DNA from: Ignicoccus hospitalis KIN4/I | GTDB taxonomy: Archaea > Thermoproteota > Thermoprotei_A > Sulfolobales > Ignicoccaceae | Assembly: GCF_000017945.1 (NCBI RefSeq) | Contig: NC_009776.1 | Coordinates: 930,001 to 962,000 of the forward strand | Reading direction: 5' to 3' | DNA length: 32,000 nt | Shown here: positions 1-32,000 of the stretch, piece by piece | Layout: the number at the start of each line of letters is the position of its first letter | Numbering within the stretch: the first letter of the stretch is position 1 | Program-made: the position numbers and the translations under genes | Notes under the pieces: generated by a model | Seen by the model: the letters and a program-made list of their open reading frames with translations, nothing else | Databases searched by the model: none | What the model was told of the DNA's origin: nothing

Positions 1-103
1 ATGCGGCTATGGCCTTCTGCCTCACCACCTCGTTCATGTCGCCCTTTATAACAACGGCGTTCGCGCCGGTCTCCGGATCGTACTTCACCAAGACTAACCT
101 CAT
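1..103 (-). CDS. hypothetical protein, 5' end only (gene runs off the left edge)
   Basis: ATG at 103 (cat at 101-103 on + strand) opens the minus-strand frame MRLVLVKYDPETGANAVVIKGDMNEVVRQKAIAA. The frame stays open to base 1. No family recognised. Confidence 0.3.
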   Translation of the reverse strand, partial: MRLVLVKYDPETGANAVVIKGDMNEVVRQKAIAA

Positions 104-165
104 GGCCCCTTCCTCGAACGGGCTCGAAGGGAAGGCTTTATGGTTTGAGCGCCCCCGCAACGTCA

Positions 166-179
166 CTTAAATTTAAATG
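166..179 (+). promoter_or_regulatory. TATA-like box upstream of the PHP gene
   Basis: cttaaatttaaatg is the only AT block in a GC-rich spacer. It is centred about 22 nt upstream of the GTG at 194, which fits a leaderless archaeal transcript. Confidence 0.35.
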
Positions 180-193
180 AAGTCGGAATCTCA

Positions 194-883
194 GTGGGGT
201 TCATTTTGCGCGCTCTAAAGGCAGACCTCCACGTGCATACCACCTACAGCGACGGCCTGGACCCGGTCGAGGTAGTCTTGGAGGCCGCACTGGAAAAGGG
301 ACTTGACGTAATAGCCATAACCGATCACAACACTTTTAAGGGCAGCTTGGCGGCCTCCAAGGTTATAAAGGAAAAAGGGTTGGACTTGGTGCTCGTGTAC
401 GGAAACGAGGTGAGGGCAAGCTACTTGGGAAAGTTAATGGACGTGCTCGTCCTCTGCCCGGAGTACCCGGGGGAGGGGTGGCCGAGGGACGCCTTGACCC
501 TTTACGACTGGGCGGAGAAGAGGGGCTGCCTTTACGTCCCGGCCCACCCCTTCGACTCCCGGAGGTACGGCTGCGGGGAGCTGCTCTACGACTTGGAGGT
601 CCACGCGATAGAGGTCTGGAACGCCAGAGCTCCTAGGTCGTTGAACGAAGAAGCCTTGAGGGCCGCGGAGCTCCTCGGCAAGCCCGGGATAGCTAACAGC
701 GACGCCCACGAGGCCGAACAAGTCGCCTTGGCGCACAGCGTCCTAGAGGCCGAGCCCACCCCCGAAGGGGTCTTGGAGGCCATCTTGAAGGGGAGGGTTA
801 GGGTGGTGAAGGGGAGCGTATCTACCATGGGCTACTTGAAGTACGTAAAGAGGAAGCTCTTAAACAAGAGGAGGCGTTACTGA
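194..883 (+). CDS. PHP-domain metal-dependent phosphoesterase
   Basis: N-terminal ADLHVHTTYSDG and ITDHN motifs, plus later PAHPF and NSDAH histidine motifs, are typical of the PHP family. GTG start. Confidence 0.8.
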   Translation: MGFILRALKADLHVHTTYSDGLDPVEVVLEAALEKGLDVIAITDHNTFKGSLAASKVIKEKGLDLVLVYGNEVRASYLGKLMDVLVLCPEYPGEGWPRDALTLYDWAEKRGCLYVPAHPFDSRRYGCGELLYDLEVHAIEVWNARAPRSLNEEALRAAELLGKPGIANSDAHEAEQVALAHSVLEAEPTPEGVLEAILKGRVRVVKGSVSTMGYLKYVKRKLLNKRRRY

Positions 884-2205
884 AGTTCGAACTTCTCCAT
901 CAACTTGTTCAGCATTCCCCTCTTCCTCTTTAGTTGCCTTATCATCTTCCGAGTCATCTGGTAGTGTTTGAGGAGCTCCTCCACGTCCTTAACGCTCGTG
1001 CCGGAGCCTATGGCTATTCTCCTCATCCTGGACCTGTCTATAATGTTAGGCTTCTCGAGCTCCTCCAAGGTCATGGAGTTCAGTATCGCGAGCCACTTGT
1101 CGAGGACCTTGTCGTCCACTTGTCCTAGGACCTTGTCGTTGAGCGCCAACCCCACCCCCGGGAGCATCTGGAGCAGCTTCTTGAGAGACCCCATCTTCTT
1201 AACTGACACTATTTGGTAGTAGAGGTCCTTCAAGGTTATGTCTCCCTTCTCCAGCACCTTCTGGCTTATCTCCTCCAGCTTGTCGGCCTCTTCCAAGCCC
1301 TTGAGCCTCTCCAGCAGCCCCTCCAGGTCGCCCAGCCCCAGTATTCTTGCGACGAACTTCTTGGGCTTGAACGGTTCCAACTCCTCCAGCTTCTCTCCGG
1401 TGCCCACGAACTTTATGGTGGCCCCCGTGACCGCGACCGCGGAGAGCGCGCCCCCGCCCTTCGCCGTTCCGTCCAGCTTCGTTACCACTATGGACCCTAT
1501 AGGCGTGGTCTTGTGGAAGGCCTCCGCCAACGCCTTCGCTTGCTGACCTATGCTGGCGTCTATAACCAACATGACCTCGTCAGGCTTTATTGCCTCGCTC
1601 ATCTCCTTCATCTCCTTGAGGAGTTCCGCCTCGTTCTTGTGCCTCCCCGCGGTGTCAACTATTATTATTTCAGCGCCTTGGGACTTGGCCCACTCCACCC
1701 CCCTCTTCGCTATGCCAACCGCGTCGTCCCCGGGCTCGGTGTAAAACAAAACCTTCGCCCTCTCGGCGAGCTGGCGGAGCTGGTCCTTCGCCCCCGGCCT
1801 GTAGGTGTCTGCGGCCACCAAGGCGACGCGGTAACCCCTGACCTTGTAGAACCTAGCTAGCTTGCCGGCGGTAGTGGTCTTCCCGCTTCCTTGGACGCCG
1901 ACCATCATTATGACCCACGGCACCTTAGGGGGCTTCAGCTCGGGCTCCTTGTCGCCCCCGAACAAGTTGGCCAGCTCTTCGTAGACTATCTTTACGAACC
2001 AGTCCCTCCTGGAGGCGCCCGGGGGAGGCCTCTCCTTGAGGGCCCTCTCCCTTATCCTCTTGGTAAGTTGTAGCACCAGCTTAACGTTGACGTCAGACTT
2101 TATTAGGGTCTTCTGGAGCTCCTTTATAAATAGGTTGACGGAGGTCTCGTAGTCAGCTGACGACCGGAGGAACTTCTTCACCGCCTCCCTAACTCCGTCG
2201 AGCAA
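877..2205 (-). CDS. srp54: signal recognition particle protein SRP54
   Basis: GTPase motifs [15 protein letters not shown] (G1), DTAGRH (G3) and [10 protein letters not shown] (G4). Met/Lys-rich C-terminal M domain. N terminus (M)[11 protein letters not shown] with TTG start. 442 aa. Confidence 0.95.
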
Positions 2206-2311
2206 AATTGCTAGCCCCAGAACTTATTGGGCAAGGGGTATTTCAAGTAGGGTCACACCGTTCGAAAGCTTTATATTCGAAAAGGAGCCATGCTCAGAGG
2301 GGAAGAAGGGT

Positions 2312-2494
2312 ATGACGACGACCATAACGCCCGAGGAGCTGTTGCTCATCTGCTCCACCTTGGACTTGCCAGAGTGCGAAATGTTGTACGAGACCTTAAG
2401 GGACCCGGTGGCGTTAAGCTTGCTCGGGGAGGAGGGCCTGAGGGAGCTTTTTGAAAAGGTAAGCGAAAAGCTCAGCCGCCAAAGAGCCTCCTAG
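2312..2494 (+). CDS. small acidic hypothetical protein (60 aa)
   Basis: ATG ORF preceded by the AT-rich block ctttatattcgaaaagg (about 2263-2280). Divergent from srp54. No family recognised. Confidence 0.35.
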   Translation: MTTTITPEELLLICSTLDLPECEMLYETLRDPVALSLLGEEGLRELFEKVSEKLSRQRAS

Positions 2495-3464
2495 CCCTCT
2501 TGACGTCCTTGGCACCTATGGTGAGCATCTGGGAGATGTCCACCACCACCTCCCCGGCCGCTATTACTGCCTCGACCTTCGGGTTGGTGGCTATTATCAC
2601 TTCTTCGGGCTCTCCCTTGCCCGCGGTCCAGCCCGGCGGCTCGGAGACGTCCCACACTACCATGTCCGCGTAGTAGCCGGGCTTGAGTTTGCCCACCTTC
2701 TCCAAGCCTAAGACCTCGGCCGCGTTGACGGTAACCGCCTTGAACGCCTCCAGCGCCCCGGTGCCGGTGTAGTACAAGGTCCTTATCACGTTCATCAAGT
2801 TGGTAGTCTTGGAGCCCAGGAAGCCGTACGTCCTAACCCCTCCCCTCTCCAAGAGGACAACGCCCCTCTCCTTCGCTATCCCTTCGGCCTCCTTCAGCAC
2901 TATGCCCTCCTTCGGGGAGACCAGCGGGAGCCCCAGCTCCCTCGCCAGCTTAACCGCTTCCTCGTCGCCGTTGAGCGCCGCCACCCCGGCGTAGATCCTC
3001 TCCTCGTAGCCCTTCCACTTGTTCAACAACAGCCTCAGCTGGTCCTTCCAGCCGGGGGCAGAGGAGTCCACGAAGATGACCGCCCTTATCCCGGCTTGTA
3101 CCACCGCCCTGACCACGGGCTCTACCTTACTCTCTATTGTACCGACCGTAGTGAACCCGCTCAACAAGAGGTCTTGCAGCGCCATCAAGGCCGCGTAGTA
3201 GAGCTCCTCGTCCGTCTCCGCCTCCTTACCTCCAAAGCGGGAGGGGTGCTTCGTGAGGGAGGTGAGCGGACATATCAAGCCCGGGGTGAGGATCCTCCCC
3301 TTCCCGTTGATGTTGTAGGTGGCGAAGGCGTACTCGTCGGGGGGCTCCCCCTTGCCCACCGCCACTATCTTGCCCTTGTTCGCGTAAACGTAGCCCACGT
3401 AGCTCTTTCCGGGCTCCTCGACCACTACGCCGTCCCTAAAGAGGACGCTGTAGCCCTCTTGCAC
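2472..3464 (-). CDS. amidohydrolase-superfamily protein (deaminase-like fold) lacking the canonical HxH motif
   Basis: N-terminal beta-sandwich pattern (..GKIVAVGKGEPP....NGKGRILTPGLI) and C-terminal ADMVVWD are typical of metallo-dependent amidohydrolases. The position where HxH is expected reads CPLTSL. Confidence 0.65.
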   Translation of the reverse strand: MQEGYSVLFRDGVVVEEPGKSYVGYVYANKGKIVAVGKGEPPDEYAFATYNINGKGRILTPGLICPLTSLTKHPSRFGGKEAETDEELYYAALMALQDLLLSGFTTVGTIESKVEPVVRAVVQAGIRAVIFVDSSAPGWKDQLRLLLNKWKGYEERIYAGVAALNGDEEAVKLARELGLPLVSPKEGIVLKEAEGIAKERGVVLLERGGVRTYGFLGSKTTNLMNVIRTLYYTGTGALEAFKAVTVNAAEVLGLEKVGKLKPGYYADMVVWDVSEPPGWTAGKGEPEEVIIATNPKVEAVIAAGEVVVDISQMLTIGAKDVKRARRLFGG

Positions 3465-3494
3465 GCTCCCCTCTCACGAGGGGCGCGGGGGCGG

Positions 3495-4520
3495 TTAAGG
3501 CTTTGGGGCGGCCGACAAGTCCTCCTCGGCCCTCCTGACGAGCTCCTCCAAGAGCTCTTCCAAGCCCTCGCCGGTTTTCAAGGAAAGCTTGAAGGTCCTC
3601 AGCCCCCTGCGGGAAGCCTCCTCTTCCGCCAGCTCGACCTTCCTCTCGTTCGCCACGTCGATCTTGTTCAGCGCCACTACAACTTTCTCCTTACCGACCA
3701 CGTTTATCACGTTGTCCAGCACCTCCGTCTGCTCCTCCACCCCGTACCCCTCCTCGCTTACGTCGTACAAGAATAGCAAAACGTTGGGTAAGTGCCTTAT
3801 AGCTATTACGGCCTTCCTCTCTATCTCATTCAAGGAGTCCCAAGGTCTATCCAATATTCCCGGGGTGTCCACCACTTGGAACCTCCTCCCTCCTCTCTCG
3901 AAGTGACCCAAGTGGACCTGCTTGGTCGTGAAGGGGTAGGAAGCGACTTCCACCTCGGCGGTAGAAACGGCCTTCACGAAGCTCGACTTCCCGGAGGAGG
4001 GCATCCCCGCCACCACAATCCTCGGCTCCTCGAAGTCCACCGAGGGCAAGGAGGCCACCGCGTACTTGAACTCCCTTATGGTGCTAAGGGCCCCCCTCGA
4101 CCTCCTTACCATGCTTAAGGCCCTCCCCACGGCCTCCCTCCTGAACCTCGCCGCCTCCTCCAAGCTCACCGCCGCCCTCACCAGCGCCCGGTAGTCCTCC
4201 CACATCTCCTTGAGCTTCTCCCTAAGCCTCTTCAGACCCGAGGCCGCCGCCCAGTACTTCTGGTAGGGCACCGTCAAGGAGGCCAGCTCCAAGTAGAAGG
4301 GGTGCATGCTTTCCGGCTTGGGGAGCTTGTCTAAGAAGGAGAGCTTGTCTATTATTATTTGGTAAGTCAAGTTCACTCTGTTTATTTCGAGCTCTATTAT
4401 GTGCTTGGGCCTCTTGCTCTTCGGCTTGAGCTCGGGATACCTCTTGAGTACCTTCTTCACTATCTCGTCCGCCGTCGGCACGTGGAGGTGTCTGAAGTAG
4501 TTGGGAGGGTCCTTAAGCAC
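3495..4520 (-). CDS. NOG1-type GTP-binding protein
   Basis: G1 GMPSSGKSSF, G3 DTPGILD and G4 NKID, preceded by about 150 aa of helical NOG1-like N-terminal domain. Confidence 0.8.
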   Translation of the reverse strand: MLKDPPNYFRHLHVPTADEIVKKVLKRYPELKPKSKRPKHIIELEINRVNLTYQIIIDKLSFLDKLPKPESMHPFYLELASLTVPYQKYWAAASGLKRLREKLKEMWEDYRALVRAAVSLEEAARFRREAVGRALSMVRRSRGALSTIREFKYAVASLPSVDFEEPRIVVAGMPSSGKSSFVKAVSTAEVEVASYPFTTKQVHLGHFERGGRRFQVVDTPGILDRPWDSLNEIERKAVIAIRHLPNVLLFLYDVSEEGYGVEEQTEVLDNVINVVGKEKVVVALNKIDVANERKVELAEEEASRRGLRTFKLSLKTGEGLEELLEELVRRAEEDLSAAPKP

Positions 4521-4557
4521 TTCTACCCCCTCCGCCCTCGCCGAGGGAGGTTAAGAT

Positions 4558-4806
4558 ATGTGGGAGAAGCTCTTCGTCCCGCCCCTGGCGGCCTCGTTGC
4601 TCTCCTACCTCTTGCAGTCCAAGGTGGAGGGGAGGGGGAGGAAGCTCTTGACCTTCTGGGCCTCTTGGGCGGCCGTGGGCTCGGCGGTACACGCGCTCTT
4701 AGGCCTGCCCTTGGCCTTGGAGCCGGCCTACCCGCTCTTGGCGCTCTCCACCGGGGCCTTCATGTACAAGGGGGTGAGAGCAGTTGAAGATAAGGGACCT
4801 CGTTGA
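4558..4806 (+). CDS. small membrane protein (hypothetical)
   Basis: 82-aa ORF with two or three hydrophobic helices (PPLAASLLSYLL, WASWAAVGSAVHALLGLPLAL, LLALSTGAF). Same strand as, and just upstream of, the next two genes. Confidence 0.4.
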   Translation: MWEKLFVPPLAASLLSYLLQSKVEGRGRKLLTFWASWAAVGSAVHALLGLPLALEPAYPLLALSTGAFMYKGVRAVEDKGPR

Positions 4807-5164
4807 GGAGGTAAAGACCAATTTGGACGCGTTCGAGGAGATGCTTAAGGAGCTCCAGCAGAGGAGGGAAGAGTTAAAGAAAGAGGTAAGGGAGCTGATG
4901 AAGAGGGCTAAGAGGCTAAGGCTCTTGGAGAGGCACTGCTTTAAGGTGGGGAGGAGCTGCTCGGTGGAGGCTTGCTACACCGGCGTGAGGATAAGCAGGG
5001 GGGTGCTCAGCGTTGATGAGGACTTGGTCCTTTACCTAATAGACGGTTGCAAGGTAGACATAGTGGAGCCGGAGGCGGAGGACTTGTACGAGGCGCTCTT
5101 GAGATTGAAGGAGGTCTCTTCGGAGGCAGTTAAGCAGTTATCGGAGCTCTTGGACTCCCTCTAG
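4784..5164 (+). CDS. coiled-coil hypothetical protein
   Basis: 126-aa ATG ORF. The N-terminal half is K/E-rich heptad-like; the C-terminal half is more globular. Overlaps the preceding ORF by 23 nt. Confidence 0.5.
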   Translation: MKIRDLVEEVKTNLDAFEEMLKELQQRREELKKEVRELMKRAKRLRLLERHCFKVGRSCSVEACYTGVRISRGVLSVDEDLVLYLIDGCKVDIVEPEAEDLYEALLRLKEVSSEAVKQLSELLDSL

Positions 5165-5173
5165 GGCGCGGTA

Positions 5174-5857
5174 TTGGTCGGGGAGCTCTGGGCGGAGGCG
5201 AAGGAAAGGGCCTACAAGAGGATGAAGAAGGATTTGGAAATCGGTTACTTGGACAAGGACATAGTTGACATATTGGAGGACTTCTTCTCCTTGCCCTACG
5301 CGTTCACGAAGTCGAGCTGTTCCGGGAGGGTGACCGCGGTGGACGCGGACTTCCCGTGGTCCAGGGACGGGACCATAGTGTTCAAGGTTCACAGGCCCAT
5401 CTCCTCTGAAGAGCTCATAAAGATATTGGACAAGCCCACCAGCAAGAGGCTCTGGCTCAACGTGCAGGGGCCCATATTTCACGTAGTCGCTAAGGACTTG
5501 GAATCCGCGTTCAAAGTATTGGAGATGGCTAGGAAGGCGGGCTTCAAGCACAGCGGCATCTTGACGGCCAACGAAGAGGGCTGGCTGGTGGAGCTCACCA
5601 CAGGGGTGAGGGCCAACTTGTTGTTGAAAGTGGGGGACGAGGTGTTGGTTAAGCCTTCGGACTCCTTGTTAAAAGCGGTGAACGAGGTGTTGCTACAAGG
5701 GAAGAGGAGGCTTGAGGCCCTCAGACAAGCGCTCCGCGAGGCTAAGGGAGGCCTTGAGCTTGCTGGCCCAAGCGAGGGAGCACTTCGACTCGAGGGGGTC
5801 GCTGGACAGCGAGGGGAGGACCTTGGTGGCCAAGGCGATAAAACTTCTGAAGTCTGA
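5174..5857 (+). CDS. taw3: tRNA wyosine-derivative methyltransferase Taw3/TYW3
   Basis: Hallmark TKSSCSGRV (S-x-S-C-S-G-R) motif and the overall TYW3 pattern. The last ~33 aa (GGLELAGPSEGALRLEGVAGQRGEDLGG..) look like out-of-frame sequence; see findings. Confidence 0.8.
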   Translation: MVGELWAEAKERAYKRMKKDLEIGYLDKDIVDILEDFFSLPYAFTKSSCSGRVTAVDADFPWSRDGTIVFKVHRPISSEELIKILDKPTSKRLWLNVQGPIFHVVAKDLESAFKVLEMARKAGFKHSGILTANEEGWLVELTTGVRANLLLKVGDEVLVKPSDSLLKAVNEVLLQGKRRLEALRQALREAKGGLELAGPSEGALRLEGVAGQRGEDLGGQGDKTSEV

Positions 5858-5963
5858 AGGTTTCAAGGTCAGTTGGAAGAAGGTGAGAAGGTGGGACGAG
5901 GAGAGCTTGGAGAGGCTCTACGCCGCGGCGGAGGGCTTGCTAGAGGAGCACTCGACCCGATAG
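5712..5963 (+). CDS. hypothetical protein, or a frameshifted C-terminal extension of Taw3
   Basis: The frame is open from 5682 and the translation is protein-like (LSLLAQAREHFDSRGSLDSEGRTLVAKAIKLLKSEGFKVSWKKVRRWDEESLERLYAAAEGLLEEH). In-frame TTG codons at 5712, 5754 and 5760. Confidence 0.35.
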   Translation: MRPSDKRSARLREALSLLAQAREHFDSRGSLDSEGRTLVAKAIKLLKSEGFKVSWKKVRRWDEESLERLYAAAEGLLEEHSTR

Positions 5964-6316
5964 CGCTCGCCTCGCTGCTGTTGGTAGCGTTGATACTGTT
6001 CTTCGGGTCCAGGGCGTTAGTAGAGGGGGAACGCCCGAGGGCCTTCGGCCCCAACGCCACTTACGTTAGGGCTTGCGTTAACTCCACCGTCGGGGTGAGG
6101 TTCGAGCTCCCCTCGCCGGCCTCCGTGAGCGCCATGGGCGACGGGGACGGGCTGGCGCTGAGCTACCCCAGCTACGCGGAGGAGAGCTTCGTGCTCAAGA
6201 TAAGGGCGCTGGAGCGGGGCAACTACACGGTCACGGTTACGTTAACGGACCTAAGGACCTTAAGTACAAAAAGGTTCGAGCTTAGGGTTGAGGCCGTCAA
6301 GTGCCCCTCTTCTTGA
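5873..6316 (+). CDS. small secreted or membrane-anchored protein; the true start is probably near 5950-5970
   Basis: The first ~25 aa overlap the previous ORF and look non-coding. From PIALASLLLVALILFFGS (signal/anchor) onward the sequence is beta-rich (NYTVTVTLTDL). Confidence 0.4.
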   Translation: MEEGEKVGRGELGEALRRGGGLARGALDPIALASLLLVALILFFGSRALVEGERPRAFGPNATYVRACVNSTVGVRFELPSPASVSAMGDGDGLALSYPSYAEESFVLKIRALERGNYTVTVTLTDLRTLSTKRFELRVEAVKCPSS

Positions 6317-6974
6317 GCAAGTTCAAGGCCAGCAGTGCTATCACGAAAGCGAGCGTTACGGACTGAGTAAATATGGATACCAACAACAAGTTCTTTATTT
6401 CTTTTAACACTTTGGAGGAAGAGGCCACTCCGACCTCGGGTGCCCCGGTCCCGGCCCCTCCGCCGTTAGCGGGCCCGGTCCAGCCCACGGGGTAGGTCTT
6501 GATCACCTTGGCCCCGTAGTAGTCCCCGAAGGGGGTCGCGTCCCCGTTCGCCGCTAGGGCGGCTACCTTGAACTCTACGGGCTGGGGCTTAGAGGGGGCC
6601 TTCCAAGCGAAGCGCCACTCCCTCTTCATGTGGCCTCGTTCGCTGTGGGTTATGTACACCCCGTCCACGGGGTTGTGGGCAATTATGGTGTTTACCTTAT
6701 CAGTCTGTACGAGCTCGCCCGCACTCGGGTGAACGGCGAAGCCCCCACACCCCGCCATCACCTCCGGGTTGCACGGGTTCACGTCCAGTATCTTCACAGT
6801 TATGTTGTAAATCTTCCCGGGCTCGTAGTACTTGGGGATCCCCTCCACTACCAAGTCCTTCGGAGGGATCGCCTTCGCGTCCACGTGGCACTGGGTGCAG
6901 CTCAAGGTGGGCGCGCCGTTGCTCATCGCGAAGGTCACCACAATTAAGGTCAGCGCGGCCAAGAGAGCCCTCAA
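6297..6974 (-). CDS. putative membrane-anchored monohaem c-type cytochrome-like protein
   Basis: Signal peptide MRALLAALTLIVVTFAMS and a single CTQCH (CxxCH) at 6885-6899. Gly-rich linker and C-terminal TM helix LLLVSIFTQSVTLAFVIALLALNLL followed by KKRGT. Confidence 0.6.
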   Translation of the reverse strand: MRALLAALTLIVVTFAMSNGAPTLSCTQCHVDAKAIPPKDLVVEGIPKYYEPGKIYNITVKILDVNPCNPEVMAGCGGFAVHPSAGELVQTDKVNTIIAHNPVDGVYITHSERGHMKREWRFAWKAPSKPQPVEFKVAALAANGDATPFGDYYGAKVIKTYPVGWTGPANGGGAGTGAPEVGVASSSKVLKEIKNLLLVSIFTQSVTLAFVIALLALNLLKKRGT

Positions 6975-6994
6975 GCGTCCCTCCCGGCGAGTAC

Positions 6995-7028
6995 GGCGTA
7001 ACTCACACTAATTAGGTGAGTTACCGCC
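6995..7028 (-). terminator. strong hairpin between the top6A stop and the cytochrome-like gene start
   Basis: ggcgtaactcac (6995-7006), a 9-nt loop, then gtgagttaccgcc (7016-7028). This gives a 12-bp stem with one bulged C. It could be a terminator or a regulatory element. Confidence 0.35.
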
Positions 7029-7032
7029 GGGC

Positions 7033-8187
7033 TCACTCGATCCAGTCCTTCGTCTGGATCTTCTGAGGCAAGTAAACTTCGGCGAGGAACTTCAAGCCCT
7101 TAACCGCTAGGGCCTCTATCTCTAGCTTCTTCTTCTCTTTTAAGAACAGCTTGAGCTCGTGCATCCACTTCGGAGAGTTCTTGAACCACTCGTACTTCAT
7201 CATCTCGTAGGCCCTCTTGATGTCTCTGTCCTTAGCAACTATTATAACGTTCTTCCTCTCCTTCGGGCTCAGCCAGTTCTTCTCGAACACGTCGCTCATG
7301 CTGACCCCGAGGAACTTCGCGTTCGGGGTGGCGAGCCTCTCGCTCTCGAAGCTCAGGTTTATGCTGCCTGACCTTATCACGCTGAAGATGTACCACCCGT
7401 AGGGGTCGGCGTCCGTGAGGACGTAAACCGGGAGGCCCAACTCTTCGTTTAACCTCCTTATGAACCTCCTGGTCGCCCTGTCCGGCTGGCCGGAGGTGCT
7501 GATGAGTATGCAGTTGTTCCTCTGCCAGAACTTTATCCTGTGGAGCTGCTGAAAGACCGCGTCCTTCTCTATTACTAGTACATACTCTGCGTTCACGTCT
7601 ATGAAGTCTATCAAGTCCGGGGTGGGCTCTATCGCGTAGGCGCCGTGACCCATCTTGCTCAAGTCTATCACGTCGTCGCCGGACCTTATTCTCATGTCGC
7701 CTACTACCTTGCCCTTCTCCTTACTCAATATTAACATCTCCTCCCTCAACATTCCGGTGTATACCTCTACGTCCACTATCAGCGCGTCGCTCTCCTTCTG
7801 CTCGTCCCAAGTGTTCTCTTCCCTCTTTCTCCCCCTTAGGTCCCTGTAGATTATGGTGTGCTTGCCTCTGTAGTACAAGTCACGTATGGTCGGGTACTCG
7901 TCGTTCAACAAGGCCTCATATATCAAGGAAGCCATGAGGAGGGTGTTAGTGAACTTCTTGGCCTCCCCCTTGTCCAAGAACTTCCTCAGTATTGTCCTCT
8001 CGCCCGGCATCAGCATCTTCTTGTCGCTGTCGTAAACCACGTTCGCCTTGGTTCTGGACAGTATCTCCAGCGCGGGCTCCTCCCCCTTCCTTATTTTATC
8101 TATAAGCACCTTGAACTTCTCGAAGAAGGTGTTTATCGCTCTCTTGCGCGCCATTAAGTCTACTTGGGAAGCCACGGTCCACCCCAC
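7033..8187 (-). CDS. top6A: DNA topoisomerase VI subunit A (Spo11 family)
   Basis: IRDLYYRGK catalytic-tyrosine region and Toprim motifs VIEKDAVF and VLTDADPYGWYIF. 384 aa, GTG start. Confidence 0.95.
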   Translation of the reverse strand: MGWTVASQVDLMARKRAINTFFEKFKVLIDKIRKGEEPALEILSRTKANVVYDSDKKMLMPGERTILRKFLDKGEAKKFTNTLLMASLIYEALLNDEYPTIRDLYYRGKHTIIYRDLRGRKREENTWDEQKESDALIVDVEVYTGMLREEMLILSKEKGKVVGDMRIRSGDDVIDLSKMGHGAYAIEPTPDLIDFIDVNAEYVLVIEKDAVFQQLHRIKFWQRNNCILISTSGQPDRATRRFIRRLNEELGLPVYVLTDADPYGWYIFSVIRSGSINLSFESERLATPNAKFLGVSMSDVFEKNWLSPKERKNVIIVAKDRDIKRAYEMMKYEWFKNSPKWMHELKLFLKEKKKLEIEALAVKGLKFLAEVYLPQKIQTKDWIE

Positions 8188-8189
8188 GT

Positions 8190-8216
8190 CAAATATTTAA
8201 AGAGGTTAATTAAGAG
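8190..8216 (-). promoter_or_regulatory. AT-rich promoter region for top6A
   Basis: The minus strand reads ctcttaattaacctctttaaatatttgac immediately upstream of the GTG at 8187. ttaattaa and tttaaatatt are both TATA-like. Confidence 0.35.
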
Positions 8217-8238
8217 AGGCTGAAGGCCACGTCCTTCT

Positions 8239-8670
8239 CTATATAGAGCTTCTGCCCTCGAGGCGGTTGGAAGGGCTGGCGCGCTCCGCGCGGTCCAGCT
8301 CTATTTGAAGCACCGCGAGCTCGTGCTCCAAGGTGTACTCCTCCGGCAGCCCGCACCTCCTCGGGATCAAGAAGGCCTCCCCCCTAACCGGGGAGCCCGG
8401 GCACCAAGGCTCCCCCGGCTCTGGGCAATCGCCCAAGGACACGCCGGCTACCCTCTTTCCCTTCTTGACGGCCTTGAAGAGCCCCACCAAGCTCTCGGAG
8501 TCCGGGTAGACCCTCCGCGCCGCGGAGCCGTCTATTACGATTACGCTCCCTTCGACGTTCACGTACACTATAGTATCCTTCCTTATGGCGTTCGAGAGGA
8601 AGAGCGCCGAGTTCACCGCCAAGGCGGCCCTCCAAGGGCTTAGGGGCTCGCAGAGTAGGACCTTTCGCAC
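8239..8670 (-). CDS. short, divergent TrmY-like (DUF358/SPOUT) protein
   Basis: The core NSALFLSNAIRKDTIVYV....IDGSAARRVYPDSESLVGLFKAVKK resembles the recalled tRNA pseudouridine-54 N1-methyltransferase pattern (..AFFLSH.IR.DV.VY...G.....PDE......KKA). It is only 143 aa, against about 200 aa for that family. Confidence 0.45.
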   Translation of the reverse strand: MRKVLLCEPLSPWRAALAVNSALFLSNAIRKDTIVYVNVEGSVIVIDGSAARRVYPDSESLVGLFKAVKKGKRVAGVSLGDCPEPGEPWCPGSPVRGEAFLIPRRCGLPEEYTLEHELAVLQIELDRAERASPSNRLEGRSSI

Positions 8671-9239
8671 CTCTCCAGCTCCTCCCTAACCTCTTTAAGG
8701 ACGTTTGATATAAACATACTCATTAGGAGTACGCTCTGCATGACCGGCTTGCTCACGTCCACGTCGTACTTCTGCGCGTAGGAGACCGCTTGTGGGAGCC
8801 TCCCGAAGGCCACGTTCAATATTTCGTTCTCCTTATCGTTCAAAGTTTCGAGCTTAAATTCGGTGAGCTTCTGCAACGCGTCCTTCAATCCCTTCGTGTT
8901 GCACTCCCTCAAGAACTCCTCTATTATCTCTTCCTTAGGCCTCCCTCCCCTCCCCTTACAAGCCTCCTCCACCAAGGACTTGAGGTGGGGCGGGTAGTCG
9001 GCCCTCTTGAACATCTCGGCCATCTCCGGGCAGGTTATAGCCACGTTCGCCTCCAAGGTTATTGCAGCAACACCCATCAGCGGGTAGACCTCGGAGTTCT
9101 CGCAGAACTCCTTCACGAACCGGTCTCCGTACTTAGTTCTCAAAGCCTCGAAGAGCAAGAACGCGAAGAGCGAGGAACAAGAGTGGGCCTCCTCGAAGTC
9201 CAACCGACCACCTGGCGGAGACGGGGCGAAACGGCTCAT
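8640..9239 (-). CDS. hypothetical protein (about 200 aa)
   Basis: Start trimmed to the ATG at 9239 (MSRFAPSPPGG...), 2 nt after the nnr stop. The upstream 70 aa of the track ORF overlap nnr and are Gly/Arg-rich, as expected for non-coding readthrough. Mostly helical; no family recognised. Confidence 0.5.
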   Translation of the reverse strand: MSRFAPSPPGGRLDFEEAHSCSSLFAFLLFEALRTKYGDRFVKEFCENSEVYPLMGVAAITLEANVAITCPEMAEMFKRADYPPHLKSLVEEACKGRGGRPKEEIIEEFLRECNTKGLKDALQKLTEFKLETLNDKENEILNVAFGRLPQAVSYAQKYDVDVSKPVMQSVLLMSMFISNVLKEVREELERCERSYSASP

Positions 9240-9241
9240 AT

Positions 9242-10627
9242 TTACTTGGCGCCCACCGCCTTGGCCAGCCTCGGGACGGCGCGTATTAGGCAGTCCGGAG
9301 ACGCGTGGCCCTCCTCCTCGTAGCAAGCCTCGCCGGCCCTCCCGTTCAAGTACGCCGCCGCCTTGGCGGCCCACCAAGGTTCGTCCCTCCCCAAGTAGGC
9401 AGCCGTCACCCCCGCGAGCACGTCCCCGGTGCCGCCCACGGTCATCCACTCGTTCCCGGTCTCGTTCAAGACCCCCTTGTCCCCGCAGTGCACTACGTCT
9501 ACCTTACCCTTGAGGATAACACAAGCCCCGTAAGTTTTCGCTATTTCCTCCGCCGCCCTAACCCTGGACTCCAAGTCGTCGCCCACCTCCCTCCCCAAAA
9601 GGGCCCTCGCCTCACCCAAGTGGGGGGTCAACACGGCCCTCCCGGAGAAGTAAGCTCCCACCTTCGGCAAGAGCTTAAGCGCGTCCGCGTCTAAGACTAC
9701 CTTCGCTTTGCTCTCTTCTGCGTACTCAAGCGCCGCTCTCAAGGTTTCTAAGTCCCTCCCCAGGCCGGGGCCCACCAAGAGCACGTCGACCTTGTCGGAG
9801 GCCAACTTCTCTTTCAAGTCCCTCCTGTCCCTCCATATGAGTTCGGGGAAGTCCATGCGTACCGGGGAGTAAACGAAGACTAGGTCGGCTCCCGACCTAA
9901 AGGCGGCCAGCCCGGCCAAGTAGGGGGCCCCTTGGTAGAGCTCTGAGCCCCCGACCACCCCGACCCTTCCGTTCTGACCTTTCCTCCCCCTCCTCCTAGC
10001 CAAGAGCGCGTCGCCGGGGCCGGCGTGGGTGTCGGCCTTCCTCGGTATTCCTATTTCCACCACTACCACTTTGTCCATCATGTCCTTCAGGACGGGCTTG
10101 GGCTTGTGCACGGTCACCACCAAGTCCGCCTCGAAACAGAGCTCGCAGCCGCCGTCCGGGTCCGCGCCGGAGGGGACGTCCACGGACACTTTGAAGGATT
10201 CCGTCCCGTTGGCCCACTCTATGAGCTCCCTCACCCTCCCCCTCGGGGCCCCCCTCGCGCCCGTGCCCAACAAGGCGTCTATTATCACGTCCGCCTCCTC
10301 GGGCTCCTCTATTACCTCCACTCCCGTGTCTTCTGCCCTCTTCAGCTGTTTGAGGGTTATTTCCTTGAGTTCGCACCTCTTGTGCGCGAGGAGGACTTTC
10401 ACCTTACGGCCCATGAGGGCCAAGTGTCTAGCGGCGACCAAGCCGTCCCCGCCCTTGCCGCCCTTGCCGGCCAAGACGAGGAACGAGTTGCCCTCCGGGT
10501 AAGCGAGCCGGGCGACCCACGAGCCGGCGTTCTCCATCATCAACTCCTCGCCGAACCCGAGGGCAGCGGAGTTGAGCTCCACCGCCCTCATTTCCCTTGT
10601 GTCGTAAAACTCGCCGCGAGAGATCAA
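9242..10627 (-). CDS. nnr: bifunctional NAD(P)H-hydrate repair enzyme (YjeF-N epimerase + YjeF-C dehydratase)
   Basis: The N domain has LMMENAG and AGKGGKGGDGLVAARHL. The C domain has a carbohydrate-kinase-like pattern (GPGLG, VLTPH, GGTGDVLAG). Proposed TTG start at 10627 overlaps the upstream TGA stop as TTGA. The alternative is the ATG at 10591, and the track ORF extends to 10735. Confidence 0.9.
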   Translation of the reverse strand: MISRGEFYDTREMRAVELNSAALGFGEELMMENAGSWVARLAYPEGNSFLVLAGKGGKGGDGLVAARHLALMGRKVKVLLAHKRCELKEITLKQLKRAEDTGVEVIEEPEEADVIIDALLGTGARGAPRGRVRELIEWANGTESFKVSVDVPSGADPDGGCELCFEADLVVTVHKPKPVLKDMMDKVVVVEIGIPRKADTHAGPGDALLARRRGRKGQNGRVGVVGGSELYQGAPYLAGLAAFRSGADLVFVYSPVRMDFPELIWRDRRDLKEKLASDKVDVLLVGPGLGRDLETLRAALEYAEESKAKVVLDADALKLLPKVGAYFSGRAVLTPHLGEARALLGREVGDDLESRVRAAEEIAKTYGACVILKGKVDVVHCGDKGVLNETGNEWMTVGGTGDVLAGVTAAYLGRDEPWWAAKAAAYLNGRAGEACYEEEGHASPDCLIRAVPRLAKAVGAK

Positions 10628-11667
10628 AGCCTCACCAAGGGCGGTACGTAGCCTGCGGTTCGAAAAACTTCTTGGGTGAAGTCGCCCGAGGCCAAGGTTA
10701 CCAAGTCGTTCAAGAATGTCCGCACGACCACGCAAGTTACGGTTCCCACCAGCTCGTACTTATCCACGTCGAACTCCTTGTGAAGCTCATTTAAGTACTT
10801 CCTAAAGGTAGACGTCACGAGACCCCTCTTCTCCATTTCTGATAGCGTATTCTGGCCTATCGCCCTCGCCGGCCGGTTGGCGCACTCCAGTACCTCTACC
10901 GTCGCCTTGTCTAAGACAGCTATGAGAGCCCCCACGTCCCATAACTTGCCCTTGCTAACCACGCTGGAGAGCACGGACAGCCCGACGGTAGCGACGAACT
11001 CCTTTAAGTCGAGGCGCGTTGGGACGAACACTGTGGTGTTTAGGACCACCTTGTCGCGAGGGAGCTTCGGCCCACCCTTGCCGCCGTTCACGAAGACCGC
11101 GAACGGCGGGTTCTCGGCAATAGAGTAAGGTATGACCGTTACCCTCACTTTCTCCACCGCCGGGTGGGAGATCAACGCTATAGGCGGGCGCTGCGCTAGG
11201 TCGTTATAGCTCAAGGACTGCGCGATCTTCAACGCGAGGTAGCCGAGCATGCGCGCGGTGGAGTGGCACAGCTCGCCCACCTCCAAGTCGGCCAGCACGT
11301 CGGATGGGACCTCCGGAGGCGGCTCTACTATGCCCTCGAGCCCGCTCCAGCAAGCCTTGTGATGCTTAAACGTGACGGAGGCCACTTTGTTTACCTTGCT
11401 GACGAAGTTCTTTTTGCCCTTCAAGTTGCGGTAGATGGACTTCAAGTTGATTGCGTCCTTATCGTTTTTTACTACGACGTTGTAGCTCTTCTGCATCCTG
11501 GCGATACTGTCCAGCAAGGTGTGGGCCTCGGGGTCCTCAGACTGGAACGACGGACACATCACTGGGTCGTAGGAGTCGCCGAGGGGCAAGTTCCGGAGGG
11601 ATATCTCCCTCAAGGGGGCGAAGTATTTAAAGTGAAAAGGCGTTATTTCCCTTCTCTTGAAGCTCAT
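10624..11667 (-). CDS. hypothetical protein (347 aa), no recognisable family
   Basis: Clean ATG ORF with coding-like composition. Translationally coupled to nnr and preceded by a ~300-nt intergenic region. Confidence 0.6.
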   Translation of the reverse strand: MSFKRREITPFHFKYFAPLREISLRNLPLGDSYDPVMCPSFQSEDPEAHTLLDSIARMQKSYNVVVKNDKDAINLKSIYRNLKGKKNFVSKVNKVASVTFKHHKACWSGLEGIVEPPPEVPSDVLADLEVGELCHSTARMLGYLALKIAQSLSYNDLAQRPPIALISHPAVEKVRVTVIPYSIAENPPFAVFVNGGKGGPKLPRDKVVLNTTVFVPTRLDLKEFVATVGLSVLSSVVSKGKLWDVGALIAVLDKATVEVLECANRPARAIGQNTLSEMEKRGLVTSTFRKYLNELHKEFDVDKYELVGTVTCVVVRTFLNDLVTLASGDFTQEVFRTAGYVPPLVRL

Positions 11668-11920
11668 GGTCTCGCCTCGCTGCTCAGTGCTATCTATCGA
11701 GAGCGAGTTCGCGGGCCGACGCTATTATGGGTAACACGTTCGCCCCACCCCCTCCCCTCCGGTTTGCCGTTAGGTAAGTAAACCTGTCTGCTAGTAAGGG
11801 TTATGTATACGTAATGCCCCCGTTTTCCTCTGCAAAATTTGTTGGATATTCGCCCTCCGCTCGCGACTCCGGATTCCTTTACCAACCGCCCGATGGGCCA
11901 GATACGAGTAGAACTTTCGC

Positions 11921-11935
11921 ATTTATTTAAAAACC
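11921..11935 (-). terminator. oligo-T terminator candidate after the fused dehydrogenase/hydratase gene
   Basis: The minus strand reads ccggtttttaaataaat about 30 nt downstream of the stop at 11964. Archaeal terminators are typically short T-runs. Confidence 0.35.
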
Positions 11936-11963
11936 GGAGGAGTGGGGAGGAAGCCGAACTCTC

Positions 11964-13958
11964 CTACTTAAAGTTTGGTTTCCTCTTCTCCAAGAAGGCC
12001 GCTATGCCCTCCTTGGCGTTCTCTGTGGCCAACGCCCTCGCGAACGCTTCGGCCTCCATCTCCAGCCCGTCTATCAAGGGAACCTCCTGGGCCACCCTCA
12101 CGGCCTTCTTGGCCAGCGCCAGCGCCTCCTTGGGCTTGGAGGACAACTTCTTAACTAGCAGCCTCACCTCCGAGTCGGCTATCCTCTTCGGCACCGCCCA
12201 GTTGACCAAGCCCCACTTCTCGGCCTCTACGGCGTCTATGGGGTCTCCTAAGAGGACTAGCTGCATGGCCCTCCCCAAGCCCACCAGCCTGGGGAGCCTC
12301 TGGGTGCCCCCTCCCCCCGGCATTATGCCTACGTTTATCTCAGGCTGACCCAAGAGGGAGTCTTCGGTGGCCAGCCTCAAGTCGGCCATCATGGCCACTT
12401 CCAAGCCTCCGCCAAGCGCGTAGCCGGTGATGTAAGCGATCACCGGCTTCGGACAGCCCTCGAGGGCGAGCGCGAGCTTCTTGAACGGTCTCGCCACAGT
12501 CTCCGGGGCCTTGGTCGGGTCGACATCCTTCATGACCGTCAAGTCGAAGCCGGCGCTGAAGACGTCTCCTCCGTAGAGCACTATCGCCCTCACCCCCTCG
12601 TCCTCACAAGCCTTCTGGGCGACCTCGGCCATCTTCAGCAACATCTCCGGCGTGAGGGCGTTCCTCTGCTTCGGCCTGTTCAGTATTATCCAAAGGGCCT
12701 CGCCCTCCCTCCTAACCTTTATCTCGCCCAAGTCCTCCTCGCTCACCTCGTACTCGTAGAAGCCCTTCCCGCACTTGACCCCGCACTTGCCTTCCTTCAC
12801 CATGTTCTCGAGTAGCTGCACCGGGCGGTAGTCCTCCAAGCCGTACTTTTCCTTCTTCTCGTTTATTGAGTCCAACACGTTGTCCAAGCCCAAGCTGTCG
12901 CCTAACTTAAGTATACCCATAGGCAAGTTCAGCCCCAAGACTGTGGCGGTGTCCACCTCCTCCGGCCCGGCCACCCCGTTCTCCACAAGCCAAGCTCCCT
13001 CGTTCACGGCCGTGTCCACTATGGAGATGTAGTCCACACCCTCGGCGGCTGAGGCCTTGACGACGGGCTTCTTGAACTTACCCGGGGCAGGGTACTTGTA
13101 GAAGCCCTCCCCGCTCTTCACTCCGAGCTTGCCCTCTTCCAAGAGCTTCTTGAAGAGCGGGCAGATGGTGAGGTTCATCCCCCTCTCCTTCATGGCCTCC
13201 ATCAAGTGTACCAACACGTCCAAGCCCACGTAGTCGGCTAGCTCGAAGGCGCCCATGGGGAAGTTGAGCTTGTAGCGCAGCGCCGCGTCCACCTGCTCCT
13301 TAGTGTAAACGCCCCTCTCCACCAGCCAGCATCCCTCGTTCAAGAACCGGGCCATTATCCTGTTCACTATGAAGCCAGGTACGTCCTTGTTTACTACTAT
13401 TGGTACCTTCCCCATTTTCTTAGCTAATTCAACGGTAATTTTCACGGTCTCGTCGCTGGTCTCTTTGCCCCTCACCACCTCGACGAGCTTTAGTATGACC
13501 GGCGGGTTGAAGAAGTGCATCCCCACAACTTTGTCGGGCCTCTTGGTCGCCTTTGCGATCTCCGTTATCGGTATGGAGGAGGTGTTAGATGCTAGGATGG
13601 CGTGGGGAGGGGCGTACTTGTCGAGGACGCTGAACACGGCCCTCTTGAGCTCCAGCTTCTCCGGGACGGCCTCTATGACGAAGTCCACGTCCTTAGCGGC
13701 CTCTGCGTAGCTGCTCTCGTCGTCCGGGTTGGCCACCATAGTTTCTATCCTTTTTAGCACCTCCTCCGGCGGTTCCTTCAACTTCCCCTTGGCGTACAAC
13801 TTCTCTAAGCTCTCCTTTATCCTTTCCATAGCTCTGTCCAAGAACTCTTGTTTAATGTCTATCATCCTGACGTTCAAGCCGCTCATCGCGGCCACTTGGG
13901 CTATTCCGTGGCCCATGACACCGGCTCCGACGACCAAGACCTTCCTCACTTCTTGCAA
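11964..13958 (-). CDS. fused 3-hydroxyacyl-CoA dehydrogenase (N-terminal) / enoyl-CoA hydratase (C-terminal)
   Basis: Rossmann motif VLVVGAGVMGHGIAQ, two HCDH C-terminal-like repeats, then a crotonase fold (LNRPKQRNAL, FSAGFDL, GYALGGGLEVAMMADLR). There is no internal ATG before the Rossmann motif. Likely start is the TTG at 13958 or the GTG at 13949. The track ORF to 14081 overlaps the ksgA 3' end. Confidence 0.9.
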   Translation of the reverse strand: MQEVRKVLVVGAGVMGHGIAQVAAMSGLNVRMIDIKQEFLDRAMERIKESLEKLYAKGKLKEPPEEVLKRIETMVANPDDESSYAEAAKDVDFVIEAVPEKLELKRAVFSVLDKYAPPHAILASNTSSIPITEIAKATKRPDKVVGMHFFNPPVILKLVEVVRGKETSDETVKITVELAKKMGKVPIVVNKDVPGFIVNRIMARFLNEGCWLVERGVYTKEQVDAALRYKLNFPMGAFELADYVGLDVLVHLMEAMKERGMNLTICPLFKKLLEEGKLGVKSGEGFYKYPAPGKFKKPVVKASAAEGVDYISIVDTAVNEGAWLVENGVAGPEEVDTATVLGLNLPMGILKLGDSLGLDNVLDSINEKKEKYGLEDYRPVQLLENMVKEGKCGVKCGKGFYEYEVSEEDLGEIKVRREGEALWIILNRPKQRNALTPEMLLKMAEVAQKACEDEGVRAIVLYGGDVFSAGFDLTVMKDVDPTKAPETVARPFKKLALALEGCPKPVIAYITGYALGGGLEVAMMADLRLATEDSLLGQPEINVGIMPGGGGTQRLPRLVGLGRAMQLVLLGDPIDAVEAEKWGLVNWAVPKRIADSEVRLLVKKLSSKPKEALALAKKAVRVAQEVPLIDGLEMEAEAFARALATENAKEGIAAFLEKRKPNFK

Positions 13959-13999
13959 GGCTTGATCCGCGGTCCAGAGGCGTAAAAGAGAATAAAGCG

Positions 14000-14731
14000 C
14001 TAACGCTCCTCCCAAGCCTCCCACAAGCTCTCGGGAGGGAGCTCCCTCACCCTCTCTTCCCCCTCCCAGCGGGCGCCGCAAGAGGGCAAGACCTTACGGG
14101 CCTTCTTGTTCCTCTGCGAGAAGACGCACGCCAAGAATTCTGAGAACTCCTTCGGGACGGACCTCTTTTTAATTAATATTACGTGGCGGCTTAGGACCTC
14201 CGGCTTGGGGTAAAAGGACTCCGGGCCCCACACCGGGCCCAAGCGGGCCTCGCAGCACAAGGAGGCCAACACGGTTAGCCTCCCGTACTCCTTCGTCCCG
14301 GGCTCGGCGACCAGCCTCTCCGCGACCTCCTTCTGAAGGAGGAACACCCCCTTGTTCCACCGACCTTCTGTGAAGAGCTTCGCGAGGAGGGGCCCGCTTA
14401 TGCTATAAGGGAGGGAGCCCACTACGACCGGAGCGTCGAGCTCCAGCTCTAACGCGTCGCCGCATACGACCTCCACGTTCTCCAAGTTTAAGGATTTCAA
14501 ATAGTTACACAACCTGAGATCCTTCTCTATTGCAATTACCTTCTTAGAAACTTTGGAGAGCGGGGCCGTGAGGGCCCCGAGGCCGGCCCCTATTTCTATT
14601 ACAACTTCCCCCGAGGGGACCTCGCTCAAGAAGAACTCTATTATTTTGGGGTTTACCGTGAAGTTCTGCCCCATCTTCTTGCTGGGCCTTATACCGAGCT
14701 CGGCGAGCTTGGCCTTTGTCCACTTCAGCAA
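14000..14731 (-). CDS. ksgA: 16S rRNA dimethyladenosine transferase (KsgA/Dim1/RsmA)
   Basis: MGQNFTVNPKII and the SAM motif VIEIGAGLGALT, followed by GSLPYSISGPLL. Confidence 0.9.
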   Translation of the reverse strand: MLKWTKAKLAELGIRPSKKMGQNFTVNPKIIEFFLSEVPSGEVVIEIGAGLGALTAPLSKVSKKVIAIEKDLRLCNYLKSLNLENVEVVCGDALELELDAPVVVGSLPYSISGPLLAKLFTEGRWNKGVFLLQKEVAERLVAEPGTKEYGRLTVLASLCCEARLGPVWGPESFYPKPEVLSRHVILIKKRSVPKEFSEFLACVFSQRNKKARKVLPSCGARWEGEERVRELPPESLWEAWEER

Positions 14732-14732
14732 G

Positions 14733-15362
14733 CTAACCCCTCGCCGCCCTTCGCAGCCTCCCCAAGTAGTTCAAGTAGGTATAGCCCGGCTTCGGGGGCT
14801 CTACGAACAAGTAGTACTTCTCCTCTCCTTTTATCTCCTTTATTATCCTCTCGACCAACACGTCCACCGGGTGCTTCAAGTGCGTCCTCTTCGCCAAGTC
14901 CTCGAAGCTCTCGAACGGTTTGTTCTTCCTAGCCTCCAGTATCTCCTCTAACATCTTTCTACCTACGCCGGGCAAGAGCTCCAACGCGTGGAGCTTGACC
15001 GTTATGGGGCCGGACAAGTTGAAGAAGTCTACGAACAACTTCTCATTTTCGAGTATTATGCCCTTTATTACCTCTGGCAAGCTGCTCTGGGCGACGGAGG
15101 TGAGCTCCTCGTAGCTAATGTAATAGAACCGGTTGAGGAGCCTCTCGTCGAGCGGGGTGAAGGAGACCTTCTCCCCTATGTTGAACGCGCTCCCGAACTT
15201 CGCGTTGAACTCGAGCAGCTTGAACTTGTGCTCTTCTATCGCTTGTATGAACGGCTTGTTGCGGTGCTCCGGGTGCGCGTCCAGCGGGCGCCCCGAGGGG
15301 AGGAAGTCGAGCACCCTCCCCTCCCTCGGCCTTTCCCTCCTCCTACCTCTTGTTCCGCGCAA
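14733..15362 (-). CDS. DUF655-family HhH nucleic-acid-binding protein
   Basis: VLDFLPSGRP....FKLLEF at the N terminus and the helix-hairpin-helix LELLPGVGRKMLEEILEARKNKPFESFEDL. It lies directly upstream of ksgA, as I recall is common in archaea. Confidence 0.75.
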   Translation of the reverse strand: MRGTRGRRRERPREGRVLDFLPSGRPLDAHPEHRNKPFIQAIEEHKFKLLEFNAKFGSAFNIGEKVSFTPLDERLLNRFYYISYEELTSVAQSSLPEVIKGIILENEKLFVDFFNLSGPITVKLHALELLPGVGRKMLEEILEARKNKPFESFEDLAKRTHLKHPVDVLVERIIKEIKGEEKYYLFVEPPKPGYTYLNYLGRLRRAARG

Positions 15363-15453
15363 TTCCCTTTACCCTGTAGCTCCCTTACGCCCCGGAGTAT
15401 ATATGGGGAGAGCGTTTAAACCGTCCCTTCGGAAGGGCCCGGGGATTTAGGTA

Positions 15454-15630
15454 GTGGCTAGGAAGAGGAGGAAGGGAGGCGAGGGCCTAGTCACCGCTAT
15501 AGGGCTGGTCAGGTTTTACGAGGAGGTTGAGGAGAAGATAAAGGTCCCGCCCGAGGCCGTAATAGGGGCGGCCTTCGCCCTCTCAATAATGACCATCGCC
15601 TTGGACTTGTTGCTCAAGGCGGCCCGATGA
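15454..15630 (+). CDS. secG: preprotein translocase subunit Sec61-beta (archaeal SecG), 58 aa
   Basis: Not in the ORF track because it is under 60 aa. GTG at 15454. The translation is VARKRRKGGEGLVTAIGLVRFYEEVEEKIKVPPEAVIGAAFALSIMTIALDLLLKAAR. It shows the GL..A.GL.R[FY]..E....I...PE.VIG motif followed by a C-terminal TM helix. Confidence 0.7.
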   Translation: MARKRRKGGEGLVTAIGLVRFYEEVEEKIKVPPEAVIGAAFALSIMTIALDLLLKAAR

Positions 15631-15740
15631 GGTCCACGCCCTTCGCCGACGCGGGTGAGGACTCTTCCTCCCGAAACTGAGGGTCCAGCCCCAACCCCTT
15701 TTTGTCTCCCGTTCCCCCCTACGGCACAGAGCGAAGGGAG

Positions 15741-16442
15741 ATGCTGAGGGTATACGCGGACGAGAGGGAGAGGAGGAGCGGGGTCCCGGAGATACTGGCG
15801 AAGAAGTACGGCGTGATAGTCACTTTCAAGAACATGCCGGTGGCGGATTATGCGGTCTCCGACAGGGTGGGGATAGAGAGGAAGAGCGTGAGCGACTTCC
15901 TCAAGAGCTTGGCGGACGGGAGGCTCTTCAACCAAGCGAGGAGGCTCAAGGAGGTTTACCAGAAACCCTTCATAATTGTGGAGGGGAAGTGGGACTGGGT
16001 GGAGAAGGCAGAGAGGACCTCCAAGGCTGCCTCCCCCGCTCTGGCCTCCTTGGTCTACGACTTCGGTATAGGGATAATTTACACCCTTACGAAGGAGGAC
16101 ACTGCGAGGGTGATCAAGTTCTTGGCCGAGAGGGAGCAAGGGGAGAACAAGAGGAGGGTCCCAGTAAAGCTCCAAGGGAAGCCCCCGATAGGGGACGTGA
16201 GGCAGTGGCAGCTGTTCTTGGTCCAGTGCCTCCCCGGGGTGGGTCCCAAGCTTGCGGAAAAGCTCTTGGAGAGGTTCGGGAGCGTGAGGGCGGTCTTCAA
16301 CGCCTCAGTGGCGGAGCTGAGCAAGGTGGAAGGCTTGGGGACCAACAAGGCCCAAGAGATAGTTAAGGTGCTGACCGCCCCCTGGAAGATAAGGAAGGAC
16401 AAGGAAGGCCTAGAAAAGTTCATTAAGAAAGAGGACTCTTAG
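15741..16442 (+). CDS. xpf: XPF/ERCC4 structure-specific endonuclease, short crenarchaeal form with C-terminal (HhH)2
   Basis: ADERERRSGV, ADYAVSDRVGIERKSVSDFLKSLADGRLFNQ (ERK nuclease motif) and the HhH LPGVGPKLAEKLLERFGS...VEGLG. ATG at 15741; the track ORF starts at a TTG at 15702. Confidence 0.85.
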   Translation: MLRVYADERERRSGVPEILAKKYGVIVTFKNMPVADYAVSDRVGIERKSVSDFLKSLADGRLFNQARRLKEVYQKPFIIVEGKWDWVEKAERTSKAASPALASLVYDFGIGIIYTLTKEDTARVIKFLAEREQGENKRRVPVKLQGKPPIGDVRQWQLFLVQCLPGVGPKLAEKLLERFGSVRAVFNASVAELSKVEGLGTNKAQEIVKVLTAPWKIRKDKEGLEKFIKKEDS

Positions 16443-16738
16443 GAGCGCTTGTAGAGCCTAACGAACCTCTTCACGAACTTGTCCCACTGCTCCCCCTGTT
16501 TGAGCTCCCTCTCCACCAAGTCCTTGAACTCCGCGGCCCTCTCGCCGAACCTTATCACCGTGGCCTTTGCGAGGACTTGCAAGTCCATGCCAATTATTTT
16601 GGAGAGCTTGAGCGCCTCCTCGAAGTCCTCCTCACTCTCCATAGCCTTAGCTATGACCTCTGCCATCACTTCGTCCAGCTGGGAGCGTGGGACGGTCTGG
16701 GTGGCGTATATCAAGAACGCCAAGGGTAACTCCTTCAA
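16439..16738 (-). CDS. hypothetical helical protein (99 aa)
   Basis: ATG ORF overlapping the icd stop by 4 nt, so apparently co-transcribed with icd. No family recognised. Confidence 0.5.
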   Translation of the reverse strand: MKELPLAFLIYATQTVPRSQLDEVMAEVIAKAMESEEDFEEALKLSKIIGMDLQVLAKATVIRFGERAAEFKDLVERELKQGEQWDKFVKRFVRLYKRS

Positions 16739-17994
16739 CCCTTTCCACCCAACCTCTTGACGTTCTCTATGACCGCTTCCGTGAACTCCGTGGTGGTCAG
16801 GGGCTTTATGCCTAAGTGCCTAGCTATGTCTTGGGTCACCTTGCCGGAGGCTATGGTTTCTTCTATAGCTTTCCTCACCAGCTCCGCGGCCTCGGACCAG
16901 CCTATGTGGTCCAACATCATGGCGGCGCTCAAGGTAGCCGCGGTGGGGTTGGCTACGTTCTTGCCCGCGTACTTGGGGGCGGAGCCGTGGATGGGCTCGA
17001 ACATGCCCACGTAGTCCCCCACGTTGGCCCCGGGGGCCACGCCCAGCCCGCCGACCAAGGCGGCAGCGGCGTCGCTCAAGTAGTCGCCGTTGAGGTTGGG
17101 AGTAACTATTATGTCGTAGTCCCAAGGCCTCGTTATTATTTGGTTGAACATGTTGTCTGCTATCCTGTCATTAACCAAGATCTTCCCTTCGGGGACCTCG
17201 GCGCCTTGGAGCTCTTCCTCGAAGACCACTTTGTCTCCGAACTCCTCCTTGGCCAGCTCGAAGGCCCATATCTTGAAGTAACCTTCGGTGTACTTCATTA
17301 TGTTACCTTTGTGCATCACAGTTACCCTCTTCCTCCCGTACTTTATCGCCCACTCCAGAGCCTTCCTCATTATTCTCCTCGTAGCGAAGCGAGAGATGGG
17401 CTTCAACCCTATCCCGGTGTCCGGCCTGAGCTCTATGTTGAACTCCCTCTTGAGGAACTCCCTCACCTTCTCGGCCTCCGGGCTGTCGTACTTCCACTCT
17501 ATCCCGGCGTAAACGTCCTCGGTGTTCTCTCTAAATATCACTATGTCCACCTTGTCCGCGTACTTGTGAGGTGCGGGTATCCCCTTGATGTACTTCACCG
17601 GCCTGATGTTCGCGTACAGGTCTAGGAGCTGCCTCAAGGCGACGTTGACGCTCCTCCACCCGGAGCCTATGGGGGTGGTCATGGGGCCTTTGAGGGCCAC
17701 CTTCGCCGCCTTAATTGCGTTCAAGGTGTCTTGGGGGAGCATGGTACCGTAAACGGGCTCCGCCTCTATCCCGGCGTAGACCTTCCACCAGACCACCCTC
17801 CTCTTGCTACCGTAAGCCACCTCCACCGCGGCGTCCACTATCCTCCTAGCCGCCCCTATCACTTCCGGCCCTATGCCGTCCCCCTCTATGTAGGGCACTA
17901 TCGGGTTGTCCGGGACCACGAGCTTTCCGTCCTTGACCTCTATGAACTTCCCCTCCTCGGGCGGCCTGATCTTCTCGAACTTGTACTCCTCCAC
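16735..17994 (-). CDS. icd: isocitrate dehydrogenase (NADP-type, prokaryotic homodimeric family)
   Basis: PYIEGDGIGPEV, RSVNVALRQLLDLYANIRP, IFRENTEDVYAGIE, NLNGDYLSDA and FEPIHGSAPKYAGKNVANP are hallmark ICDH/IMDH motifs. 419 aa. Confidence 0.95.
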   Translation of the reverse strand: MEEYKFEKIRPPEEGKFIEVKDGKLVVPDNPIVPYIEGDGIGPEVIGAARRIVDAAVEVAYGSKRRVVWWKVYAGIEAEPVYGTMLPQDTLNAIKAAKVALKGPMTTPIGSGWRSVNVALRQLLDLYANIRPVKYIKGIPAPHKYADKVDIVIFRENTEDVYAGIEWKYDSPEAEKVREFLKREFNIELRPDTGIGLKPISRFATRRIMRKALEWAIKYGRKRVTVMHKGNIMKYTEGYFKIWAFELAKEEFGDKVVFEEELQGAEVPEGKILVNDRIADNMFNQIITRPWDYDIIVTPNLNGDYLSDAAAALVGGLGVAPGANVGDYVGMFEPIHGSAPKYAGKNVANPTAATLSAAMMLDHIGWSEAAELVRKAIEETIASGKVTQDIARHLGIKPLTTTEFTEAVIENVKRLGGKG

Positions 17995-18030
17995 GCGTGT
18001 TCCCTCGAGCCCGTCGGAGGTCCTCGGCCC

Positions 18031-18819
18031 TTAAGGCCTCTTGCGGAGGGCCGCCGCGACGAGGAGCGCGAGGAGCGCCAAGGCCGGCACGGAGGACCTC
18101 GGGCGCTCCGCGAAGAACTTTACCTTTATGAGCAGTGTGGTGACGTTGGCGTAGACCTCCAAAGAGGTGGGGAAGGTGGCGGTGACTGTCAAGGTCTTGT
18201 CGGCGGAAGCGGCGAGCTCGGTGGGCTCGGTTAAGGCCAAATACGCCTTGGGGCTCGTGACCTTCTCGTTCCCGTAGAGGGCTATTAGGGTCGCCGGAGG
18301 GGGAGAGGCGGAGCACGTTACGGTTCCTTTGGGAACGACTACCGCCGTCCCGACCAAGGCGCCGGACGTTCGGACGACTTCCTCACCGAAGGCCTTAGAG
18401 CTCGCGGTTGTCAAAACTAACGAGTCGACGCTCTCGCTCTCGGTCCCTCCCAAGAGGTAGTAGAAGGGCGAGGGCAAGCTTACCGTCGTGGTCGAGGTAA
18501 CGGTGGTAACCCCAACTTGGACCTCCGCCGAGACCGCCTTCGCGACCGCCGCCGCGGGGGAGGTGAAGACGAGGGTCGCGTTCCCCTTACAGAAGGCTAC
18601 GAAAGTCCTCTCTAAAGGCTCCGTATAGACGTAGATGTACTCCCTCACGCCCAGCTTTTCGAACAGGGTTACGGTCTTGTAGCCCGTAAGGGTGGCGGTG
18701 AACTGGGAGACGCTCAAGGCCGTCTCCGGGAGGGGGACGTAGGTCGTAACTTCCCACGAGCCGGCGGCGAGGGCCGCTAGGGCGAGAAGGAGGAGAGCGC
18801 CTCCAAGGCCTCCTTCCAA
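18031..18819 (-). CDS. secreted/surface protein with a C-terminal membrane anchor (hypothetical)
   Basis: N-terminal hydrophobic signal ALLLLALAALAAG, a T/S/V-rich beta-type body, and a C-terminal TM PALALLALLVAAAL followed by RKRP. Confidence 0.55.
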   Translation of the reverse strand: MEGGLGGALLLLALAALAAGSWEVTTYVPLPETALSVSQFTATLTGYKTVTLFEKLGVREYIYVYTEPLERTFVAFCKGNATLVFTSPAAAVAKAVSAEVQVGVTTVTSTTTVSLPSPFYYLLGGTESESVDSLVLTTASSKAFGEEVVRTSGALVGTAVVVPKGTVTCSASPPPATLIALYGNEKVTSPKAYLALTEPTELAASADKTLTVTATFPTSLEVYANVTTLLIKVKFFAERPRSSVPALALLALLVAAALRKRP

Positions 18820-19307
18820 GCCTCTTCCCTCGTGTCCTTCGTAACGAATATTTTATGGCATCTGGAGAGCGCCCTCAAGAACTCCTCGTCCCTCAGCCTC
18901 GCGTGGTAGACCGCCACGAAGGGCTTGTTCCCGCTAACTACCCTCAGCATGGCCTCCCTTAGCTTTGGGAGCTTAAGCTCCATGGGACCGATCTCGTCTA
19001 TCAGATATACGTCGCAGTCCTTGGAGAGCGCCCTCACCCCGACCTCCTCCGCTCCGGGGCAGAGCTTGTACCTCCCTACCCTCGGCCCCTCGCAGTCCAC
19101 CCTCGCCAGCCACGCCCTCGAGCCGTCCTCCACGTCGACTATCAAGAAGCCCACCCTTCTGCCCCCCTCGCGGACGTCCGGGCAAGAGGTGCCGCAGACC
19201 TTGAGGCCGGCCTTCTTGAGCTCCTCCACTACCTTCCTAGCCAAGGTGCTCTTCCCCGCGCCCGGAGGGCCGGTTATGGCCAAGCACCACACTTCCCGCT
19301 GACCCAA
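18777..19307 (-). CDS. THEP1-type nucleoside-triphosphatase (NTPase_1 family)
   Basis: Walker A ITGPPGAGKSTLA, then EVREGGRRVGFLIVD, PRVGRYKL and Walker B-like YLIDEIGPMEL. TTG start at 19307, or a GTG a few codons in. Confidence 0.8.
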   Translation of the reverse strand: MGQREVWCLAITGPPGAGKSTLARKVVEELKKAGLKVCGTSCPDVREGGRRVGFLIVDVEDGSRAWLARVDCEGPRVGRYKLCPGAEEVGVRALSKDCDVYLIDEIGPMELKLPKLREAMLRVVSGNKPFVAVYHARLRDEEFLRALSRCHKIFVTKDTREEAWKEALEALSSFSP

Positions 19308-19436
19308 AAGGGGACTCTCAGACCCCCTTTTCGCCGATGAGGACCTGGGCCCTTGGGCGAAGCTGTGAGCGAGTTTTTGCGCCCCGAGGCGCGCAAAACA
19401 AATAACCCACAGCGGCGACCACGCCCCCCGGAAGGG

Positions 19437-19512
19437 GCCGCCGTAGCTCAGCCGGCAGAGCGCCGCCCTGGTAAGGCGGAGGTCCCGGGTTCAAGTCCCG
19501 GCGGCGGCTCCA
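19437..19512 (+). tRNA. tRNA-Thr (anticodon GGU) with encoded CCA
   Basis: Folded by hand. Acceptor GCCGCCG/CGGCGGC. D arm GCTC..GAGC. Anticodon stem CCGCC/GGCGG with loop CTGGTAA. Variable loop AGGTC. T arm CCGGG-TTCAAGT-CCCGG. Discriminator T, then CCA. Confidence 0.9.
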
Positions 19513-19912
19513 CGCTCTACCCAAAACGGTCCGACGAAACGCCCGCTCCGCATCCCTCCTCCATTTATGGAAGGACCGTTCCCAACGATAGGCCTATGCT
19601 CTCGCCACCCCTCCTCGTGTTGTGTGCACCGTACTCTGTAGAGGACGATCGATATTAGATCATTAGGTTATACCGTCCCTTTATTCTTGATGTTGTCGGG
19701 GATTCGAACTAGACCGTCGTCGCGTAGGAGCATTACGACGTTCACAAGTTCCTATAAATCATATACACGATATCCAAGACGATATATTAAATGGATATCG
19801 GTAACGATGTTATTTCGTCTTGGGATGTGTACAGTAAATGGGCTTGTACCAGAGGGCCGATGTGAACCGCTAAACGACTAATTTTGAGGACAGTACGCTT
19901 ACGCTGAAGTAA

Positions 19913-20137
19913 CTACTTATATGCATGTCCTCTAAAATCGATAAGATGTATTATAATAGTCCTGGAGCCCCAATCAATTGTGTATACAATACGGATATCT
20001 CCCAAGCGAGTCTTGAAAGCGTCTTCAAACCCCTTTAGCTTCTTTACGTCGTAATCTCTAAAAGGGATGGGATTCATCTTCAATTTGTCCAGAACCTCCA
20101 ATACTTTAAGCTTGTAATGTTTGGGGAGTCCCTCCAA
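19913..20137 (-). CDS. RelE/ParE-family toxin, possibly frameshifted at the 5' end
   Basis: LPKHYKLKVLEVLDKLKMNP....KKLKGFEDAFKTRLGDIRIVYTIDWGSRTIIIHLIDFRGHAY matches the RelE pattern (KL.G....R.R.GdyRi.Y.i......I..I..R...Y). TTG start. See the finding on the upstream 15-codon ORF. Confidence 0.7.
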   Translation of the reverse strand: MEGLPKHYKLKVLEVLDKLKMNPIPFRDYDVKKLKGFEDAFKTRLGDIRIVYTIDWGSRTIIIHLIDFRGHAYK

Positions 20138-20214
20138 GGCTCTACTAGCCTTACGTTTTACCCTTACTTACTTGGAAGAAGAGGTTACCGCTCAAAATAA
20201 GTTCCCTGTTATTT

Positions 20215-20406
20215 TCATCTCATCAGCTTTCGTTTGATTTCGTCAAGGTCGATTATCTCGTCGTCAGCATCGATTGCCTCGATTTCGTCGGGGAGGGGTT
20301 CTACTTCTTCGATATTCCTTTCGATGATGAAGCGCAACATGCACTCTACCCTAGTCGGCCTCTCCTTTATCTCTCGAATCTCTGATAAGAGTTCAGAGTC
20401 TACCAA
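20215..20406 (-). CDS. putative antitoxin, assigned by its position upstream of the RelE-like gene
   Basis: 63-aa ORF ending about 20-80 nt upstream of the toxin, with an acidic C-terminal half (EEVEPLPDEIEAIDADDEIIDLDE). Family not recognised. Confidence 0.45.
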   Translation of the reverse strand: MVDSELLSEIREIKERPTRVECMLRFIIERNIEEVEPLPDEIEAIDADDEIIDLDEIKRKLMR

Positions 20407-20679
20407 CCCTTATCCTGGGCGTAGTTTTGGTATAGTACGTCCCTAAAATCGGCTTGGAATCGGTGGATGAACAATTGCTTTGGTGTCGCGGGGATTTTGG
20501 AGTGGCGCCGTGTGGGAGCACAACAATATGTAAACGTTCACATCAATGATATGAATATAATCCAAAATGGTAAACAGAATGGATATCAACGATGATGCTA
20601 ATCTACCCAGATATTCACGCTTGGTCCTTGGATACTCTAATAAAGGCGTTTCGTTTCAGCAATACTTGGGTGCGAGCCC

Positions 20680-20907
20680 TTGTCTGAAGCCGAAGATAGA
20701 ATAGTCGTCAATCCTAAAGTTATGGGAGGCAAACCAATAATAAAGGGAACTAGAATTCCTGTGTACTTCATCTTGGAGTTATTATCTAATGGCTGGAGCA
20801 TAGATGACATCTTGAGAGAGTATCCTCACCTCTCGCGAGAAGATGTGCTGGCAGCTATCAAGTACGCTGCCAAGGTTTTGAGGGAGAAAGTTATTGTCAA
20901 AGCCTAG
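20680..20907 (+). CDS. DUF433-family protein (putative antitoxin/HTH)
   Basis: NPKVMGGKPIIKGTRIPVYFILELLSNGWSIDDILREYPHLSREDVLAAIKYA matches the DUF433 signature (GkP.i.GTRipV..il..l..G.s.eeil..yP.l..edi.aal.ya). Confidence 0.8.
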   Translation: MSEAEDRIVVNPKVMGGKPIIKGTRIPVYFILELLSNGWSIDDILREYPHLSREDVLAAIKYAAKVLREKVIVKA

Positions 20908-21265
20908 ACTTCTAGCAGACGAAAATATTCCTCGAACAGCTATCGTTACACTTAGAGAAAAAGGATATGACGTGGTCTCGGTCTGGGAGCTTAGTCCGGG
21001 CATAAGCGACGAAGAAGTTGTAGAGCTGGCTATAAAGGAGAGGAGAATTATAGTAACGTTTGACAAAGACTTTGGAAGAATAGCACGTTTAAATCCTAAT
21101 TTGAATCCCAATACCACAGGAGTGATCCTACTAAGAATACCACCATTAAATCCCATATACGTAGCCGAAAGAATACTCTCAGTATTGGAAAGAATAGAAA
21201 ATCCGTACGGTAAGTTAATCATAGTCAAAAAGGGGGCAATAAAAACAATCACATTACACCAATAG
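20894..21265 (+). CDS. DUF5615 / Mut7-C PIN-like protein (putative toxin partner of DUF433)
   Basis: LLADENIPRTAIVTLREKGYDVVSV......SDEEVVELAIKERRIIVTFDKDF matches the LlDEn....l...L...G.dv......sD.ei...A..e.r.ivT.D.DF pattern. Overlaps the DUF433 gene by 14 nt. Confidence 0.75.
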   Translation: MSKPRLLADENIPRTAIVTLREKGYDVVSVWELSPGISDEEVVELAIKERRIIVTFDKDFGRIARLNPNLNPNTTGVILLRIPPLNPIYVAERILSVLERIENPYGKLIIVKKGAIKTITLHQ

Positions 21266-21347
21266 TTATCTTGGACTATTCACACAGCACCTCATCTACT
21301 GTATTTACACAAATTAGTAAAGATAAGAATATGTAATAATTTTGTGA

Positions 21348-21390
21348 TGGGGGACCGAGGGATTTGAGCCCCAGACCTCCGCCGCGTGAG
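21348..21390 (-). other. tRNA 3'-half-like remnant (anticodon loop to 3' end), not a complete tRNA
   Basis: The minus strand reads CTCACGC-GGCGG-AGGTC-TGGGG-CTCAAAT-CCCTC-GGTCCCC-CA. This has the loop, anticodon-stem 3' arm, variable loop and T-arm layout. The T stem has a mismatch and there is no matching 5' half upstream. Confidence 0.3.
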
Positions 21391-21417
21391 CCCCCCCCTC
21401 CCCCTCCCCCGAGCTAG

Positions 21418-21600
21418 ACGGGTGGGGGGCCGGACGTTAATGGGATCGAGCACACTCCGGCCTTCTCGTCGGACTGCAAGTATGTAGCAGTGGTCGACAA
21501 CTATTGGAACAGCGGGCCGGTCGGAAACAACACGCTTAATGTGTTTGACATCGATAGAAGGCTAGTCTACCCAAGAAGATGCACAGAATTTGGAACGTGA
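21418..21600 (+). pseudogene. possible remnant of a beta-propeller (WD/YVTN-like) protein gene
   Basis: A stop-to-stop 59-codon frame reads ..NGIEHTPAFSSDCKYVAVVDNYWNSGPVGNNTLNVFDIDRRLVYP.. This resembles one propeller blade (fS.DgKYvAv....n.l.vfD). It has no start codon and no N- or C-terminal context. Confidence 0.25.
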
Positions 21601-22149
21601 CGTGATGGGGAATAGATTAGCTATTGGGCACGCGGACGACAGGATCAAGACATACCACGTAGCTCTTTGCCTTCGTTAGCTCGCCTCCTAAGTACAGCCC
21701 TACTCTCTTTAATTTAGACAAGGTGTCAGCGAGCAACTAGATGTACCTTTGATTCGTAGTCGCCTGGTAGGTATATTGTGTATGTGACGAGCGCGTTCCG
21801 GCTTGTTCGGTCCACGTCCTTTCTCCTTATCGTTAACACCCAAGATAGGAGTATTCCGGAAGACCAACCTGCGCTCCCGCTACCTCTCTCCGTGTTCATG
21901 TACATCGTATTTTCGCTGGGCCGGAGCCTTAACCTCCTCTCGTAACCCAAAACCTTCGCTGTTGCGCGTTGCAGCCTACTTTCTCTTTTGTCCGCCGACC
22001 GTTGCTAATCTGTAAAATATCGAATGCTTTTCAGCTTCCCTCTGGGACTCTTGACGCGTTTTCGGATTTTGTTCTGACCGTAGTGGGTCCAAAGTCCGGT
22101 ACCTCAAAGCCCCGTTCCCTACGAAGCCTCTCCTCTGTCCGGTGTGGTC

Positions 22150-22489
22150 CTCGAGGTCCCTTACTTACTGCGTCTACCCAAGAACTTGCTCTCCTTAATT
22201 TAATATTTCACAAACATACTTTCTGTATAACTCATTACCAAACTTTTTCACTTACTCATTTCCTTTTCAACCTTCACCCACATGGGAACATCTTATATTC
22301 GAAAGCGCACCATTACTATTCACTCTCTCAAACCCCCTTATATCTTTTCATGGGAACGCTGAAGATCATGGAGGGAAGGGCAGAGGAAATTTTTCTTGAA
22401 TAAAGGGAAAAGCTTGGGGAATTGTAAACTCGTGGTAGAACGCAATTCTTTTAAGGGAAAGACCTTGGGGCTTTATATGGAAGGGCTCG
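22150..22489 (+). promoter_or_regulatory. putative leader of CRISPR array 1
   Basis: AT-rich, ORF-poor sequence abutting the best-conserved repeat of array 1. Contains a duplicated motif aagggaaa(a)g.cttgggg at 22403-22419 and 22453-22470. Confidence 0.4.
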
Positions 22490-22925
22490 GTGGAGTCTCA
22501 AGAGAGGATAGAAAGTGTTAAACCTAGTTCTAGCTCTCGACACAATTATGTTTTGTGGAGTCTCAAGAGAGGATAGAAAGGATATCGCCGATTTACGGGA
22601 GGGAAGGAGAATTCCTAGTGGAGTCTCAAGAGAGGATAGAAAGGTGAGGTGAAGGTACTGCCTGTTGGCGGAGGCCATCAGCATGTCCTGTGGAGTCTCA
22701 AGAGAGGATAGAAAGTTGACGTTATATACTGTACAGAGGTGTTTAGCATGAGCTTCACGTGGAGTCTCAAGAGAGAATGGAAAGTGATCAACGAGAATGT
22801 ACAAAAGAGCATATAACTGTTCTAAAGTGGAGTTTCAGGAAAGAATGGAAAGTTACTTAACTATCTTTGTCTCGTTCATTTCAATGTTGCTTACCTTCTA
22901 TAGAGCCTTAAGGGAGGATAGAGAG
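22490..22925 (+). CRISPR. CRISPR array 1: 7 repeats of 26 nt (GTGGAGTCTCAAGAGAGGATAGAAAG), 6 spacers
   Basis: Repeats start at 22490, 22555, 22618, 22690, 22759, 22827 and 22900. They differ from the consensus by 0, 0, 0, 0, 2, 5 and 6 nt. Spacers are 39, 37, 46, 43, 42 and 47 nt. Strand is inferred from the 3' ...GAAAG end and from decay toward the right end. Confidence 0.9.
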
Positions 22926-22929
22926 GAAA

Positions 22930-23727
22930 CTACGAACGCACGTGAGGCCCTCGTACGAAATTCATCACTACGTCCCCGAAGCCCGCGGCCCTCCCGCTCC
23001 CCACGCCGAAGAGCGCTGCGTGCGCTATTACCTTCTTCACGTCCTCGTCCGCCTCCCTCACCCAGAACAGCGCCGAGCCGCTGAGGGCGGGCAACCACTT
23101 ACGGTCGTAGTAGTACCAGACCTTCCCGGCGCTGTGTAAGGCAGAGTGGTCCTCCACCAGCGAGCGCTCGAGCTTCCACAAAACTTCTAGATATTTATCC
23201 TTAAACAAGGAGTAGGCGTTGACTGAGAAGAGGTGGGAGGGGGAAGGCAAGAAGCGGGTCCTAAGCTCCTCTCCGGGCCCCCTCCAAGGGTCCCTTAACA
23301 CTGCCGGCCCCCTGAACTTCACCCACAAGCCGCTCCCCTCCCCCAAGTCCAAGTCCACCTCTTCCACCGCCACGGTCTCTATTTCTATTACCTTCCTGCC
23401 GAACTCGAGCTTACAGTAGTCGAAGGAGAAAAGTTTGTTCACCAACTCCTCCGGCCCCGAGAGCTCGAAGCTCGCGTTCGGGGGCAAGGGGACCACCCCC
23501 TTCCCGGAGGGCCTCCCGGCCGTGCAGAAAGAGCACTTGACCGTCCTCTTCGGGTATATCGCCCTCCCTTCTTCGTCCAGCAAGGGCGTTATGTGGAATT
23601 CCTTATATCCCCCTTCAACTGAGAAGATCTTGGCGAAGTCGTCGTCTACGCACGAGAGGAAGCTCTTCACTAACTTCGCCGTGTAATCCTCAAAGGGGAC
23701 CGGGGTCAGCGCGACCTCGACCCTCAC
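22930..23727 (-). CDS. cas6: Cas6 CRISPR repeat endoribonuclease
   Basis: C-terminal glycine-rich loop GVGSGRAAGFGDV and a length typical of Cas6. Proposed GTG start at 23727 overlaps the cas4 TGA as GTGA. The track ORF starts at 23763. Confidence 0.85.
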   Translation of the reverse strand: MRVEVALTPVPFEDYTAKLVKSFLSCVDDDFAKIFSVEGGYKEFHITPLLDEEGRAIYPKRTVKCSFCTAGRPSGKGVVPLPPNASFELSGPEELVNKLFSFDYCKLEFGRKVIEIETVAVEEVDLDLGEGSGLWVKFRGPAVLRDPWRGPGEELRTRFLPSPSHLFSVNAYSLFKDKYLEVLWKLERSLVEDHSALHSAGKVWYYYDRKWLPALSGSALFWVREADEDVKKVIAHAALFGVGSGRAAGFGDVVMNFVRGPHVRS

Positions 23728-24068
23728 CCTTTTGAATCCGGGCAATAGGTCGCGAACGCGCAATTCTCACACCTCGCGGGGAAGTACTTCTTACACGCGG
23801 CCCTCTTTGAGGCCAAGCGCGCGGCTTGATAGTCCCCCTTATACTTAAGCAGCTCCTCAACTACCCCCGCCAAGTCACACTCCACCTTAACGAACGCTAT
23901 ATCTTCCGGCCTGAACAAGGCTACGGCTACCGGCAGGCCGAAGAGCTCGTGCACCCCTTGGGCGTAGAAGGCCAGCCTGGCGGCGGAACTGCACAAGGAA
24001 GCCCTCAAGTCCCCGCTCCTCTGTACTTCAACAATCAACGAGGTTAAGGGCTCCTTGAGCAAGGCCAC
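23724..24068 (-). CDS. cas4: Cas4-like protein, C-terminal part only (likely truncated or inactive)
   Basis: C-terminal Cys cluster CKKYFPARCENCAFATYC (C-x2-C-x5-C plus one extra Cys). The RecB motif region reads LIVEVQRSG, i.e. E-x-Q where E-x-K is expected. Only 114 aa, against about 170-200 aa. The motif-II-like PDYV lies upstream of the GTG start. Confidence 0.6.
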   Translation of the reverse strand: MALLKEPLTSLIVEVQRSGDLRASLCSSAARLAFYAQGVHELFGLPVAVALFRPEDIAFVKVECDLAGVVEELLKYKGDYQAARLASKRAACKKYFPARCENCAFATYCPDSKG

Positions 24069-24390
24069 GTAGTCCGGCCTCCGCGCGCGCCGCTAGCTCC
24101 TCTAACCTCCTCTCCTCTATCCCAGACTCCTTGGCGACGTTCCGGAGGTACTCCCCGCTCACGCCCAGCTTTTCGTAATCGTGTACCGCTCCGGCCCAGA
24201 AGCACTCCTCCCAACTCCCCTCCGGCAAGTAACCTTTCTCTTCTAAGAGTGCGCAGAGCTTAGCGGCCGTAGCGGCGACGGAAGCGAAGTGGTGAAACGC
24301 GGTGACGAAGACGTCGCCGCGCTTCACCAGCTTGAGCGCTTCGTCCCCTAAGAGGTCTCTGACCCTCGCTACCATCTCCTCCAGCGGCAT
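24028..24390 (-). CDS. HD-domain protein resembling only the N-terminal half of the Cas3'' nuclease
   Basis: H motif TAFHHFASVA and HD motif GAVHDYEKLG are spaced as in Cas3 HD domains. The later His/Asp motifs are absent and the tail runs into the cas4 fragment. The ATG at 24390 is preferred; the track TTG is at 24435. Confidence 0.5.
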   Translation of the reverse strand: MPLEEMVARVRDLLGDEALKLVKRGDVFVTAFHHFASVAATAAKLCALLEEKGYLPEGSWEECFWAGAVHDYEKLGVSGEYLRNVAKESGIEERRLEELAARAEAGLRGLAQGALNLVDC

Positions 24391-24486
24391 CCTTCTCCGA
24401 GATAAACTTCGAAACTTCTCAGTAAATATGTTCAAATCGGACTGCTGGGGTCAACCCCCTCGTGGACTGGGAGGTGTAGAGTCAAC

Positions 24487-25419
24487 TTGATTCTCGTCGT
24501 GAGGGGTCACGCGTTCGTCGGTAGGAAAGGTTACATGATAACGGTCAGGTATAAAAAAGACGGAAAGGAAGTAACCGAGGCGTTCCCAGCATTAGACATA
24601 GAAATGGCTGTGTTCGTCGGAAAGGGGATTACGGTGAGCACGGCTGCCCTGCAACTCTTGGAGGAGCAGAACGTGCCCACCTTGTTCCACGGGGTCGACT
24701 GGTCCTTTGTAACGATCAACCCAGTCAAGGTGGGCTGGTCGCGGGCGAGGAAGAACCAATATTCCATGGGGGAGACCGAGCTGGGAGTGAAGGTGGCCAA
24801 AGAGTTTATATTTGGAAAGTTGGAGGGGATGAGCAACGTTGCTAAGAACTTGAGCTACAAGGGGAAGAAACCCACGCCCAACTCGGACTACTGGAGGAGC
24901 GAGGGGAGGGGAGAGCTGGCCTCTTGCAAGAACTTGGACTGCGTCAAGAAGTTGGAGGCGGAGTGGAGCTCCAAGCTCTGGAAGGATATAGTTCAGTTCG
25001 TCCCCGGGATGAGGTCCAGAGTTCCTAGGGGAAACGACCCGCCCAATAGAACCCTAGACTACTTGTATGCCCTATTGTACTCTGTCTGCAACCACGCTCT
25101 GGTCGGGGCCGGTCTAGACCCTTACGCCGGTTTAATACACAGGGAAAGGGCAGGGAAGTTGAGCTTTGTTTACGATTTTAGTGAAATGTTCAAGCCTATG
25201 GCAATTTATGTCATGGCAACCGCGATAAGGACGTATAAAATAGAGCTTGAGGGAGACTTCTTAAACAAGGAAAGCTTACAAAAGGTTACTCAACTGTTCT
25301 ACTCTATTTTCGAGAGTAAGAAGTACTCCGTCAGAAAGTGGGTCTACGCGAAGGCGTGGCAGCTCAGAGATGCAATCGAATCTGGGAAAGAGTTCAAGGC
25401 TTTCGTCTTCCGACCCTAA
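24487..25419 (+). CDS. cas1: Cas1 integrase
   Basis: The Cas1 core is EAEWSSKLW....NRTLDYLYALLYSVCNHALVGAGLDPYAGLIHRERAGKLSFVYDFSEMFKP, with catalytic-type E, H and D/E present. The N-terminal beta domain is present. TTG start, 310 aa. Confidence 0.9.
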   Translation: MILVVRGHAFVGRKGYMITVRYKKDGKEVTEAFPALDIEMAVFVGKGITVSTAALQLLEEQNVPTLFHGVDWSFVTINPVKVGWSRARKNQYSMGETELGVKVAKEFIFGKLEGMSNVAKNLSYKGKKPTPNSDYWRSEGRGELASCKNLDCVKKLEAEWSSKLWKDIVQFVPGMRSRVPRGNDPPNRTLDYLYALLYSVCNHALVGAGLDPYAGLIHRERAGKLSFVYDFSEMFKPMAIYVMATAIRTYKIELEGDFLNKESLQKVTQLFYSIFESKKYSVRKWVYAKAWQLRDAIESGKEFKAFVFRP

Positions 25420-25648
25420 GGTTCGTTTAAGAAACTTTTAGGGCTCTCATCGACCCCGGCGTAGTTACTTTTTAACACTATGTTTTTCTATTCGATTTCA
25501 TATATCTGGTCCGAATTCGAATCTTCGAGGGTCCCCTCTTCAAATTACATGCGTGGGAGATCCTCGACCATCAACCGCTCGGTAGACGGCGTCCCGAAGC
25601 AGTAAACTAAATAAACTCTAACTTTAGGGTGACCATGGAAGGCCAGAG
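25420..25648 (+). promoter_or_regulatory. putative leader of CRISPR array 2
   Basis: 229-nt ORF-free, AT-richer segment between the cas1 stop and the first repeat. The array's degenerate repeats are at the opposite end. Confidence 0.5.
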
Positions 25649-27104
25649 GATTAAACGAAAGAGAACTGCAAGCTTGTACTGTGCTAGCTGGGCCGGAGAG
25701 CTCAGTTGCTCGATTAAACGAAAGAGAACTGCAAGACTTGGTTGACGACCTCGTCGAGCTTGTCGTACGCTTGGATTAAACGAAAGAGAACTGCAAGATG
25801 TCGTCACAGTGAAATACATACACCTTCTGCAAATCTGATTAAACGAAAGAGAACTGCAAGATGTCGTCACAGTGAAATACATACACCTTCTGCAAATCTG
25901 ATTAAACGAAAGAGAACTGCAAGATGTCGTCACAGTGAAATACATACACCTTCTGCAAATCTGATTAAACGAAAGAGAACTGCAAGGTTCTTTATCATTC
26001 CATTCCTGCCATACTCTGAGAAACAGATTAAACGAAAGAGAACTGCAAGCCGGTGCACCACACGTTTTCGCCTTCGACCTCGTCCCCGATTAAACGAAAG
26101 AGAACTGCAAGCTGGCGTGATGACGGTCGTACGATGACTATCCTAGAAGATTAAACGAAAGAGAACTGCAAGAGAGCACTATCGAACAGATAGACCTCAA
26201 CGTTTTCAGGATTAAACAAAAGAGAACTGCAAGTGCTAATCTGTTCCAAGGGAACGTCGACGCCATGGCGAAGATTAAACGAAAGAGAACTGCAAGTGGG
26301 TTCTTTCTGCCACCACCGCACACACCTCATGAGCGATTAAACGAAAGAGAACTGCAAGCTAGTGTACGCTTCACCGTGTGAAGACATAATGAGCAGGATT
26401 AAACGAAAGAGAACTGCAAGCTTTGCATTTCCTTCGGCAATGTAGCTCGCTATCGCGATTAAACGAAAGAGAACTGCAAGCGAGGGAATGAGCGGAGGGA
26501 AGCGGGATGAGGAGCGAGGATTAAACGAAAGAGAACTGCAAGATTAGAAGCACCACATGAACGAATCGGTGTGCATCAGGGATTAAACGAAAGAGAACTG
26601 CAAGTATGAATAACGGGTCCTCGATTACTTCTGGGTTGTCTGATTAAACGAAAGAGAACTGCAAGCAATGGCTTACCCAACACGGCCTGAGCGAAGAGGT
26701 CCTTGATTAAACGAAAGAGAACTGCAAGTTTGTCGAGCTCTTGCCAGGATAGACTAGGACAACCGGATTAAACGAAAGAGAACTGCAAGGGGTCTGCTGG
26801 CAGATCGGCGATGTCATCGCAATGGTAGATTAAACGAAAGAGAACTGCAAGTGAATGGCGGGTGCGGGAGATGGTTGAGGAGAAGATGGTAGTGATTAAA
26901 CGAAAGAGAACTGCAGGTAAGTAATATTCTATTAGCATCTTCTTCAAGTTTTCAGATTAAACGAAAGAGAACTGCAAGTATAAGGGCTATGGCATGATGG
27001 TAATGATGATAATGAGATTAAACGAAAAAGAACTGCAAGTCCATATCTACGCCCTTGTCATACATTTCCAAGGCCTTGAAGATTAAACGATAGAAAAGCG
27101 TAAG
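25649..27104 (+). CRISPR. CRISPR array 2: 24 repeats of 24 nt (GATTAAACGAAAGAGAACTGCAAG), 23 spacers of 36-42 nt
   Basis: Repeats were enumerated by hand. The first is 25649-25672 and the last, which is degenerate (gattaaacgatagaaaagcgtaag), is 27081-27104. Single-base variants start at 26210, 26894 and 27016. Spacers 3-5 are identical. Confidence 0.97.
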
Positions 27105-27274
27105 GCGGCTAACCCTACTAAAGCAGATTTTAAGACGACGTCACCGATCGTCTAAAAGTAAGTTAAGGGCGAACCGACCTATCGTTTTCCACGCTGTAAC
27201 GCCCGTTTGTGGTTCGTACGCTCAGTTAGGTCTTTGGAACGACCTCAGAGCTCTAAAATAGTCGCGCTCACTGG

Positions 27275-28855
27275 TTACTTAGATGCTATCTCCTTCACCA
27301 TTTCCTCGAGCTCGTTCAATTCGGCCTTTATTTGTTCAATTTTCCTCAAGAGTTCGTTAAGGTTCGGTTCCTCCTTCTTGCTGACCCTTCCTTTGAGCAA
27401 GCTCGCCAGAACCTCCTCAGCGTTAAGTTTTCCTTTAACGCTAACGCTTACCGCGTTCCCGCTGTCCGCGTCGACGAACTCAACGCTTACCAATCCCCTG
27501 GAGTCAGAGGTAGTTACCGAGAGCTTCCAATAGAAGGTCGAGTTAATTGTTGTGGGGAGGGGCTCTTGGACTTTGAGCGAGTCCCAAGCCCAGTTGGGAT
27601 GAGCCTTCATTACGTAGCTATAGGCCTTCGAAACCCCTATTTTAGGTTTGTCGAATTTGTAGACGTAGATTGTCGGTTCGGTGGAGGACGCGTTCACCAG
27701 TAGGATCATGTAAGCGGAGTAAGTGTTCCCAGGGGGTTCGGCGACGAAGACCCACCAAGGGCGACCCTCCTCGTCCAACAGGAGGTACGGTTGCGGGTTA
27801 TCTCCGACGTCCCTTATGGTAAACGTATTGTGAAAGAAGACTGCTTGGACCCAGTCCTTCACCCTCAAGGCGTCTACCCACCGCCTAGCTACCCTCTCCG
27901 GCAATGCGGGCACTCCGTAGCGGACCGCCTCCTCTGGCCTCACTTTCAGGATGGTCCCGTTAGGGTAGACGACCAAGTAAGAGTCGATGTAAGGCAAGGA
28001 TCCCGGGAACACGGGTTTGTAATCCACTACTGGCAACAGCTGAACCACTTGTCCGTTCAGATACACGTCGGCGACGTCCTCCCATACCACCTCTTTGCCG
28101 AAGGCCCCACTGAAAAGGCTCTCCAAAGCCAACGAATCTAAGAAGAGAGGGGTCAGTTTGTAGTTGTGCAGTCCCCAAGTCAAGTCTTGCCTCACTATCT
28201 TGACCTCCGGGGGGTAGGCGTCTGCGTAAACGAACACGGCCCCGCGGGGGTCCCTGAAGAGCGAGTTGAGAACGCCTTCGGGCTCTATGAGCCAATTATA
28301 AATAGGTCTGGTCCCGTTGTAGTAGACGTAGGTCTCTTGATAGTAGATCGTGTGCGTGGGTAACTGAATCCTGTCTATCGCGTACTTGTAGGCCGTTGGA
28401 AGGGGTATCAACCTGTAGACCCCCACTAAGTTCGGCAGCTCCTTCAGCTCGACGACCTTAAGGGAGTTCCCCACTTGGGAAATCGCCGTTACGTTTACCA
28501 ACCAAGCCAGGGGCCCAATTACTACCACTAAGTAAGCTATTAGGTAACTCAACTTAACCTCGTTCCCGGCCCTAACTCCCCTCGCTAGGTAGAACGCTAG
28601 CGGAAAAGCGAGCGCGGCGAGAAGGGCCCACAGGCCCGGCGCGGCCTTCGCAGATAGGAGGGCCGCGCTGACGAAGGGGACGAACCAGCCCGTGAGGTAG
28701 CCTAGGGCTAATAGGAACGGAAGCAAGGAGAGCGCTAACTTACCGATCAAAGAACGTCTCCGAGAGACGAGCCTTCCCGAGACGTTAAATGAGTTTAAAC
28801 GCTTTCCGCCTCCCCAAAGCTCGTTAATCATTCTGATGGTTCCAACGAGGACCAA
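27275..28855 (-). CDS. large membrane protein of unknown function
   Basis: Three or four N-terminal TM helices (LALSLLPFLLALGYLTGWFVPFVSAALL, LWALLAALAFPLAFYLA, LIAYLVVVIGPLAWLV). Then a ~350-aa Y/W/P-rich domain and a C-terminal coiled coil (NLNELLRKIEQIKAELNELEEMVKEI). The ATG at 28831 is an alternative start. Confidence 0.6.
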   Translation of the reverse strand: MVLVGTIRMINELWGGGKRLNSFNVSGRLVSRRRSLIGKLALSLLPFLLALGYLTGWFVPFVSAALLSAKAAPGLWALLAALAFPLAFYLARGVRAGNEVKLSYLIAYLVVVIGPLAWLVNVTAISQVGNSLKVVELKELPNLVGVYRLIPLPTAYKYAIDRIQLPTHTIYYQETYVYYNGTRPIYNWLIEPEGVLNSLFRDPRGAVFVYADAYPPEVKIVRQDLTWGLHNYKLTPLFLDSLALESLFSGAFGKEVVWEDVADVYLNGQVVQLLPVVDYKPVFPGSLPYIDSYLVVYPNGTILKVRPEEAVRYGVPALPERVARRWVDALRVKDWVQAVFFHNTFTIRDVGDNPQPYLLLDEEGRPWWVFVAEPPGNTYSAYMILLVNASSTEPTIYVYKFDKPKIGVSKAYSYVMKAHPNWAWDSLKVQEPLPTTINSTFYWKLSVTTSDSRGLVSVEFVDADSGNAVSVSVKGKLNAEEVLASLLKGRVSKKEEPNLNELLRKIEQIKAELNELEEMVKEIASK

Positions 28856-28906
28856 CGGTACACGAAACCGCTTTGTGCGAATGAATTCATTAAACTGAGT
28901 GAAAAA

Positions 28907-29155
28907 TCACTCCTCCTTTATCACGTGGATGGCCAAGTCCGGGCACGTGTAGTCGCACAAGTGGCAGCCGGTGCACTTCGTCGGGTCTACCACCTCCACC
29001 ACCGGGTACCCTTGGTAGCCGAAGCGGTCGCTCATCCTGAGCACGGGCTTGTCCACCTTCCCAGCGTTGTACAAGTTGGTTATCGGGCACACCTTAACGC
29101 AGAGCTCGCAGCCCTTGCAGAATTCCTCAATTACCTCAATCCTCCACTTGGCCAT
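28907..29155 (-). CDS. 2-oxoacid:ferredoxin oxidoreductase delta subunit (2x[4Fe-4S] ferredoxin-like)
   Basis: Two cluster motifs, CKGCELCVKVCP and CTGCHLCDYTCP. The ATG at 29155 overlaps the gamma stop (TGATG). Confidence 0.85.
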   Translation of the reverse strand: MAKWRIEVIEEFCKGCELCVKVCPITNLYNAGKVDKPVLRMSDRFGYQGYPVVEVVDPTKCTGCHLCDYTCPDLAIHVIKEE

Positions 29156-29682
29156 CACGCCTCACCCCCTATCCGGAGCCCCTCTCTGAACGCCTTCACG
29201 TTCAACTCGGCCTTGTTCCCGAACCTCTCCCTTATTATTTCCTCGACCACATTCGGGTCGGCCAAAGAAAGCCTCGCCACCAGCGCGCCCAACATGACCA
29301 TGTTAGCGGCCCTCACGTTGCCCAGCTTCCTGGCTATGGAGGACGCCGGAACTTCTATTACCTTGAAGTTGCCCTCCGGCCTCTCCTTTATTACGTCCGA
29401 GTTTATGACCACCACTCCTCCCTCCTTCACCTTCTTTATGTACTTGGGGTACGTCTTAGGGGCCATGAAGACGGTTATGTCTGCGTACTCGAAGACCGGG
29501 TACTCCACGGGCTTGTCGCTGACCCTCATGTCGGCCGTACTCTCCCCCCCGGATATGAAGGTGTCGAAGTTCTGCACCAAGGTGGCGTACTTGCCTTCCC
29601 TCACCAGCGCGGTTCCCAGTATCTTCCCCATGGTCAGTATCCCTTGGCCGCCTATCCCGGTTATCCTCACGTCTTGGATCAC
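29155..29682 (-). CDS. 2-oxoacid:ferredoxin oxidoreductase gamma subunit
   Basis: The N terminus RITGIGGQGILTMGKILG is the typical gamma-subunit motif. The GTG start overlaps the beta stop as GTGA. Confidence 0.9.
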   Translation of the reverse strand: MIQDVRITGIGGQGILTMGKILGTALVREGKYATLVQNFDTFISGGESTADMRVSDKPVEYPVFEYADITVFMAPKTYPKYIKKVKEGGVVVINSDVIKERPEGNFKVIEVPASSIARKLGNVRAANMVMLGALVARLSLADPNVVEEIIRERFGNKAELNVKAFREGLRIGGEA

Positions 29683-30545
29683 TTTCTCACCCCCAACATC
29701 TGGTACAAGGTCTCCACGTACTCGGGCGCCTCCCTCTCCACGAACTTGCCCACTAAAATGGGCTTGCCGAACTCTATGCTGGCCTCCTCCAAGGTTTGCG
29801 GGTCGTTGGGCTTCTTGACGGGCTTACTCATCTTCATGAAGTACTCGACCATGCTGTACGGGTCCCTGAACTTGTTGTACCTCCCGTAGAGCACCGGGCA
29901 CTGGGAGACCACCTCCAAGAAGTTGAAGCCCTTCCTAAGCGCCATCTCTTTGAACGCGTTCTTCAGTTGGAACGGGTGGGCTGTGGTCCAGCGCGCTACC
30001 CAAGTGGCCCCGGCGGAGGCCACCAGCTTTGGCACGTTGAAGGGCCTCTCCAGCCACCCCTTGGGGGAGTACTTAGTCACCGAGCCCGGCGGGGTGGTCA
30101 CGGTGGGCACGCCTCCGGTCATCGCTATGTTGAAGTTGTTCACCATGACGACGTTTATGTCTATGTTCCTCCTGGCCGCTTGAAGGGTGTGGTTCAAGCC
30201 TATCTGGAACAAGTCGGCATCGCCGCCGAACACCCAGACGTTCAGCTCCGGCTTGGCCAGCTTTATCCCGGTGGCGAAGGCCACTGGCCTCCCGTGGGTG
30301 GTGTGCATGGAGTCGACTTTGATGAACCCGCTTATCCTCCCGGAGCAGCCTATGCCGCTGACCACCACCAGCTTGTCGGGGTCGAGCTTGCCCTCTTGCA
30401 CGAGCTCGTCCATGGCCCTCAAGAACGTGTTCAGTATCGTCCCTATCCCGCAGCCGGGGCAGAGGCTGTGGGGGAGGGCCTCCGCCCTGGCCAAGGCCAT
30501 CTGGGGCATTCGCCTAAGCTTCCTCCTCGCCTCCTCCAAGCTCAT
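29679..30545 (-). CDS. 2-oxoacid:ferredoxin oxidoreductase beta subunit (TPP-binding)
   Basis: CPGCGIGTIL, VSGIGCSGR and GGDADLFQIGLNH (TPP motif GDG-like). Start trimmed to the ATG at 30545, which overlaps the alpha stop as ATGA. The track N-terminal 65 aa are Gly/Arg-rich and overlap the alpha gene. Confidence 0.9.
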   Translation of the reverse strand: MSLEEARRKLRRMPQMALARAEALPHSLCPGCGIGTILNTFLRAMDELVQEGKLDPDKLVVVSGIGCSGRISGFIKVDSMHTTHGRPVAFATGIKLAKPELNVWVFGGDADLFQIGLNHTLQAARRNIDINVVMVNNFNIAMTGGVPTVTTPPGSVTKYSPKGWLERPFNVPKLVASAGATWVARWTTAHPFQLKNAFKEMALRKGFNFLEVVSQCPVLYGRYNKFRDPYSMVEYFMKMSKPVKKPNDPQTLEEASIEFGKPILVGKFVEREAPEYVETLYQMLGVRK

Positions 30546-31732
30546 ATCCTGACACCCCCCTCCTCCAAGATCTGTTCGGGCGGGATGGGGATCTCGCCTA
30601 TCCTGTACACGAACGAAACCTTCTCCTCGGGGACGACCTTTAAGACGTTGTGGAGCATCTGGCCGTAGTTCCACTCCACCACTATCACCTTCTCCGCCTT
30701 GGCCGCGACCTCCTTGAGCTCCTTGTCGGGGAAGGGCCACAAGGTCTTCGGCCTGAAGAGCGCTGCCTTCACGTCCTTCTTCCTCAACATGTTGACCGCC
30801 TCCTTAGCTGACCTCGCCGGGAAGCCGTAGGCGAAGAGCAGCACTTGCGGCTCCGGGTCCCCGTAGAGCTCGTACTCCACTATCTTGTCCCTGTTCTTCC
30901 TTATCTTGTCGCACAACCTCTTGACGAGCTTGTGGTGCGCCCAGGGGTCCTCGCTCACCGGTATGCCCCTCTCGTCGTGGGTGACCCCGGTGACGTGTAC
31001 CCTGTAGCCCTCCCCGAACTCCGGCATCGGGGGGACCAAGTCCTCCTCGGGCTCGAAGGGCTTGAACTGCTCCGGGGGCACCTTCGGCCTCTTGCGGTTC
31101 ACCACCTCCACCTTCTCCGGTATCACTACCTCCTCCATCAAGAGGACGGTCATCTTGTCAGCCATGACCAGCGCCGGAACCCTCCACCTCTCGGCGGCGT
31201 TGAAGGCCTTGACCGTCATGTCGAACATCTCTTGGACGCTGTAGGGGGAATACACCACGGTCTCGTAGTCGCCGTGGCCGCCCCACTTGGCTTGCATGAC
31301 GTCTTGCTGAGCGGCCTTGGTCGCTTGGCCGGTGGAGGGGCCCTCCCTCATTCCGTTTATCAAGACGACCGGGGTCTCCGTCATTGCCGCGTAGGAGATG
31401 TGCTCTTGCATCAGCGAGAAGCCCGGGCCGGAGGTGGAGGTGAAGGCCTTCGCCCCGGCCCAAGAGGCCCCTATCGCCGCCCCGAGGGCGGAGATCTCGT
31501 CCTCAGCCTCGAAGATCACCATCCCCTGCTTCGGCCCGTTCTTTACCATTTCCTCGGCTATGTCCGTGGCCGGCTCTATCGGGTAGTAGGCGAAGAAGTT
31601 GGCCCCGGCGGCGAGGGCCCCCATTGAGGCTGCCCACGCGCCGCTCTCGAAGTACTTGCCGGGCCTAACTGCCAACCCCTGCGACCCGGCGCAAGCTTGA
31701 CTATACGGCATATATCTGCCTATGCTCCACAC
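30542..31732 (-). CDS. 2-oxoacid:ferredoxin oxidoreductase alpha subunit
   Basis: GAWAASMGALAAGANFFAYYPIEPATDI, GAAIGASWAGAKAFTSTSGPGFSLM and the overall POR/KOR alpha layout. The alternative ATG is at 31711. Confidence 0.9.
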   Translation of the reverse strand: MWSIGRYMPYSQACAGSQGLAVRPGKYFESGAWAASMGALAAGANFFAYYPIEPATDIAEEMVKNGPKQGMVIFEAEDEISALGAAIGASWAGAKAFTSTSGPGFSLMQEHISYAAMTETPVVLINGMREGPSTGQATKAAQQDVMQAKWGGHGDYETVVYSPYSVQEMFDMTVKAFNAAERWRVPALVMADKMTVLLMEEVVIPEKVEVVNRKRPKVPPEQFKPFEPEEDLVPPMPEFGEGYRVHVTGVTHDERGIPVSEDPWAHHKLVKRLCDKIRKNRDKIVEYELYGDPEPQVLLFAYGFPARSAKEAVNMLRKKDVKAALFRPKTLWPFPDKELKEVAAKAEKVIVVEWNYGQMLHNVLKVVPEEKVSFVYRIGEIPIPPEQILEEGGVRI

Positions 31733-31772
31733 ATTAAGCTCCGCCCTCCCCCGAGTTCGACGGGCGCCCGAG

Positions 31773-32000
31773 GTGGACGTGCTCTCCTTGGTTAAGGCTT
31801 ACGGGCCCGAGGAGCTGGCCTCCCGGATAGACCAGACCCTCTTGGTCTCCACCTACGAGCAAGCCAAGGCCTTCGCCGAAAGGTCCTCTAAGTACCCCTT
31901 TAGGTCCTTAGTGGGCTTTCCCAGGGCGGTGAGGGCCTTCAAGGAGGTCTGGAAGGGTAGGACTTGCGCGGTCGTCAACTTCCCCTTCGGCGAGTCCCCG
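31773..32000 (+). CDS. deoC: deoxyribose-phosphate aldolase (DeoC family), 5' part; runs off the right edge
   Basis: A GTG at 31773 (or 31779) opens the frame VDVLSLVKAYGPEELASRIDQTLLVSTYEQAKAFAERSSKYPFRSLVGFPRAVRAFKEVWKGRTCAVVNFPFGESP. The IDxTLL ... NFP.G pattern is typical of DeoC. Confidence 0.7.
   Translation, partial: MDVLSLVKAYGPEELASRIDQTLLVSTYEQAKAFAERSSKYPFRSLVGFPRAVRAFKEVWKGRTCAVVNFPFGESP

What the first reader, a model, noticed from the sequence alone, without database searches (positions are those of the whole stretch)
22490..27104. Two unrelated CRISPR arrays bracket a four-gene cas remnant: no cas2 and no interference genes in sight
**Seen.** The repeats differ: GTGGAGTCTCAAGAGAGGATAGAAAG (26 nt) against GATTAAACGAAAGAGAACTGCAAG (24 nt). 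They share essentially only the terminal ..AAG. Their predicted 8-nt crRNA 5' tags differ (AUAGAAAG against ACUGCAAG). Only cas6, a cas4 fragment, an HD fragment and cas1 lie between them. No ORF in the supplied track resembles Cas2, Cas5, Cas7, Cas8, Cas10 or a Cas3 helicase. Yet array 2 has 20 essentially perfect repeats, and its leader touches cas1.

**Established.** Cas1 normally needs Cas2 for integration. Crenarchaeal Cas6 enzymes leave an 8-nt tag that effector complexes read.

**Inference.** One reading is a trans-dependent satellite locus that relies on cas2 and effectors encoded elsewhere, with a single Cas6 serving two repeat families. The other is a locus frozen after a deletion. 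A functional minimal Cas1/HD/Cas4/Cas6 unit would be new, but that is the less likely reading.
Basis: partly seen in the sequence, partly recalled or inferred. Interest (0 to 1): 0.7.

Follow-up and report, generated by a model that had tools for sequence, protein, structure and literature searches.

The report
Type I-D CRISPR locus gutted by deletion
This is a type I-D CRISPR-Cas locus of the archaeon Ignicoccus hospitalis in which one ~6.5 kb deletion removed the interference genes and cas2, leaving cas1, cas6, two gene stumps and two arrays; it is an ordinary decayed immune locus in a genome that has complete CRISPR systems elsewhere.

Summary
Two real, same-strand CRISPR arrays of different repeat families bracket cas6, two short ORFs and cas1. 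Array 1 has 7 repeats of 26 nt (22490-22925). Array 2 has 24 repeats of 24 nt (25649-27104). No Cas2 or effector gene lies anywhere in the 32 kb window.

The window is Ignicoccus hospitalis KIN4/I, genes Iho_1043 to Iho_1078. In relatives the orthologous locus is a complete type I-D operon: cas1 divergent from cas10d-csc2-csc1-cas3'-cas2-cas4-cas6. These relatives are I. pacificus, three MAG or metagenome contigs, and the sister lineage for the cas10d start.

In the window, the "HD fragment" is Cas10d residues ~12-119 and the "cas4 fragment" is Cas4-like residues ~87-212. The two blocks abut at 24076/24077 in different reading frames. A single ~6.5 kb deletion, probably at a GCGG(C)AGGCC microhomology, removed csc2, csc1, cas3', cas2 and most of cas10d.

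Repeat 2 is the cognate I-D repeat. Repeat 1 is a second family already present at this position in a relative.

Published proteomics lists a complete type I-A system with cas1, cas2 and cas4, two Cmr modules and a second Cas6 elsewhere in the genome. It detects this Cas6 but not this Cas1 or the stumps.

Verdict: a degraded, non-autonomous locus of a known kind. Any residual function must be in trans. Interest is low.

The parts
22200..22489 (+). Leader of array 1 (A+T-rich, GC 0.39)
   Evidence: Composition. The motif CATGGGAACGC(T/C)GAAGATCAT is shared with the leader of the R1-like array in relative L005. It is unrelated to leader 2.
22490..22925 (+). CRISPR array 1: 7 repeats of 26 nt (family R1) and 6 spacers of 37-47 nt; the last 3 repeats are degenerate
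   Evidence: An orthologous R1-like array (21/26 identical repeat) sits at the same place and in the same orientation next to cas6 in L005.
22930..23727 (-). cas6 (Iho_1070, 265 aa from the GTG at 23727; the mechanical ORF runs on to 23763); intact
   Evidence: PADLOC Cas6 E 4.7e-44 over the full length. It is 72% identical over all 258 residues of the L007 Cas6. Its rate is symmetric in Tajima tests. The protein was detected by proteomics (PMC3149612 supplement).
23724..24077 (-). Stump of the I-D cas4-like gene (C-terminal residues ~87-212; annotated Iho_1071, 104 aa); it has no native start codon
   Evidence: tblastn places L007 Cas4-like residues 87-212 at 24077-23727, 48% identity, E 3.5e-31. 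BLASTP against L005 gives 40% identity, E 2e-25. The protein was not detected by proteomics.
24076..24084 (-). Deletion junction: cas10d codon ~119 joined out of frame to cas4 codon ~86
   Evidence: The homology blocks abut at 24076/24077. The junction reads GCGCGCGGAGGCC|GGACTACGTGGCC. L007 carries GCCGAGGCC in cas10d and GCGGCAGGCC in cas4, which gives a microhomology.
24028..24390 (-). Stump of cas10d (N-terminal HD region, residues ~12-119, followed by 15 out-of-frame codons and a stop; Iho_1072, 120 aa)
   Evidence: BLASTP against L005 Cas10d residues 20-111 gives 51% identity, E 3e-28. tblastn against L007 residues 12-119 gives E 3.6e-24. L007 Cas10d matches S. islandicus Cas10d, PDB 6THH_C, E 3e-17, including the HD motif. 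The protein was not detected by proteomics.
24391..24486 (.). Divergent intergenic region between the cas10d stump and cas1; presumed promoters (inferred)
   Evidence: Sequence shows A+T-rich TATA-like stretches (catatttact, aagtttatc) just upstream of the ATG at 24390. No experimental evidence.
24487..25419 (+). cas1 (Iho_1073, 310 aa); full length with catalytic residues kept
   Evidence: Pfam Cas_Cas1 E 7e-42. It is 76% identical to the L007 Cas1. Invariant E157, H218, D230 and E233 are retained. Substitution is faster than in relatives. The protein was not detected by proteomics.
25420..25648 (+). Leader of array 2
   Evidence: It is partly conserved with the cas1-side leader of I. pacificus: AGTTACTT, CATCAACC, and (A/T)TGGAAG just before the first repeat.
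25649..27104 (+). CRISPR array 2: 24 repeats of 24 nt (family R2, the cognate type I-D repeat) and 23 spacers of 36-42 nt; spacers 3-5 are identical
   Evidence: R2-like repeats flank complete I-D operons in I. pacificus (21/24 identical) and in L013 (22/24 identical with the same ACTGCAAG end).

Best explanation

**Ancestral layout.** cas1 faced array 2. It was divergent from the operon cas10d-csc2(cas7d)-csc1(cas5d)-cas3'-cas2-cas4-cas6, and a second array of another repeat family lay beyond cas6.

**The event.** One deletion of about 6.5 kb joined cas10d codon ~119 to cas4 codon ~86, probably by recombination or slippage at a short GCGG(C)AGGCC microhomology. The join is out of frame. It removed csc2, csc1, cas3', cas2, about 86% of cas10d and the first ~40% of cas4.

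**Consequences (shown).** The locus can no longer build a type I-D effector, and it has no Cas2 or Cas4 partner for its Cas1. The two short ORFs are stumps, not genes.

**Consequences (inferred).**
- cas6 kept its native 4-nt overlap with the cas4 stop and now lies ~0.7 kb instead of ~8 kb from the operon promoter. It is still made and still under constraint.
- Cas6 probably still cuts array 2 transcripts into crRNAs with an ACUGCAAG 5' tag.
- Any use of those crRNAs, and any new spacer uptake, would depend on the complete type I-A system and the two type III-B (Cmr) systems encoded elsewhere in the genome.
- Cas1 here is most likely idle and beginning to drift.
For: **Source.** The window Cas1 is 100% identical to I. 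hospitalis Cas1 on a 1,297,538 bp contig. The gene order matches Iho_1043-1078 in the PMC3149612 supplement.

**Complete I-D operons at the orthologous place.**
- I. pacificus, L004.
- L005 and L006.
- L007, L008 and L013.
- PADLOC names the genes Cas10d, Cas7d, Cas5d, Cas3d, Cas2 and Cas6.
- The Cas10d matches PDB 6THH_C.

**The stumps.**
- Y matches Cas10d residues 12-119.
- X matches Cas4-like residues 87-212.
- The two blocks abut at 24076/24077 in different frames, and nothing else of the operon is left in the window.
- The sister lineage L015 reads on through the cas10d junction point, so the deletion is specific to I. hospitalis.
- The stumps are no more diverged than the same segments are among intact orthologs, so the deletion is evolutionarily recent.

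**Not an assembly artefact.** The same junction is present in other assemblies: L001, L002, L003 and L011.

**Repeat 2 is the I-D repeat.**

**State of Cas6 and Cas1.**
- Cas6 is full length, evolves at a symmetric rate and is detected as protein.
- Cas1 and both stumps gave no spectral counts.
- Cas1 has 44 unique substitutions against 14 in L007 (p = 1e-4), with I. pacificus confirmed as outgroup.

**Systems elsewhere.** Complete I-A, two Cmr modules and a second Cas6 are listed in PMC3149612.
Against: - **Ancestral sequence unknown.** No ancestral I. hospitalis sequence exists, so the microhomology and the single-step nature of the deletion are inferred from relatives only 70-76% identical in Cas1.
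- **Same strain.** All assemblies that show the junction carry identical spacers and may derive from one strain or culture.
- **Weak Cas1 signal.** Its NJ branch is only modestly long, and the test against L005 is borderline (p = 0.049). Cas1 keeps all its catalytic residues.
- **Proteomics is uninformative on Cas1.** The I-A adaptation proteins were also undetected.
- **No RNA data.** I found no data on whether either array is transcribed or processed.
- **Rest of the chromosome not scanned.** I could not search it for a second I-D effector set or for other arrays with these repeats. The two genome-contig scans returned nothing at all, not even the window's own arrays. They are therefore uninformative for this genome.
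Confidence: 0.88

Rival explanations
1. Selected trans-dependent satellite locus. After the deletion the locus is kept because it works. This Cas1 pairs with the I-A Cas2 and Cas4 to load new spacers into array 2. This Cas6 matures crRNAs from both arrays, which are used by the I-A Cascade and Cmr complexes encoded elsewhere.
For: - Cas6 is intact, expressed and evolving at a normal rate.
- Cas1 keeps its catalytic residues.
- Array 2 has 20 perfect repeats, and its leader is partly conserved with I. pacificus.
- I-A and two Cmr systems exist and are expressed.
- I. islandicus keeps an ortholog of this Cas6 (58% identity) as a solo gene with no cas neighbours. This suggests the Cas6 lineage is useful without I-D effectors.
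Against: - The stumps are as fresh as intact orthologs. Intact repeats and an intact cas1 can therefore be explained by recency alone.
- Cas1 shows excess lineage-specific substitutions and was not detected.
- The three identical consecutive spacers point to recombination rather than acquisition.
- No spacer difference between assemblies was seen.
- The R2 tag ACUGCAAG differs from the AUUGAAAG-type tag of the R1 family, and no evidence shows that I-A or Cmr complexes accept it.
- A second Cas6 exists for the other repeat family.
Confidence: 0.25
2. Fully dead relic. Nothing in the locus functions any more. Cas6 expression is a by-product of the surviving promoter, and all parts are simply waiting to decay in a genome under reduction.
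For: - The effector genes and cas2 are gone.
- Cas1 and the stumps were not detected.
- Array 1 is short and half degenerate.
- I. hospitalis has a strongly reduced genome. Its genome paper states that the architecture suggests recombination events have caused gene-cluster fragmentation and deletions (PMC2614490).
Against: - Cas6 protein is present at a moderate level (adjusted spectral counts 43 and 21), whereas the other Cas6 (Iho_1151) was not detected.
- Cas6 shows no rate acceleration, unlike Cas1.
- A solo ortholog is kept in I. islandicus.
Confidence: 0.3
3. A novel autonomous minimal unit made of Cas1, a small HD protein, a small Cas4 and Cas6.
For: Only the superficial gene list supports this. 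The short ORFs are open and overlap like operon genes.
Against: - The two short ORFs are exact N- and C-terminal pieces of Cas10d and Cas4 joined out of frame.
- The HD piece ends in 15 nonsense codons.
- The Cas4 piece lacks its N-terminal 86 residues, including the first cluster cysteine.
- Neither is detected as protein.
- Every relative has the full operon.
Confidence: 0.01
4. Assembly or sequencing artefact that collapsed the operon.
For: None beyond the general possibility.
Against: - The same junction is present in the finished chromosome (the window), in a MAG, in two Logan assemblies and in a JGI contig.
- The published annotation has the same 104-aa and 120-aa genes.
Confidence: 0.01

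Closest known systems
Type I-D CRISPR-Cas systems (Cas10d with an N-terminal HD domain, Csc2/Cas7d, Csc1/Cas5d, Cas3' helicase, Cas6; e.g. Sulfolobus islandicus LAL14/1, PDB 6THH; Synechocystis)
   Same: - cas1, cas6, the cas10d N-terminal HD stump, the cas4-like stump and repeat family R2 are all orthologous to parts of complete I-D loci in Ignicoccus relatives.
- The relatives' Cas10d matches S. islandicus Cas10d.
- This Cas6 family also has 33-36% identical members in Sulfolobales.
   Different: - All effector subunits (Csc1, Csc2, Cas3', ~86% of Cas10d) and Cas2 are missing, so it is not a working I-D system.
- The repeats are short (24 nt) and unstructured.
Partial or degraded CRISPR-Cas loci and orphan arrays, as catalogued in comparative CRISPR-Cas classifications (own knowledge of that literature)
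   Same: Arrays with an incomplete cas complement sit in a genome that has other, complete systems. Function, if any, is in trans.
   Different: Here the exact deletion can be reconstructed to within a few bases from intact orthologs. One retained gene (cas6) shows signs of continued use.
Shared crRNA supply in Sulfolobales, where Cas6 paralogs process arrays whose crRNAs are loaded into type I-A, I-D and III-B complexes (own knowledge; e.g. work on Cas6 specificity and crRNA loading in S. solfataricus)
   Same: The setting is crenarchaeal. Repeats are short, weakly structured or unstructured, and end in ...AAG. Several effector types and more than one Cas6 occur in one genome.
   Different: No evidence here that crRNAs from array 2 are made or loaded. 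The R2 tag ACUGCAAG departs from the AUUGAAAG-type tag.

Membership tests
CRISPR array (both arrays) | At least 3 near-identical direct repeats of ~23-47 nt, separated by unique spacers of similar length | tested here: met
   Array 1 has 7 repeats of 26 nt and spacers of 37-47 nt. Array 2 has 24 repeats of 24 nt and spacers of 36-42 nt. No matches in shuffles.
CRISPR array (both arrays) | A+T-rich leader at one end and a degenerate terminal repeat at the other | tested here: met
   Leaders have GC 0.39 and 0.45, against ~0.58 in the flanks. Degenerate repeats lie at 22827, 22900 and 27081.
[quoted passage not shown] | Cas10d large subunit with an N-terminal HD domain | tested here: not met
   Only residues ~12-119 of ~859 remain, followed by 15 out-of-frame codons.
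[quoted passage not shown] | Csc2 (Cas7d) and Csc1 (Cas5d) backbone subunits | tested here: not met
   No tblastn hit in the window below E 0.39. No Pfam, NCBIfam or PADLOC hit.
[quoted passage not shown] | Cas3' helicase | tested here: not met
   No credible hit in the window (best E 0.036, falling in a 2-oxoacid oxidoreductase gene).
[quoted passage not shown] | cas1 and cas6 orthologous to those of complete I-D loci, in the same relative position | tested here: met
   Cas1 is 65-76% identical and Cas6 63-72% identical to genes flanking complete I-D operons, with the same divergent layout.
[quoted passage not shown] | Cognate repeat family next to cas1 | tested here: met
   R2 is 21/24 identical to the I. 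pacificus repeat and 22/24 identical to the L013 repeat, both flanking complete I-D operons.
Complete adaptation module (Cas1-Cas2, with or without Cas4) | Cas2 encoded with Cas1 | tested here: not met
   No Cas2 in any ORF or frame of the window. Relatives have a 94-125 aa Cas2 in the deleted segment.
Complete adaptation module (Cas1-Cas2, with or without Cas4) | Cas1 with intact catalytic residues | tested here: met
   E157, H218, D230 and E233 are invariant in the alignment and present in the window protein.
Trans-acting crRNA supply (stand-alone Cas6 plus array serving effectors encoded elsewhere) | Intact, expressed Cas6 | tested here: met
   Full-length alignment. Spectral counts 43 and 21 for Iho_1070 in PMC3149612 supplement file 2.
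Trans-acting crRNA supply (stand-alone Cas6 plus array serving effectors encoded elsewhere) | Effector complexes encoded elsewhere in the same genome | tested here: met
   Literature only. I-A is Iho_1136-1141; the Cmr modules are Iho_0326-0329 and Iho_0460-0464; most were detected as protein.
Trans-acting crRNA supply (stand-alone Cas6 plus array serving effectors encoded elsewhere) | Mature crRNAs from these arrays are made and loaded into those effectors | not testable with these tools
   No I. hospitalis small-RNA data were found in the paper library.

The most novel reading that the evidence does not exclude
After losing its own type I-D effector, the locus was kept as a crRNA factory. 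The I-D-type Cas6 (Iho_1070), now close to the operon promoter and the only Cas6 seen in the proteome, matures crRNAs with an unusual ACUGCAAG tag from the orphan I-D array. It may also process other arrays. Type III-B or I-A complexes use these crRNAs. This would be a natural case of effector swapping that preserves an immune memory after the cognate interference genes are lost. The solo ortholog of this Cas6 in I. islandicus would be a later stage of the same process.
Probability: 0.2. Interest if true: 0.45.

Novelty: new member of a known kind. Interest (0 to 1): 0.2.

Why it matters
**Main value: annotation.** Iho_1071 and Iho_1072 are listed as 'hypothetical proteins' but are pseudogene stumps of cas4 and cas10d. 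Iho_1070 is the I-D Cas6. Array 2 is an orphan type I-D array.

**A dated example of CRISPR-Cas loss.** The deletion is clean and specific to one lineage, in the smallest genome of a free-living archaeon.

**A modest natural experiment.** One gene of the wreck (cas6) still behaves as if it were used, while another (cas1) may be drifting.

**Limits.** The finding opens no new mechanism and touches no long-standing question.

Tried and rejected
- **Genome-contig scans.** Exact scans for R2 and for the R1 core found nothing, not even the window's own arrays. The source genome seems absent or masked there, so the scans say nothing about other arrays in I. hospitalis. They show only that no other species representative carries these exact repeats.
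- **Metagenome scan.** A search for R1-like repeats gave one unrelated 1.2 kb array.
- **Reaching the I-A locus.** A Cas1 profile search did not return the I. hospitalis I-A Cas1, so I could not inspect its arrays.
- **Spacer targets.** There were no significant matches within the window or the fetched loci. Three spacers gave no match in viral contigs.
- **Literature.** No paper contains either repeat sequence. No paper links Ignicoccus with type I-D or with crRNAs.
- **Junction mapping with L004 and L005.** DNA alignments to these loci were too diverged. L007 worked.
- **tRNA fragment.** A suspected fragment near 21340-21400 was not supported by Rfam at E <= 1.
- **Leader similarity.** Leader 1 and leader 2 are not related.
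- **cas1 G+C content.** cas1 has lower G+C than cas6, but the same holds in relatives, so this does not indicate decay.
- **Cas4 profile search.** A profile of the Cas4-like family found no solved Cas4 structure by sequence. The Cas4 assignment rests on weak model hits, the four-cysteine pattern and operon position.

Full report
**Observation**

The two arrays are real.
- Array 1 (22490-22925, + strand) has seven 26-nt repeats. Four are perfect, and the last three decay progressively.
- Array 2 (25649-27104, + strand) has 24 repeats of 24 nt. Twenty are perfect, three have one mismatch, and the terminal copy is degenerate.
- Neither pattern occurs in shuffled sequence.

Both arrays have A+T-rich leaders on their 5' side. 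Leader 2 begins right after the cas1 stop codon. The two leaders are unrelated.

The repeats are two families, but they are not wholly dissimilar. They match at 12 of 24 positions without gaps.

Four genes lie between the arrays.
- cas6, minus strand: PADLOC E 4.7e-44.
- A 114-aa ORF with a weak match to the Cas4 C-terminus.
- A 135/120-aa ORF with an HD motif and no family hit.
- cas1, plus strand: Pfam E 7e-42.

The rest of the window is housekeeping: SRP54, topoisomerase VI A, KsgA, isocitrate dehydrogenase and a 2-oxoacid:ferredoxin oxidoreductase. It also holds a tRNA-Thr and two toxin-antitoxin pairs. No Cas2 or effector gene is present.

**Source**

The Cas1 is 100% identical to Ignicoccus hospitalis Cas1 on a 1,297,538 bp contig. 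The window gene order matches Iho_1043 to Iho_1078 in the proteomics supplement of PMC3149612. There the locus is:
- Iho_1070: RAMP protein, 265 aa (cas6).
- Iho_1071: hypothetical, 104 aa.
- Iho_1072: hypothetical, 120 aa.
- Iho_1073: Cas1, 310 aa.

**What the locus was**

I looked up the contigs that encode the closest Cas1 and Cas6 relatives. Each carries a complete type I-D operon at the orthologous place. The layout is cas1 divergent from cas10d (855-860 aa), csc2, csc1, cas3' (655-678 aa), cas2 (94-125 aa), a cas4-like gene (198-221 aa) and cas6.
- I. pacificus, L004.
- A MAG and a Logan contig, L005 and L006.
- Two hydrothermal-vent metagenome contigs, L007 and L008, with Cas1 76% and Cas6 72% identical.
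- L013, where the cas2-cas4-cas6 block is inverted.

PADLOC names the genes Cas10d, Cas7d, Cas5d, Cas3d, Cas2 and Cas6. The Cas10d matches the S. islandicus Cas10d structure 6THH, including the HD motif.

**The deletion**

The 135-aa ORF aligns to Cas10d residues 20-111 of L005 (51% identity, E 3e-28). The 114-aa ORF aligns to residues 101-217 of the 219-aa Cas4-like protein (40% identity, E 2e-25).

I ran tblastn with the whole L007 protein set against the window.
- Cas10d residues 12-119 fall at 24384-24076.
- Cas4-like residues 87-212 fall at 24077-23727.
- The two blocks abut but lie in different frames.
- There is no trace of csc2, csc1, cas3' or cas2 anywhere in the window.

In L007 coordinates the missing segment is 6,481 bp.

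The junction reads GCGCGCGGAGGCC|GGACTACGTGGCC. L007 has GCCGAGGCC at that point in cas10d and GCGGCAGGCC in cas4. A short microhomology is therefore the likely crossover site. This is an inference, because the ancestral I. hospitalis sequence is unknown.

Because the join is out of frame, the Cas10d stump runs through 15 nonsense codons to a stop at 24028. The Cas4 stump has no native start codon.

The sister lineage in the Cas1 tree (L015) reads on through the junction point with normal Cas10d sequence. The deletion is therefore specific to the I. hospitalis lineage.

The same junction occurs in a MAG, two Logan assemblies and a JGI contig, which excludes an assembly error. Those assemblies have identical spacers, so they may represent the same strain.

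**Age and selection**

The stumps are as similar to their orthologs as intact orthologs are to each other.

| Segment | I. hospitalis vs L007 | L007 vs L005 |
|---|---|---|
| Cas10d N-terminal piece | 58% | 59% |
| Cas4 C-terminal piece | 53% | 51% |

They contain no internal stops. The deletion is therefore recent on the scale of species divergence.

I ran Tajima relative-rate tests with I. pacificus as outgroup. NJ trees confirm that it is an outgroup.

| Gene | Comparator | I. hospitalis-unique | Comparator-unique | p |
|---|---|---|---|---|
| Cas1 | L007 | 44 | 14 | 1e-4 |
| Cas1 | L005 | 41 | 25 | 0.049 |
| Cas6 | L007 | 18 | 20 | 0.75 |
| Cas6 | L005 | 21 | 27 | 0.39 |

The Cas1 signal is suggestive only. 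Its tree branch is just modestly long, and all its catalytic residues are kept.

**The two repeat families**

R2 is the cognate type I-D repeat.
- I. pacificus has GATGATACGAAAGAGAACTGAAAG (21/24 identical) in arrays on both sides of its I-D operon.
- L013 has GATTACACGAAGGAGAACTGCAAG (22/24 identical, same ACTGCAAG end).

R1 is a different family that was already at this position before the deletion.
- L005 has GTTGAGTCCCAAGAGGGAATTGAAAG (21/26 identical) in the same place and orientation next to cas6. It shares a leader motif with the window.
- A metagenome contig holds another R1-like array.

The two families differ in two further ways.
- R1 can form a 4-bp mini-stem with a compensatory U-A to C-G change between the two species. 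R2 is unstructured.
- Spacers are 37-47 nt in array 1 and 36-42 nt in array 2. The same difference holds in the relatives' arrays.

These differences suggest two distinct adaptation and processing machineries. They argue against one Cas6 having to serve both families.

**Rest of the genome (literature)**

PMC3149612 reports nine arrays and 37 cas genes in I. hospitalis. Its supplement lists the following.
- A complete type I-A system, Iho_1132-1141: csa1, cas1, cas2, cas4, HD, cas3, a 338-aa protein, cas5, csa2 and csa5.
- A second arCOG01440 Cas6, Iho_1151.
- Two Cmr modules, Iho_0326-0329 and Iho_0460-0464.

Most effector subunits were detected as protein. All adaptation proteins, including both Cas1s, were not.

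Iho_1070 (this Cas6) was detected, with adjusted spectral counts of 43 and 21. Iho_1151 was not detected. Iho_1071, Iho_1072 and Iho_1073 had zero counts.

The genome paper states that the architecture of this very small genome suggests recombination events have caused gene-cluster fragmentation and deletions (PMC2614490).

**How it most likely works now**

Shown:
- The locus cannot build an I-D effector.
- It has no Cas2 or Cas4 partner for its Cas1.
- The two short ORFs are stumps.

Inferred:
- The surviving operon promoter now drives a short transcript ending in cas6.
- cas6 keeps its native GTGA overlap with the cas4 stop.
- Cas6 is made and probably still cuts array 2 transcripts, and perhaps others.
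- Any interference with those crRNAs would need the I-A or Cmr complexes.
- Any new spacer in array 2 would need the I-A Cas2.
- The three identical consecutive spacers near the leader indicate repeat-mediated duplication rather than acquisition.
- I. islandicus keeps an ortholog of this Cas6 as a solo gene without cas neighbours or nearby arrays. This fits a Cas6 that is useful without its I-D partners.

**Limits**

- I could not scan the rest of the I. hospitalis chromosome. The genome-contig scans returned nothing at all, not even the window's own arrays.
- The profile search did not return the I-A Cas1. Whether other arrays share R1 or R2, and whether a second I-D effector set exists, therefore rests on the literature gene list only.
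- No spacer target was found.
- No RNA data were available.

**Verdict**

The deletion reading is demonstrated. The locus is a degraded type I-D system of a known kind in a genome with other complete CRISPR-Cas systems. It corrects the annotation of two 'hypothetical proteins' and offers a tidy example of CRISPR-Cas decay, but it is not a new kind of system.

Noticed in passing
window 25798-25962 (array 2, spacers 3-5): Three consecutive identical 39-nt spacers (ATGTCGTCACAGTGAAATACATACACCTTCTGCAAATCT) form a perfect 63-bp tandem triplication near the leader. Short-read assemblies of the same strain collapse it to one copy (L001, L002).
   Followed up: partly
window 19437-21265: A low-G+C island (0.43 against ~0.58) lies directly after tRNA-Thr (19437-19512). 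It carries a ParE/RelE-like toxin (19913-20137, minus strand) with a small upstream ORF, and a DUF433 / DUF5615-PIN pair (20680-20907, 20894-21265). It looks like a toxin-antitoxin islet at a tRNA gene. No integrase was seen.
   Followed up: partly
window 21266-22199: About 930 bp with no ORF that hits any family. It contains C- and G-rich runs around 21395-21430. The MAG contig DUJT01000015.1 ends at about window 22298, inside leader 1, so sequence to the left may be repeated elsewhere in the genome. A suspected tRNA fragment was not confirmed by Rfam.
   Followed up: partly
L004 2768-3364, L005 2728-3387, L007 1602-2240, L013 2089-2754; window 23724-24077: The I-D-linked 'Cas4' of Ignicoccus relatives is very divergent. 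It barely reaches Cas4 or PD-(D/E)XK models (E 0.001-0.01). It keeps the four cysteines and the Asp and Glu of the nuclease motif, but no member has the canonical Lys of D-ExK (EVQ, EAA, EVV or EIQ instead).
   Followed up: partly
L009 10001-10822 (Ignicoccus islandicus CP006867.1): An ortholog of this Cas6 (58% identity) stands alone between alaS and a repeat-rich 257-aa gene. There are no cas genes or R1/R2-type arrays within 10 kb on either side.
   Followed up: partly
window 22490-22925 compared with L005 1293-1805: The R1 repeat family can form a 4-bp mini-hairpin (UCUC/GAGG in I. hospitalis, UCCC/GGGA in L005) with a compensatory U-A to C-G change. The I-D repeat family R2 has no predicted structure.
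   Followed up: partly
L013 1722-3530: In this relative the cas2-cas4-cas6 block is inverted relative to cas10d-csc2-csc1-cas3'. The R2-type array lies beside cas2 rather than beside cas1 in the part of the contig that was assembled.
   Followed up: no
L004 1-1805 and 11138-12970 (I. pacificus): Both arrays flanking the I. pacificus I-D operon use the same repeat but in opposite orientations (about 29 and 31 repeats). I. hospitalis and L005 instead have a different repeat family on the cas6 side.
   Followed up: partly
window 27275-28855 (minus strand): A 526-aa ORF (annotated as the 491-aa Iho_1074, with predicted signal peptide and membrane segments) has no Pfam, NCBIfam or PADLOC hit. It lies directly after the degenerate end of array 2.
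   Followed up: no

What the first reader, a model, noticed from the sequence alone, without database searches (positions are those of the whole stretch)
23724..24435. Half an HD nuclease joined out of frame to half a Cas4 with E-x-Q instead of E-x-K
**Seen.**
- The 120-135-aa ORF has only the first two HD-domain motifs (AFHHF, VHDYEKLG). It ends in a non-descript tail at 24028.
- In the +1 frame, open from the TAG at 24096-24094, the sequence reads RRARRPDYVALLKEPLTSLIVEVQRSG...CKKYFPARCENCAFATYC.
- That sequence is the RecB-nuclease motif II/III region plus the C-terminal Fe-S cysteines of Cas4, with no N-terminal ~70-90 aa. The motif III lysine is replaced by glutamine.
- The first usable start (the GTG at 24068) lies after the PDYV aspartate.
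- The fragment is still translationally coupled to cas6 through a GTGA overlap.

**Inference.** An internal deletion probably fused the 5' part of a cas3'' gene to the 3' part of cas4 and inactivated both. The alternative is a novel small HD protein plus a mini-Cas4 in which a fourth C-terminal Cys (CKKY) replaces the missing N-terminal Fe-S ligand.
Basis: partly seen in the sequence, partly recalled or inferred. Interest (0 to 1): 0.65.

Follow-up and report, generated by a model that had tools for sequence, protein, structure and literature searches.

The report
Deletion scar in a CRISPR locus
The two small overlapping genes are the leftover ends of two CRISPR genes (cas10d and a cas4-like gene), joined out of frame when about 6.5 kb of a type I-D CRISPR-Cas operon was deleted in Ignicoccus hospitalis; this is ordinary gene decay, not a new nuclease.

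Summary
The window is Ignicoccus hospitalis, genes Igni_1070 to 1073.

ORF1 (24390-24028, minus strand) is the first ~105 codons of cas10d, the HD-bearing large subunit of type I-D. It is not a type I-A cas3''. ORF2 (24092/24068-23724) is the last ~118 codons of a divergent Cas4-like gene.

Intact relatives, including Ignicoccus pacificus, have the order cas1 | cas10d-csc2-csc1-cas3'-cas2-cas4-cas6. Profiles built from them match the window only at Cas10d positions 7-119 (E 1e-33) and Cas4 positions 85-196 (E 1.4e-34). The two pieces meet at a 6-nt microhomology, GAGGCC (24081-24076).

About 6.5 kb is therefore missing: most of cas10d, all of csc2, csc1, cas3' and cas2, and the 5' part of cas4. 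Independent assemblies give the identical sequence, so this is not a sequencing error.

E-x-Q and the extra cysteine are also present in intact orthologues. They are family traits, not lesions or compensations.

Published proteomics detects Cas6 but neither stub.

A metagenomic relative carries an independent deletion with different breakpoints, and I. islandicus keeps only cas6.

Verdict: a gene remnant. The deletion idea is right; the gene identity and subtype are wrong. Interest is low to moderate.

The parts
24487..25419 (+). cas1 (Igni_1073), intact and divergently transcribed from the stub operon
   Evidence: Pfam Cas_Cas1 7e-42 and TIGR00287 3e-36. 76% identical over its full length to the Cas1 of the intact locus L013. 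Zero spectra in the published proteome.
24391..24486 (.). cas1/cas10d intergenic region, presumed to hold the divergent promoters
   Evidence: Its position is the same as in the intact loci L013, L014, L015 and L020. The sequence is not conserved. The promoter role is inferred.
24076..24390 (-). cas10d 5' remnant: the first 105 codons of ORF1 (Igni_1072), carrying HD motif I (AFHHF) and motif II (VHDYEKLG)
   Evidence: The Cas10d profile (A5) matches at positions 7-119 of 861, E 1e-33. tblastn to L013 Cas10d aa 12-119 gives 54% identity, 2e-23. The profile itself hits PDB 6THH (Cas10d) at 2.8e-234.
24076..24081 (-). Deletion junction: the 6-nt microhomology GAGGCC. It reads E-A in the cas10d frame and (R)-P in the cas4 frame.
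   Evidence: Relatives have GCC GAG GCC in cas10d (L013, L020) and GGG AGG CCG GAC in cas4 (L017, L015).
24028..24075 (-). Tail of ORF1: cas4 sequence read in the wrong frame (GLRGLAQGALNLVDC, then stop)
   Evidence: Read directly from the sequence. Cas10d homology ends at 24076.
24093..24095 (-). TAG that closes the cas4 frame upstream; it lies inside cas10d-derived sequence
   Evidence: Sequence.
23724..24080 (-). cas4-like 3' remnant (Igni_1071). It carries motif II (RPDYV), E-V-Q, FYAQG and C-x7-C-x2-C-x5-C. The first start codon is the GTG at 24068.
   Evidence: The profile of five intact orthologues matches at positions 85-196 of 198, E 1.4e-34. The exhaustive HMMER search found P0003-P0008. 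tblastn to L013 Cas4 aa 87-212 gives 48% identity, 2e-30.
23724..23727 (-). GTGA overlap of the cas4 stop with the cas6 start
   Evidence: Sequence. The same 4-nt overlap is present in L013.
22930..23727 (-). cas6 (Igni_1070), intact and expressed
   Evidence: 72% identical over its full length to L013 Cas6. TIGR01877 at 6e-6 and PF10040 at 1.5e-4. 43 and 21 spectral counts in the proteome.
22490..22933 (+). CRISPR array A: 7 repeats of GTGGAGTCTCAAGAGAGGATAGAAAG, which degenerate towards cas6
   Evidence: The intact relative L020 has an A-type array in the same place beside cas6.
25649..27104 (+). CRISPR array B: 24 repeats of GATTAAACGAAAGAGAACTGCAAG, beside cas1
   Evidence: I. pacificus, L015 and L020 have the closely related repeat GATGATACGAAAGAGAACTGAAAG next to their I-D cas1.

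Best explanation
The region is the scar of a deletion of about 6.5 kb inside a type I-D CRISPR-Cas operon of Ignicoccus hospitalis.

**Ancestral locus.** It was array B | cas1 <-> cas10d-csc2-csc1-cas3'-cas2-cas4-cas6 | array A. This arrangement is still seen in I. pacificus and in several metagenome-assembled relatives.

**The deletion.**
- It ran from cas10d codon ~120 to cas4 codon ~86.
- It joined the two genes at a 6-nt microhomology (GAGGCC), one base out of frame.

**What is left.**
- ORF1 (Igni_1072) is Cas10d residues 1 to ~105 in this genome's numbering. It carries HD motifs I and II and lacks the motif V Asp, the rest of the HD domain, the RRM domains, the zinc finger and the C-terminal domains. 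A 15-codon tail follows, which is cas4 read in the wrong frame.
- ORF2 (Igni_1071) is the C-terminal ~118 residues of a divergent Cas4-like protein. It lacks the first Fe-S cysteine and the N-terminal ~85 residues.
- Neither fragment can form its domain, and both are most likely non-functional as proteins.

**What still works (inferred).** The stub DNA keeps the cas10d promoter and 5' end and the cas4-cas6 overlap. The intact cas6 is therefore still transcribed and translated. Its product probably supplies crRNAs to the type I-A and type III-B complexes encoded elsewhere in the genome.

**Shown:** homology, breakpoints, absence of the intervening genes, reproducibility of the sequence, presence of Cas6 protein and absence of stub peptides.

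**Inferred:** a single microhomology-mediated event, its recency, the promoter role of the stub, and use of Cas6 in trans.
For: **Synteny with intact relatives**
- L013, L014 (I. pacificus, CP006868.1), L015, L020 and L022-24 carry cas10d-csc2-csc1-cas3'-cas2-cas4-cas6. Cas1 lies divergently upstream wherever the contig reaches that far.
- L020 even has the same pairing of a B-type array beside cas1 and an A-type array beside cas6.

**Breakpoints**
- tblastn of the L013 proteins against the window gives:
  - Cas1, 76% identity, full length;
  - Cas10d aa 12-119 at 24384-24076;
  - Cas4 aa 87-212 at 24077-23727;
  - Cas6, 72% identity, full length;
  - nothing for Csc2, Csc1, Cas3' or Cas2.
- The profile HMMs give Cas10d positions 7-119 (1e-33) and Cas4 positions 85-196 (1.4e-34). 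No other hit appears in any frame of the 32 kb.
- The predicted loss is 6470-6494 bp in three relatives, and the microhomology is GAGGCC.

**Identity of the parent genes**
- The Cas10d profile hits PDB 6THH at 2.8e-234.
- Csc2 (TIGR03157) and the I-D Cas3' (TIGR03158) score above their cut-offs.

**Not an error**
- Two independent assemblies are identical to the window.

**Expression**
- In the proteome of PMC3149612, Iho_1070 (Cas6) has 43 and 21 spectra, while Iho_1071 and Iho_1072 have 0.
- I-A and III-B systems are present elsewhere in the genome.

**Pattern across relatives**
- An independent deletion in L012 joins Cas10d position ~289 to Cas4 position ~56.
- I. islandicus has a solo cas6.
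- The same Cas6 clade sits beside type I-A genes in L025.
Against: - Both fragments are free of internal stops and frameshifts.
- They are no more diverged from L013 (58% and 53%) than intact orthologues are from each other (54-68% and 47-49%). Relaxed selection is therefore not demonstrated. This fits a recent deletion but does not exclude retained function.
- Absence from a shotgun proteome is weak evidence for proteins of 104-120 aa.
- No transcript data were available.
- No I. hospitalis-lineage genome with the intact locus was found, so a single-step deletion cannot be distinguished from successive events.
Confidence: 0.9

Rival explanations
1. The two ORFs are genuine small proteins: a minimal HD protein and a mini-Cas4 whose fourth C-terminal cysteine replaces the lost N-terminal Fe-S ligand. 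On this reading the deletion created new functional products that have since been retained.
For: - Both reading frames are intact.
- Both are about as conserved relative to L013 as intact genes are to each other.
- ORF2 retains four cysteines.
Against: - The extra Cys predates the truncation. The intact P0003 has ACHEYWRPLCESC and also its N-terminal Cys.
- No family of short orthologues exists among 1.84 billion representative proteins. The only other short member (P0004) is a gene-caller truncation of a different deletion product whose frame is open further upstream.
- The HD stub lacks the motif V Asp and about a third of the HD domain. In PMC7689449 that domain spans residues ~1-186.
- Both have zero spectra in the proteome.
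Confidence: 0.05
2. The present arrangement arose through several successive events, not one deletion. One example is an L012-like smaller deletion followed by further erosion; another is an inversion followed by a deletion.
For: - The L012 deletion (Cas10d ~289 to Cas4 ~56) is nested inside the I. hospitalis one.
- Some relatives (L017, L005) have the effector block inverted relative to cas2-cas4-cas6.
Against: - I. hospitalis clusters with the intact L013 and L017, while L012 clusters with L016, so a shared ancestral deletion is unlikely (short NJ tree, no bootstrap).
- A clean 6-nt microhomology at the junction fits one event.
- The closest relatives have the collinear order.
Confidence: 0.1
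3. A programmed ribosomal frameshift in the 24092-24028 overlap produces a single HD-Cas4 fusion protein.
For: The two frames overlap by 41-65 nt on the same strand.
Against: - The two halves come from genes that lie 6.5 kb apart in every intact relative.
- A fusion would join two incomplete domains.
- No homologous fusion exists.
- No peptides were detected.
Confidence: 0.01
4. A sequencing or assembly artefact in the reference genome created the frameshift or the deletion.
For: None found.
Against: Independent Logan assemblies of ERR9765779 and SRR4136252 are identical through the whole region.
Confidence: 0.01

Closest known systems
Type I-D CRISPR-Cas loci (Cas10d/Csc3, Csc2, Csc1, Cas3', Cas6, Cas4, Cas1, Cas2), e.g. 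Sulfolobus islandicus LAL14/1 (Cas10d structure 6THH, PMC7689449) and the intact locus of Ignicoccus pacificus CP006868.1
   Same: - The flanking genes are the same: cas1 is divergent and cas6 follows cas4.
- The CRISPR repeat family is the same.
- ORF1 is the N-terminal HD of Cas10d, and ORF2 is the C-terminus of the locus's cas4.
   Different: - Of the interference module and cas2, only 105 codons of cas10d and 118 codons of cas4 remain.
- The locus cannot form a I-D Cascade.
Cas4 (PF01930 / TIGR00372; PD-(D/E)XK nuclease with an Fe-S cluster)
   Same: The family to which ORF2 belongs shares these features with Cas4:
- an N-terminal CP(L/M)R cysteine;
- the GRPD aspartate;
- a glutamate 15 residues downstream;
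- C-x2-C-x5-C at the C-terminus;
- a position between cas2 and cas6.

P0008 aligns end to end with TIGR00372 (5.7e-5). The Foldseek top hits are RecE and EXO5.
   Different: - All profile scores are below the curated cut-offs.
- The motif III lysine is absent in every member (E-V-Q or E-V-V-Q).
- The window copy additionally lacks the N-terminal 85 residues.
   Same: An HD-type N-terminal topology. PMC7689449 notes that the Cas10d HD resembles Cas3'' in helices alpha1-alpha3.
   Different: - There is no significant hit to any Cas3 HD profile.
- The significant homologue is Cas10d.
- The genome's real I-A HD gene is Iho_1136, elsewhere in the genome.
Degraded or partial CRISPR-Cas loci with orphan arrays and stand-alone cas6
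   Same: The effector genes are lost while the arrays and the processing enzyme are kept.
   Different: Here both breakpoints can be mapped to the codon, and the remnants are still annotated as two hypothetical proteins.

Membership tests
[quoted passage not shown] | Full-length Cas10d large subunit (HD + RRM + zinc finger + C-terminal domain) | tested here: not met
   Only profile positions 7-119 of 861 are present in the window, in any frame.
[quoted passage not shown] | Csc2 (Cas7d), Csc1 (Cas5d) and the Cas3' helicase | tested here: not met
   tblastn of the L013 Csc2, Csc1, Cas3' and Cas2 proteins finds nothing in the window at E<=0.1.
[quoted passage not shown] | Associated cas1, cas6 and cognate CRISPR arrays | tested here: met
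   Cas1 is 76% and Cas6 is 72% identical to those of the intact I-D locus L013. Repeat B matches the I. pacificus I-D repeat. The pairing of arrays is as in L020.
Cas10d HD nuclease domain | Motif I (His) and motif II (His-Asp) | tested here: met
   AFHHF and VHDYEK align to the invariant F48, H49 and H86, D87 columns of the Cas10d alignment.
Cas10d HD nuclease domain | Motif V Asp and the remaining helices of the ~186-residue HD domain | tested here: not met
   Homology ends at profile position 119. The invariant L136, D138 and S142 columns lie in the deleted part. The domain extent is taken from PMC7689449.
Cas3'' (type I-A HD nuclease) | Significant match to Cas3 HD profiles, and a type I-A gene neighbourhood | tested here: not met
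   The Pfam HD hit has E 0.087 and there is no NCBIfam Cas3 hit. The neighbours are of I-D type, and the I-A locus is elsewhere at Iho_1132-1141.
Cas4 (PF01930 / TIGR00372) | Profile score above the curated cut-off | tested here: not met
   ORF2 has no hit. Among intact relatives the best hits are TIGR00372 at 23 bits against a cut-off of 65 and PF01930 at E 0.0012 in 2 of 7 members.
Cas4 (PF01930 / TIGR00372) | Four Fe-S cysteines: one N-terminal plus C-x2-C-x5-C at the C-terminus | tested here: not met
   The window copy has the three C-terminal Cys (invariant C198, C201, C207) but lacks the N-terminal CP(L/M)R Cys, which is present in the five full-length relatives P0003 and P0005-P0008.
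Cas4 (PF01930 / TIGR00372) | RecB motif II Asp and motif III E-x-K | tested here: not met
   The Asp (RPD) and the Glu are invariant. The Lys is replaced in every member by E-V-Q or E-V-V-Q.
Cas4 (PF01930 / TIGR00372) | PD-(D/E)XK fold | tested here: inconclusive
   The AlphaFold model of P0003 has pLDDT 68.5. The Foldseek top hits are RecE and human EXO5 at E 3.7e-3, with TM-scores of 0.34-0.39.
Cas4 (PF01930 / TIGR00372) | Fe-S cluster binding and nuclease activity | not testable with these tools
   Requires purified protein.

The most novel reading that the evidence does not exclude
The scar may be one instance of a recurrent and possibly selected pathway. In this pathway Ignicoccus-type I-D loci shed their interference genes but always keep cas6, which becomes the crRNA-processing enzyme for type I-A or type III systems.

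- The instances seen are the I. hospitalis stub, the independent L012 stub and the I. islandicus solo cas6.
- In L025 the same Cas6 clade sits beside type I-A genes.
- On this reading the stubs are retained because they carry the promoter and the coupled start of cas6.

Separately, the parent Cas4-like family universally lacks the motif III lysine (E-V-Q). It could be either a BglII-like E-x-Q active site or a non-catalytic Cas4.
Probability: 0.3. Interest if true: 0.45.

Novelty: new member of a known kind. Interest (0 to 1): 0.27.

Why it matters
- **Annotation.** It corrects two 'hypothetical proteins' (Igni_1071 and Igni_1072) in a model symbiosis host. I. hospitalis has lost type I-D interference but kept that locus's Cas6, Cas1 and two arrays.
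- **Reading crRNA and proteome data.** The detected Cas6 comes from a decayed I-D locus, whereas the functional effectors are I-A and III-B.
- **Two leads beyond the scar.**
  - A small, divergent I-D Cas4-like family has no motif III lysine.
  - cas6 is repeatedly retained after loss of the effector genes in Ignicoccus relatives.

Tried and rejected
- **Direct Pfam and NCBIfam scans of the two ORFs** gave nothing significant (HD at E 0.087).
- **The word-indexed search of 5.8 billion proteins** returned only self-hits for both ORFs.
- **phmmer and a family profile against PDB sequences** gave nothing for ORF1, ORF2 or the Cas4-like family.
- **BLASTP of ORF2 against the Caldisphaera I-D Cas4-like protein** was not significant.
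- **Two metagenome-contig scans** (Cas4 alignment, Cas6 alignment) found no relatives.
- **The genome-contig scan with Cas1** returned only distant loci (35-44% identity). These still gave the first clue, a weak hit of ORF1 to Cas10d N-termini.
- **dN/dS.** Synonymous sites are saturated (pS 0.55-0.92). Relaxed selection on the stubs could be neither shown nor excluded.
- **Alignment of the cas1-cas10d intergenic regions** showed no conserved promoter elements.
- **Rejected readings:** a cas3''/type I-A origin, E-x-Q as an inactivating mutation, the fourth Cys as compensation, a programmed frameshift, and a sequencing error.
Full report
**1. What is in the sequence**

- On the minus strand, ORF1 runs from 24435 (TTG) or 24390 (ATG) to 24028. 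It contains AFHHF and VHDYEKLG.
- A second frame is open from the codon after the TAG at 24095-24093 down to the TGA at 23726-23724. It reads RRARRPDYVALLKEPLTSLIVEVQRSG...CKKYFPARCENCAFATYCPDSKG.
- The first start codon of this second frame is the GTG at 24068.
- The neighbours are as follows:

| Feature | Coordinates | Note |
|---|---|---|
| cas6 | 23727-22930, minus | its GTG overlaps the ORF2 stop as GTGA |
| cas1 | 24487-25419, plus | divergent from the stub operon |
| CRISPR array A | 22490-22933 | 7 repeats |
| CRISPR array B | 25649-27104 | 24 repeats, a different repeat sequence |

**2. The organism, and whether the sequence is an error**

- The self-hit cluster sits on a contig of 1,297,538 bp.
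- The gene order and protein lengths match Iho_1067 to Iho_1078 in the Ignicoccus hospitalis proteome table of PMC3149612.
- The assignments are therefore cas6 = Igni_1070, ORF2 = Igni_1071, ORF1 = Igni_1072 and cas1 = Igni_1073.
- Two independent Logan assemblies (ERR9765779, SRR4136252) are 100% identical to the window across the whole region. The frame arrangement is real.

**3. First searches**

- Pfam and NCBIfam give nothing significant for either ORF (HD at E 0.087).
- The word-indexed protein search finds only the query itself.
- PDB sequence searches find nothing.

**4. The decisive evidence: intact relatives**

- A genome scan with Cas1 brought in distant loci. There, ORF1 weakly hit the N-terminus of 834-859-aa proteins that lie next to csc2.
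- The exhaustive HMMER search with ORF2 found six relatives, P0003 to P0008. In five of them, which are 198-283 aa long, ORF2 matches only the C-terminal ~115-125 residues.
- The contexts of these relatives show the same operon:
  - The order is cas1 (divergent) | cas10d (~855-904 aa) - csc2 - csc1 - cas3' - cas2 - cas4-like - cas6.
  - It is seen in L013 (JGI metagenome), L014 (CP006868.1, Ignicoccus pacificus; the name is confirmed), L015, L020 and L022-24.
  - In L017 and L018 the effector block is inverted.
- The subtype is established independently:
  - Csc2 (TIGR03157, 156 bits against a cut-off of 38) and the I-D Cas3' (TIGR03158, 70.4 against 69.1) pass their curated cut-offs.
  - A profile of the large subunits hits the solved Sulfolobus islandicus Cas10d (6THH) at 2.8e-234 over its full length.
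- L020 has the same pairing of arrays as the window: a B-type repeat beside cas1 and an A-type repeat beside cas6. The I. pacificus locus is flanked by B-type repeats.

**5. Breakpoints**

tblastn of the L013 proteins against the window gives:

| L013 protein | Match in the window | Identity, E |
|---|---|---|
| Cas1 | full length | 76% |
| Cas10d aa 12-119 | 24384-24076 | 54%, 2e-23 |
| Cas4 aa 87-212 | 24077-23727 | 48%, 2e-30 |
| Cas6 | full length | 72% |
| Csc2, Csc1, Cas3', Cas2 | none | - |

- Profile HMMs searched against all six-frame pieces of the 32-kb window match only Cas10d positions 7-119 of 861 (E 1e-33) and Cas4-like positions 85-196 of 198 (E 1.4e-34).
- The two homologies abut at GAGGCC (24081-24076).
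  - Relatives carry GCC GAG GCC (A-E-A) at that point of cas10d.
  - Relatives carry GG(G) AGG CC(G) GAC (G-R-P-D) at that point of cas4.
  - The junction therefore lies in a 6-nt microhomology that is in different frames in the two genes. This explains the out-of-frame fusion.
- The predicted loss is 6470-6494 bp in three collinear relatives.
- The 'non-descript tail' of ORF1 (24075-24028) is cas4 read in the wrong frame.
- The RRARR before PDYV in ORF2 is cas10d read in the wrong frame.

**6. Consequences for the two fragments**

- ORF1 keeps HD motifs I and II.
- According to PMC7689449, the Cas10d HD domain spans about residues 1-186 and is defined by motifs I, II and V.
- The invariant Asp of the LxD motif (D138 in L013 numbering) and everything after it are deleted.
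- ORF2 lacks the N-terminal ~85 residues. These include the conserved CP(L/M)R cysteine and the DPGxRGxRT block.

**7. E-x-Q and the fourth cysteine are family traits**

- All intact orthologues have VEVQ(M/Q)T or VEVVQT at this position, and none has a lysine.
- The closest intact orthologue, P0003, has the same additional cysteine (ACHEYWRPLCESC against ACKKYFPARCENC) and also its N-terminal cysteine. The extra Cys is therefore not a compensation for truncation.
- The family is only distantly related to Cas4:
  - TIGR00372 at 5.7e-5, below its cut-off, but aligned end to end;
  - PF01930 at E 0.0012 in 2 of 7 members;
  - an AlphaFold model of moderate quality (pLDDT 68.5) whose best Foldseek hits are RecE and the Cas4-like human EXO5 at E 3.7e-3.
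- From general knowledge, E-x-Q active sites exist in the PD-(D/E)XK superfamily, for example in BglII. Loss of the Lys therefore does not by itself prove that the intact proteins are inactive. This was not tested here.

**8. Are the stubs functional?**

- Against function:
  - Both domains are incomplete.
  - There are no short orthologues with the same architecture.
  - Both have zero spectral counts in a proteome that detected the downstream Cas6 at 43 and 21 counts.
- Not decisive:
  - The fragments contain no internal stops.
  - Their identity to L013 (58% and 53%) lies within the range seen between intact orthologues (54-68% and 47-49%).
  - Synonymous sites are saturated, so dN/dS cannot resolve recent relaxation.
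- The simplest reading is a deletion that is recent relative to the divergence of these lineages. This is an inference.

**9. What still works**

- cas6 is intact and its protein is detected.
- The genome has a complete type I-A locus (Iho_1132-1141) and a type III-B locus (Iho_0326-0329) elsewhere.
- The only other arCOG01440 Cas6 paralogue found in the table (Iho_1151) was not detected.
- I infer that the stub DNA now serves as the promoter-proximal leader of cas6, through the cas10d promoter and 5' end and the conserved GTGA overlap. I also infer that this Cas6 feeds the other effector complexes.
- Comparative observations are consistent with this:
  - In L012 an independent deletion joins Cas10d position ~289 to Cas4 position ~56 and is again followed by cas6. 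An NJ tree groups I. hospitalis with the intact L013 and L017, and L012 with L016 (short alignment, no bootstrap).
  - I. islandicus has a solo cas6 orthologue with no cas10d or cas4 remnant within 10 kb.
  - In L025 the same Cas6 clade sits beside type I-A csa5-cas7 genes.

**10. Verdict**

- This is an ordinary, well-resolved case of CRISPR-Cas locus decay.
- No paper in the searched library mentions these locus tags or an Ignicoccus I-D remnant.
- Interest is low to moderate. The side observations, a lysine-less Cas4-like family and repeated retention of cas6, are the more interesting leads.

Noticed in passing
L012 1-1180 (ENA ERZ27262668 k141_493598): A second, independent cas10d::cas4 deletion with different breakpoints (Cas10d profile ~289 joined to Cas4 profile ~56). 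It is also out of frame and is followed by cas6. The 117-aa call P0004 is a gene-caller truncation, because the frame is open from position 257.
   Followed up: yes
L019 10001-10822 (Ignicoccus islandicus CP006867.1): A solo cas6 orthologue (59% identity) next to alanyl-tRNA synthetase. No cas10d or cas4 remnant and no A/B-type repeats lie within 10 kb on either side. Across the three Ignicoccus species the states are intact I-D (pacificus), stub (hospitalis) and cas6 only (islandicus).
   Followed up: partly
L025 2415-3826 (GCA_054020855.1): A Cas6 of the same clade (59% identity) lies divergently next to the type I-A genes csa5 and cas7 (DevR). This suggests the Cas6 clade also serves type I-A systems.
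   Followed up: no
window 25774-25986: Three identical repeat-spacer units (63-nt period, 100% identity) in array B. The Logan assembly L001 differs from the window only in this stretch.
   Followed up: no
window 22490-22933 and 25649-27104; L020 1-24 and 9446-9887: The two arrays flanking the remnant have different repeats: A is GTGGAGTCTCAAGAGAGGATAGAAAG and B is GATTAAACGAAAGAGAACTGCAAG. The intact relative L020 has the same A and B pairing. Whether a single Cas6 processes both repeats is unknown.
   Followed up: partly
window 21266-22490: About 1.2 kb without a convincing ORF lies between the PIN gene and array A. It contains a stretch resembling the 3' half of a tRNA at about 21345-21400 and a partial B-repeat-like match at 21473-21495. 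This may be an integration or array scar.
   Followed up: no
window 19913-21265: A cluster of toxin-antitoxin-type genes (RelE family Iho_1067, DUF433 Iho_1068, PIN Iho_1069) lies next to the CRISPR remnant, just after tRNA-Thr (19437-19512). None was detected in the proteome.
   Followed up: no
window 24487-25419: The I-D-type cas1 (Igni_1073) is intact (76% identical to L013) but has lost its cognate cas2 and cas4. It had zero spectral counts. Whether it is still used is unknown. The type I-A locus has its own cas1, cas2 and cas4 (Iho_1133-1135), which were also undetected.
   Followed up: partly
L005 18476-19216; L006 10892-11638: The Cas4-like genes of the Caldisphaera and Vulcanisaeta I-D loci have E-F-T at the ExK position, so they also lack the lysine. 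Their listed ORFs are over-extended through cas2 in another frame.
   Followed up: no
L015 7980-8831; L021 1795-2676; L022 3745-4596: In several relatives the gene before cas6 is 283-293 aa long and no separate cas2 is called. The N-terminal ~85 residues may be cas2 read in another frame, or a fusion.
   Followed up: no
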